From contig CP089281.1 in the NCBI GenBank assembly GCA_023920165.1, forward strand, positions 1,426,001 to 1,490,000: 64,000 nt of DNA, given 5' to 3'. The DNA is from Curvularia clavata. Its lineage: Eukaryota. The notes beneath the pieces were generated by a model. It did no database searches. It was given only the letters and a program-made list of their open reading frames with translations, and had not been told where the DNA came from. Positions 1 through 64,000 of the stretch are shown piece after piece. The first letter of the stretch is position 1. The number at the start of each line of letters is the position of its first letter. The position numbers and the translations under genes are program-made.

Positions 1-894
1 GCAGTCCGGAGTAACCATAACGACTGCGCCAACCCGAAGCGTCATAGCGCCAGTGACGTCTGGCCTCGACCTGGCCCTCGCTGCTCGCTCTCTGCCCGCT
101 GCCATTCATAGCACAAACCCGCCCGGTGCACGTTGTAAACCTTTCATCTCACCACCTGAGCCCTCGGCGTGTCCAGTTCACCCTGAAATTACGACACAAA
201 ATCCCTCGTCTCGTCGGCATCCCCTGCGAACTCTTCTCATGCACACAGATGCAACTGAGCTGGCGCTGCTGCCCGAACCACCAAAAACCAGTTTATGCGC
301 AAACAAAGCCACACGTTGCTGCAGCACCCGATGCACACTGCCCATAGCTCGCTCGTCGGGTTCCAGCCTTACATAGGCACAAGGGAATATCCATACTGTT
401 TTACTTGTACTGCGGGAATCCCACGCGACAGTCAGGGATGAAGGATGCCCAGGCCAGCGAATCATGTCACTGCTAGGCATGAACCCATCGCAATCTTCTC
501 GCCTCGGCCAATCAAGAGCATCCGCTCCAGCTATGCCCGTTGCCTCACGTGAGCCCCCTGATCTCTTGAACGGCTCTCCGCTCCACATCTGCCAGCTGCC
601 CCCATTATGTGAAGCCCTAGACATATTGCTTTTTCGCGGGGTAGAAAGTGCCCGCTTGCCTTGCTCTCCAACGTAGGGTGTTTGCCCACTGAACCGCTGT
701 GCTTCTCGACAAAGTCTCTCTCTATGCATGTGACAGACGGCTAAACCTACAGCCCAAGATGAGATACTCGAAACTTGGCGAAACATTGGACTGGAGCCTC
801 AAACTGACAGTATGAACATTATCATTTACATATTAAATCATAGAAAGTATTTGTCATGTAGAAAAGCTCGCTCGTGTCATTGAAGCAAAACTCC

Positions 895-3743
895 TTAAAC
901 GGGGCTCGTCTGGTCGCCCTGGCAGCTTCCTGTAGCCGTACCACACCTCAAATGCAAGTCATCTGAAGAACCACCAATCCAAACCCCATAGTCGCCGTCA
1001 ACAGCAGGAATCACCCAGTTCTGCTCTACAACATCCCAGATGCTCAGGTCCTTGCGTGTCAGTCGCAGCTTCAACGTCTGGCTGGCGCCGGCGGCAAGCG
1101 ACGATGTCTTTGCAAAGTCTCGTAGCTGGATGATAGGCGTATCGACTGTGCTCTGGCCGGGGAACTGCAAGTAGAGCTGCGCGACCGCCTTGCCAGCACG
1201 GTTACCAGTGTTGGTCACCTTGACAGAAACGTCGTATGCCACATCAAAGAGAGCAGGGTTGCCACCTTGAGCACCGCCTGCCGCTGGGCCAGCCTTTTGC
1301 ACATTGGAGTAGCCGGCAGGGTAGGGATAGGTCGAAGTAGAGTTTCCAATCTTCGCAGCAGCGTCGGCATCGTTCTTGTCAAGCCACGAGTACAAGTAGC
1401 GCCAGATGCGGTTGAAGTTGTCTGGCCAATAAGCCTCTGAAGCAGGCGGGATTGCAGTTGAATAGGATGGCGTCGAGCCCTTTGCTGGGCGTGTCGGAGG
1501 CGTCCTGCTGAGTGGCGTCACAGGTGTTATGGTTGCGTCGGAGAAGGAAAAGGTCGTGTAGCTGAGACCGTGGCCAAAGGCATAGCGGGGTGTCACGTTG
1601 GCCTTGTGGAAGTGGCGATAATCAATGTAGAGACCCTCTGTGAACGTATCCTGAGGCTGGCCAAGCTGGTATCCTACAAGATTCACAGAGTTGGGGTAGT
1701 CAGACTCGGCCATAGGGAGGGTGTAAGGCAAGTGGCCAGATGGAGAGACGTCGCCGTATAGAACCTGCATCAAGGAGTTTCCTGCTTCTTGGCCAGGCAG
1801 ATGGGCAAAGACGACTGCCTTGACCGAAGGCAGATCATGCCATTCGTTCATGAGGATGGGACCAACAGTGTGTACTACCACGACAACGTTTGAGTACTTG
1901 GCAGCAACGTCCTTGACGAGCTTGTCACCGTTGTGCCACAGGTTCAAGTTGGCGGAAGTACGATCTCCTGGGTTACCCTCGACCGTGATGTAGTTTTCTC
2001 CCGAGTCGGCGGTAACAAAGACAACTGCAGTGTCGTTTGGAGATGGGTTCGAATTACCCGGGAAAGAGTCGGTGTTGAAGAACTGATAGTTGGCACCGCG
2101 AGCCTTGAAGCCATCAATGGGCGAGTCCATGTATGGGTAGCGAGCGCTGCCACTTCCCCAGCCCATTCCCAAAGTGCCCTTGTTACAGCCCTGGTCAGCA
2201 CACGAGTTGATACCGTCGGGGTTCTTTTCGGCGTCGGTTCCGAAGATCTTGAGAGTGGCATTTGCGCTGAGTGGCAGGATGTTGCCCTGGTTCTTCAGCA
2301 ACGTAATGGCGTCTCGGGCTACCTCGCGTGCGACTTCGGCGTGGTTGCCCTGGACATCGACAAATTCGTTCACCACACCCGATGGCGAGATGAGTGCTCC
2401 AGGGTAGAGCGGGCCCTCGGCATTCTGGGTATTGGTGTCGAAGTTGGGCCTGGGATAGTTTTGGTCCTGGCCCATTTTGAAGTAGGTGGCTAGAACGCGT
2501 GTCACGGCATCGTCCAAGCGGTCCACGGGAACTGAGCCGTTAAGCACAGATCGAGTTTGCTCATACATCCAGTATGAGTTTCCGAGAACAAGAGGGATGT
2601 CATTGCGGTCTCCAGGCATAGACATATCCAAGCCGGCAAGGGTTGAGCTAACACCAGAGATTTGGGCTAGCCAGTCCGACATGACAAAGCCTTGGAAACC
2701 AAGCTCATCTTTCAAGATTCCATTAATCAAATAACTGTTTTGCGCGCACGCGCTTCCGTTGACGGCATTGTAGGCAATCATTACTGAGCCAACACCGGAA
2801 CGCACACCTAGTAGATATGTTAGCCTCGCTGCGCCTTGTCTTACTCGTTACGTATCATTGTCGCCGTTTTATCAAAAGAAGGGGAGTAATATACGCATAT
2901 CGGCCATTCTCGAGGGAAATGAGTTTCGGCTTACCTTCTGCGAACGGCCAGAGATAGAGCTCGTGAAGGGTACGGTCATCGACATTCGATGAAATACCTG
3001 GCTTCACAATGTTCCACATACGGTACATTTCTTGCTCATTCGCAATCAAATGCTTAATCGTGGCAATGACGCCAGTGCTCTGGATGCCTTCTACAGACAG
3101 CGCACCTCCGAAAGCCTGAAGAACCGGGTCTGACCCGAAACCTTCCCAGTCTGGAGCAATTGTAAGCGATTTGACACTGAGAAACATCTTGTTCGAGATA
3201 CATACTTCTGCCGCCTCGTGGCTTGCGTCCGAGAGGACCAACACTCGGTCCCAAATGGATGTTAACGCCTTTACCGCGGAATTCCTCGCCTATCGCCACG
3301 GCACGTCGGTACATGAGATCTTTGTCCCACGTAGCACCGACTGTGATACCTGGTGGGAAAGCAGTGTTGTGGTCGGTATTTCTTACGCCCAAGGGTCCAT
3401 CTTGCAAGCAGAGCTGAGGAATACCGACTCTCAAGGCGCTGCCAGTGTTTCCAACGCAGCGACCCATAAAGATTCCTGTTCCAGCCGTCATGTTTGTCTT
3501 CTCGGCGAGTGTCATGTTGGAGACAAGAAGAGACGCTTTTCGGTAACTCTCGGCCCAGTCTGATACCCATCCCCCATGAGGTGCTTTTTCGAACGTTAGT
3601 ATCCCGAACTAGAAAATTGGACTCTTGAACAACGTACCTGGGTAGTAGGGCGGTGCGACGTATCCTTGTGGCACAGGATCGCGAGGCTGAATAGCAGCAC
3701 CTGACGCGAGGCCAGAAAGTGACAAGAGAAGAAGGGAGGCCAT
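895..3743 (-). CDS. BGL1: Secreted GH3 beta-glucosidase (multi-exon); MAT-flanking BGL1-type gene
   Basis: Signal peptide [21 protein letters not shown] from ATG 3743. GH3 motifs [11 protein letters not shown], [27 protein letters not shown] (nucleophile Asp) and [10 protein letters not shown]. First intron 3584-3637, further introns near 3.15-3.2 kb and 2.8-2.93 kb. Confidence 0.95.
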
Positions 3744-5747
3744 GATGGAAGAACGACCTGTTGTAACAAAAGCGTACGGCTCCAGTCACAAGGCGTTCAG
3801 ATGTCTATTGGTTTGGTACAATGTACGAACCAAAGGTCAATCACAAGCAACCCTCGACGATACCGTGGACGACACTCCGAGTCACTTTGAACGGGCGAAC
3901 ATGACCTCTGTATATAGAACCCCGCAACACCATGTCTGCGTGTATGTCGGCGTACTACCAAGGCAAAGCGTGCGCTAGCTATGGGGCTATGAAATAGTGA
4001 TGGACATGCACGTTACGCGAACGACGTATGCAGACATATGACCGAGGACGATTATCACGTATACCGGGGTCGAGATTGGGCCGGATAAAGATCGGTTTGT
4101 TCACACTTGAAAGCGGCTGACAGGGGTGGAGACGTCGCGCGCAACCTCGAAGTACGAACGAGGCATGTGAACAGGACAAAATGTACGAATGACGGTCAGA
4201 ACACGACTGCTGTATTTTCTTCTGAAATATGCTTTTCGTGTGTACACGTGTGAGTCGATCCGATGCCGCGAAACAACCAAGCTCGCTTCTGGGTGTGGCG
4301 CTTCAGCACTTGCTTTAACTCTGATCGCGGCTGGTCTTTGTGTCACACGACATTCTGATCTGCCCGTCCGTATGACTTGTAGCCGTGTGTAAACTTCTTT
4401 TTCCATCCTTGTCGTATCGAAGTGCCTGAATATGTCAACATGCTCCGCTGGCTGTCAAACGCTATTTGGTGGAAATTGTAATCGTGTCTTTACCATGCGG
4501 TTGGTCTCTGCAAGCCAGCCACCAGGACGCCACGTACCAGAACCCATACCGTACCTGATAATCGGCTTTCAGCTGTGCTCCTGCTTGGGTCACTTGCATG
4601 CGTCCACGGCAAGCCCGGAATGCCATGCCATAAGGTCTGGATACCCGATCGGCGGAATTGCGGGGTGTGCACGAGTAAGGAAAGATAGACAGGCACAGAA
4701 ACGGGTACCAGGCTCGGTTGTAGTTAGCGTTACGTGGGTTTCCCCTTTCTGCGCACGCCACACCCATTCTGTGTCTTCTCCGTTGCGATCCATCCGCATT
4801 TCGGATGCGCATGACCTCATTTTCAATTATCTGTATATTATGCATGTAGGGTGTTCTGGGGTCAAGTATCGAAACCTGTCTTAGCATCATATATGTACAA
4901 GTCAATATGTACACTAGTACTCCGTAGTGTGTCTGCTACAGCGTCTATCGCGAACATATGGATACGCATACGTGCTCGATACGGTGCCAAGGGGTCGGAT
5001 CTCTTCAGCCTTGCAGCGGTTACGCGCCAGGATTCTGGTGACTACTGTGTGAAAGGCGTAACCTCTACCCACGTGTGGATATATTCAAGAGTCTACGGAA
5101 CTTCGTGCGGTACAGAGTAGGCATCTCCAGGCGTCTTCCATAAACTATCTGTGAACCCACAACGGCAACTGTTCAGTTCATTGTAAGAGGCGGCCACGAA
5201 CAGGCAGCTGAGGCCTGGGCGGGCGCCAGATTGCAAGACGTAGCTCAGTAATGCGTGGTTTCAATGATGAGTGTCGCAAGTAGAATCGTGCCAGCCGTTC
5301 ATACCTCGAACAGAGTTCATTGCGCGTGCATTGCTCGGCACTGCAAGGCCTTCCTTGTATAGCTCCAGGCACATGATGCCATCGTCAAAGAGACATTAAC
5401 GCTTACAGAGTCATTGTGCACATCAAGTCATTCTTTGACAAGGATCGCAGCTAGGTACACGCGACGCAAGCGACACAGCTTCACGAACCCAGTGACACAT
5501 GACACGAGACACAGGGCACCTCAAGAGTAGCAGTTGGCATAAGAGGATAGTCAAAACACCATACGCATATTCGTCTCTAGAGGCCAATCACCACACTTGA
5601 CAGGCATGCTCACGGGTTGGGAGTCACAGCATCGAGGGCACACCCTGAGTGGAAGACAAGCAACCCACATCACAGCAGCAGAGAAAAGAGTATATGGGGC
5701 ACAGGATGGAATTGTTTGATCACTATCTACTTTCAGACGAGGGGCGA

Positions 5748-5924
5748 CCTGTCCACGCTGGTACAAGCAACCAGAAAGCTTATGCCATGATCCTAAACCT
5801 CTCCACACTGGTACGAACAACCAGAAGACCCATGCCGTGATGATCGTCTGCTCTCAGACTTGAAAAACCCTATGAAAATCCTCCGCACTGGTACATGTTA
5901 CCAGAAGGCCGATGCCATGATCCT
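5748..5924. repeat. Three dispersed ~43-bp direct repeats with an internal inverted core, downstream of MAT1-1-1
   Basis: Copies start at 5751, 5801 and 5881 and share TCC-R-C-R-CTGGTAC-N5-ACCAGAA-RR-C-NN-ATGCC-R-TGAT. Confidence 0.9.
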
Positions 5925-6138
5925 GATTACAAAACAAAAAGGGGAATAGTGCTCTTCAACCTACAAGACCCTCCACCGTTGACGTCGTCCTTTTGGGGTA
6001 CGTTTGAACGTGAGCCCGATACGATGTTAGAGAAGCTTGAAGATGCTGTTCCCACTACCACGAGTGCTCAACGCCGAGTGAATGTAGATGGGGAATGACC
6101 TTGAGAGGCTCCGCTAGCATCCGTATGCAAGTGGGTCC

Positions 6139-7277
6139 TTAGGCATGTGCGACATCGTCGAATACAGGAAGGGTGACATCTTCGTTGGCACCGAAACGGA
6201 ATGCATCGTAGTCGATAAGCTCTGGCATATCGGTAACGAAGTTGTTCATTCCGAGGTATGCCTTGCCGCTATCGACAAAAAGGTGGTTAGACAGTGGTGC
6301 ACCATCTGGGTATCCGACATTGGCCTGTTCCATGGCCATATGCTCAAAGATGAGGTTGTTCACACCCTCGTAGAACGGCGTGAAGTCAAAATCGGGAAGA
6401 GGGTCAGGGCCAACGAGAGTAGCGACGGCCTGTACGTGAGCCATCTCGCGATGGAGGGTTTCCTGAAACTCCCTAGCCGAGGATGACTCAGCTATGGACA
6501 TGTTATGTTCCTCCGGAAGAGCCTGATCTTCCTCCAGGAGAGCCTGATCTTCCTCCGAAGCAGGCAAGTTGGCCGACTGTCCAAGGAAGGTTGGCGAGGT
6601 GTCATTAGTAATGGGAATGTACGCCGGAGCATATCCCGCTTTGCGGACAAAGGTGATGATGTCCTCGACAGAGAGTGCTAGATCAATGTAACTACTGCCG
6701 ACAGATGCAGACTTGGAATCGATACTTTCGACAAGTGTGGGATCTCCCTCTTGATTGACAACGAGGATCCATCCATGCAAGTCCAGGTAGGAGGCAGGGT
6801 CGGGCAGCTTGAGGTGAGGACAGATGAGGTTGAAGAACGCGTCAAGCGGAGCTTGGTCTTTGCCGACTTGATCACGAATGTTGGACCATGCCCTTGCCAT
6901 CAAGGACCAAAGGGACTTGTTTGGGTCACGATCCCATAGAAGGCTGATCAGGTTCGAAAGCTTCTTCATAGGCCACTGTTTGAAGGCTGGAATCGTGATG
7001 TAGTAGCCTGTAATGTTCCAATTAGCTCATGCTGCATGTAGATGTACAATACAGACTTACAGCGAAATCCAACGAAGGCGTTGAGGGCTTTCTTCGCTCT
7101 GGGCGGAACAGTGGGCTCGACGCTCTTGGCAGGGTTGATTGTGAGCAGTTTGGCTGTAAAGGCAAACTGAGCAGCTGGTTCTTTGATGCAGCGCATCAAC
7201 TGTAGCATCTGAGCACTAGTACGAGTAGCCAGAAATCGGGCAATCTCATCCTCGGTAGGCTCTCTTGCTGAATCCAT
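6139..7277 (-). CDS. MAT1-1-1: Mating-type protein MAT1-1-1 (alpha-box), ~361 aa; exons 7277-7061 and 7007-6139
   Basis: Alpha-box KKALNAFVGFRC|YYITIPAFKQWPMKKLSNLISLLWDRDPNKSLWSLMARAWS. A 53-bp GT..AG intron (7008-7060) splits the Cys codon, the usual alpha-box position. Flanked by ORF1/GAP1 and BGL1. Confidence 0.97.
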
Positions 7278-7397
7278 AGCGGATGATTGGTGAAAGAAGT
7301 TGTCGTTGATGTTTGGGCACAGGTTGGGAAAGCCACGAGTGGTTGAGGGTAGGGAAGTGTTTGTGGAGTGGACAAAACAAACTGGGCAGGTCGAGGG

Positions 7398-7403
7398 TTT
7401 ATA
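7398..7403 (-). promoter_or_regulatory. Candidate TATA box of MAT1-1-1
   Basis: TATAAA on the minus strand ~120 bp upstream of the ATG. A CCAAT (minus strand) lies at 7774-7778. Confidence 0.4.
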
Positions 7404-8385
7404 TCTGTGGGAGCTACTCCGTTTGCCTGCTGGCGCCAAGCCTTCTCTCGGGCAAAAGTCTCGCTCTCGCTGGGAGCAAACGGACAGCTCTCCTCGTTCA
7501 CCTCGAGATGTTCGCCTGGAGCCCTCTGGCAAACACGTGGGGCGGGGGAGGAGTGGGTCCGCAGTCTGCTGGGAGGCTGTCGTCTGGGGTAACCACGTGG
7601 CTAGGCGAGCCGATAACGGGCTGGATTCGAGGAATGAGGGTGAGTTGTGGGGCTAGGAGCGTTTGCTGCATGAAACGGCCGTTGGTGCCTGGGCAGGATG
7701 GTCAGGCTTAGTACGGTGGGAGTGGTGAGAGTGAGTAAAGGGCCACGAGCTGGCAAAGGCGGTGCCTCACCTCATTGGCCAGAAAAAAGAGCGTATTTAT
7801 GCAAATTGGGATTCACTGCTGGTGATGTGTGAGTCGTGGCATGGTGAGATGTGTGGCAAGTGACGTAGGCACTAGGCCTTGTGGGATACAGAAGAAAGGA
7901 GAGGAATGCGAGCCACAAGCTCTGAAGAAGTTGGCTTTTGATCCAAGACTTGATATATGAGACAAAGGAAATAGGAAGGCGCCACAGGCCGATTAGTACT
8001 AAGACAAGTCGATGTGATTTGGCGCTCCACGTGCGGCAGCCACTTCAGTTCAGGAAGGTACCCCCTTGCATAAGAGACATCACTGAGTGGCGAGTTTGCA
8101 CGAATTCCTGCAGTCCGATTTGATGCCTGTGCATGTATTTCAAGCAAAGACTACATGGCTTGCCAGTGTCTGGCGTGATGTGGTGGTGGCGGGAACGGCT
8201 GGACCCGGTAGACATACTTCAGGACAGGTACGGCGCAGAACACCGTCTTGTACTAGGCGCCTTGCACAGGCAAGCCCTGCGAGGGACACTCAGCTGAAGC
8301 ATGTAGCTGCTATGAGACACATGGAAACATAGCTTCAGACTACACAATATACGCATTTTCGTACCTGTGGTCAACAAGAAAACCG

Positions 8386-9274
8386 TTACGCTGTGCCGTT
8401 TGGCAGAGAACCTTGGGTGCTGTCTGACAGCCTCCAATCTCGCACTTGACCTTTCCAATCTGCAATCCTTCCGTCACGAATCTTGACAATCACCACTCTG
8501 ACCTCTGCTCCGTCCAGATAGCATTGGGCCCCTCCTTCGCCCTCGCCTGGGCCCCCTTCGGTTGCAGCTCTACCACCCCACAATCCCTCTCCACCTGGGG
8601 ATGTCGAGTAGACATCCTCTGCGCCGTCACCAAAGGTATTGTTAGCTACATGTTGAGCCTTGTACCATTTCTCTTCTTCTGAGCCAGATGGAATTAGCTC
8701 GGCAGTGCCATTGATGGTGGTGCTGATTCGACTCAACGATGCCGTGTTCATGCCGAGGAGAAGCTCGGCCAGTGATCCAGAGCGAGGCGCGGGCCGGGTT
8801 GGCGATGGCGAGCGGCCTGGCTGGTTGAGAGTGGGCGGTCGATGAGATATCCAGTCATGCACCAAGAGAGACACAAGTGAGTTGGACTCGAGGTTTTGAG
8901 TCTTGCGGGATGATGCAGGTGTTGTCAGGATGATGATCGGACTTGAAGAGTAAGGCGTGCTAGGCAGATAGGTGTAGTTCATGAGCGAGACATGGGGAAT
9001 ATTTTCCGAGCATGTTGCAAGATGAAGCTATTACATCCATCAGAATCAATTCGCAACAAGAAAGCGATGAAATGCACAAGAGCACGTGACACCAAGACAA
9101 ATAACCATTCGAGACAAGATAAGGGGATGACGGGAGGGAAATGGGAGAGTGTAGTCTATGCTGAAACGTATTTGACGAGGGAAAGATAGGACGAGAATGC
9201 TTGCAAGATGGAATACTCACAAAACGGGCATTCTGCAAGCAGGTTATCACTTCCTCAGGCAAGCCGTGGGACAT
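8386..9274 (-). CDS. Pyridoxamine 5'-phosphate oxidase-like protein (MAT-adjacent 'ORF1', YLR456W-like); intron 9028-9220
   Basis: Spliced N-terminus MSHGLPEEVITCLQNARF|LHLATCSENIPHVSLMNYTY, then SRKTQNLESNSLVSLLVHDW and GRIADWKG. Sits next to MAT as in Pleosporales. Confidence 0.9.
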
Positions 9275-9505
9275 GATGGGCGTCAGAATGAGGACAGCAG
9301 TGTCCAAGACAAGAAAACAAGGGGCACGGTCCTGCACAAGAGTCCGGGAGATGCGAGGCGGGCGATGCTTGGGTGATCGGCTGCGATGGGGTGGCAGTCA
9401 GAAGCTGACAGCGGGAACGATGACGTTGGCGCCGTCGGTCCAACTCTCCACCTGACGCCTGACGGGTTGCGCGTCCCCCAATGTTAACGTTGGCACACCA
9501 CCATC

Positions 9506-11749
9506 ATGGCTTCTGAGTCCGCGCCTACACTTCCGCCCATGGAGAGCACCGATACCTTCAATCCAGAATTCAACAGCGCATCTGACCCCCCAAAAGATGG
9601 CGCCCTTACCTCTCCGACCGACGAGCCCGCTCCGACGTCGCCCGACCAGCGGACTGCTCCCCAGGATGCGCATACCCAACAGCGCGTCCACGAGATCCTG
9701 CACTCGGATGTAGGCGTTGCGACACTGCTGAATCGCCTCAAGGCCAGCATTGCGAGCGCCAGGGTCAGTGGACATGTACTTGAATTATGCAGCACACCCC
9801 GCTCACATACGTGGTAGGACTTCGCCGGCTTCTTGAAGCGCCGAGGCGCCCTCGAGGAAGAGCACGCAGGCAGCCTCAAGAAACTCAGTCGCATGACCCT
9901 CGACGGCGTGCGCAAGCCTGATACACGACACGAGAGCTACCAGACGCAGTTTGAGCAGGTCCTCCATGCCAACGAGCGCATCGCCGACAATGGCACCCAA
10001 TTCGGGCTCGCCCTGCACGCCATGCATGAGAACCTGTTGCAGCTGGCCAACAAGATGGATGGCAACCGCAAGACCTGGAAGCAGCAGGGACTGTCTGCCG
10101 AGAACAAGGTACAAGAGGCTGAACGGCTGGCGGAGAAGGCAAAGGCCAAGTACGACCAGCTAGCTGAAGACCTCGACCGTGTCAAGACGGGTGACACCGG
10201 CGCAGGCAGGAAGTTTGGTTTGAAAGGACCCAAGTCAGCCGCGCAGCACGAGGAGGATCTCCAGCGTAAGACACAGGCGGCAGACCAGGATTATTCCAGC
10301 AAAGTGCAGACAGCGCAGGCCTTGCGCAAGGAGCTTGTGGCGACTCTGCGACCCCAGGCCGTCTCTGCACTCCTAGACCTGATTAAAGAAACCGATGCCG
10401 CACTCACCATGGAGATGCAGAAATTTGGTAAGTCTGTCACCTCTGAATCAAAGACCCAGCTCACACAGTCTTAGCCTCGTTCAACGAGAAGCTTGTTGTC
10501 AACAATGGCCAGGTTGTCACACCACAGCCGCTCAAGGGCAGCACTGCTCACCCTCCACCCAGCATCAACCAGCTCATCTACCAGATCAACAACGAGCGAG
10601 ACTTTGAGGAGTTCGTCTTGAGCCAGGGATCCAAGGGGCCCTTGTCCAAATCGGAGCTTCAATATGTCAAGCATCCAACCCAGTCGCAGACACGGTCTCA
10701 TCCAACAGCACCAGCTGGAAACGGTCGTCCTTCGATGCAGCTGCAGAGCCAGCCGCCACCACCGACCTTCTCCATGCCGCAATCAGAGCCCAACCCTACT
10801 TCGCCCTTGCAGCCGACCATTACACATGTCGAATCCTCACAGCAGCCTTCATTTGGGTCTTTTTCACAGCCACCGCCTCTGTCGATGCCACACCAAGCAC
10901 CGCAGCCTCAGCCGGCGCCATATCCCACTGGCCCGTACTCGCCCACAACCCAAAAAGCCTACCCACCAGCCGATTATCCGCGTGGACCGGCCGGTCAGGC
11001 TACAGCACAGCAGACTAGCGGCGTGCTCTACAACAGCAGCCAACCTCCCGTCAATCCTGTCTTTGGTGTCACCCTGGAAGAACTGTTCCGGCGAGACGGC
11101 TCGCCTGTACCCATGGTGGTCTACCAATGCATTCAAGCGGTAGATCTCTATGGATTGGAGGTAGAGGGAATCTATCGCATTCCTGGAACCTCATCGCATA
11201 TCCAGCAGATGAAGGCTTTGTTTGACAGTGGTATGTTACATCAATAAGTTGCGTTGGTTGGTCAAGCTAACACGGAGCAGATGCGTCCCAGGTTGATTTC
11301 CGGAATCCAGAATCCTTCCAGCATGACGTGAATAGTGTCGCGGGCTTGCTGAAACAGTTCTTCCGGGAGCTTCCTGACCCACTTCTCACGCGCGAATTTT
11401 ACGGCAAGTACATCGACGCGGCACGAATCGACGACGATACGATGCGCCGAGACTCGATGCATGCTCTTATCAACGCTTTGCCTGACCCGAACTACGCGAC
11501 GCTCCGAGCGCTTGTTTTGCATTTGCACCGGGTGCAACAATCCTCAGAGATTAATCGCATGAGCACTGCGAACCTGGCCATTTGTTGGGCGTAAGTAAGA
11601 CCAGTCGAACCATGCCACGTCAACTAACTGTATACAGACCGTCTATCATGGGCCCTCACAAAGGCAGCAACATGGCTGATGCCGGACTGCAAGCCCGTGT
11701 CATCATCACCATCTTGGACAATGCACTTCAGATATTCGACGAGGACTAA
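9506..11749 (+). CDS. GAP1: F-BAR/FCH plus RhoGAP protein (MAT-linked GAP1; Rgd1-like), multi-exon
   Basis: FCH-like FLKRRGALEEEHAGSLKKL and a coiled coil. RhoGAP motifs VFGVTL..VPMVVYQCI..GLEVEGIYRIPG, AGLLKQFFRELPDPL and NRMSTANLAICW. Stop TAA 11747-11749. Confidence 0.93.
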
Positions 11750-12434
11750 ACAGGCTGGGACATATCGGATCACTAATCTCACTGAGAGATGTGTACCTGC
11801 AGCAGGCGCCACTGGTCGTTCAAAGTCGTACCCGGCGACTGTCCGCTACCATTGGCCCTTGCAGACGCCGCATGCCCTAAGCATAAGGCAGGACGACTGC
11901 TGTGCCCGAGTAGTGCAAACAATGTTTCCAGCTGTGAGTGAATGGCGAGAGATATGTAACATTAGTGGAAATTGGCAGACTTCACAGTACACTGGACAAT
12001 TTCTCAGTGAGAAGAGAGGTCGGCGACACCAGCACCAAGCCCGAAGACAGCTCGTGCTTGCAAATGGGTTCAAGAGATTATCAGCAGTAGACAGTGTGAT
12101 GTTGCGCGCTGTAAATAACCAACCAATCACGATGAACGTGTATGGCTTAATCTCAGCTGTTGCACAGCAAATTTCACCCTCTCCTTGCGTGTCGAGCGAC
12201 CAAGCAATATACGATGCAGCATTACGTAGGCGGTCATGGGCGGGTGGAGACGTTCGTCTATAGTGGGGCACACTTACCCCAGTGTCCCGGCGCGCTAGCT
12301 AGCGCGACAGGGAGAGCTGGGGGGTAGATGAGGGGAAGCTCCAGCCAGTACGCCCATGCCGCTTCACATACACGCTGACATCAACGATTTCGCCGTTGAT
12401 TCCAGTCCTGGCCTCCTACTCTACCCTCAACACC

Positions 12435-13563
12435 ATGCTCTCACGTCGTGCTTGTGCAAGCGTGCGCGGCAGGCTCATCCCGCAATCGGTTCCGACTGTT
12501 CGCACGCGAGCTTTTGGTGCTGCTGCTGCCACACAGAGTCCGGCGCGGGCTCCTGCGCTGGCCGATATCACGCCAGCTAGCGCTGCGAGTTTCAATGAGA
12601 AGCAGAAGAAATTTCGCGATGGCCTGGTAGCAGCCCAGAAGCGAAAGGAGCAGGAGGAGAGTACGTCATAGCCCCTCGGCAGCAAATTGGCCTCGACAAC
12701 ACTAACATGAGTTTGTAGAGGAGGCCCGCGCCCGGGAGCAAGAGAATGCCAAAAAGAAGGGTGGTGCGCTATCATCGCTCATCTACGGTACACCCGAGGG
12801 CCGCGAGCTCGACAAGGACATTGAGCGCAGCTTCTCTCAGGTCCTGGCCCGCGGCAAGTACGTTCACTCAATTGTCTTTCACGAGGTGAAACAGGAGAGC
12901 GTTGAGGAGTATACCGAATTGGTTGGAAACTGGTACCCCAAAATGGCTTCCATTCCCGAGAACAAGGTCCATCTGGTAGGCAGCTGGAGGACTGAAGTCG
13001 GCGACTGCAACACATTTGGTAGAGCTCCCTACCTTTTCCATGCTTGCCGTTTCTCTCCTCACTGACCTTGTCACACAGTGCACATATGGGAGTACCAGCG
13101 ATACGAAGGATACCACGAGTCGCTACACAACATTCAGTCCCATCCCGAGTTTTCCGAATTCGATGCCAAGCTCAAGAAGTTGATCTATAACAAGCGCAAC
13201 TCCCTCATGCAAGAATTCTCATTCTGGCCGACTACACCCCCACGCCAGCTTGGTGGCATCTTCGAACTACGCTCGTATACCCTGCACCCGGGCAACCTGC
13301 TAGAGTGGGAGACACACTGGCGGCGTGGACTGAAAGCCCGAAGAGAGGTCATGGAGGGCGTCGGCGCTTGGTTTGTCCAGATCGGCGACCTCAACACAGT
13401 ACACCATCTATGGCAGTTTGCCAATCTCGAGGAGCGCAAGATTCGTCGCGAACAGAGCTGGAGCATCGAGGGATGGGGCGAGACGGTGCACAAGACAGTA
13501 CCCCTCATCCAGACTATGAAGAGCCGCATCCTCGTTCCGTGTGCCTGGAGCCCTGTCGCTTGA
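12435..13563 (+). CDS. NIPSNAP family mitochondrial protein (2 introns)
   Basis: Arg-rich presequence MLSRRACASVRGR, then LARGKYVHSIVFHEVK, IFELRSYTLHPGNLLEW and QIGDLNTVHHLW. Confidence 0.92.
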
Positions 13564-14067
13564 TCTGCTCCCGAGGCAAGCCAGACAGTGCTTGGATCTC
13601 AAAATTCCATACAGCCAGAGTGCGATGCTTGGGCAGAGTAGCAAGACTCGCACTTTTCCATATCGAAGAATCACTCATCACATGGTCCGCAAGGACCGAA
13701 AGTCTTCTGGGTCGGTAAATTGGTTGAGGTGCTACTTTATTGCAGGACTGCGGGAGTATGACAGCTAGGTATACTGCAATACTATGATTTGATGCCACAT
13801 CATGAAGATATTTTGGTCAACAATCTGTCCAGCGCAATCTCAAAACAATAACAAGAGAGGGCTTGTCAATGGTCCAGACTCTTTGCCTGTGTTTCGCACT
13901 AAGAAAAAGCAGCAGGAAACAGGCCAAAGAGGCGGGGTACGTCATACGTCCAGCGTGCGCACGGACCACTTCTTTCACGCACACAAACAACACAGAGCTC
14001 ACGCACCTCAGCGACAACACGACAACGATTTCTGATACCGTCTTGGTTCAGAGCGAACCGCTTCACC

Positions 14068-15551
14068 ATGGTGTACATTCGACAAGACAAGCTGCCCAAG
14101 CTCAAAGAGTACAAGTATTCTGGTGTTGACCACAGTCTTCTCTCGCAATATGTGCTAAAACCCTTCTACACCCATGTGGTGATCAAATGTTTTCCCATGT
14201 GGATGGCGTAAGTTGTCGAATTTTATAACTCTACATTGCTAACTATTCCCAGGCCAAACCTCGTAAGTCTAATGTTCTAGGACCCTGATTCGCTTTGCAA
14301 GCAGCCATCCAACCCCACCACAGCCATGAATGTCTTGTATTTGCACTTACACAACAATATAGATTACACTCTCTGGGTTTGGCTTTGTTGTTATCAATTT
14401 TCTTACCATGCTCTGGTACACACCAACACTAGACCAGGACTGCCCGCCGTGGGTGTACGTTAGTTGGGCTGTTGGGCTTTTCCTCTACCAAACATTTGAC
14501 GCTGTAGACGGAAGCCAAGCCCGCAGGACCCGTCAGAGCGGCCCTCTTGGCGAGCTGTTTGATCATGGTGTTGACGCGATTAATACCACGTTGGAGGTGT
14601 TGCTGTTCTCCGCAGCGATGAATCTGGGTCAGGGATGGAAGACGGTTCTAACGCTTTTTGCTTGTAAGTGCAGTCTGTGATTCGATGATTGAAAGGACTT
14701 TTTTGCTGATCACCGTAGCATCGTTGACGTTTTATGTTCAGACCTGGGATGAGTACCACACGCATACTCTGACCCTGGGTATCATCTCTGGGCCAGTAGA
14801 AGGCATCATTACGCTGTGTATTGTGTACGCCTTGACTGCTTTTCTCGGCGGCGGCAGCTTTTGGCAACGCTCCATGCTCGAGAGTGTAGGTATCAAGCAG
14901 TATGACTTCATTCCACCGCTTTTGTACAACATGGCATGGAACGAGTGGTATATGGTTTACGGAGGAATCGTGCTAGTGTTCAATACCGTCTCAAGGTAAA
15001 CAAGTCCGTCCAGATAACAATGTCAATGCTAACAGTACTACAGCGCCCTGAACGTCATGAAAGCGCGCCGTGCCCGAGGTCAAAAGACGCGTGTTGCCCT
15101 GCTTGGTCTCCTCACCTTCGCAGCTGCCTGGGTCTTAATTCCCGCCTACCTGTACCTCCAGCCCATCATCCTGCACCACCACCTGGTTCCCTTTGTCTTC
15201 TACGCCGGCCTGATCAACGCCTATTCCGTCGGACGCATGATCATTTCTCATCTTACCAAGTCGCGCTTCCCAAGGGGTAACGTACTCATCTACCCCCTTA
15301 TTTACGGCGTCATCGACTCTCTCGGCCCATGGCTACAGGAGCATGTCGGCGTGGGCTGGCCAAGTGCCCTGGGTAACGACGTGTACCAAGTCGCCTTCGT
15401 CTTTATGTGTCTGGGGCTTAGTGTTGGTGTGCATGGAAGCTTCATTGTGGATGTCATCTGGACTATCTGCGATTACCTGGACATCTGGTGTCTTACGATC
15501 AAGTACCCGTATCAGCCTGTGGAAGAGAACGTCGAGAGGAAGAGTCAGTGA
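14068..15551 (+). CDS. EPT1: Choline/ethanolamine phosphotransferase (CDP-alcohol phosphotransferase), includes a 10-nt micro-exon
   Basis: LKEYKYSGVDHS, WMA|PNL|ITLSG, and the CDP-alcohol motif YQTFDAVDGSQARRTRQSGPLGELFDHGVD. Multiple TM segments. Confidence 0.93.
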
Positions 15552-16332
15552 TTGTGTGGTGGAGGTGTTAAGGTGTTGTGGATAGATTGTTAAATATTGG
15601 CCTAAGAGTGCCTTGATAGGACCGATTAGGTTACGAATTCGGATAATATAGTTTAGAAATCAATTATTCCGGAAGCTTCGGGCACAGGGGACACACAAGT
15701 AACGGACTACATGGCCCCTTCTGGTGATTTACCTACACATCCCCGCAGAGTTATGCTTGGGGTTAGCTACTAACGCTACTAATACTTATAGTTATATCCC
15801 TGTTATAGCTCGTTTGTTTCTGAAGTTCTTCTAGCTTGTTTTCAACCACATATGCTTTTTTAACAAGTCTATCAAATTTGCGAGGGAAGCCTTTTCTCTC
15901 CTATGTTTAACAACCTAGTGATGTTGATTTTGCCCTCTACTAGTGTATCTGTCATGGCAATCGCAATCATGCTGTGTTCGTTAAGAATGTAACTAAACCT
16001 AACTTCATAGAATGGTGCACATTTGCTTCTCTGTATGATCATCCCTGTAAGCTTTTTTATAAACGCCGGTAGTTTACGGCGCTTTACGGAGATTAAATTT
16101 GATTTCGAAATATAGCGAACCATTGGAACCAATCGCAACAGCCTTCCCGTTTTGGAAGGCAATTAATGCTCGGTAGGATGTATTAGTTTATGCTTCAAGA
16201 AACACAAAATTATAAAAACTCATCTTCTTCAGCATTATCGTCCTCACGCCTCACAGCATCTTCACTTCACATTCTATTCATTGAACTACATCTCAATCAT
16301 TCATTCAATCACCATCTTCCCAAGTATCCAGA

Positions 16333-16778
16333 ATGTATGCCTCTACCATCGTTCTTGCCCTCGCCGGCGCCACTAGCATCTTTGCTGCCCCTACGGCTCA
16401 GTCTACTTCAGATCCAGCCGTTCCTCTCGGCAGCTGCCCGACTTGGGGTGGCATCTATGGTCGCGAGGGCTCTTCTAGCTGCTGTGTATACAGCGGTGGT
16501 CCCGTAAGTCTTCCCTTCCAAAAAAAAAAAAGAGTCCATGTCAGCGCAAAGTAAAGCTAACACATTTCATCCTCTGCTCACAGTCAACCTGCTGCCTCAA
16601 AGACTCGCCGGTTAGCGTATATTACCCTGACCTATATCAAACGTGGCTCTCTTGCCAGTCGCCCTGGTTCGCAAACCCAAACGCTTTCTCGACCTTTAAC
16701 CGTTGCAATTGGCCCAGCAGCGACGGCACGGGGCCATGCGCCGGTGTCCCTCGGGTTTTTGGAAATTTCACATCCTAG
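16333..16778 (+). CDS. Small secreted cysteine-rich protein, ~121 aa with 8 Cys (effector candidate); intron 16504-16583
   Basis: Signal peptide MYASTIVLALAGATSIFA. Intron GTAAGT..GCTAAC..CAG. Exon 2 is open in frame (STCCLKDSPVSVYYPDLYQTWLSCQSPWFANPNAFSTFNRCNWPSSDGTGPCAGVPRVFGNFTS*). TATAAA near 16211. Confidence 0.8.
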
Positions 16779-17478
16779 ATTATCATCTGTCTTGTATAAA
16801 ATTGAGACGGGAATGGTCTGATACATAATAGCTAGATTTCATTGTTTAATATACAGATCGTGTTTCTCTTCTTGAATGTTGATTCTATATTGAGGTAATC
16901 AGATGATGTTCTATGATAAATTGAATACGTAGCTAAGCGATAATCGATGCAAGGAATGGACATTGTAGTTGCAAAACATGATATACAAAAAGAGGTCAAG
17001 GCACTCGCCCCTTCATCTCCTCTTCTGCCTCACAAATGAGCTCATGAGATTTGCAAATCTCATGCTCTGCACTCAATCGCTTTTTGTACTTTCTCCCTGA
17101 AGCATGAAGCAAGTTCACTGTCCAGCACTGCATAGCTCCAGGGCGTCCACCATGGCATGGTTGCTTGGGTGTACGCAATTACTTACTTCTATATACAAGT
17201 TTGCCTCACTTCGGTCACAAAAAAGTTCTACAGAAACTGACAACGCCTCGTCCAACGCATAAGCTTTATGATGCCGAATCCATAATTAGTGTAGCTCAGG
17301 TCACCATTTCACAAATTGTTTGCGTTAGCCAGAGCCTCGAAGGTCGCTCTGCTCGCGTGCTCGTCCATGCATCGATGGCCTGTCACAAACGACACTAGAC
17401 CGCTTTGGTCCACCTCCGCCTGCAACTCCGCATTTACACTTGGAAAGTTTCTGGACACTGCACTTCGCTATCGCCAAC

Positions 17479-19102
17479 ATGTCGGGGTTAAACCTGGCTG
17501 TTACCAAAGACGGCGAGACCTACAACAAGCTATCGCGTCCTGATGACTACCTCGTATCGGCACAGCACCCTCCGCTATTTGTATCTGCTGTATCCGCCTC
17601 AGCAATCTCAGGCAGCAAGAGAAAGCACGAGTACGAAAGCGCGTTCGAAACCAAGCGCGCAAAAACTGACCGGAAAACTTCACGCTCCAAGATTCGAGGA
17701 CGCGTCAACGATCAGTTCCGGGAACCAGGAGTGCGATCTGTACTTCCAGGACTTGAAGGAGAAGAGCAATTAACAGACGAGTCGATCGATGAGGCAGTGG
17801 CATACCTTCGGAGTGTCAGGTGAGCATTTGCATCTCGCGCATTGCTTATACCGTACGAAAGGATTTGAATCGTAGCTAATATCTCCAACCAGGTCTGAAG
17901 CCTCAGCAATACCCACCCTTCTCGTAGCCCCAAACGATCCGTACGACACCGACAGTGATAGCAACGATGCCAGCAATTCAAACGAAAAACTTAACCTGGA
18001 AGCACAACGCGTAGTATACAATGATGGCACCTGGGTTGCTCTAGAAAGCGAAGGCGACAATGCATCAGAGTACTGGGACGGAGATACAAACGACCTCGAT
18101 CCACAAGAGAGCTGCCAATGGATACTCGTCCAACGGTTCTGCTCTCTTCGCAGCCGGCTCTCTTCGATTCGGGGGCGCACACTGCCCTTGAACGAAGCAA
18201 AAAGCTCCAGGAAACAAAAGCGCACCGAACAGTCAAACAAGCACCAGTGGGCGGAAACAATCGGTCGCGACTACCCTGCACTTGAAGAAGTCACTCAGAT
18301 GGACGAGTCAACTTTATATGTGGCACTACATGGCTGCGCTCTCGCACTGGATCGATCAACAGAGGTTTCTCGTCAGAAGAGCTGCTGGATCTGGACATTG
18401 CTAGCCTTGACAGGAGATTTTGGGACTTTGGACCATGAGAGAATCGGCAAGATCCGGGACCTGGGCCTTGCTGCCAGCCGACTGGCCAAGCGATTCTATG
18501 CTAGTAGAATCCCAGAAGAGCAACGCGCTCCAGAATGCGAGGCACATTCCAATAGGGGGTCTGGTGTAGAAGATGGGGAGCTGTCGGATTCTGCCAGTCG
18601 AAAAGAAGACTGTAACGGCAAACCAGATGCGGACAACAATCTGGAAAGTGGAGAAATAGCGGATGACAACACGGACGATTCGGGTGCCGAAATGATGATT
18701 TCAGATGATGAGGCAGGATCTTCGGATGCCTTAGAGGGTGGAGCCCTCGAGAAAGCAAGAGCACGCCTCCTTGCACAGCTTGGGGATCGATTGGTGCAGC
18801 CAGCAGTGCCATCATCAAATTTGCTACCTGAGCCAGTTCCAGCGTCAAACTTTCGACTGCTGTCGCGAGCCGAGGCCGAAAGACAGCGGCAAGAAATACG
18901 CAACAATAAGCCTCAAACAGAAGATGTCGCGCGCGCTTCAGCCTCCACTTCGGACCCAGTACGCATCAAGCGTCCCGCGCCGGACAGCACACCCTTAACC
19001 GAGAGTGAACTGGAAACCAAGGCTGCAATTGACATGATTTTGACAGTAGTAGCAGAGTGTTATGGACAGAGAGACCTGCTGGAGTTCAGAGGAGCGTGGT
19101 GA
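17479..19102 (+). CDS. Gemin2/SIP1 (Brr1)-like snRNP assembly protein; intron 17820-17892
   Basis: Spliced EAVAYLRSVR|SEASAIPTLLVAP and SCWIWTLLAL resemble Gemin2 motifs. C-terminus MILTVVAECYGQRDL resembles the Gemin2 YFxQxDL end. Confidence 0.7.
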
Positions 19103-19246
19103 GAGCAGGAAGCGTACTAGATACCCCTTACGATAGTAGCAATATGTAATAATACTAATAGATCAGTGTCTTTACAGCGCAGCCGTGGATCGCACCACTG
19201 AGTTGTGACGTAGGTAAGCACGGGCCATTTTTGCGAATTGAGACGA

Positions 19247-20999
19247 ATGAATCTTTTGCACCGGCGCGCTCCTGGGCCATTGAGTCACTTTTATTTCCAG
19301 CCCATGCCGCGCATTTCACCCCACTTTGTCTGCCCCGCGCTGCTACAAGACGCCTTGCGATATACTTTCGCCTACCGCAAATTCACCCCAACCCCAACAG
19401 CTTTTCGCGTTCGCCTTTGTATATCCCGCCGCCGGCTCTGCACGCAGGCTTCGCCTCTGATTGACGACGAAATGGGCAAGGAAGACAAGAGCAAAAACTT
19501 CAATTTGAAGGTGCCAAAGGGCACGCGCGATTGTGAGTTTGCTGAACTTTTTTTTTCTAGCCCGTCTCTGTTTGTGTCTGTCTGCGAATGCATTCTCTGA
19601 CTGTTATCAGGGACTGGCGAAGATGCTGCCCTCCGCGATCGCCTCTTCGACACCGTGACCGACGTCTTCAAGCGCCACGGAGCGACGACACTTGACACGC
19701 CCGTCTTCGAGCTCAAGGAGATTCTCAGCGGCAAATACGGTGAAGACTCAAAACTCATATACGACCTGCAAGACCAAGGTGGTGAGCTCTGCTCATTACG
19801 CTACGATTTGACAGTGCCCCTCGCAAGATGGCTCGCCATGAACCCCAGTGTGCAGAGCTTCAAGCGATACCAGATTGCTAAGGTGTACCGCCGTGACCAG
19901 CCCGCCATGACCAAGGGCCGCATGCGAGAGTTCTACCAGTGCGATTTCGACATTGCGGGCTCTTACGATACCATGATTCCTGATGCCGAGGTGCTGAAAA
20001 TTGCTACCGACGTGTTTGACTCGCTTGAGTGGGATACATACACGATTAAGATCAACCACAGGAAGATTCTCGATGGTATCTTCAAGGCAGCTGGCGTGAA
20101 GGAGGAGTTGATCCGTCCTATCAGCTCGGCAGTTGATAAGCTAGATAAGGTAAGGGAGATGTTTGCAAAATGCCTTTCAGGGTACTGACACACTGCAGAT
20201 GCCGTGGGAGGAAGTGAAGAAGGAGATGGAGACCAAGGGCCTGGCAACAGAAGTCGCGGACAAGATTGGCGAGTGGGTGCAACGCAAGGGCGGCGACGAT
20301 ATCATCGAGTACCTCAAGACCAACGAAGAACTGTCCAAGTCGGAGGATGTCCGCCAGGGTGTTCAAGAGATGGAACTGTTGTTTGCCTACCTGGACGCGT
20401 TTGGCGCACGCAAGAGGATATCGTTTGATCTCTCGCTTGCAAGAGGTCTCGACTACTACACTGGTTTGATCTACGAGGTTGTCACAGAAGGCTCGGCGCC
20501 GCGTGTGCAGGGACAACAGCAAGAGATTGGTGTGGGAAGCGTGGCCGCAGGTGGTCGTTACGACCAGCTAGTCGGCATGTTCAGCGGCAAGCCCATTCCT
20601 TGCGTCGGCATCTCCTTCGGTATCGATCGAATCATCAGCATCATGAAGGCCCGCGGCCAATCGACACAGCGCGCCAAGGAGGTGGATGCCTTTGTCATGG
20701 CTTTTGGCGGCAAGGGCTTCAACGGTATGCTCACGGAGCGCATGCAAGTCGCACAGGAGCTGTGGGCTGCAGGCATCAAGGCCGAGTTTTCCTACAAGCT
20801 CAAGCCCAAGGTTCAGCAGCAATTCAAGCAGGCTGAAGTTGCAGGCGTGCCGCTTGCCGTTATTCTCGGCGAGGATGAGCTCAAGGATGGCAAGGTCAAG
20901 ATCAAAGTCCTCGGCATCAAGGACGAGAACGACCCGGAAAAGGATGGTGTGCTGGTCGACCGGAGTAGCATGGTCGAGGAGATCCGAAAGAGATTGTGA
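19247..20999 (+). CDS. HTS1: Histidyl-tRNA synthetase with likely mitochondrial and cytosolic starts (2 introns)
   Basis: [67 protein letters not shown] and AGGRYD. In-frame ATGs at 19247, 19304 and 19472. Confidence 0.97.
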
Positions 21000-21603
21000 G
21001 CGCAGCCTGAATCGATGGAGAGGAAGGGGAACAGGAGCATCCGCCGAGAATGCGGGTGCAAGAGATACCCATAGACTCCTTTTCTACTCATTTCATGATT
21101 TGATGGGCGCAATGCTAGGGAAATGGGAGTAAAAGCGAAAGAAGGGTGAAAAAAGCAACGACTGCTATGAAGGGCACGAGGATAGGATATGAGCGATGAT
21201 TTTAGCAAGCACAAGCGCATGTACGTTTTTAGACGCCCCGTATTGTACGGAAACAGATGGGGAGAAGCAGGAGAACGGACCTGTCTGTCGAGGGCATCCA
21301 AAGGGGACAACTCTGGACATGGATCTGATGAGAACGAAAAGAGAAAATGCACTTTATCTGCACTCAATTTGCATATGTGAACCAATTGAGTATTGGTGAC
21401 GGATTCCAATATACGCGCGAATGAGAGATTTTTGTAGAAAATAGGACTGTGATGGAGAATTTCCAATATTCTATACCGAGCACGCACCCCCCTTTAGTCC
21501 TATGTACAGACGCATGATGAAGACAGTGGAAATGTTGCACAATTCCACAAACCAGCTCTTGTGTAGCTGGAAGCAAAGTTCTCAAAGCTCAATGGCATTT
21601 TGT

Positions 21604-22216
21604 TTAGTAGCCGTCCTTGCCCCACTTGTTGTAGGTGTCGTGGAGTTCCTGCACGGTTAGCACAACGCTAGATAGTCAATTGGATAGGGACTAATTGCGT
21701 ACCTTGGGGAGGGTGACGTTGGGGATGACAACGACGTTGAGAGCCGAAGGAGCATCCTTCTTGACGCTCGTGTCACCACCTGGGTGGTACTGGTAAGGGC
21801 TGTGGCTGATGCCGTCGCGCTTCCAGGGCTCGCTGTCCGAGGCCTTGGCAACAGTTCGCTCAGACGAGGCACTGGTGGGCGAGCGGGCTAGAGAAGCGGC
21901 TGTTAGTACATTGGGTTCATAAGTGATGGTGGAGGGAGCTGGTGCTCACAGAAATGCCATCCTGCAAGGCCAAAGATGCCGCTCATGATGGCCAGGAGCA
22001 CCTGCATTCCAATCAGCAATCCATTCCATCTGCAATCCAGCGGGCGCATCCGAGGCGTACGTAGAGTTCCGGGTCGCGCTTTGCGCCCGTCTTGAGGGCT
22101 TCCTTGCTGCGCTGTCTCTCGCCCTCTGCAGCGGCGCTGGCCCATCGGCGGAAGGCAGGGGTGGGCTGGATGCGCGGGGCGGCGCGGAAGGCGGTGCGAG
22201 CAATGATGGAGGACAT
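21604..22216 (-). CDS. Small conserved mitochondrial single-TM protein (possibly NDUFA4/MLRQ-like), 3 introns
   Basis: Presequence MSSIIARTAFRAAPR, then GAKRDPELY|VLLAIMSGIFGLAGWHF (TM), YQYHPGGD, KDAPSALNVV and ELHDTYNKWGKDGY*. Canonical splice sites. Confidence 0.75.
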
Positions 22217-22631
22217 GGTGAGCTGCAATTGGGACGCGGGGCGGTGGTGGTGGTGTTTTGGGGGGCAGTGAATTGGTGGTCCGATGTGATGTTGAATCGA
22301 ATCTCGCGGGCGCCAAGCTTGGCGGATGCGTCACCGAGGCCGCCATGCCGCAAACAGCCTGGGGCCCTGGCAACCTTGCAACGCTGCGACCTCGCACGAC
22401 GAAGTTTATGCGCCCCTTTCGCTCATCACACACGCTTCTGTTCATCCTCTCCACCCCCAGGCCCCGGCGCAGCCGCCGCTGTGCTCCGCTCTCTCCATCT
22501 CTCGCTCACTCCCAGTCGCTCCTTCATCCACGCCCAAGCCAGTACCGTCCCGTTCCGGCCCAGCCGCGTCGTGCTTTCGTCCATGTCATGCTGCTTGTAG
22601 CCACTCCGCCGCCGCCACCCACAACAACACC

Positions 22632-24579
22632 ATGGCAATGACCCCGACCGAACAGAAGCGCTCTTCCACGGGCAGCCGCATCCTGGGCATGACAGGTCCC
22701 GCGGGCGAGCCAGGCCTGCCGCCATCGCGACCCTCGTCCATCACCACCGCGCACTCGGGCAGCCAGAACCGATGGTCTCAGCAGAGCCCGCGACGGGGAG
22801 GAGGCATGAGCGTCGCTGGCAGTCTGGGGCATCAGAGTCGCCCGACAACAGCTGCCAGCAGGACCCATGTCCCCCTCGCCGCCCACGGTTTCTTCCGGCC
22901 CATGAGTTCGCAGCGCCTCCAGCAACAGCGCAACCAGCGTCCCACGTCGCTCCTCGGCCACAACTCACTCTACTCGGAAACTACACATGAATCAAACACC
23001 AACCCCTACCGCTCCAGCGTCGGATCCACCCAGACAAACCGCGGCGTCATGACATTGGGCCTCCATCACGAAGAAGACCTGCATCCTCCGCCCTCGCGCG
23101 GCACCGACATCACCGACAGAGACATGCCCGACCGCACGACGGCAAATTCGACCCCTACCGGCGCTGAAACGGTGCGCAGCCACGGCGAGAGCATCACTCC
23201 TCTGCAACGCCCTCGGCCTGAGCGCCTTGATCTTGCCAATACGCGCGGCGCAGAGGCTGGCAAACTCCCTCCTGCTCCCAGCAAATCCCCGCGTTCCTTC
23301 AGGTCCAGCTTCATGATATCCAGCCGCGACGGCCGATCGAACCAAATCAGGCCCCATCAGGGACACGAAAAGCTCACCTCTGCTGAGCCGTCTCCACGAT
23401 TGGCGCGCAAAGAAGCTACAAAAGAGGCAGTCAAGAAGGAGCTGGGCAAGAACTACCAGTATTTCACTGGTAACACTGCTTTCTGTTGGGGCGGTCGGCT
23501 GCAAAACACGCGCGACCGGCCAGTCAACGTTGCGACGGCTATACTCATAATTCTGCCTGCTGGTCTTTTCTTCGGTTTCTCGTATGTCCAAACCCCGTGC
23601 TTCGATCTCACTGGCTATATACTGATTTTTTTACCACAGGGCGCCTTGGCTTTGGCTCCACGTTTCTCCTGCGATACCCATTCTCTTTGCGTACCTACTT
23701 CTCGTTTCTGTTTCTTCTTTCTTACATGCATCTGCTTCAGATCCCGGAGTATGTATCACCTCAATTGCTCATGAAGAGCCTCGCTGACCCCGCCAGATAC
23801 TTCCCAGGAATCTCCACCCGTTCCCTCCGCCTAATCCTAATGATGACCCGCTAAGCCTTGGTCCGCCTACCACGGAATGGACCATGGTTGTATCCGCGGT
23901 TGGCGCTAATGCCGCCATGGAGGTCCCGACCAAATACTGCAAAAGCTGCAACATTTGGCGTCCTCCCCGCGCTCACCATTGCCGTGTATGTGACAACTGC
24001 ATTGAGACTCAAGATCATCATTGCGTTTGGCTCAACAACTGCGTCGGTCGTCGCAACTATCGCTATTTCTTTGTGTTCGTCTGCGCCACCACTTTGCTGG
24101 CGCTCTTTCTTCTTGGTGCTAGCCTAACGCACCTCCTAGTTTGGCGGTCACGTGCTGGCGTTTCCTTTGGTGCGGCTGTGAACGAGTGGCGAGTCCCCTT
24201 TGCCATGTGTATCTACGGCTTTCTTGGCTGGACATATCCATTCAGTCTCGGCGCATACCATCTTTTCCTCGTCGGAAGGGGTGAGACGACGCGCGAGTAC
24301 TTGAATTCGCACAAGTTTCTCAAGAAAGACCGACACAGGCCCTTTACCCAGGGTTCGGTCTTGAAAAATTGGATAGCCGTACTACAGCGCCCACGCCCAC
24401 CAACCTATCTTCATTTCAAAAGGCGATACGAAGAAGGCGACCAACGGTTTGGACCTCGCAGAGACAAGCGAACTGCACCGTTGGCGCCAGAGCAACAAGG
24501 GGGTGGCGTTGAAATGCAAGATGTTCGCACATCAGAGGCCTTTCAGGGCCGCAGTACTGCAGATACTGGTGCCGCCTAG
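22632..24579 (+). CDS. ERF2: DHHC palmitoyltransferase, Erf2-like (2 introns)
   Basis: [26 protein letters not shown] (spliced), [46 protein letters not shown] and TTREYL. Confidence 0.93.
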
Positions 24580-25142
24580 ACATACAGAGACTAGATCCTC
24601 ATCTGTTTTGTTATGATTAATCAGTTGTATCGAGCTATAGCGTTTACATATTGTCCATACGTGACAACCCTGGTTACTACAATGACCGAGAAACGAGTGT
24701 GACGTCCTATATAACTATTCAAATTCTTTCCCAAATGCTTCTCTAATGCTTGAAACCCGTGAAAGAGGTGTATTTTAATAGCGCTTAGCAAAGCGGATCA
24801 CGAGAGGGGTGGTGTTCGTAACACTGGGATGGATGGATAGGAACAGCCTAATTGGCCGACCGTAGACTAGCTACATATGTTTACCTCCTCACTCCTTCGC
24901 CCATCAATCCACACTCCTGGAACGCCGCACTTCTCAATGCATGCACAGTACTTGTTCTGAGTCTGGTCGACCGTCATACACGTTTCTACTGCCGTTGTTC
25001 GCTTTGTGCGCGTGAGCCGTGGCAGTGTTGCTTTGTGAGCGCCATCGACCCGGCGAAACCGTCGACCTCCTCAGCGCGTCAGTGCCTCACCCCTCAAAGA
25101 TAACGACCGCGACACGCGTTACACCCTTTGTCCCCGACTACC

Positions 25143-27696
25143 ATGGCCGAGCGCGACACTTCACCCACGTCGACATCCTCGACACTGTCCAACATCACTG
25201 TACGAACCGACAAGCAGGCTGACAATCGCGCCATGTCTAGCGCGTCGCCATCCATCTCAACTCCGCCCACGAGCCTCGGCGACGAGGCCAGCGTCGCCTC
25301 CGAGATGCCCAAGATCGAACAAGTCATCGAAGTACATGAGGAGGTGTCCAGCATGGAAATACTTTCCGACATGACACCGTTGCCAGACAACCCTGGTACC
25401 GTAGAGGCCAGCAGCGAGAACCGCCGGCCCGCGAGAAGTTCGCGCAAGTCCGTTGCCACGTACAATGTGCAGATTCTCGCCGGAACCGCCATCCATACTC
25501 CGACAAAATATCTCGAGCGACATCACAAGACGGTTGTGCACGGTTCCCTGGACGAGATTATAAAGAATGAGCCGCTACCCCCAAAGCGAAAGTACACAAA
25601 GCGGAAGTCTGTAGCCGCGGATGGCAGCGACCTGGCTGAGAAGCAGTCAAGTTCCAAATACCTGAAGCGGAAGTCTGTAGCTGTAGATGGCAGCGACCAG
25701 GCCGAAGAGCAGCTGGCTTCCGAGACCTCGCTGGCAGCCCAGCGTCGCACTTCGTCCCGGGTGACAGATCTCCGTAAGGAGGTGCTTCGCAACATCTCCG
25801 GAGTCGGAGAGGCAATTACTAACACTCTGTCGGGAGGAAAAGCACTTCTTCCAGGAAACCTGCGGCGCATATCCTCAGCGCCTCAGCTGAAATCTCAAGC
25901 CCAATCTTCAGCGGGTTCGCTCAAGCGCTCACGTGCGACAGCCGAAGAGACCGACAGTGTCCAGGAAAGCGAACCGCAAGAGGTCAAGCCCAAAACGAAG
26001 GTCTGGCTGAAACAAGGTCTATATGTGGGCCAGGATCGCGACTTTGACCCCCGTCTGTCAGAAAGCCAAAATCGCGCAAAGAAGAGGGCCAGGAAGTCCA
26101 AGGACGCTAAGGGGACCAGCGCTCTACCCCTCCCCATCTTCGCTACCGAGCGCCTCCTCAATGAAGACCCTAGGCACGTGTTCCGCGACTTCAAACTGCC
26201 GTTCGATACATACCACCCCCTGCCCCGGAAAGTCAAGGTCGAGGGCTGGACCAAACTTAATAAAAGTAAGATTTTCGATATACCCTGACGACAAAGCTGA
26301 CAATCCGCAGACAGGTTCATTGGCGACGCATCGGCCCTATGGAAGCGCGACAAGCAGGATACTTCGCAGTGCTATTGCGATGTGGAGGACGGGTGCGGAG
26401 AATCCTGTCATAACCGCATCATGGCCTACGAGTGCGACAGCACCAATTGTCCATTGACCGAGGAGCAATGTAACAACCGACCTTTTGCACAGTTGAAGAA
26501 GCGTGCAAAGGGCAATGGCTATGACTACGGCGTCGAGGTTCTGAATACCGAGGATCGTGGCTACGGTGTGCGTGCAATGAGAACTTTTGAGCCGCATCAA
26601 ATCATTGTCGAGTACGCTGGAGAGATCATTACGCAATCTGAGTGCGAGCGACGCATGAAGCAAATTTACAAGAAAGACAAGGTAAATTTCTGGCGTTGTG
26701 GGTCGACTTGGATATACTAACATGCAGTAGTGCTACTATCTCATGAGCTTCGACAACAAGATGATAATTGACGCGACCCGCGGAACGATTGCTCGTTTCG
26801 TGAATCACTCGTGTGAGCCCAACTGCGAGATGATCAAGTGGACAGTCGGAGGTGAGCCTCGAATGGCTTTGTTTGCTGGATCTCGAGGAATCATGACTGG
26901 CGAAGAGCTGACTTATGACTACAACTTCGAGTGAGTTTTCTCTTTTTCCCTACTATAGGACGACTCTGACTCGCGCAGCCCCTTTTCACAAAAGAATATC
27001 CAAGAGTGTCGATGTGGAACTGAGTCTTGTCGTGGTGTACTCGGACCTAAACCCAAGAAACCCGTCGAGGAGAAATCCATCGCTTCAGCAATCATCACCG
27101 GCACCAAGCGCAAGCTCCAGGACCTGCTCGGCAAAAGACGAGCCGGTTCCGAGAGCGGCCAGAACTCGCCAAAGAAGCGCAAGCTTCTTGCAGGAAAAAT
27201 TGGCTCCATCAAGGCGAGGAACAAGTTGATTGCATCAGAGACAGCACGCCAGCGAGCGGAGCGAGAAGCCACTGAACTTTCACGACAAAACGCATCTCGC
27301 GAAGACCGCGCTCTCAAGAGGTCGGTACCCGCCAAGGGCAAAGCAGCCACCTCAAAGACAACCAAAACCACACGCCACACAACCGTTACGTTCCAACGCA
27401 AGGTCCCGCGACCCGGAGCCCTGAAAGCCATCAAAAAGCCATCCCGAACACAGCCCGATAAAAAGCGCAACGAAGCGAAGCCCAAAGGAAAGAAGGGACT
27501 GCGAGCAGCCCAGCGACCCAGCACCCCCGACCGAGAAACGACCGCTACCGCATCTGACTCTGAGGAAGAAGTCGGCTTGTCTGTCAATATCACGCCTGCC
27601 TCTCTCCGCAGCGCAACTAGGAAGTCTGCCCAGGCTAGCCCCCTGCAGCCGCAGTCTACCCAGAGTCGATCCCGCAACAGTGTACGAGCGAAGTGA
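25143..27696 (+). CDS. ASH1: AWS-SET-postSET histone methyltransferase, fungal ASH1-like (H3K36), 3 introns
   Basis: KVWLKQGLYVGQ, AWS CGESCHNRIMAYECDSTNC, SET RGYGVRA..IVEYAGEII and ARFVNHSCEPNC..GEELTYDYNF, post-SET CRCGTESCRGVLG. Confidence 0.88.
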
Positions 27697-28673
27697 ACAG
27701 ATCATGCTTTCCACGACTTCAACAACAACAAGTGAGAAAAAAAAGATGCATGTCGCTGTGTGTGTTTTTCCTAATTATCAGTATATTTGCTGAAGATGTC
27801 ATGGGTTTTTAAAAGAAAAGGAGTGGTGCGGGCGCGTGTATAGGATCGGTCTGTTTACACTTTTTTTTGAGCATGTGTTTATTTTCCTTCTCGTGTTGGG
27901 GGGCTTGTTATTTTTTTTTTACAGTTGGATGTTTTGAAGCATCTTTTTTGTGTGTTGGAAGGGGGTTTTTGTTTTATCTGAGGGAGATTTTTCTTGTCAT
28001 ATCTATTAGGGATGATTGATAAAATCTCAATTAGTTTCTCTTTCCTTCTTTTTAGGTTTCTCATATTAAGATTCTTATATAGCATGTAGGTAAGGGGATG
28101 AGATGGGAAATCGAAGTGTGGAAGGGAAACAGAGGTTTGTGACGGGTGGTATCGTGCTTCTGCTATTTTCTCGGAGGGAAGAGAGCAGTGTGAGGGGAAG
28201 GGGCATGGTCTTATTTTCTGTTGTTGGGCAGGGGATAGGGGCGGAGGTTATCATCTTTTCAACATGAAGTATGTATTTATTGGCTGAATGTAGCGCTTAG
28301 TTAGTCGTATTGCTTCAACGCTTATTCTAGAGGATCTCATGTTCTGACGAGGTCTGTTGGGTGTGGAGGTGCAGTAATGCCGAGGTAGAATGGCATCCTT
28401 AATCATATTCAAGGGTGCGTATGCGTGAGTATTGATCGGTGTTGTGATTCGTATTGGAGACTGCGCATGTATGAGTGTTGATGCGTCTTGTGATGTTTTT
28501 TTTCTGGCGTGTAAGATGACTTGTAGAATTTGTTCAGCATGATATCTATCTATTCAGAGACCGTCACTATAGTGTTCGTTGCATTGTGGATCAATTGATT
28601 GATGCCCTTGCTTTGTTCAGAATGAGCATGAAAAAACAATTTTCACTGTTGAAGAAGTTATTTTGCTTTGGGA

Positions 28674-29760
28674 TCAAACATCGTAATAACTAAAAACTGT
28701 CAATACCAGCATCGGCAAAGCAACAAGAAAGCTGCCAGCGCCAAATGTTATCTCCCAGCTGCCCCAGCAGAGTTTTCCTAGAACTACTGCGCAGATTAAG
28801 AGACCGAGGAAGACATAGAGACATTTGATCGGGTCCCAGGTTGTTTCGATATACAAGCCATCTAGCTGTAGATACCTCGTCTGCCCTCCCACTCCCGAGT
28901 GCTCCAAATCAATTTGTCTAACAGCGCTGATGTCAGCTGAACCTTATAATATTTTATCCCAGCATCTGAGACTTACCTATAGCGGTAGATGAAGCAGTGG
29001 TCATCGAAACCCTCAAGTATATTCTGATAGCGTGCACCCACTGGATTGCGGAAGTAGCAAGAAAGGAAAGACGCACTTTCGATCCAACGCAAGTATTCAA
29101 TGCAGTTCTCCCACTCCATATGCGGAGAGACTATACCATTAGAATTGATTAGCAAAGGGCCATCGTCATCGCAGTACTCGTCTCGTCGCTCAGAGTAGAT
29201 AGCGTGGTATCTAGCCAAGTCCAGCGGTTCAACAAACGCTGTGAACTTCTCTGCCGAGCGGCAAATCAACCGGAACTGCACCTTGACTTTAGTACAAAAC
29301 CAGGTACATGCCCCATGAGATTGTAGTGGCATACAGTGACAGGCTTGAGTTTACTGAATTTTCGAAACGAAAGCCAGGTTCGCCAGAAGCCAAGTTCTTT
29401 GGCATACTGTTTCGCCAACGAAGCGAACATTTCATCTTCATCTTCCAGACTGACAATGGGAACATCTGTCGCCCACGTAGTGGACCGCTCGGAGTTTTCG
29501 GAGCCCCATAGTAAGAATACACAGCTTGCACCGTCTTCCCTCTCAGCTCTATTCTGGAAGTAGGTTATTAAAGGATCTCCTAGTGTTTCCTTCGGCTTTG
29601 GAGTGATATCGTGGGAAGCTCGTGAGCGTCTTCGGCTTTTGGGATCTTTCAGGCCTTTATGGGGAGGGAGTTGGAAGCCGCTCGTTTCCACTGTGGTATT
29701 CTTCGAATTTTTGATGCGGGCGGACTGTGGTGGCGATGGTAGGTTTGCCAACGACGACAT
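28674..29760 (-). CDS. Hypothetical protein with two C-terminal TM helices; introns 29276-29334 and 28918-28976
   Basis: Three ORF pieces join in frame through canonical GT..AG introns (KLKPVT|FRLICR and IYRYR|QIDLEH). Hydrophobic C-terminus. Confidence 0.7.
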
Positions 29761-30987
29761 AACGCGTAAATTGGCCCGCCCAAGGCAAACGTACAGAATG
29801 GACGTTCCCTTCTGATTTTTGGGATGTCGAAAAGCACAGCGACATTTGCGAACAGATTGTTTAGGCAGCATTTTTCATCGGGGCCGCTACTTTCATGCGG
29901 GCGCAACGCATCCAAGTGGACGAATAAAATGTAGTTCAACTCCTACAATGTACGCAAGGCTGGAAGCACTGCCCGGTTGGGGCGGAGTAAGGCTGATATT
30001 GCCTTCCCACGCAGCGCATCAGTCACCTTATTTCCGTGCACCTCTATGAAACTTTGAATGACAATAATGCAACTGGTAAACGCTATCCCGTGCGGCGCGT
30101 CGTATCTGTAAAATGTATCAGACGGTGATCATACTAGACGTGGGGTTCGGAGTTCTCATGTGGGCGATAAGAGGTGTGAGAAACACGCTACCTGGAGCCT
30201 TTATTTTCATGGAATCGCTCAAATTTGATCATTGCATGAATTCTTCAACAAAACCGTGTAAACCCTACTTCCTGGATGCACTTTCTTAATACTCTTCAGC
30301 AGACTTGCAAAGCCAGCACTCAATCGATCACGTGACTCTACCATTATCTGTAACAACCAAGATCCCTATGCTTATTTTTCAAGTTCTTGCCTGACGTATA
30401 CTATTGTTTTGTCTTGAGCACCTGTTTATAGAAAGGATGCCGTTTCATACATAGCTACGCTATTTGACGATCTGGTCTATGTTGGTGCCTAGTATCGTGG
30501 ATGATAAGAACTTTATCGACATACACTCGATTCCGTGTAACTTAAGAGCATGCAGTATAGCATAGGACAATGGTTGTAAAGATTCATTGTTTGGCGAAAT
30601 CTGTTCCATCGCGTGCCCCAGTTAAGCCGGCAAAAGCGGTTCCAGCCTTGCAAGCGCTTCCTACCGCTGCAACCCCAGCGTCTCGACGCGCTGGACAAGG
30701 GGGCCCAGCGTATCGCCTCTAATCTTCGTTCCCTCTACGGGCAAATCTGTCTATCTGTTACTTACCCTGCTCATCACGTTTTGTGCGAAATCTTTCAAAA
30801 AAATTTCGCAGCCTCTCTTCACTCAAGCAGTTTTGCCTCGTTTGATTATCGCCTTTACCTTATACTGCCGTTGGATTTTGAGAATACTCCGCAATATCAC
30901 AAAGCTCATACTTTTCAAAGACTCCTATGTCTTCAACCTGAACAATCCTATACCAAACCAGGTAGTCACATCCTCGGCGGCGCCTCA

Positions 30988-32100
30988 ATGTCTATAGAAC
31001 GAATTGCTTACGGGGACTTCGGTGTCTCTTCTCAAAATACGAAAAGACCAGACCTCAACAGCTCTGCTGCGTCCACAGAGGACTCGTTGCTGTTTTCTCA
31101 GCAGAGGCGTAGCCTTGACGATTATACTGTCGGCTGGATCTGCGCCATCACCGCTGAGTACGTTGCGGCTCAAGCTTTCCTCGACGCAAGGCATGATACG
31201 CCAGAAATGACACCTCGAAACGACAACAATAGCTATACGCTGGGTAAGATCGGCCACCACGACGTAGTCATCGCTGCTCTACCGATAGGCGAGTATGGCG
31301 CTGCCTCTGCGGCGAGGGTAGCCACGGACATGCTCCGTACCTTTCCTAATGTTAGAATCGGGTTGATGGTAGGAACCGCAGGCGGCGCTCCGAATTCTAA
31401 GCACGACATTCGTCTAGGTGACGTTGTTGTCAGCGTACCTCATGGTGGGAAGGGCGGCGTGTTTCCGTACGACTTTGGCAAAATAATCCAGGGAAAAGAT
31501 TTCAAGGTTTCAGGACACATGGACAAACCTCCGATCACGTTAAGAAATGCAGTCATGAGTTTGCAGACGTCATACCAGCTGAATGGCCATCAGCTTGATG
31601 ATGCTATCAACGAAGTCCTGGAACAAAAACCGCGTTTAAAGCGGGAGTACAAACGACCGGATCCGAATACCGACAGTCTTTATCTGAGTAAAGTAACGCA
31701 TCCTGGCGGCGACGAATTGAGATGTACTGAAGTCTGTGGAGATAATCCTCTGGAGTTGGTCCCACGAAAACCAAGGACTCAAGACGACGACAATCCAACT
31801 ATTCACTATGGCAGAGTGGCTTCAGGGAATAAGCTGGTGAAGGACGCTTTTTTCCGTGACAAAATGGCTAAGGAAAACGGCATTCTATGCTTTGAGATGG
31901 AAGCAGCTGGATTAATGAACCACTTCCCGTGTCTAGTTATTCGAGGCATTTCTAACTACGCTGATACACACAAGAATGATGAATGGCAAGGATATGCATC
32001 CATGACGGCCGCCGCATATGCTAAAGACCTCTTATATCGCATTCCAGCCAACGATCTGAGAGCCGAGAGAAGTGTCAGTGACATCGTGTCTGCAGGTTAG
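30988..32100 (+). CDS. Nucleoside phosphorylase (PNP_UDP) domain of a fungal NLR-like gene, open reading frame
   Basis: DYTVGWICAI..EYVAAQAFLD, NSYTLGKIGHHDVVIA, IRLGDVVVS, IHYGRVASGN and LCFEMEAAGLMNHFPCLVIRGISNYADTHKNDEWQGYA. Confidence 0.88.
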   Translation: MSIERIAYGDFGVSSQNTKRPDLNSSAASTEDSLLFSQQRRSLDDYTVGWICAITAEYVAAQAFLDARHDTPEMTPRNDNNSYTLGKIGHHDVVIAALPIGEYGAASAARVATDMLRTFPNVRIGLMVGTAGGAPNSKHDIRLGDVVVSVPHGGKGGVFPYDFGKIIQGKDFKVSGHMDKPPITLRNAVMSLQTSYQLNGHQLDDAINEVLEQKPRLKREYKRPDPNTDSLYLSKVTHPGGDELRCTEVCGDNPLELVPRKPRTQDDDNPTIHYGRVASGNKLVKDAFFRDKMAKENGILCFEMEAAGLMNHFPCLVIRGISNYADTHKNDEWQGYASMTAAAYAKDLLYRIPANDLRAERSVSDIVSAG

Positions 32101-32141
32101 TCCCTTTTTCCGCGTTAAGTAATTTGGTTAACAAAAGTTAG

Positions 32142-33050
32142 TTGAGCGGAACATCAACAAGACACGACGCGATATGATAGACTCTTTGCTCGAGCAGCGA
32201 CAGGCAGAGTCTTATCTCTGGGTTCCAGCACCGGATCCATCAACAAGTTACAATAATGCACTGTAAAAGCGCCGCTAATACATGAGCTCTTGGCCTCTAA
32301 GAAGCGATCTATTTGTGACAGATAAATAGCCGGGAAACTACTTGTTAAGATTTTATGGGAATGCGAGATGCGGCAGGATCATTCTCATGTCATCCATTGC
32401 TAATCATCCTCGAAGACGTTTTCTTGAACACACATCCTGACTTTAATTCAACACCAAGAATTCTGGAAAGAATTCCGATAACATTTCTTTTTGGCTCTCT
32501 CATTAAACAGATTTACCCCGCATGTGAGATTACTGGTGTTATCGCATGATATCGTTTCGCTGCGTGAATTGGGTTACACGTAACCAAGTTGTGGATCGCT
32601 TCGTGTGTTTTTCATAATTTGAATGAGCGAGATAAGGAAGCATGAGTTTCTCAGGACGTAGTTGAAGGATACATTGGTTGTTAAGGATGCTGAACTAAGG
32701 GACTGCCGTAGAGTGTGCGAAATCACATGAAAGTGAATTGTAAACTTCGCTGTTCAGTCACGCACCAGCTAGAAGAAGACCTTCAAACGGACCTAGGTAG
32801 CTTTACTAGTGAGAAGAAAAACGTTTTTCCAGAGTAATTTCGCCAATGGCGAAACATTTTGCACAAATGGCCTATGCATCAGCTCAATCAGCAACAATAT
32901 GGCATCTCAAAGTCTAAGAAATGTCATGGCTATGATACCAAGCCCAAAAGTCAGCGAACAATCTATACATGCGTTCAAAGATTGTACAATGTGTATGACA
33001 GGATCGTCCAGTGGCATTTTGATACGTTTGAGACAGCATTCGCATGGGCG
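32142..33050 (+). pseudogene. Decayed NACHT NTPase exon of the PNP-NACHT NLR
   Basis: After intron 32096-32141 the frame reads WVPAPDPSTSYNNAL*KRR*YMSSWPLRSDLFVTDK*PGNYLLRFYGNARCGRIIL, with a broken Walker A at 32357-32386. SLIKQIY and LYNVYDRIVQ in other frames may be further remnants. The right limit is uncertain. Confidence 0.75.
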
Positions 33051-33535
33051 GAAACTAGGGGCGGTTTCTAAGATACCTGCCGTCTGTGCTGCATGATCAG
33101 AGGACCTAGAACAGAAATGAGGACAGTAGAAGACAATGTGGGCAAGTGCTTTTTGAAGTGTATTTCATTTTCAAATTTCTAAGCCGAGGGTATATATACG
33201 TTGGCCAATCAAATAAGGGCTCTCCCTCAAGTTTGATGCCAAAACAGGGTCCCTCTATGTAGGTTTTCTCATCTTAAGACAAGATATGCACATTCCTTTC
33301 CACCCACCGTGCCGGAAACACCGGCAAATGCACAACAGCAGCAGCAGTATCGAGTTCCCATGGAACTGATATAGAAGCGAAAGGAGAGAAAGAGTGGGTG
33401 TTATACAACATCCAAGAAGAAGAAGGAAAGAAAAAAGCGGTCGCAGACCTTTTGTTTGAAAAGAAGGGAAATGAGCGTAAGAAGGTAGACATCAAGTCAC
33501 TCCCAGATCGTGAAGTGTACGAGCGCCACAAGCGC

Positions 33536-34810
33536 TTAGTTCGCAACGCGGCGGTTGGACAAGCGGGGGCGAACAACACGGCCATGGTAAGCGCGCTTGG
33601 AGATGACACCATTGGAACACGTTGTTCCAGACGCAACTGCCTGCCAGACAACGTTGCCATTGTTGCAGATACCGAACTGGGTTGAGCCGTTGCAGACGAT
33701 GGCGCCGTTTTGGCTGCAGGTACCGGAACCACCGCCAGTAGAAGGAGTGGAAGGAGTTCCAGAGCCACCACCAGTAGAAGGAGCGGTAGGAGCAGCAGGA
33801 GAGCCAGTTCCAAGAGGAGGGGTAGGCCTGACTGGGGCTGTGGGTGTGGCGGTGACAGTAACGAGCGTGGTCGAGGTTGAGGGAAGGGCGGGAGCGCCGG
33901 TAGGTCCAGCAGGAGAGCCACTGGAAGCGCCAGGAGCGAAGACACCACCACCGTTGGAGGGTGCAGGTGCAGCAGAAGGCTTGCCACCAACAGCGGAAGT
34001 AGGAGCAACAGAAGGCTGGCCAGCGACGGGAGGAGTAGTGCCAGAAGGTGATGCGCCACCAGCAGGGGAAGAGGGGACAGCAGATGGGGCACCGCCAGCA
34101 GGAGAGGATGGAGCAGAGGATGGCGAGCCACCAGATGGCGAAGATGGGTCAGCAGGAGTAGAGCCAGTTGCACCGCAGCTACCAGTGGGGTCCTTCAAGT
34201 CATTGGTGCTGCCCTTCTGTACATCCTGACCTGGGTTGGGGAACTTCGTAGCAAAGTTCTGAGGCGAAGTGCAACCCTCGTTGATGTTGGCAACAAACAT
34301 GTCTGGAAGCTCGTTAAAAGCAGAATCGTCGCTAGCACCACCAGTGACTTCAATGGGAGCACAGTTCATGTACAGCTCAGGTGCTCCAGACATCTTGGAG
34401 AACCAGGTCCAAGCAAAAGTAGCCTTGCCGTTGGGCACACTCTTAGGAATTTCGAAGTTGTATTCGCTGGTTTGGCCATCAACACCAGGGCATCCGCCCT
34501 CGATGGACTTGATAACCTTGAACTTGGAGTTCGCAGTAGGCTCAGTGTCCATGGTGACACTCAGTTGGCAAGAGCCACCACCGTGAACTGCTGTGCCCTT
34601 GAACTTGATAGTTTGTTGCTCTCCTACAGCCATCTTGTTCATCTGAGAGACAGTAAACCCATTTTGTGACTTGCAAGGGAACTGGGATTGAGTGATAGGG
34701 CTGTTGTCGATCTTGTCGACACTGTATGGAACAGGCTGCTCCATGATGATGTGGGAGTTGGCGCTGGCGAAGAAAATGGCCGCAGCCATGAGAGTAGATC
34801 GGATAGACAT
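33536..34810 (-). CDS. AA11 lytic polysaccharide monooxygenase (chitin-active family) with Pro/Ser/Gly linker and C-terminal Cys-rich X278-like module
   Basis: Signal peptide then N-terminal His (ANS|HIIMEQPVPY). AVHGGGSCQLS, KVIKSIEGGCP, FAWTWF and ELYMNCAPI. Tail CSQNGAIVCNGSTQFGICNNGNVVWQAVASGTTC. Confidence 0.92.
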   Translation of the reverse strand: MSIRSTLMAAAIFFASANSHIIMEQPVPYSVDKIDNSPITQSQFPCKSQNGFTVSQMNKMAVGEQQTIKFKGTAVHGGGSCQLSVTMDTEPTANSKFKVIKSIEGGCPGVDGQTSEYNFEIPKSVPNGKATFAWTWFSKMSGAPELYMNCAPIEVTGGASDDSAFNELPDMFVANINEGCTSPQNFATKFPNPGQDVQKGSTNDLKDPTGSCGATGSTPADPSSPSGGSPSSAPSSPAGGAPSAVPSSPAGGASPSGTTPPVAGQPSVAPTSAVGGKPSAAPAPSNGGGVFAPGASSGSPAGPTGAPALPSTSTTLVTVTATPTAPVRPTPPLGTGSPAAPTAPSTGGGSGTPSTPSTGGGSGTCSQNGAIVCNGSTQFGICNNGNVVWQAVASGTTCSNGVISKRAYHGRVVRPRLSNRRVAN

Positions 34811-35921
34811 GATGCTGGTGGAAGTGATAATGTCGTACAACAACAGGATGGAGAATTCAAAGAATGCGTAGAGAATGTGAGTGATCTAGCCCAGCTAGTC
34901 GTCAAAGAAAATGCTGCACTGCAAAGAATGTAGAAACTGCTGAGAGAGTGTGTTGTGATGAGGGCATGTCCTACACGGTAGCTGTGGTCCTTTATACAGG
35001 TACCACAACCTATAGAGTGGGGATGCTATAGCCATAGTGTGCCGCCACTGCAACCTCCACGAAAACAACCCTTTCGACGATCCCTAATCAAACGACGCCT
35101 CTGGACACCAGCAGTGTAGAGCCAAAACGAACGACATGGGACGCCGATGCTCCACAGCGGCGAGCGTTTACGGGATGAAACAGGCGGCCTAGGTACGCTG
35201 AAGCTCTCAGCCAAAGAAACAACAGCAATCTCCAGAGCCAATGCAGGTACATTATGCGTTCGATGCCCAAGTGGAGAAATGACGAGTACGTGAGCTTGCA
35301 AATCCCCATGTCCCGAAGTAAGGGCCTTAAGGAAGGTTTCGTTTCCATCGCCCGCCCGGTCGATCATTGGCTGGGGACCAATCGCTTGGCAGGTCGGCAA
35401 GCGAGCCGGACCCCTGGACGTTTTATGCTATGTCGCACCTCCGGCCTTGCAATCCCTGTATCGAGTGGCCGATTGGGTGAGCCGCTTGCTACGTAGCCTA
35501 CACCGATGAGTTTTTGCTGCCATAGCTTGCTCCACAGCGCCTGTCCACGAGGCTTGTTTTTCGGGCGTTGGCGCAGGGCCTGTCACATTCGCTGTCGACG
35601 TGTGGACAAGACTGGCTGAGGTAGAGCGCCAAATGTCGATTGCCGAGTGGCAGCGAAGTAAAGTATGGTTCTGATTTGGAGCCGTCGACAACGCGTTGTT
35701 TCAAGACCCGTACTCATGTCTATCATATCGCGAGCACCGATATAGGGAATCTTCACCGAGGTTTTCCACTTTTCGAACCGCAGGAGGCTATCGGGAGCTG
35801 AATGTATCCGACCAAACGCTGCGCCTCTCCTATCTTCGGACATGCCCGACTTGGGTTGCTGTCGCAGGCTGCTGCGCCACAGCTGCATGAACAGCAGACT
35901 GTGGCGAATGTGGGTATTCTC

Positions 35922-38261
35922 TCAAAGGTACAGGCGACCCCGGTTGAGTTTCCGCATGGGCGTACCAGCAGCGAGCGCAATGTGCCCGACATCTTTGTCG
36001 CCACATACATCGCCGATATACACCTCAAGGTCTTTCAGAAGCCTAGCTCTTTCCATCGCATCAAGGGTAGTGCCTCCTCGAGGCACATTTAGGTAGGGGT
36101 TTTCGTATGTCATACTCGTTACGAACCCAAACATTTCTGGACCCAGTGTTTTCCGTTTGAGTACAAGTGATGCAGCGCCTACTAAAAATATCGACACGGC
36201 GGCAATGAACAGCAACCCAAGCCAAGCAAAGTTGCACACGTAGATTGCGTGCGTTTTACTGATGGTCGCATTTGTAGTGGCTCCGATAAAGTACAAGGAC
36301 GAGTCGTGCGTCTTCAGGTCGAAGAGTCTCCACCAATTCTCGAATGTAGTATTTGCTGTGGTGACGTTGCTAGGTAAGTAGACATCGACGTCTTTCACCG
36401 GCATCGTATCGGGACCAAAAGCCGAGAAGTTGCTCTGGGGTAAATTCCCCAAGTACGCGTTAGGCGCAAGGGTAAGCTGATAGTACGTGTTGAGCACAAG
36501 AGCAAATCTCCTCGAGAAGTCTTCTGGAGTCAACTCTGACAGGTTTACCCATCCCGGGTTGTCACCTAACATAGTTGTAGGTGATGCCAACTGAAAAGAG
36601 GTGGTGTTATAGATGAACTGTTCGGTTGGATTAGAACCTCTAGACCAACCAAAGGCTTTTGGGAATGCAGCAAGTGCCAGACTCGCAATCAAGGCGTGGT
36701 CAAATGGTGTGACTCTGGTGTCCCGAAAATCAGATAGGGACCGGCGAACTTTGACAGCGGCGCAGTTGTCTTCCGTACACTCGACTATCGTCTCGGTATG
36801 ACTTTGACCTAGGGAGCAATTGGTGATAGATAAAGTGGTGTTGTCCAGTGGCCCGAAACCAAAGCTTGAGGCGTAGGTCAACTTGCGTTTCTGGAACTCC
36901 CGGCCAATCATGGACGCATTGATATAGCCACTGAAAGAGCTGAAGCGGCCATCTCCGTCATCGCCTCCCTGGGTAATTGGGAGGTCCGTCTGGAGAAAGA
37001 ATGTTGACCTCTTCCCTCCAGCCACATTGTCACTGCCCCAGGGGTTGTTGGTGACAGACATGTTCTTCCAAATTTGCCCTGGTACGAGTTTCCCGAGGTT
37101 GTAGAAGTCAGTCATCGACTGAAGGATACGCGTTTCCCACGGCTCGCACTGCAGAGTGAGTTGGCTTGTCTCTAGACTGAATTTACCGTCTCTATCTTTT
37201 GGGCGACCCATGACAGGTATGCCAACCAGGGATACGTAGTCTTCAGGCTTTGTTGAATTCGGGCTGACGGTGATCCATTCACTGGTTTTGTTTTCATTCC
37301 CCTCGCGGTACTCCATGTATGGAATCTTGACATTTCCCCAAGTGTCTTCGGGTCCTTTTTTAACTTTGTCTGAACCCATTAGAGCCGCAGCGTATAACGC
37401 TTCTACCTGGCTCAAGCTTCCGTCGGTTTCAATGTAAGTTCCACTGCTCATTGCCCAGGCTGCGCTACCTGGACCGGTCGAGAGATAGCGGAGAGGCGAG
37501 TAAGTATCGAGAGTGCGAGTAGATGTACTCATCAGACGAAGCGACGCCTGGCCGCCTAGGGGAGACATGGCCCAGAGGAATAGTAGGTTTACGCCCACGA
37601 GTGTCACTCGGCGCATCAGCATTTGACTTTCAACTGTACCCCACACAGATTGACTCGCCATTAGCAGTTCCAGGGTCTAGAGAACATCATGGTTAGTACG
37701 TTTGTTCCCATTTTGAACATCAAGATTTCGATGCCTCACGCTGAGTTTTGCCCCCTTCTCCGCTAGATATCTTGCAACCATTTTCATACTACGCCCGCTT
37801 ATGGCTGCGAACATGATTGGGAACAATGTAGGGCCCTGGGTTGATCAGTACAAACACACTAACTGAACTGACTGATCACTGACAAGTTGAATCGCCTGAG
37901 TGACTTTTGACGCAAAGTCGTTATCAGCAACAGCCTTTCCATTTAGTGTGATAACTGCAACACCGAGGACTAAAGAATCTTAACGGAATATTCAAGTACT
38001 TAGAGCCAACCACCTACGGATAAAATAGATGGGAAGCAGGACCAGGATGATGTCTGCCACAAGGTATAGCCATGAAATCCAGTCGTGCTGCTTCAGTGTC
38101 TGTGCCTCCTCAGGCCAGCTCGGAATGCTTGTTACTGTCGCTTCTGTAGTTTTCGGCCTGGGTGCTACCGGGGTCGGTTGTGCCTCGGGTGTCTCTTCTG
38201 CTATCGAACCCAGGACATGACGTCGGAATGGATTCCATCGGGAACTGGTTGTCGTGCTCAT
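35922..38261 (-). CDS. Uncharacterised multi-pass membrane glycoprotein (3 short introns in the 5' part)
   Basis: 579-aa terminal ORF with TM segments and many N-x-S/T sites. Upstream exons (LGPTLFPIMFAAISGR, LELLMASQS) are joined by GT..AG introns. Confidence 0.8.
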
Positions 38262-39506
38262 GGTTGCTGATGCGCTTCGTCACACGACGCTTCGAGGCCA
38301 AAGTCGTGTAAGCAGATGCGGCTGATGGTTCGCGGGCAGCGAACACCTTTCTTTTGCATGCCATCCATGCGGCACAGCAATAGCGAGTCCCCAGCATGGC
38401 GCTAACAGAGTGTGCCTTGGATAGGAGCGCGCTTCAGAGGGGTGCTACGTTGGGGCGCTCTCAGCGAATCGGTTGGTGGGGTGAAACTCGAAGCGCCCGG
38501 CGAGCCCCAGTAAATGTCCGCGGGTACCTGCCGGAGACCGACGGTAACTAGAGGACCTGCATGCATAACAGATGCTGTGAAATGTCCGTCATTCATCCTG
38601 AACTGCGACGAGGCTTTTGGCTTGATGGATGAACAGATCGAGTGACGTAGTCACATTGGTGTGTAGGGGGCTTGGGAGACGCGTGCCAAAGTACAGGTGC
38701 GTGGAAGCGTCACCTGAGCACTTGTCCAATCCCCAACAAGAGCACGGCCTTCCCCTGCCTACAAACTAACTTCACGGTACGGGACGGGACGGCGTTCCAA
38801 ATGTGCAAGAGATAGCCGCCACAGCTACGCCTGTTGCGATGCGCGACCGTCGATCCACCTGCACTACAGGGCTGTCAGTATCGTCGCAGCCCACCTCAAC
38901 CACTATGTATTCACAGTGCACTTCGACGACACCAGTCACTTATCTCTTAATTGCTTAACGAAGAATCTATATCGCAGGACATGTCCAGGATACTGTGGTC
39001 GCTATCTAGGCCATGATTGTCTTAGAACATGTCACGCAGGCCACTTGAGCATGTGGCGCGGACTATTCGGGCCTCGTCTACAGAAGGCTCACTCAGCGCA
39101 TCAAGTCCACGCGCGAAGCAGCAACTCTGGAGGTATTTTGAGGAACGAGCGACTCAGTGGGCTTCAGGTCCCTTATGACTATTCTGACACATCTCCCCAT
39201 GGGCTCATTTGGCACTCGTGTGGTGGTCAGTACGAGCCACACCCATCATGAGGTTTCAGGCGCCACGTGAAGGGGCGCAAGCATGCGACTGCCAACACCG
39301 GGTCCTGAATGTACTCATGAGACACCAAATGCGAATACATCCCTTTCACCTGAGTTCGTAGTCGCTGTATGATCTGGTGTAGAAATAGTTGCCTGGCGTT
39401 TCGGCTGTTGTCAGGCGCAAGATGTAGCCTTTCATTTGATTCACACACACACTCTCCTTTCACTTCGCACACTCAACCCATTTTTCATACTCCTACTTTT
39501 GTCGAA

Positions 39507-40832
39507 ATGAAGCCAGAAACAGAGGAAGCAGTTCAAGCGGTATGTGAATATCCAAAATCTAGCAGTCCAGCAGGTCGACCATGATAAAGTACTGATTGAG
39601 TATTTGCAGGCCAAAGGCTTACTCCTAGACTTGGTCCTTGTCGCGTCGCTTGTACGAACATTGACTGACTCCTTTGGATCAGCAAGCGACCTGTATCAGA
39701 GGCTCAAGCGCAAGTCCAGTCCCATCGACAGCGACGATGATGAAGACGACAGATTTCACATCCTTTCGCGCAGGCGCCGCGACTCTGGGTTCAGTTCATC
39801 AAGGAGGAACAAAGACGCGTACGACAGCGAAGGAGAGATCATATTCACATCTTCTACACAAATTCGAGCCGAATATGAGCACGGATATCGAAAGTTAGGA
39901 GAGTCTTTTGCGCGCGGTGATGGTATGACCTTGCTTTAACTCGAACGGCTGGTCACTAACACGATATAGCTACGGCGCAGATCCAGCTGCAGTCACAGAT
40001 TATACAGCTCCAGCAAGTGGTGATCTCTATCCACCAAGACCTGATGGTGAGCTCGTATATCGCGCCCTCGTCTACGCACTCACACCTCGTCCGCCTCGTT
40101 CAAACCACACGGACAGCACGCGCAGCCTCGATCGCAGCGCTGAGCATGCAGTACCAGCGTATGCTACCTCCGCCACCACCATCGCCCAGACTACCAGATC
40201 CGCCGTGTAGTCCCCCTGGCGCTTTTCCGGAACCCGAGGGCACCTGGCACACGACGAAGCCATTCAAGCCGAGGCGGCGCACTGGTGACAGCTCTAGCTC
40301 ATCGACTTCCTCGGAAGACAAGGAGATTAAGATCCAACCGTTTCCATTCCCAGTATCGAAGCCGAAGCCAGAACCGAAGCCAGCGCCAAAGCCAGAGCCC
40401 AAGCCGAAACCCGATGACAGGCCTCGTCCCCCGACGCCGTCCAACAATCGACTCTTCTGCATCTACGCCAAAGAGCTGCAAGATAACCCCAGGATGCCTC
40501 TAGCCTCCGCCTACAAGCCCTGCGGTGACGGAAAATGCCCATTTTGTCGCACATACCTATCTATGCGGACGGGAAAGATCTGGGAAATCGTGGTGGACAA
40601 CTGCCTCGAGTCCAAATACTATCCCCACAGGCCGGACTACCGCGTCTTCCGCATCAAGAACCGCTTCATTGTAAAATCGCACCGCGAGAACGGCGGTTTC
40701 GCATGCGTTCTCTGCGCCCGATTCCGACGTTTCGACATGTTATGCGCAGACATTGGGTCACTGATGGACCACCTATGGCGCGAACACTCTGGCGACGAAC
40801 TAGCATGGGACTACGACATTGTCGAGTGCTGA
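39507..40832 (+). CDS. Hypothetical protein with Pro-rich PKPE repeats and a C-terminal Cys/His (zinc-finger-like) region
   Basis: MKPETEEAVQA|AKGLLL joined by an intron, second intron near 39.92-39.97 kb. CPFC and FACVLC..LMDHLWREH. Confidence 0.7.
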
Positions 40833-40965
40833 ACGCAGCGTTTTTTGATATCTGCTTTCCCCTCACGGCCTACCAACGATACCCACATTTGCATTAATGA
40901 ACATTTTCCTTTGTTAGTTGATTAGGTACTCATAATTAGTCGTTAAATTACACTGCATCTTGCCT

Positions 40966-42039
40966 CTAAAAGACTGCCATGACTTCCACATCTGCTCGCA
41001 CACCCCTGATCTTCAGTGACCCCCTCTTGGTGTTGTCAGCATCGCACACAGACACGCTATTGAAATACCACATATGCGCGCTCGCATCTACCAATAGCCA
41101 CTTCATATTTCCCCGAAAGCTCACTGCTCCCTGGAATACCTGGACATCGCCAGTCTGCACATCCTGCCCATTCGGCCTATCGATATAGTACTCGGGACTC
41201 GTATGCACGTATCCCATTGTCAGGAGCGGTAGTTTAGGAACGGGATCGTTCCAGTGCGTGATGCGGTAGTTGCCTCCGCTTTGCTTGGAAATGTAGTCAC
41301 TGATCTTTGTTCCGCCTATGCGCGGCGAGCCATATGTATACAACGCTGCTGTCTGACCCGCGTTGCGCATGCTGGCTGCGGCAAGGGCAGCGATGGCGCC
41401 ACCGAGTGAATGCCCCGTTACGCGGAGTTGGTACGATGGGTTTGCGGCTGTGGCCTGCGCGACGGCGGGCAGCACATGGTCGCGGGCATCGACCCAGGAC
41501 TGCCAGAATCCATGGTGGGCCGAGCATGAGGCACAGATGTCGGTCTTGGTCATACCAATCTCGAAGTTTGTAATCCAGTTATCGGGAGTCTTGCTGCCCC
41601 GGAAGGACACAATGATGAGTTTGTTGGTGTGGTCGGCTGCAATGTAACCTGTTACATCTGTGGATGTATCTTCTCTAGAGAGTTGGTTAGTCTTTGAGCG
41701 TCGCTTGAAAACTGGACTTGTTTGACTTACTCATTGTATTCGTCTACAGTCTTTGAATCTGCGCCTTGAACGAGCGGGCACTTTCCGCTAGCACAGTCGA
41801 CCTTATCACCAGGCGAGTTATAGTTCTCTGAGCAGTAGGCTGCTGATGCATACTGTCCCATCAATTTCATGTCACTGAGAAGATTATCGGCAATGCCTGT
41901 TCCTTCATGTTAGAACGCTGTACAGAAACAACAGACTCGGCCGAATAGTCGTACCTCTCTTCTCAACAGTGACTGGAGAAGCATTACTGGTAAAAGCGCT
42001 TAGCAGCGCAGCAATAGCGAGTGACGAAAAAGAACGCAT
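40966..42039 (-). CDS. Secreted class-3 lipase (2 introns)
   Basis: Signal and propeptide MRSFSSLAIAALLSAFTSNASPVTVEKR, QYASAAYC, SFRGS, GHSLGG nucleophile, YTYGSPRIG and HWNDPVPKLP. Confidence 0.93.
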
Positions 42040-43887
42040 GGTGTACAAGGAAAATAAGCTGACTTATAAAAAGAATGACTATGGACCTGTGACTGGACAA
42101 AAGACAGAGAACCCCAAGATAACTCGCCAATAAGTTGACAGGAACCATTCTCATATAAACAATATCCACATTTGCTTTCCCTCCTAGTCATGTTGGGTTC
42201 CCGAACAAACAAACGCCGTCGAGCAGAAAATCAAGTCCAGACTTCCGAATGCGGAATTACCAACCGCCACGCTGCGACACATTCCTTCTGCGGGTCTTTG
42301 GAATCATGGGTCTTGCCAGAGTCATTGGAGCGTTAATGTGTCAAGAGGCTTTGCTTCACACTGGGTGTGTCTAATTTGGGAGCGACTTCTGGACTGTGAT
42401 TGGCTGGATGCACACACGCCCGATCCTGCTAGTTCAATTGACGGCGCGTGCCTAGCGCTAAAGAATGGGACTTGGCCGCGAGAGGTATGATTTTGATTAA
42501 TCGAGAAAAATGTGACACTGACAGTTCGTTTAGTCTAGTTTAGTCTCCGTAGTGTAGGGCGGATAGGTACAGTGAAATGGAACCACTTTATATAGATATC
42601 GATCTGTAGCCCGGTTTCAGCAGTAGGGACCTTCCTCATGAATTGAAATGTCGCAGTTCCTTGTCTATGTTCGCCGATACCTTGTTCTGATAGGGGTGTT
42701 TGAGTATAACCGATGTGCGTGAAGTTTCATGCAGGATTTAAAGTGTTGCATGGGCGCCTTCCTGAGTCTAAATATTATCGCATAAATATGTGACTATACG
42801 GCAACAATCAAGCGCTGTCCGAGTATCAGAGCTTGTCAGCGCTTCTGATTTCAAACCGCCTAATTTCTGACCAGAAGTTTGTCTCGATGCTCGTCGAGAA
42901 GCGATGGTTTGGGAACATGATGGCTGAACCTTAGTGGAGAGACATGGCAAAGTATATTTAACTTATATATCGACTTATCGTTACTACAGCGCGAACTGTA
43001 CCACTCTAGGTCCTAGGATACCTGTTCATGGCTTCAACAATGGTCTGCATTCTCACATCCGGCAGTGCTTATCCACATAACTGGTATGGACTGCTCTTTT
43101 TTTTTGAACAACCAAACATCATGAAAAAGTTGCACAAACTAGCGCTCTTTGTCAGTTGTGTCCATCGGATAGTGAGGTATGACGATTTGTGATCTCGAAT
43201 TGAGCAACCCACAGTTCTCGAGGTAAGTGATTGGCCTATTTTTTCACAAAGATGAATCAATGCGAACAACTCTTTTGAATTGTTTTTAGGATCCGAAGTA
43301 AAGACATGCGGTGTTAATACAGATCCAAATCTAGAAATGTCGCTAAGGTTTTTGGTGTTCGTAAGGTTGTGTCGTGTCAGTCAAAATGGACTTGGATACG
43401 GGCAGACTTCTAAGATCTGATGTGAAGTGCATGAAAGATGTCGAGGTCTACGTTCGTATACAAAGGATGCTCGTGCATGTCGTATGTCGCTGATTTTCAA
43501 TCAAGCATTCGAGGAGATTGCAATGAGATTCTTGTACATACATGGAAAATATCTTGTCGGATCGATGGTTCTAGGCCACGCGGGGTACGCACGCAGTTGA
43601 TGTTCGCCACTAGGAGATACAGAAGTGGATCTCCAGGGGCACGCTAAACCATTCAGTCACCGCCCTGCTGCTGCTTGGCGGCACCACCTCGCTTCCATTA
43701 CACGACGACCCTGTGCAGACCTCTGTCCCAGACTTGTACATTGCTCTTGGATTCCATGTTTCGCTCATATATCTAGTGTTCTGCGGAGCCTGTTCTTTTT
43801 CGGTTTAGCGAGCTTGCTCTTTCCGCTGTGGCCATCACACCACCCCGACATAGCCCTCTACACCTAACCTTTCGTATCACACACACG

Positions 43888-45376
43888 ATGGGCAAACTCG
43901 CTTTTCCTTTCGACCCAAAGCTCACTTCCCAGGACCGCATCATACTGAATATCCTACAAAAAGAATATGAGCTACATGGGGATGCGGCGGCCGGACCGCC
44001 ATCAGATGCAGATGAAGATTCTGACGACTCGGGTATCAAACACTCCAAGATTATAACGCCATCACCAGAAGGTACGTTGCTCTCTCAGCAGTGGATTCCT
44101 TTCTTCAAACCAAAGTGCTTCAATTTCATTTGGGTAATGCGGGGCTAACCCTTGTAGACCTCCAAGATCAGGAACAACAGGCAATTAATCATTTCAAAAA
44201 GCTCAATGACCCGAAATCCGCTAGTTTTGAGCCTACGGTATTTTGCATGGTTGATGAAGCCAACATCAAAAATCCCTTCCTGCGACAATGGATTATCGAT
44301 CCCTACATCCGCTGGGCTAGAGGCGTGGTCCGAGTAGAGACCGACGTTGTCATGATTACCCATCTCCTCCTCTATTTCTGTACCAGCGTCCCATCAGCCA
44401 TCTACCTCTACATCAACTTTCACTGGTGGCACGCTCTGCTCCATTGCGTCATGCAAGGCTGGTACATGGGGCCATTCACCCTACTGAAACATCAACACAT
44501 CCATATGCGTGGTGTACTGAATCAGAAGTACAACCTAATCGACCGGGCCTTCCCGTACATCCTGGACCCGTTGATGGGTCACACCTGGAACTCGTATTAC
44601 TACCACCACGTCAAGCACCATCATGTGGAAGGCAACGGGCCCAATGACCTCTCTTCCACTATTCGTTATCAGAGGGATAGTGTTTGGGACTTCGCGCAAT
44701 ACGTCGGTCGCTTCTATTTCCTCGTTTGGTTCGACTTGCCTATGTACTTTGTGCGTACTGGTAAGCTCAACCTTGCGCTTCAAGCTGGTGCATGCGAATG
44801 GAGCAACTACATTTTCCTGTACCTCATGTACAGTTATGTCAACGCTCGCTCAACAGTTTTTGTCTTTTTGATTCCTCTCGCCTTTATGCGCTTGGCTCTC
44901 ATGACGGGCAACTGGGGTCAGCATGCGTTTGTCGACGAGGTCGAACCGGATTCAGACTTTCGATCCAGCATAACGCTCATTGACTCAGTGGTAAGTATAG
45001 GATGAGCAAGGCAATATCGCATATCAGCCTAACACTTTTACAGAGTAACAGAGATTGCTACAATGACGGTTATCATACCTCTCACCACCTGAACCCACTT
45101 CGCCATTGGCGCGAGCATCCGGTCGCGTTCCTTTCTCAAAAGAAGCAGTACGCCGACGAGCACGCAATTGTGTTCTACAACATTGATTACTTCTTTCTCA
45201 CGATCACTCTCCTGCGAAAGGACTACGAGCATCTCGCAAAGTGCTTGGTACCAATCGGCGATCAGAAGAAGCTTACCCTTGAGGAAAAAGTGGAAATGCT
45301 AAAGCGCAAGACAAAGAGGTTCACAGAAGAGGAGATTGCAGAGAAGTGGGGAAAGCAGTATGCTAAGAAGAAGTAA
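43888..45376 (+). CDS. Membrane fatty-acid desaturase-family protein (2 introns)
   Basis: Histidine boxes HQHIH, HHVKHHH and GYHTSHH, plus NWGQHAF. TM stretches and a C-terminal KKK. Confidence 0.85.
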
Positions 45377-46053
45377 ATAGCTTGCACGGGGCTTGTATAG
45401 ATGTGTGTCTGCGTAACTTCGAAGAGCGCTCTAAATGTTATTTGGTCATTGGCTTAACTTTTATTCTCCTTGCAGCATTTCCAACAGGGATTCATGCTCT
45501 TCGAATCTTTAAAGGACCAAAGGTAGATTGAGTCAGGCTTTGGAGACCCTGGGACCGCGAGATGGTCTACATATAGGTCTCAAGATGACACGGAAGGCCG
45601 ATGAAGTGCGGCCGCCTTAACAGGACGCGAATGCTTGTTCGTCCTCTTTGAACAGTTGATCCTCTCCCAGCGTCTGAAAATAGTGGACGGAGTCGAGGAG
45701 AGTGCAAGTGTTCCACGGAGCGCCTTTGCTGTTCTATCGTGGGTCTCATAAGTGATGTACCAATGTCCCACGGAGTGAAGCTACCGAACTTGAATAGTTC
45801 GGTACCCAAACAGAACCACGTCTATGGCAATCGAGACAATAACGTCTGCAAGGGGCATATGGCTCTTGGCGAAAGACCACATGCCGTTAAGACCGGAAGT
45901 CCCAGCGTTGAATGTAAAGCATCGAGCCATATTCCCAAGTTGAAAGCATGAAGCTGGCGAAACGAGACATCGCAGTACCCGTTCTTCCTTTGAGAACCTC
46001 ATCCGCGCATGGCCCTTCTTTTCCCACCAAAAGTCCATATTCCCAGCCCTCTT

Positions 46054-46425
46054 TTACTCTCTTCTCCTAGCCCCGAACCATCCACCCATCCACGTCCCCC
46101 TCCGCCTCTTCCCACCTCTACCCCCTTCCTCCACACTCGCGTCTCCCTCTGCATATCCTTCCTCTCCCTTCTCTTCTTCGTCTTCCCTTCCTTTCCTCTT
46201 CTCTTTCAGAAACCTCGCCTCCCTCTCCACCACGGCCTTGGCCATCTTCCACATCATCCACGTCTGACACGCACTCGAAACCAGCAGCAGCATCAATACA
46301 ACCAAACAGGCCAGGAAAAGGAACAGTGCTATAACGGTGGGCTCATTGCTTGGGGGAGGCGGCGGCGGCGGGAAGCGATTGGGCATGCTTGATGCATCCT
46401 TTGAGAATTCGTGGAGAGAAGGCAT
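46054..46425 (-). CDS. Possible small single-TM protein
   Basis: ATG start, poly-Pro, a clean hydrophobic segment VIALFLFLACLVVLMLLLV and a charged tail. The low-complexity context could also produce this by chance. Confidence 0.4.
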   Translation of the reverse strand: MPSLHEFSKDASSMPNRFPPPPPPPSNEPTVIALFLFLACLVVLMLLLVSSACQTWMMWKMAKAVVEREARFLKEKRKGREDEEEKGEEGYAEGDASVEEGGRGGKRRRGTWMGGWFGARRRE

Positions 46426-47485
46426 GGTGGATAGATGAATTGCGTATGTGGTGTAAAAAGTCCCAGTAGGGGGGAGGATCTAAGGAGTAAAGAAGAGGAA
46501 GAAAGAGAAGAAGACTCGACACACGTACTCCGCCAAACCCAATATATCAAGCGGAGTTTTCCGCTGTGCCTTGATGCGACGACACACGTACGGAGAAAGA
46601 GTGCACGACATTCCGCGTTGCTTATATATCTGCCGTCAAACGATACGAAGCCATTTCCCCTCCCAGCAAGGGTGTTCCCCGCGGGTTTCCCACGCGTTCC
46701 CCATTTATTTTTTTCGCGGTGCTCGGAAATGTGGGGAATCCATTATCGCGTTGTCGTAATCAGGGGGCGTCGCAGATTGGTTTCAAGCAGATATTGGAAG
46801 GTAAGGGGGGTGCGAATTGGGTGCGGGGAAGATCCTTGTTTTTTTTTTTGCCGTCGGTCCTGTGGTGTAGGAAAGCGGGATACAAAGACGGAGGGAAAGA
46901 AGAAGCGAAGGACAGACGAGAGAGTATGTTAGTAAAACGCATGAAACTGTTGACTATTTGACTACGTATGTCTGCATTTTTTTTTCTCTCCCCCCTTTGC
47001 CTCGTCCTCGCCATCAAAAACATGATACATATGAAATCAAGGAGAAAAGAGATACCACGCTATGCTCGGAAAAGACATACATACGTACATACATACATTC
47101 ACACTACGCACTTTGTTACTCTCCTGGGGAATAGTATCGAACCGATCAAGCCCTATTAACCGCAGCCATTGAAAACCCAGTCATCAAAAGTCGTTACTCT
47201 AGTAGTAATGAATTGTCCCAGCTGATTTTCCCTTCGTATCAAATAAAAGGAAGACAACGAACTCCTTCAACAAACAAACAAAAAAAGAGAAGAAGAAAAA
47301 GCAATTTTCTGTAATCAAAGGTATTTGTGGTTGTCCAGCCCAATGTAGAAGGGTAATGTGGCAAATGAACAAGTCCTTGCAATGAGGGGAAGAAGAAGAG
47401 AAGCCCAAGCCAAGAGAAAACATCCCTTGCGAAGCTGAAGGGACGTGCCTCAGGAAACTTTTTCAGAATCGGATACAGCTGCACT

Positions 47486-50400
47486 CTACGCAGCTATCAG
47501 TTCCTCTTCGCCGTTGCGCTCATCATCCTCTACATTCTCATCAACGCCAAACCCAGAGTCCCACTGGCGCCTGGAGCTCTTCTTCTTGCCTTTCTTGCCA
47601 ATCTTGACCTTCTCGCTTGTCTTGGACACCTTGCCGGCGACAACGCGGTGCAGGTCGACGCCTTGAGTCTTGACTTCGATACGCTTCAGCTTCATTTCTT
47701 GTACGGCCTGGAGAGCCTCCTGGTTGCGGCGCTTAAGGTCGTCGGCGAGGCGCTCGTTTTGTTCTTGAAGCTGGCGCTGCGAGGCAGTCAGGGCGTCGAT
47801 GGTAGCGCGTGTGTCTTGCTCGGCGAGGCGGAAGCGCTCCTTCATCTCCTCGATTTGGGCTTCAAGTAGGACAATGGTCTCTACGCGAGCATCGCCGACG
47901 AGACGCAGCTCGGTAATCTCGTTGTTGCGGTCCTCAAGCATCTCCTCGTACTCTGTCGCACGCTTAGCGGATGCGTCTTGGAGGTTCTTGATTGTTGCCT
48001 CATGTGATTTGATGACCGAGTTCAGAGAGTTGACCTGGTCGTTGTGCGCACCGACAATGTTCAAGAGCTCATTGGCCTCAGCTTCCACGCGTCTAGACAG
48101 CGAATCATTCTCTTTGCGGTAGCTTTCGTTGTCGGCCTTCTGGTTGGCCAGGTCTTCCTCGAGAACATCAATCTTCTCCTGGAGGGCGGTGGTATCCTCG
48201 AGGTACACCCGCTCCTTCTCAGCGACCTGCTCGACAAGATCCTCAATCTCAGCCTGCTGACGCTGCACCTGGTTATTGAGGTCGATGATGTTGGCTTGGA
48301 GAGACGCGATGGTCGAGTTGGTAGAGTTCTCCAAAGCGGCGTACTTGTTCGTGAGGTCTGCGAGTTGAGTACCGAGGTTGGCGACTTGGACATCGCGGTC
48401 TTCCTCGAGCTGGTTGCGTGCTTCTGTCATGTCTGTAAGGTTGCTCTCAAGCGTTGAGAGATCTCCTTCCAGTTGCAGGATCTGTTGTTCGAGTTCGCCA
48501 ATAGTCTTCTCAGCGTTCTCCCGCTCCTGAGACTCGGCCTCAAGCTGGTTATTGAGTTCGTTCTCGCGCTCCTCTGCCTCCTCCTCAAGCTCGGCGATCA
48601 CTGTCTCCTTCTCTTGCTGCAACTGAAACAGCTTCGAGCGAAGCTCGTTAGCCTGAATGCCGGTGTCGCGGAGACGGTTGTTGAGGTCTTCGATCTTCTC
48701 GTTAGCTTCTTCCAAATCAGCCTCGGTCTTTTCGCGTTGAGTGCGCTCAGCAGCCAGGTTCTCTCGGTAATCATTGAGCTGCTCCTTGAGTTCGGTAACA
48801 GTATCCGTGAGGTTCTCGATCGTATTGGCGTGCTTGTAGACCAGCTCAATCTGTTCATCCCGCTCGTTCTCGGCAGTTTCGCGGGCTGCGATTTGTGTAG
48901 CCAAGCGTTCCCTGAGTGTGCTCATATCGGTGGTGATCTTGTCGACATCAGCTTCCATGCGTTCAATGCTCTCTTCCAGTTCCTGAATGTGCGCATTCTT
49001 TTGAGCAACATCGGCTTCGGCAATCTCACGGCCTTCTTGTTCTGCAGCACGCATATCCTCTAAGTCGGCCATAGCATCGGCGTGTTCCTTCTCCATGCGA
49101 GCAATGGTTTCGTGGTGAGTAGCCTCGAACTCAGTAGCTGCGGTAGTGACGTTGTCCAAGTCCTGGCGGAACTTTTCGAGGGCTTCTTCGAGCTGCGCCA
49201 GTCTGTGCAAGTGAATTGCCTTTTCGTCTTCAAGAGCGACAATGTCAGCATCTTGTTTGGTCAGCTGAGCCTCTTGTTCATCGTTGAGGGCAGTCAAATT
49301 GGCATTGCGCTCCTCAAGCTCGAGGATATTGCGTTGCTTGTCTTCGTTTGCCCTGTCAAGCGTGAAAACGTCGGACTCGAGCTGCTTTATCCGCTCCTCG
49401 GATTCGCCAAGCAGATCCAGTACACCTTCGTACTGTCGTCGAAGAAGGACCTCGGTCTTCTGAGAGGCATTGAGCAGGGTAAGCTTCTCCTTCAGCTCAA
49501 AGAAGAGGCCGCCGAAGAGCTCAGGAATCTTTTGAAGAAGCTGTTGGGTGGTGATACCACTTGTGGTACCTGGAAAGAACTTCTCCACCTCGGCGCGGAG
49601 GTCCTCGAATCCATGTCGCAATTCAGCCAGGATCTCGCTGGATGATGCGCCAGCCTCGACGAAGCGCAGATTCTGTAGCTCGATTGTGATCAAGCGTAGT
49701 GCACCTTGAGACTCGCCCAGGGCCTTGCTCAGCTGCTGCAGCTCCCGTTCGTAGCGCTCAATAGCTTCATCCTCAATCTTGTCCATCATGACTTCCTCAC
49801 CCTCGGTCAAGTAATCGCGGTTGAGCTGGGAGAGGGTCGGCAGAGACTCGAGGGTCATCTGGCTGGAGATTTCGAGCGCACGAGATGTGTATTTGCCGTT
49901 GGGTAGGGGCTCCATGTCCAAGTCCTGCGACATGTGTAGGTCCTCGGGGTCAACCATGACGAGTGCGTCCTCGTCGTCGTCGGAGAAGGTGACGGGCTCG
50001 GTGTCGTTATCGCCACCGTTGTACAGTGAGGATGCGCGAAGCTCGTCAATTTGTTGGCGAGCCTCATCCAGCTGCACCTGCAGCTCGTCGGCGTGTGCGT
50101 CGCTAAGGTCAATCTCTCCAAGGCGGCGAGCTTCGAGGCGGTACTCGAGGTCCTTGATTTTCTCGTCCTGTTCACGCAGCTGGCGGCGCAGCTCCAAGAA
50201 CAGCTTCTTGTCCTTCTTCTGGTGGTCTTCGAAGCTGTTGACCTCTTGGCTGAGGTGGCTGCGACGAAGGCGGCGTCTGGCACGGCTATCAAGTACTTGT
50301 GTGAGAGGCGCAAACTGGACGCGGTTGCCGTTGTGCTCGTCAATTTCATCTACGCGCTCAACGTGAAGTTGGGCGGGCATGGACATGCGAGAACGGCGGA

Positions 50401-50851
50401 CATTGACGAAGCGCCTACGGGCAGCACCGACGCGATCTAGGTGGGGCGTCAGGCCAGGCAGTGGTTGTGTGGAAGCTTCCGGGGACATGAGTTCGTCGAC
50501 ATCGTCATCGTCGTCAACGGCGGGGACAAGAGGCTCAGAATGGCGGCGGCCACGACGACGCGTGGTGTGGATGGTCTGCGTGTCGACGTTGATTGTGTCA
50601 CTCTGTTGGGATCGCGAGAAAGATTCTTGGATTTCCTGGGCAATCTGGTCCTCATCCTCGTCGACGGTAATTCGCTTCGCGCGCTTTGTCTGCGAAAGCT
50701 CTCCAGAAGGTGAGGCAGTGCGCTTGCCAGTGGAGCTCATGTCTTCAGATGGAGTCTGGTTCTTCATGGAGGGGCGGCCGCGCTTTCGTCGTGGAGCGTC
50801 GCCAGGACCCTCGTGATGGTGCTCAGAAGGAAGACCGCTGAGGCGCGCCAT
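47486..50851 (-). CDS. Large intronless acidic coiled-coil protein (~1120 aa)
   Basis: Long open frame with E/L/Q/K heptads and strong codon bias. N-terminal RRKRGRPS and C-terminal KKGKKKSSRRQWDSGFG. Confidence 0.9.
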   Translation of the reverse strand: MARLSGLPSEHHHEGPGDAPRRKRGRPSMKNQTPSEDMSSTGKRTASPSGELSQTKRAKRITVDEDEDQIAQEIQESFSRSQQSDTINVDTQTIHTTRRRGRRHSEPLVPAVDDDDDVDELMSPEASTQPLPGLTPHLDRVGAARRRFVNVRRSRMSMPAQLHVERVDEIDEHNGNRVQFAPLTQVLDSRARRRLRRSHLSQEVNSFEDHQKKDKKLFLELRRQLREQDEKIKDLEYRLEARRLGEIDLSDAHADELQVQLDEARQQIDELRASSLYNGGDNDTEPVTFSDDDEDALVMVDPEDLHMSQDLDMEPLPNGKYTSRALEISSQMTLESLPTLSQLNRDYLTEGEEVMMDKIEDEAIERYERELQQLSKALGESQGALRLITIELQNLRFVEAGASSSEILAELRHGFEDLRAEVEKFFPGTTSGITTQQLLQKIPELFGGLFFELKEKLTLLNASQKTEVLLRRQYEGVLDLLGESEERIKQLESDVFTLDRANEDKQRNILELEERNANLTALNDEQEAQLTKQDADIVALEDEKAIHLHRLAQLEEALEKFRQDLDNVTTAATEFEATHHETIARMEKEHADAMADLEDMRAAEQEGREIAEADVAQKNAHIQELEESIERMEADVDKITTDMSTLRERLATQIAARETAENERDEQIELVYKHANTIENLTDTVTELKEQLNDYRENLAAERTQREKTEADLEEANEKIEDLNNRLRDTGIQANELRSKLFQLQQEKETVIAELEEEAEERENELNNQLEAESQERENAEKTIGELEQQILQLEGDLSTLESNLTDMTEARNQLEEDRDVQVANLGTQLADLTNKYAALENSTNSTIASLQANIIDLNNQVQRQQAEIEDLVEQVAEKERVYLEDTTALQEKIDVLEEDLANQKADNESYRKENDSLSRRVEAEANELLNIVGAHNDQVNSLNSVIKSHEATIKNLQDASAKRATEYEEMLEDRNNEITELRLVGDARVETIVLLEAQIEEMKERFRLAEQDTRATIDALTASQRQLQEQNERLADDLKRRNQEALQAVQEMKLKRIEVKTQGVDLHRVVAGKVSKTSEKVKIGKKGKKKSSRRQWDSGFGVDENVEDDERNGEEELIAA

Positions 50852-51591
50852 GATTGAGCGTCTCGAGGTCAATTACAAAAATCTATAGCTGCTATTAGCT
50901 TCAGCTGTGCGAGAAGACTCGTCTACGCGTGATTCTGCGCGTGTTGGGGTCTCATACGTAGTTAGCAAGAAAGAAAAAAAAAAGCGGTCGGCCAACGCAG
51001 CGCTGTCCAACAGGCGGATAGTTGCAAGGCCAAGAAAGCTCTGACTGTGGATAAATTCAGGAAGCCGATGCCCGGGGGCGGAGTGTGCGGTGAAATGGGT
51101 AGCAGCGGGGCACAGGAAGAGCAGGGCCAGCTTTGATCTAGTCGTCGAGGAGGTTGAACAGGCGACTGTGCGTGAAATGGGGTGGTTGGGCAGGTGGAGG
51201 GAGGCTTTTTGCTACGTCAAAGCGGCCCATGCAGGACCTGAGGCGAGGCCAATCAGAGGCGGCCGTCGCGCATGCACGCTAGCCGTCCGTGGGTGACGTC
51301 GACGCGCCGCCCACTTGAGCTCGCGTCTTCACTAATCCCAGCGCCCTTACAGGTTTCCGCGGCGAACTACTGGCGCTTGCGGTCACCTCCCGCCTCTCTC
51401 CACGTCACTTGGAATCTGTGAAACAATGCCCGTAAAGTCATCAGCGGCTGATCTTCATCAAGTCTAGAATTAACGCCACGCCAACCCCGGCCATGTCAGG
51501 GGGATGTGCTCCGAGATGCATGACGCTGCCATTGTCACCCCGTCACGTGCCCTGCCATGGATCTCCAAGTCCCGACGTACATGTATCTTTC

Positions 51592-53223
51592 TTACTTTTT
51601 CAGCAAAAAGTCGCTCTTGAAAAACAAGCCCTTTGTCGCGCTGGCCACTCCGTACAGGCCCCCCAGCGGCCACGTGCTCCAAAACTGCCGGTATACCCAG
51701 TCGCTCCACGACTGCTTCGACTGCGGCCTCTCTCCAGCAACGCCCTGCAGATCGACACGCACTTTCTCGTACACGCTCGGTAGACTCTCAGCATGGTACT
51801 TCTTGCGCAGCTCCATGTACTTCTTTTCGTCGTAAATGTCCCAGAACTCTTGTTCGGTGTAGTATGCGTGCGCGTATAGACACTTCATGCCCCCGAGCTC
51901 CGTCACCTTGGCCTCAAAGTCGCGGTTCAGCCGGATGAAGGCATGGGCATTGCTCGGCCCCATGTCCCAGATGCCCACGTCAAGTAGAATGTCGTCTTTG
52001 ATGTTGTTACCTTGTGAGAAGCTGCGTTCGCCCAGTGGTGCTGATTTGACAGGACACAGCCAGAGGGGCCAAATTCCAGTCTTCTCGTCAATCCATCTGA
52101 TGAACTCGTCTGCACTGTCATATGGCACGCCATAATCCTGGATGATAGTTCGAGATGCAAGACCTGAGCGGTGCAGCGCGTGTACCATTGTCCGCGAATA
52201 CATTAAAGGATCCAACAGGTACCGGGTGAGGCTGTTGAATGGTGTTACAAAGTACTTGAACGCCCGTAGCCCGGACCAGAAGACTCCTCGGTCGTATCTG
52301 AACAGATAAGACTGTGTGGGGACGAGCTCTCTGTATGTTGTGTTGCTTCCCTGGGTCCGCTTTACAATATCTTCAGCATGCATGTAGAACCAAGGGTCAG
52401 CAGGCTTGTCGAAACTCTGGATCTTCTTGTCCATGGGCGCATCCGTCAAGCGGCCAATCATAATCACTCCCCTGTCCATTGAGTACATGATGCCATCCAT
52501 GTAGTCGACTGTATTGTCTTCCTGGTGGGCTCGAAGCCGCTTTACCGCTTCTTCCGTGTTGCGGACAGGTATGTACTCCAGTTCGACGTAGTAGCTGGCT
52601 TGAATGAGCTCCATTTTGAGCATGGTAATGACGCCCAGACTGCCACAGCTACCGGCTGCCATGAAGAATAAATCGCGGTGCTCCTCCGCCGATGCCCATA
52701 TGACCTCGCCATTTCCCAGAATGAGCTCTATCCCGGTAATAGTACGGTCAAACAGTCCATACTTGTATGAACTACTTTCGCCGCTAGTACCGGCAAAACT
52801 AGTTCCGTCAGTCAGCATTGATGTCCTGAACATGTATGTTGTTGCATCTTCAAGTCGCGATAGAAAAGGGCCCGCGATCAATCGCAGGTGGGCGCACAAA
52901 AGCAACAACAAATGTCCCACTCACCCACCGCCAACCGTGATATTCGGCAGTTCCATGACAACCTTTGGCAGTAGTCCCTTTGCCATGGTAGCTTCCACGA
53001 GCTTGTCCATCGGAACATTCGGTTCTACCAACACCGTCTTTTCTAGCTCGTCAAACTGCAGCACATGGTTGAGCGAGCTCACGTCGATAACTTGGTTGCG
53101 TGCACGGGGCGATGTCCGTGTCGACAGCGTGGAACCATGATATATACGAAACGGCGTCTTGGAGGCACTAAACTGGGCGACTTGCGCTGCCAGAAATGCT
53201 ACTGTCGAGTTATGTGTCTCCAT
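51592..53223 (-). CDS. FAD-linked oxidoreductase, Delta24-sterol-reductase (DHCR24)-like, paralog A; intron 52799-52924
   Basis: FRIYHGST, LVEPNVPMD, PKVVMELPNITVGG|GFAGTSGESSSYKYGLFD, YLFRYDRG and KCLYAHAYY. Confidence 0.9.
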
Positions 53224-53839
53224 GATAGAAAAACAGTAATGTGAGAAGAGGGCCAGAGAGTCGTGGGAGGTAATGAAGATGACGGACACATGGCGACGCC
53301 ATACTTTTTGAATTATCCCTACATAAGCTGGGCTGAGCTTTCTCCACCATCCGTCCGATCCTGCCAGATCCAATGTTGACCAATCGCTCAGGGCCAAAGG
53401 TAACTTTTGTGCGGGACAGCCAGGATTGCTTGTTTTGACTTCCTGCAGGAGCACACCTTCGGGAAAAGGTATAGCTGCTTATTTTATGCCGGAGGGGTGG
53501 CATTCGAGTCACATGTACCATTGGAAAGCAACAGTCTTGCTTTCTGCTTCACGGTCGATCGGTCTGTGGATTCCATGGTGACCGGAAGAGCGGAACGGGC
53601 TCCACTCGCTGACGTACGTATGGTGTGCGGGAAGCCCTATTTGCCGGCCCGGCTCAGGTACACAGCCCAGAAACCATCTGGGTAGCTGGCGGAGCTGCAT
53701 TCTTTTTATGCAGCGACCCGAGAAAGAAAGAATTGATCGTCGTCCGACCTGCCGCCGGAGTAGTCCACACCCCCCAGAGGTATTCGTGGGGCAAAGTACC
53801 ACTCCGCTAGCGTAACCTTCCAGCCACACCTCACAGAAG

Positions 53840-55354
53840 ATGGAGCGCCACAAAGCTACCGTGGAGACAGTACGCTCTCGCGTCCAACACTTTTACGCCA
53901 CAAAGAAGGCTTTCCGCATCTACCACGGCAGTACAAATAGCACACGCCACGCAGATTTTGACCGCGATGCCATTGTCGACGTCAGCACCCTCAACCACAT
54001 TCTTTCTATCAACCATGACACGAAAACCGCCTTGGTCGAACCCAATGTCCCCATGGACGTCCTGGTGCAAGAGACGATGAAAGCTGGATTACTTCCACCC
54101 GTAGTCATGGAGTTCCCCGGTATCACCGTTGGCGGAGGCTTTGTAGGGACCGCGGGAGAAAGCAGCAGTTTCAAGCACGGATTCTTTGACCGGACCATTC
54201 TAAGCGCTGAAATAGTGCTAGCAGACGGAACGCTTGTGACTGCATCTGCAAGCCAGAATGAAGATTTGTTCGAGGGCCTCCGAGGCAGTTTTGGGACGCT
54301 GGGCGTGCTGACGATGGTGGAGATGAAGTTAATTCCGCTGAGACAAATGGTCGAAGTGACATACCATCCCACTTTTTCGTTTGAGAACGCAACAGGCAAG
54401 ATGAAGTATCATGCGAGCGACGAAAGAAATGACTATGTCGACGGTGTCTTGTTTTCAAAAGGCACAGGTGTCATTGTCGCGGGCCGGCTTGTGGATACGA
54501 CTACTCACACGCCTGATCTCCCAGTACAGCGCTTCTCAAGGCCGTGGGACGAGTGGTTCTGGATCCACGCCCGGACTGTGTCATCTCGCGGTATCATTAC
54601 AAAAGAGCTAGTACCCATCCAAGACTACCTCTTCCGCTACGACCGCGGCGCCTTCTGGATGGGCATGTACGCTTACAAGCATTTCATGGTTCCGTTTACG
54701 TGGCTGACGCGCCTCCTGTTCGACTACTTCATGCACACGCGCATCATGTACCATGCCCTGCATGCTTCAGGATATACAGATCGTTATATCATTCACGACA
54801 TTGCCTTCCCGGCTGACAACGCAGCGCCGTTTCTCGAGTATGCTGACGAGGCTTTCGGCTTGTATCCCATCTGGCTGTGTCCGCTCCGTCGAGATGGCAG
54901 AGCCTCGATGGGACATGTGAAGCCTTTCAGCGGGCTGGTTGGCGGTAAGCAGGTAGACGCATACGAGGGCGAGGATATTAGTGTCGGGCTGTGGGGACCG
55001 TATCCATCCAATGAAGCGGAGTTTGTCCGTGCAAATCGCGAGATTGAAGCAAAGATGCGGGAACTGGGTGGCTTGAAGTGGCTTTACTCGCGGGTCTTTT
55101 ACACCGAAGAGGAGTGGTGGCAGGTTTACGACAAGCAGGAGTACGAGCAGCTCCGTCTGAAGTACCACGCTACGTCCCTCCCCTCGATATGGGATAAGGT
55201 CAAGGACAGAGGGAGGAAACAAGATTTTGGACCTGGCGTGAAGGGATTGCTCAAGAGGTTTATCAAAAGTAATGCTTTCTCAGCCGGTCTCTATGGTATA
55301 TACAAGGCGGTGAAGGGCGGAGACTACATACTGAAGAAGCAAAAGGCCGCATGA
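53840..55354 (+). CDS. FAD-linked oxidoreductase, DHCR24-like, paralog B (intronless)
   Basis: FRIYHGST, LVEPNVPMD, PPVVMEFPGITVGGGFVGTAGESSSFKHGFFD, YLFRYDRG and KWLYSRVFY. Confidence 0.93.
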   Translation: MERHKATVETVRSRVQHFYATKKAFRIYHGSTNSTRHADFDRDAIVDVSTLNHILSINHDTKTALVEPNVPMDVLVQETMKAGLLPPVVMEFPGITVGGGFVGTAGESSSFKHGFFDRTILSAEIVLADGTLVTASASQNEDLFEGLRGSFGTLGVLTMVEMKLIPLRQMVEVTYHPTFSFENATGKMKYHASDERNDYVDGVLFSKGTGVIVAGRLVDTTTHTPDLPVQRFSRPWDEWFWIHARTVSSRGIITKELVPIQDYLFRYDRGAFWMGMYAYKHFMVPFTWLTRLLFDYFMHTRIMYHALHASGYTDRYIIHDIAFPADNAAPFLEYADEAFGLYPIWLCPLRRDGRASMGHVKPFSGLVGGKQVDAYEGEDISVGLWGPYPSNEAEFVRANREIEAKMRELGGLKWLYSRVFYTEEEWWQVYDKQEYEQLRLKYHATSLPSIWDKVKDRGRKQDFGPGVKGLLKRFIKSNAFSAGLYGIYKAVKGGDYILKKQKAA

Positions 55355-55607
55355 GGCACTCTCTGGGAACTAGAGTAGCCGGACAAGTACCAAAACAGCA
55401 TACAATGAAATAGCAGCTCGAGATACAGCCGAATCGGCTAAGATTGCATTCAGCAGTATATACACATACTCCTGCAGACGCAAGGCACTATGCTAATCCA
55501 TGCAAAGTAAATCCATGCAAGCGTATGGTTGTGAACCGGACGCTGCTCCATCGCGACGAAGCCTTTTGCCGTACTTCTAGCGCCAACGGCTTTCACTTCT
55601 CAGCCTA

Positions 55608-56183
55608 TCACGCTAAAACCTTCTCCAGCTGCTTGACTTCCATTGACAACTTCTCCAACTCTTCCTTTTTGGCCTCGCATTCGCGCCTCCATTTCCTCCG
55701 CAGGCACCACCTCTCGAGATCGTCCTTGGGCTCTTCCGTCTCAAGCTTGACCTCTATTTTCTCCCAGTTGCGGTTCCATAGCATCTTGAATTTGGTCCAG
55801 AGTGCCAAGAGAGCAATAGTAGTGACAAATGTCAACGCAGACCAGAAGACGACTTCAAATTCAAAATCCATTGGATCCTCAACCTGGTTGAATGATGCCG
55901 CTGTGGGTATGGGGCCAGAGGAGGGGATCTGTCGGATCTGGTTGTGCAAGTGCGTTGGGACGAGGGTTGGGCTGAACAGAGGCTCCAGCTTGAGGATCGG
56001 GACAAGAAAAAGGTTGGCGAGGGATGCTTGGGGTGTGAGCATGGTCATGATTTCGAGTTTGGAGATGTTGAGGGCGTTGGCTACAGCATCGATGGCAAAT
56101 CCGTCGGTCAAGGCCTTAAGGACGAGGCCATGGACCAAGGCGTCGAGGACGAAGGTTGCGTTGGTACCGACATGTGAGGACAT
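55608..56183 (-). CDS. Hypothetical 191-aa protein with one TM helix and a C-terminal coiled coil
   Basis: ATG in ACCATG context, TM VVFWSALTFVTTIALLALW and charged helix KKEELEKLSMEVKQLEK. No family recognised. Confidence 0.5.
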   Translation of the reverse strand: MSSHVGTNATFVLDALVHGLVLKALTDGFAIDAVANALNISKLEIMTMLTPQASLANLFLVPILKLEPLFSPTLVPTHLHNQIRQIPSSGPIPTAASFNQVEDPMDFEFEVVFWSALTFVTTIALLALWTKFKMLWNRNWEKIEVKLETEEPKDDLERWCLRRKWRRECEAKKEELEKLSMEVKQLEKVLA

Positions 56184-57268
56184 GGTGAGGCTTTGTTAGG
56201 TTGCTGGGTCTGCTTAACAAGGGAGCACCTTGGGGGAGAGTGGGAAGTGTGAGGGTACCTTGATAAGTTTGATGGTGGATGTTCTCTGTTGGGTTGCAAA
56301 AGTGGTGGAGTGAAGGAGAAGGGGAAGTGGAAGTGTGAATGAGGTGGCTAACATCTTACAGCAAGAATCCATTGGAAGTAAAAGCATTTGTTCTAAGTAA
56401 GGTAAGAGGGACGTTCTTGTGGGCAATCATCACCACCGCAGCTGGGGAAATGGTAAGAGCCATGGAAGACACTGGTTCATGGCCACGTGATATTGCCAAC
56501 GGCGCTGCCAACCTCTTCGTCAAAGCTGAAAATGTTCAGATTTGGCATTGAGCTGGCGAGTGGCTAGCCCGTAATACAAAGTAATCAGATGTGTCGATAA
56601 CGCTACAAACCTTCGGTATTAGATGCGTCGTGTGCAAGGGCTTTGTAGGGATATCTGGAGTTTGCAGCCGCGGCAAACTTTTACAATTGCCAGCAGACAG
56701 CAAAGAGTCCTACGGGGATTGCACTGTGACAAACACGTGAATACGACAGAACCGTCACATCATCTATACTTGTACATGTATATACACGCTACCCGGCATG
56801 GCGGGCTGGCCAGGCTCGCTTGATTGGGCCGACGCACAGACGACAAATGGTTCGCGAGGTTTCCATTTTGCCTTCCGAATCAGTGCAGTTCTCACTAGCA
56901 CTCTTCCTGCCTACACGCGCACAATACCCGACCCGCCTGCTCTCATTGCCTCTTCTTCCATCTCTCTCTCGTCCTCCACGGGCCCAAACCATATACCGCC
57001 ATCTAATCCACTAGACGCCATCTCCGTCTTGCCTCGTCGCAACCCGCTGCCCGACTCCCTCTCTTCTCCGTCTTTGCTACGCCTTCGGTATGCGCCATCG
57101 CCTTGACCCCAGCATTCGACGCTGCGGATATTGACTCGCTTCTACAGACTCTAGGCGCTTGCCTCGTCCCTTGCCTGCCCCAGTCGCATCTCGTCTTCGC
57201 GCACACGGTTACCAATTCGTCGCAATCCTCGATCAACAAACCCTCTACCCCCGCTCCCCACACAGAAA

Positions 57269-59004
57269 ATGGCTTCTACCGAATCATCCGGCCCCGTCAA
57301 CGGCAACTACGCGACACAGGCATACGAGAGCAACTACTCTGCTACCGCCTCCAACTTCACACCCTCCCAGCAACCAGCCCCCAGCCAGCCCGCACAACAA
57401 GCATCTGCCTCCGAAATCCCCAAGGATGAGGTCGGATGGTACTTCGTTGAGCAGTACTATACTACCCTGAGCAAGAGCCCCGACCGACTTTACGTAAGAA
57501 TCCCATTGCCAGTCAATCCTCACCGAGACTTTTGGCTGACCAAAACTCCAGCTTTTCTACAACAAGCGCTCTCAGTATGTTTCGGGCGTTGAAGAGGACA
57601 AGGTCAATGTTTGCTTGGGCCAGAAGGTACGTGGATGACCATGCAGGAACCTCATCAAGCTAACATGATTGCAGGCGATCAACGAGCGCATCAAGGAGCT
57701 AGACTTCAAGGATACCAAGGTCCGCGTCACCAACGTCGATTCCCAGGGCTCCGACGCCAACATCGTCATCCAAGTCATTGGTGAAATCTCAAACCAGGGC
57801 CAGCCCCACAGGCGCTTCGTCCAGACCTTTGTCCTTGCCGAGCAGACCAACGGCTACTTTGTTCTCAACGACATCTTCCGCTATCTTGCCGAGGAGCCAG
57901 AGGAGGATGAGGAGCAGCAAGAGCAGGCTGCGCCCGCCAACGGCGTCACTGAGCCAGCTCCCACCGCTGCCGTTCCTGAGAACACTGAGCCCAAGAGCGA
58001 TGAGGTCGCAACCAGCGAGGAGGCCCTGAACAAGGTTGACCACAAGCTGCAGGAGGTTGCCAAAGAGGAGCCTGCCGAGGAGGAGGCTGCGCCCGCAGCT
58101 CCAGCCCAACAAGAGCCCGAGGTTGAGCAACCCGCTGCCGAAGAGGCACCCGCCGCCGTTGAGGAGAAGGCCGCTGAGGAGCCTCAAGCCCCTGTTGAGG
58201 AGACCACCGAGCCTCAGAAGCCTGCCGCACCTGCCCCATCGGCACAAAAGGCCGCCCCTGTTGCGATGCCTTCCGGACCACCCAAGCCCGCTGCTCCCCG
58301 CACTTGGGCTAGCCTCGCAGCTTCCGCACACAAGGTTGCTACCCCCGTCGTGAACGCCCCGGCTTCACAGCAAGCCCCTGCGCAGCCCAAGGCTGCTGCT
58401 GCCACTACCCCCGCCCCTGCTCAGTCCGCCACTCCTGCTGCCAGTCAGCCTGCCGCCCCTGCTCGTGAGCAGTCTCCCGCCGCAAGCCAGGGTGAGGCTG
58501 CCGGATGGCAAACGGCTACTGGCCACAAGAAGGAGCAGTCTCGCGCACAGAACGCCAGCCCTGCCGCCGACCCCGACCAGAAGCGTGCTTACATTAAGAA
58601 CGTCTACAGCCAAGTCGAGGAGGGTGCTCTGAGGGCCGCCCTCACCAAGTTCGGCGAGATTGAGTATCTTGACATCAGCCGTGGCAAGGTAAGCGAAACC
58701 GATTTAGCATCCCCAAGATATCGCCTAGCTAACGTGCGTTTAGAACTGTGCTTTTGTCGACTTCAAGACCCCTGCCGGATTCCAAGCTGCTGTTGCTGCC
58801 AACCCCCACACGGTCAATGGCATCGAGATGAAGGTTGAAGAGCGTCGCCAGAACCCCGGGCAATTCAACCGTGGAGGCTTCGCTCGTGGCGGCGCTTCTC
58901 GTGGCCGTGGCGGTATGGGCGGCCAGGCACCTCGTGGAAACTTCCAGCCTCGTGGCCGAGGTGGTTCCATGCGCGGTCGCGGTGGTGCGGCTCAGGAATC
59001 CTAA
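57269..59004 (+). CDS. NTF2-RRM-RGG protein, G3BP/Bre5/Nxt3-like (3 introns)
   Basis: NTF2 EVGWYFVEQYYTTL..L|FYNKRS and RRFVQTFVLAEQTNGYFVLNDIFRYL. Acidic/Pro linker with TWASLAA. RRM AYIKNV..CAFVDF and an RGG tail. Confidence 0.93.
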
Positions 59005-59788
59005 AGGACGACATTTGTTACCAAATTTTCCTCACACACCCTTCATTCGTTCCTTGATGAGCTCATTCGACTCAATGGCCTAACGACTGACGGCTTTAGC
59101 TATGTACTGTACTCGACCCTTTTTTCAGCGCTTGTATAAAAGTCATTTCATTTCGAGGAAAAGTCTGGGCGTCTGCGTTCGTCCTTGGGGTTTTGAGCCC
59201 TTGCATAGCGAGCGGTTTCATTTCAGCATGGTTTCCTTGTGTAGTCATAAGTATTCGTCTAGTCCGTTGTTCGATTATATTTCCTTTCTCTTGTTCGCGC
59301 GCGCATTTCCGGTTGCCTAATGTATAGGAACGACGGGCTACCTGGTTGGTGGGTAGGTATAGGTGGGTGGAGAGGTATAGGCTAGGAGCTGATGTCATGG
59401 GTATCTATTGCAATGGATTCCTGAGCAAAGGTTAGCCAGGCACACGTACAGCATGACATGTACTAAGTCGAGATGAAACGAGGATAGGAAAGGAAATCGT
59501 AAAGACGGCCGAGTACGAATGCAATATGTGAGATATGTAGATGTATCATCTATTTAAAAATGCGTTACCACTGCTTCAACCTTGGCAAGATTATGCAGCT
59601 TCACGTACTCTGCGTACCGTCAGTTCAGTATACCTTCCCGCCCCAACTACTCTGGTATGAACAAAAACGTTGATTTCGTCTACCTTTCGTATCGTACAAA
59701 TCGTACGGGTCGTGGCAATCGTAGTTCTGCCTTGTCTAAAGCAGCGTATACTACCTACGCGTGAAGGTAGTCTCGTCCAGCAAACAAG

Positions 59789-60492
59789 GTGCTCAGAACA
59801 GACACTAAAGCTCAAGAATTGGAAATTTACGGCCTGAAAATAATTTGCCTTTCCACTATCAATATTGCTAAAACTGCCTGGCAATCGTACACATTTTGCG
59901 GATCCCAGCCCATAGATCTTCAAGGTGGGGTTCCGCGTGGACTGCAAGGCGTAGCTTCCCGGATTTTGGGTAATTTCTGGACGGCGCGGCACTGCAAGGG
60001 CCCGGAAAGCAGGATGGTTGGTTTTGAAGAAATGAGACATGTGAACATACCCATGAATTGTCTGGAAATGGTCAGACACATTCATGACTATTTTCACACC
60101 TCTCATTGATAAGGCCAGCGTCGATCGGATCGCTAGGACCCATAGATGATTTTTTCCGACCGATAGTTGTGAAGATCCTGACGGCACTTGCTATGGTAGC
60201 CATGAAGGCTTTGTATATCAGTCGCCGTGGCTAGGGTAGCCAACGTCGCTGAAACGTTTTTGCAAAATGCCATCCTGTATCGAATTCGTGTCGGACGGAG
60301 ATGTGTACTTTGACCCCACTCACGCAAGCTTTATCGAAGAAGGCAAGTGTTCTGGAGCATATATTGTTGGGGATAGTTGTGGTCCCGGGCTCTGGAAGTG
60401 CTGGTGCTCGTAAAATTGAGCTTCATATTACGGTTGCTGATATGATTCGTCACACCACTCTAGAGCAAGTTGCAGACAGAGCTATCGTCTAA
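59789..60492 (+). pseudogene. Probable degenerate NRPS fragments (condensation-like and thiolation/PCP-like)
   Basis: VGDS at 60366-60377, then after a +1 shift ARKIELHITVADMIRHTTLEQVA, which matches the fungal T-domain pattern GGDS..AR..G..ITVAD.F..PTL..LA. Weaker C-domain-like STINIAKTAW and GFEEMR lie upstream. Confidence 0.45.
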
Positions 60493-61537
60493 CCTGGGAG
60501 CAATCAGTCTGTTGGTTCAGTTTGTTGGCTCAATTCAGTAGTTGGTGGTGTGACGCGCTGTCGACCCTGATATCCAAGCTTCGCTGACGACATGATAACC
60601 CGCATTTTATCTCGCCTTTGTTTGTCACAGTCTATCCTCAGGTAAAAGAACTGCAAATCAAACGCTTTGCCAATACCCGTATTGTTACCATGGAGGGAGC
60701 ACGTACCCTGTTGCGATGGCTTTGCAGAATGATCGGCACTCTCAGGCTGGGGCTCAAACAAGACTTTGGCATCGATTGCAGCATGTGCAAACTTGGAATT
60801 CTTGTCGTAGTGCTTCATGATTGGACATTTACATGCACGCAAACTTGAAATAGGCGATTTCTTTGTTTTGCTCCGTGTTTCCTTTTATTGTTGCATGTAC
60901 TTTTCTTGTCGAAGTTGGAATGAGATCATGGTGAGCACCAACGCGGGCGTAAAGAACGGCCCCTTCAAGTTAGATTGTCCAATCTCCCTATTTTTGCGGT
61001 ACGGCGGGCTTGCAGGATGAAGCGGTAGACGTCTGTATTTTATGCAAGGCTATAATAGACAGAAGTCCCAATAACACAAGTACCACATCACATCTACTTG
61101 AAACTGGGGCCTCGGGAAGATCTCAACCGTACCAAGGTCAGCTGATAAAGCGACGCGAAGCATGCATAGGTGCACTGATAGCTGATTCGACGACGAGCAA
61201 GCCCGCTTGCATCAGCAACAGCCCAATAGCTAGCTCCACGGCCGACTATGGCGTCGCCCTGATTGTACCTGCTGTACTCTCCGCCGTCTTCCTGTCAGCA
61301 CTCGGTGACAGACTCGTTCCCCTTTGCTCTACTCCTGGCAGCACAGACAAGACGACGGGCGCATTGGCGCGTTCCACACGACACTAACAGTGCAGTAGCT
61401 CACAGTGGGGCGAACGCGGGGCGGGTCGCGTGCATCACATCACCACTCGGTACTTGGACGAGGCTTACAACTTCTCCCTTGGCCAAACCTCCCAACCCTC
61501 TATATCAGAAGCCATATGCTTCCAACGTCTTGCCGAT

Positions 61538-64000
61538 ATGCGACCGATACCGGGCGGCGACGCCCTTCCTACTGCTGTTAAGCCGCGCTCGCGCAAGTCG
61601 AGCATCGACCCTGTCGCCCCTGTATCTCATGTACCCACTTCGTTCGTCTTCAAGCGATTCGAGGACTTGGAGCAACCCGCAGCTCCGCTTCACACTCCAG
61701 CTTCCTCGGGGAAACATGAGGAACACAGCTCGTACGGCGTGCAAAGTCTCGCAGATACGCTGGAGGCTGCATTTGGTTCCGAAGATGCAACAAGGAGCAA
61801 CGACTCGCCTAGGACAGATCGGACCAAGACCCGTGGCGTAAGGAGCTCGAGGTCAGTGTCGCATGGCTCGTCGACTGATTCCGCAACCTTGCCAGAGGAC
61901 ACAAAGTCAAACAGAACCTGGAAATTGAAGAGGAACCTCTCCAATCATGGTTCTTGTCTACCGTTAAAGCTGCCTTGCGCAGACGTGCCCTCCCCATACC
62001 CTACATCTGCAATGCCTAGCACACCGACCTCAGCTTCGATAACATCGCTCAAGCTGTCCGACGAAGATTCCGCTCTCGAGGAAGCTGCCAGTCAAGCCGC
62101 CATGTCGAGCGGGGGTGAGGAGGAGCATGTCGAGATGCCACAGGACACCTTGAGCTTTCCACAGCTTGTCATGCCCGTGATGCAGATGCCAACGAGACGA
62201 CCTTTTACGACCAAGGGGAAAGCCATGAGCAAGCTCAAGGTGATGGTTGCGGGTGAAATAGGTGCGTGATGCAAAGTGCTGACAGCAAGTGTGCATGTTC
62301 AGTCCCCCATGTACTGATTTCACGATACAGGTGCCGGCAAGTCTTCTCTCGTTCGCTCAATCGTCCAGGCATGTGAAGACATTGTACACATAGACCCGCT
62401 ACCGCACCCCCATTCGAACCCGCAACCACAGAAAAACAAGTCAAAGTCTCGCACAAGAAAGCCAGAGCATGTAGGCACCGCACGGGTGACTGAGATACAT
62501 GCGAGCACCAAACCCTATCCACACTGGTGGGCCGACCTGGAAGAGACTCGCACACACAAGAAGAGGAAGAATAGCAGCGATACTGTCTTGGAGAGAAACA
62601 TATGTTTTGTAGATACCCCCGGATACTCGCCAGGACCGACAGAGGGAGAGGATATGGGTGCCGTGATAAACTATGTCGAATCACTCTTTTACCAAACATC
62701 ATCAGTCATATCGCTGGAAGACAGCGATGCACTTGGACTGGTCAGTGGCAGTGGTGGCGTCCTTGTAGACGTTGTAATCTACCTGCTATCACCTGGTAAG
62801 ATAAGACCCATTATGACCCGTGCAGTTTTTCATTGCTGACATTTAGCAGGAAAAGACATCAGCAAGGACATTGACTATATGCAGCAATTGTCGTACCTCA
62901 CCAACGTCATCCCTATCATAACAAAGTCGGACACTCTTTCTGCGCAGGAGATTGTAACATTGAAAACTTCCATCCTGGCCCAGCTGCAGACAACCGCCTT
63001 CAAACCTTTCTTCTTTGGAGAAACCATTGATGATGCTTTGCTCAACGTGCAAGGCCTTTCAGTAGTCTCGGATAATTCTGGAGAAGCAACGCAATACCCT
63101 TTCACAACACCTACCTATCCATATGCTGTATCCTCTACCCTGGGCCCGGATCACGACAACATGGACGCATCAGTGCTCATGTCGCCAGACTATGTGCAAC
63201 CCCTTCTTCCTTCGGAATTGACAACGCTAGTGAACCGAGTGTTTGATCCCGAGTCTATCGACTGGCTTCGACATTCAGCAGCGAAGAAGTTTGTGGCATG
63301 GCGGCGTAAGATGAAGCTCCCAGGCGAATCGACCATGATGCCTAGCAGGATTCCACCACGCAGCCCAACGGTGACTTCGATAGGGCTAAATGGAGCTGCT
63401 TCCAATCGTGAGTATTATTCACATCAGAATTCATCATCAAGCTAATCCGTCCACCAGCGTCATTGGCATCTTCTGTCTTCTCTGCTACATCGCCATCAGG
63501 TGTCCTAGTACCAGGTTCAGGATCGCCATTCTACCCTTCAAACCTCCAATCTCCCATCCTAGCATCCTCCCTAGCCAATTCCGAAGGCCTCGAACCACCG
63601 GGCGACTTCTCCCTGACGAGATATGGCCAGCTTACGCAAGGCGACCAAGGTTTCAGCCAAATCAGAATCGCAAGATGGGCCACGGATCTACAGCGCAGTC
63701 GTCGCAACGAGAGAGACCGCTTCGAGGAGCTCCAGAGTAACGAGAGAGCAAAATGGCTGCTAGAGTGTGTCAACGAAGAAGTCCCCAAAGGCACAGTCGT
63801 TGCATCTCCAGGCGCTGCGCCTAGGGCGGAATGGGCTATGGTCCGGCACGGCGATGAAAAGAAGTCTCGCAGCTTCGGCCAGCGATACGTCAAACCCATG
63901 ACTGGACTTGACTCACGAGATCCTCTTGGTCTCTGCGACTTGAGCGACGAGCTCAAGCGTCGGAGCTATGTTCTCGTCAAGATTCTGGGCGGAGTCAGTG
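61538..64000 (+). CDS. Septin-like P-loop GTPase-domain protein, multi-exon, truncated by the window end
   Basis: Spliced G1 KVMVAGEI|GAGKSSL, G3 NICFVDTPGY and G4 TNVIPIITKSDTL. Long Ser-rich N-terminus. Confidence 0.82.

Follow-up and report, generated by a model that had tools for sequence, protein, structure and literature searches.

Cochliobolus-type MAT genes are said to need their 3′ untranslated regions (3′UTRs) for full fertility. Multimerised hairpin elements within 3′UTRs are exemplified by the Smaug/Vts1 recognition elements and by the ASH1 localisation elements. In C. heterostrophus the MAT 3′UTRs are said to control fertility, to go by the title of Wirsel et al. 1998 (Mol Gen Genet 259:272). 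Multiple MAT transcripts have been reported for the same species (Leubner-Metzger et al. 1997, as cited in PMC3574095). Condon et al. 2013 (PMC3554632) describe a conserved order of genes around MAT and, between Setosphaeria and Cochliobolus, a high variability of about 500 bp 5′ and about 3 kb 3′ of MAT. In the portions of the literature available to our search, no repeat or hairpin is described for a Pleosporales MAT UTR, and no defined element was found in print for the MAT 3′UTR fertility requirement.

Here we have analysed a 64-kb stretch of Curvularia clavata DNA (hereafter the window, to which all positions refer), in which a repeated sequence lies in the 3′ flank of the mating-type gene MAT1-1-1. 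An initial annotation of the window had noted that non-idiomorphic MAT 3′UTR sequence is needed for full fertility in C. heterostrophus, and this agrees with the work of Wirsel et al. 1998 at the level of its title only.

RESULTS

The MAT1-1-1 gene and its neighbourhood

MAT1-1-1 is encoded on the minus strand as two exons, in a neighbourhood that contains three other genes or ORFs with Pfam matches:

895-2847, minus strand: GH3 beta-glucosidase (Pfam)
6139-7007, minus strand: MAT1-1-1 exon 2, including the TAA stop codon at 6141-6139
7008-7060, minus strand: MAT1-1-1 intron of 53 nt (GT..AG), inside the alpha-box
7061-7277, minus strand: MAT1-1-1 exon 1, with the ATG at 7277-7275
8386-9027, minus strand: PNPOx-like ORF (Pfam)
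9818-11594, plus strand: gene with FCH and RhoGAP domains (Pfam)

The spliced MAT1-1-1 product has 361 aa, the same length as the database protein P0002 (Mating-type protein MAT-1 of Curvularia clavata), with which 98% of the exon-2 query aligns at 100% identity. The exon-2 search returned 32 proteins at E ≤ 0.001, the next matches being those of Cochliobolus cymbopogonis (79%), C. ellisii (68%), C. lunatus (65%) and Bipolaris maydis (47%), and Pfam identified a MATalpha_HMGbox over MAT1-1-1. The coding ORFs of the beta-glucosidase extend to about 3600 on the minus strand. Inside MAT1-1-1 exon 2, a 21-nt tandem repeat at 6508-6557 (2.4 copies, 89% matches) gives rise to an in-frame duplicated heptapeptide, EEDQALL/EEDQALP, in the acidic C-terminal half of the protein.

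A three-copy direct repeat downstream of MAT1-1-1

The repeated sequence is a 45-nt direct repeat present three times, at 5747-5791, 5797-5841 and 5877-5921, all copies belonging to one repeat family. Extended to 50-nt units, the array is composed as follows:

5747-5796, minus strand: repeat copy 1, with its 45-nt core at 5747-5791 and a 5-nt tail; the copy closest to the mRNA 3′ end
5797-5846, minus strand: repeat copy 2, with its core at 5797-5841; its box is ATGCCGTGAT
5847-5876, minus strand: spacer of 30 nt, unrelated to the repeat unit, which shifts copy 3 off the 50-nt period
5877-5926, minus strand: repeat copy 3, with its core at 5877-5921; its stem is extendable to 6 bp

Since the stop codon of MAT1-1-1 is the minus-strand TAA at 6141-6139, the array is located 218-392 nt beyond it, along the strand that carries the gene. 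The initial annotation had described three copies 215-390 nt past the stop and spaced by 50 and 80 nt. Its sequence strings (starting at 5751, 5801 and 5881), its coordinates and its spacings were right, and its observation of a triplicated repeat is confirmed.

Identity to copy 1 is 80% for copy 2 and 73% for copy 3. The pairwise comparisons among the copies gave 36, 33 and 33 identities in 45 positions. TRF reported copies 1 and 2 as a period-50 array (1.9 copies, 80% matches, score 127), which had the top score and the sole period above 22 among the seven rows obtained for the 64 kb. The copies stand head to tail and derive from one unit, as in a tandem, minisatellite-like duplication. Three blocks, CTGGTAC, ACCAGAA and ATGCCRTGAT (the last hereafter the box), are common to all three copies.

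We have then searched the window for further copies. The composite motif CTGGT-N7-ACCAG-N7-ATGCCRTGAT, with up to two mismatches allowed, matched three times, always within the array, and matched in none of 100 shuffled sequences. A profile HMM built from the copies retrieved the three array copies only (E of 3e-15 to 6e-14). Thus, neither motif nor profile searches found a further array copy near another gene in the 64 kb. The box taken alone, with up to one mismatch, matched 15 times against 8.35 expected, the three exact matches being those of the array. The next-best profile match (E = 0.052) falls at 7212-7237, within MAT1-1-1 exon 1 and in the interior of the idiomorph, and is probably due to chance.

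A short unit with an inverted core and several copies could also derive from a dispersed repeat or miniature transposon, of which a piece landed, or was copied, in the MAT flank. We consider this origin quite improbable. The window holds no further copy, and no convincing terminal inverted repeats flank the array, the best pair touching it being 72% complementary and 700 nt apart. A scan of one metagenome matched the motif a single time (L001, 3001-3034), by chance and within a bacterial ORF of 264 aa that belongs to a contig of 202 kb.

The array lies in a 3′UTR shared by both mating types

The contigs of four sequencing runs (X3, X7, X14 and X15) were aligned to positions 4800-8400. X3 and X7 are DNA-like, whereas X14 and X15, which come from two studies under one species label, had been labelled RNA only as a guess, so that their RNA status is argued here from contig features. 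We have treated them as transcript assemblies because they contain a canonical spliced joint, their depth is very uneven (2.8, 42.9 and 146.7 among X14 contigs) and they have contigs ending at a splice site, with stops precisely at 7690 in two studies. Three features of the locus were delimited with these contigs:

5695-6138, minus strand: 3′UTR of the MAT transcription unit (contig ends at 5695 in X14 and at 5760 in X15)
6132-7289, no strand assigned: MAT1-1 idiomorph of 1158 bp (from the X14/X15 contig joint)
7689-7770, minus strand: 5′UTR intron of 82 nt, GT..AG (X14/X15 joint 7687 to 7770, with the cut moved by 1)

On the minus strand, the sequence TACTAAG is found 17 nt before the AG of the 5′UTR intron, and the splice joint was not seen in the DNA-like runs X3 and X7. 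Both X14 and X15 contain spliced as well as read-through contigs at 7689-7770, which suggests alternative or incomplete splicing.

One contig each of X14 (1853 nt) and X15 (1794 nt) followed the window from 7690 to 7290, continued with 1025 other letters and then resumed at 6131, running down to 5695 in X14 and to 5760 in X15. The 1025 letters take the place of 6132-7289 at this joint, and we infer that they represent the opposite idiomorph. The MAT1-1 idiomorph thus delimited starts 12 nt before the ATG and ends 7 nt after the stop, and only the first 7 nt of the MAT 3′UTR (6138-6132) are outside the flank common to both mating types.

Since the contigs with the other idiomorph run through the array, the latter is placed outside the idiomorph, 211-385 nt from its boundary, in the shared distal 3′UTR. 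The alignment showed the array to be non-idiomorphic. The allele of the opposite mating type has as many copies, spaced in the same way, and is unchanged in length from 5760 to 6131.

The initial annotation had also raised the question of whether the MAT transcript covers 5750-5925. As the array is contained in contigs that carry the spliced 5′UTR intron and the other idiomorph, 5760-5925 is very probably covered, and X14 reaches 5695. The array ends about 50 nt before this point, at which one RNA contig stops. The two contig ends (5695 and 5760) are not the same in X14 and X15 and do not in themselves define a poly(A) site; at 5695 a CA precedes a U-rich stretch, a context compatible with, and at most suggestive of, such a site. 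Farther downstream, between the MAT 3′UTR and the GH3 gene, a 214-nt X14 contig of depth 2.8 covers 5266-5479, and may reflect weak intergenic transcription or DNA carry-over.

Hairpin potential and RNA structure

The position of the array within transcript contigs, together with the 3′UTR role supported by the title of Wirsel et al. 1998, is what would be expected of a multimerised RNA cis-element. Three modules, each consisting of a CUGGU-N7-ACCAG hairpin and a single-stranded AUCAYGGCAU box, would recruit an RNA-binding protein and set the stability, translation or 3′-end use of the MAT mRNA in both mating types. We regard this explanation as possible, if rather unlikely, and have examined the structural evidence that bears on it.

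Folding of the single copies in mRNA sense gave z-scores of -0.15, +1.25 and +0.33 (200 shuffles each), and that of the 449-nt UTR a z-score of +1.21. Hence, neither the single copies nor the whole UTR had an excess of folding stability over shuffled sequences, and this lack of a thermodynamic signal speaks against the RNA element. The CUGGU-N7-ACCAG hairpin was part of the minimum-energy fold of copies 2 and 3 and, also against an RNA element, was absent from that of copy 1. RNAalifold on the three copies predicted a 5-bp hairpin and a 3-bp helix in which none of the eight pairs was compensatory, the five hairpin pairs being uninformative as they never vary. An Rfam scan of 5400-6300 (E ≤ 10) found no family matching the array, its two weak matches both lying outside it. 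The missing compensatory pairs and the missing Rfam family likewise count against an RNA element, as does the finding that no further copies occur near other genes in the 64 kb.

Perfect stems of at least 5 bp with a loop of 3-9 nt are contained in 16% of the 45-mers of the window, so that a stem in the ancestral repeat unit would be unremarkable. The loops vary among the copies (UGCUUGU, UGUUCGU and AACAUGU in mRNA sense). A 5-bp stem with a 7-nt loop also has the format of an anticodon-like substrate for sexual-stage A-to-I editing; we have discarded this candidate because, as judged by eye, the mRNA-sense loops of copies 1 and 2 contain no A.

Pattern of variation among the copies

Of the 45 columns, 16 vary from copy to copy, and these variable columns form clusters (15 runs, permutation P = 0.022). 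None of the ten arm columns varies (P = 0.006), and arms plus box contain one variable column in 20 (P = 1e-4). These three tests are post hoc, the pattern having been picked by eye, and the clustering is nominal. With this reservation, short invariant blocks alternating with variable linkers (the runs and arms tests) are in line with the RNA cis-element.

The kinship among the copies changes along the unit. In columns 1-30, copies 1 and 2 are the closest (26 of 30 identities, against 21 of 30), and in columns 31-50 it is copies 1 and 3 that are the closest (16 of 20, against 11 of 20 and 13 of 20). To judge from the alignment, such a mosaic hints at exchange among the copies.

The array might instead be a relic or live peptide-coding repeat, considering that copies read in register by hand give similar peptides on either strand and that one plus-strand frame yields a P-x-W-Y-x-x-P-E-x-x-C-x-D-like peptide. 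However, the 50- and 80-nt spacing puts the copies in three different frames, and the variable columns are distributed as 5, 8 and 3 by codon phase, with no third-position excess. Moreover, Pfam gave no match for the ORFs that cover the array, and a protein search with the two stop-to-stop ORFs that overlap it (5551-5853 minus and 5844-6098 plus) found no homologues. Based on these observations the coding reading is close to refuted, and we have rejected it as very improbable. The plus-strand boxes at 5782-5790, 5832-5840 and 5912-5920 read ATG-CCR-TGA, a Met-Pro-stop mini-ORF that would be relevant only if there were an antisense transcript.

Differences on the other allele and in relatives

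We have compared the array of the window with that of the contigs carrying the other idiomorph, the MAT flanks of the two alleles being about 4% divergent. The X14 piece (5695-6131) had 19 differences and a 3-nt deletion with respect to the window, and the X15 piece (5760-6131) had 16 differences. The positional analysis included 15 of the 19 and 13 of the 16, and its counts are therefore lower bounds: at least 5 listed differences in the 175 nt of the array versus at least 10 in the 262 nt outside it (Fisher P = 0.79).

Among the five listed in-array differences, four strike columns that are invariant among the copies of the window, and three strike CTGGTAC, one per copy (5759 T>C, 5813 A>G and 5888 C>T; post hoc binomial P = 0.014 for at least three of five within 21 of 175 nt). 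None of the listed differences affects ACCAGAA or ATGCCRTGAT (51 nt), which would be compatible with an RNA cis-element, at a low power (P = 0.18 for none of five). The initial annotation had described the arms, their spacing and the box as invariant. This stands for the three copies of the window, but not for the other allele, where CTGGTAC is changed once in each copy. In mRNA sense, the GUACCAG heptamer is intact in all three copies of the MAT1-1 allele and altered in every copy on the MAT1-2-linked contigs, a further point against the RNA element.

The effect of these changes on the hairpins was worked out by hand in mRNA sense. The copy-1 change converts an A-U into a G-U pair, the copy-2 change falls in the loop, and in copy 3 the change costs the outermost pair of six. 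On the other allele the hairpins could thus survive, with G-U pairing kept in copy 1 and five of six pairs retained in copy 3, which favours the RNA element. Nevertheless, one pair kept and one lost is as expected from random transitions. The proposal of the initial annotation, that the pattern fits selection on a stem-loop better than random decay, found no support: there is no fold signal, no compensatory pair among eight, a comparable stem occurs in 16% of 45-mers, and the CTGGT arm of two of the three copies is not the same in the other allele.

The same arms bear on a DNA-level explanation, in which the palindromic CTGGT-N7-ACCAG and the box would bind a dimeric transcription factor, the cluster acting as a downstream MAT enhancer or as a distal upstream element of the beta-glucosidase gene. 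The palindromic arms are at a fixed spacing in all three copies and the array precedes the GH3 gene by about 2.1 kb; yet one arm is altered in two of three copies on the other allele, and no other copy is found near any gene of the window. To our knowledge, the array contains no known fungal factor motif, and inspection by eye for CreA-like SYGGRG and for HMG-box sites gave nothing consistent across the three copies. We therefore see a site cluster of this kind as improbable.

The differences in the array are not simply tied to the allele, because near-identical X3 contigs over the array have two of the changes (5813 A>G and 5897 G>A) and lack those at 5759 and 5803. Another X3 contig, of 2005 nt, comes from a relative whose identity over 5901-6411 is about 83% (88 of 511 letters differing). 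It aligned to 5658-5743 and again from 5901, with no alignment at 80% likeness across 5744-5900. As both flanks align and the stretch between them does not, divergence of the array in this relative is no lower than that of its flanks, contrary to what an RNA cis-element would lead one to expect. X3 and X7 each have one contig that matches up to 5743 and is then unlike the window. X7 has no cover over 5768-5888, a hole that proves nothing by itself. The likeness of the related contigs to the window stops exactly at the left edge of the array (5743/5744) and resumes within the second half of copy 3 (5900/5901). A lineage-specific rearrangement may have had its breakpoints at the edges of the array.

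DISCUSSION

The explanation that we favour, tentatively and with somewhat less than even confidence, is that the array is a local duplication under at most weak constraint. A segment of about 45-50 nt would have been tandemly triplicated on the spot, presumably by slippage or unequal exchange in a fast-evolving flank. The resulting array would lie in the distal 3′UTR common to the MAT1-1-1 and MAT1-2-1 transcripts, and would be a passenger of the MAT mRNAs, its sequence being constrained weakly at most. Its 5-bp inverted core would be a legacy of the unit that was duplicated, instead of a hairpin kept in tune.

Several lines of evidence led us to prefer local duplication. The copies are arranged head to tail with a period of 50 nt, the third being displaced by 30 nt; their kinship is mosaic, the stem is commonplace, and there is neither a fold signal nor a compensatory pair among eight nor an Rfam match. 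In addition, the allele differences are equally dense inside and outside the array and strike the "invariant" CTGGTAC in every copy. Finally, the array did not align in the relative of about 83% identity, and the flank is reported to be highly variable.

Other observations count against local duplication. The variable columns are clustered, with invariant arms and box (post hoc), and ACCAGAA and ATGCCRTGAT are without a listed allele difference (low power). Copy number and spacing are kept on both alleles despite the divergence of about 4%, and the array is the only long-period tandem repeat in the 64 kb. The title of Wirsel et al. 1998 adds that the counterpart UTR in C. heterostrophus controls fertility. 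Taken together, the evidence for selection on the array is weak. The repeat is real and very probably transcribed, local duplication would suffice so far to explain it, and a function is a candidate only.

A more far-reaching idea, which we put forward as a long shot, is that the array is a multimerised bipartite RNA element (5-bp stem and 7-nt loop plus AUCAYGGCAU box) that forms the basis of the unexplained 3′UTR fertility requirement at Cochliobolus/Curvularia MAT loci. It would be read by a sexual-stage RNA-binding protein and may be tuned differently on each allele, such tuning being possible because the flank is linked to the idiomorph. If this were true, mating-type-specific information would extend beyond the idiomorph.

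What is new here is a discrete, deletable three-copy module, placed in the shared UTR of a Curvularia MAT locus of which the idiomorph borders and a 5′UTR intron have been mapped, and which offers a concrete target for comparative and deletion tests. Should the blocks prove conserved, the module would be a first candidate post-transcriptional control element of fungal mating-type genes; should they not, the array would be an ordinary duplication in a fast-evolving flank.

The array can be set against four known systems. Miniature inverted-repeat transposons share with it a short multi-copy unit with an inverted core, but the array has no other copies in the 64 kb, no terminal inverted repeats and no target duplications. 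The Smaug/Vts1 and ASH1 elements resemble the array in that several short stem-loops, each with an adjacent conserved sequence, are present per 3′UTR. They differ from it because the array conserves the stem while the loop varies, and has no CNGGN-type loop, covariation or Rfam match.

The MAT 3′UTR of C. heterostrophus belongs to the same fungal family and to a locus of the same layout (GH3 gene, MAT, PNPOx-like ORF and RhoGAP gene), with one gene per idiomorph and a UTR in the flank common to both mating types; the likeness is one of locus layout and paper title. With respect to minisatellite-like duplications, the array stands apart in that its third copy is displaced by a 30-nt unrelated spacer, and in that its copies, though old and by now 20-27% different, have preserved three short blocks of identity and are equal in number on both alleles. 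It resembles them in its period-50 head-to-tail copies, in its mosaic kinship and in strain differences that are as dense as those of the flanks.
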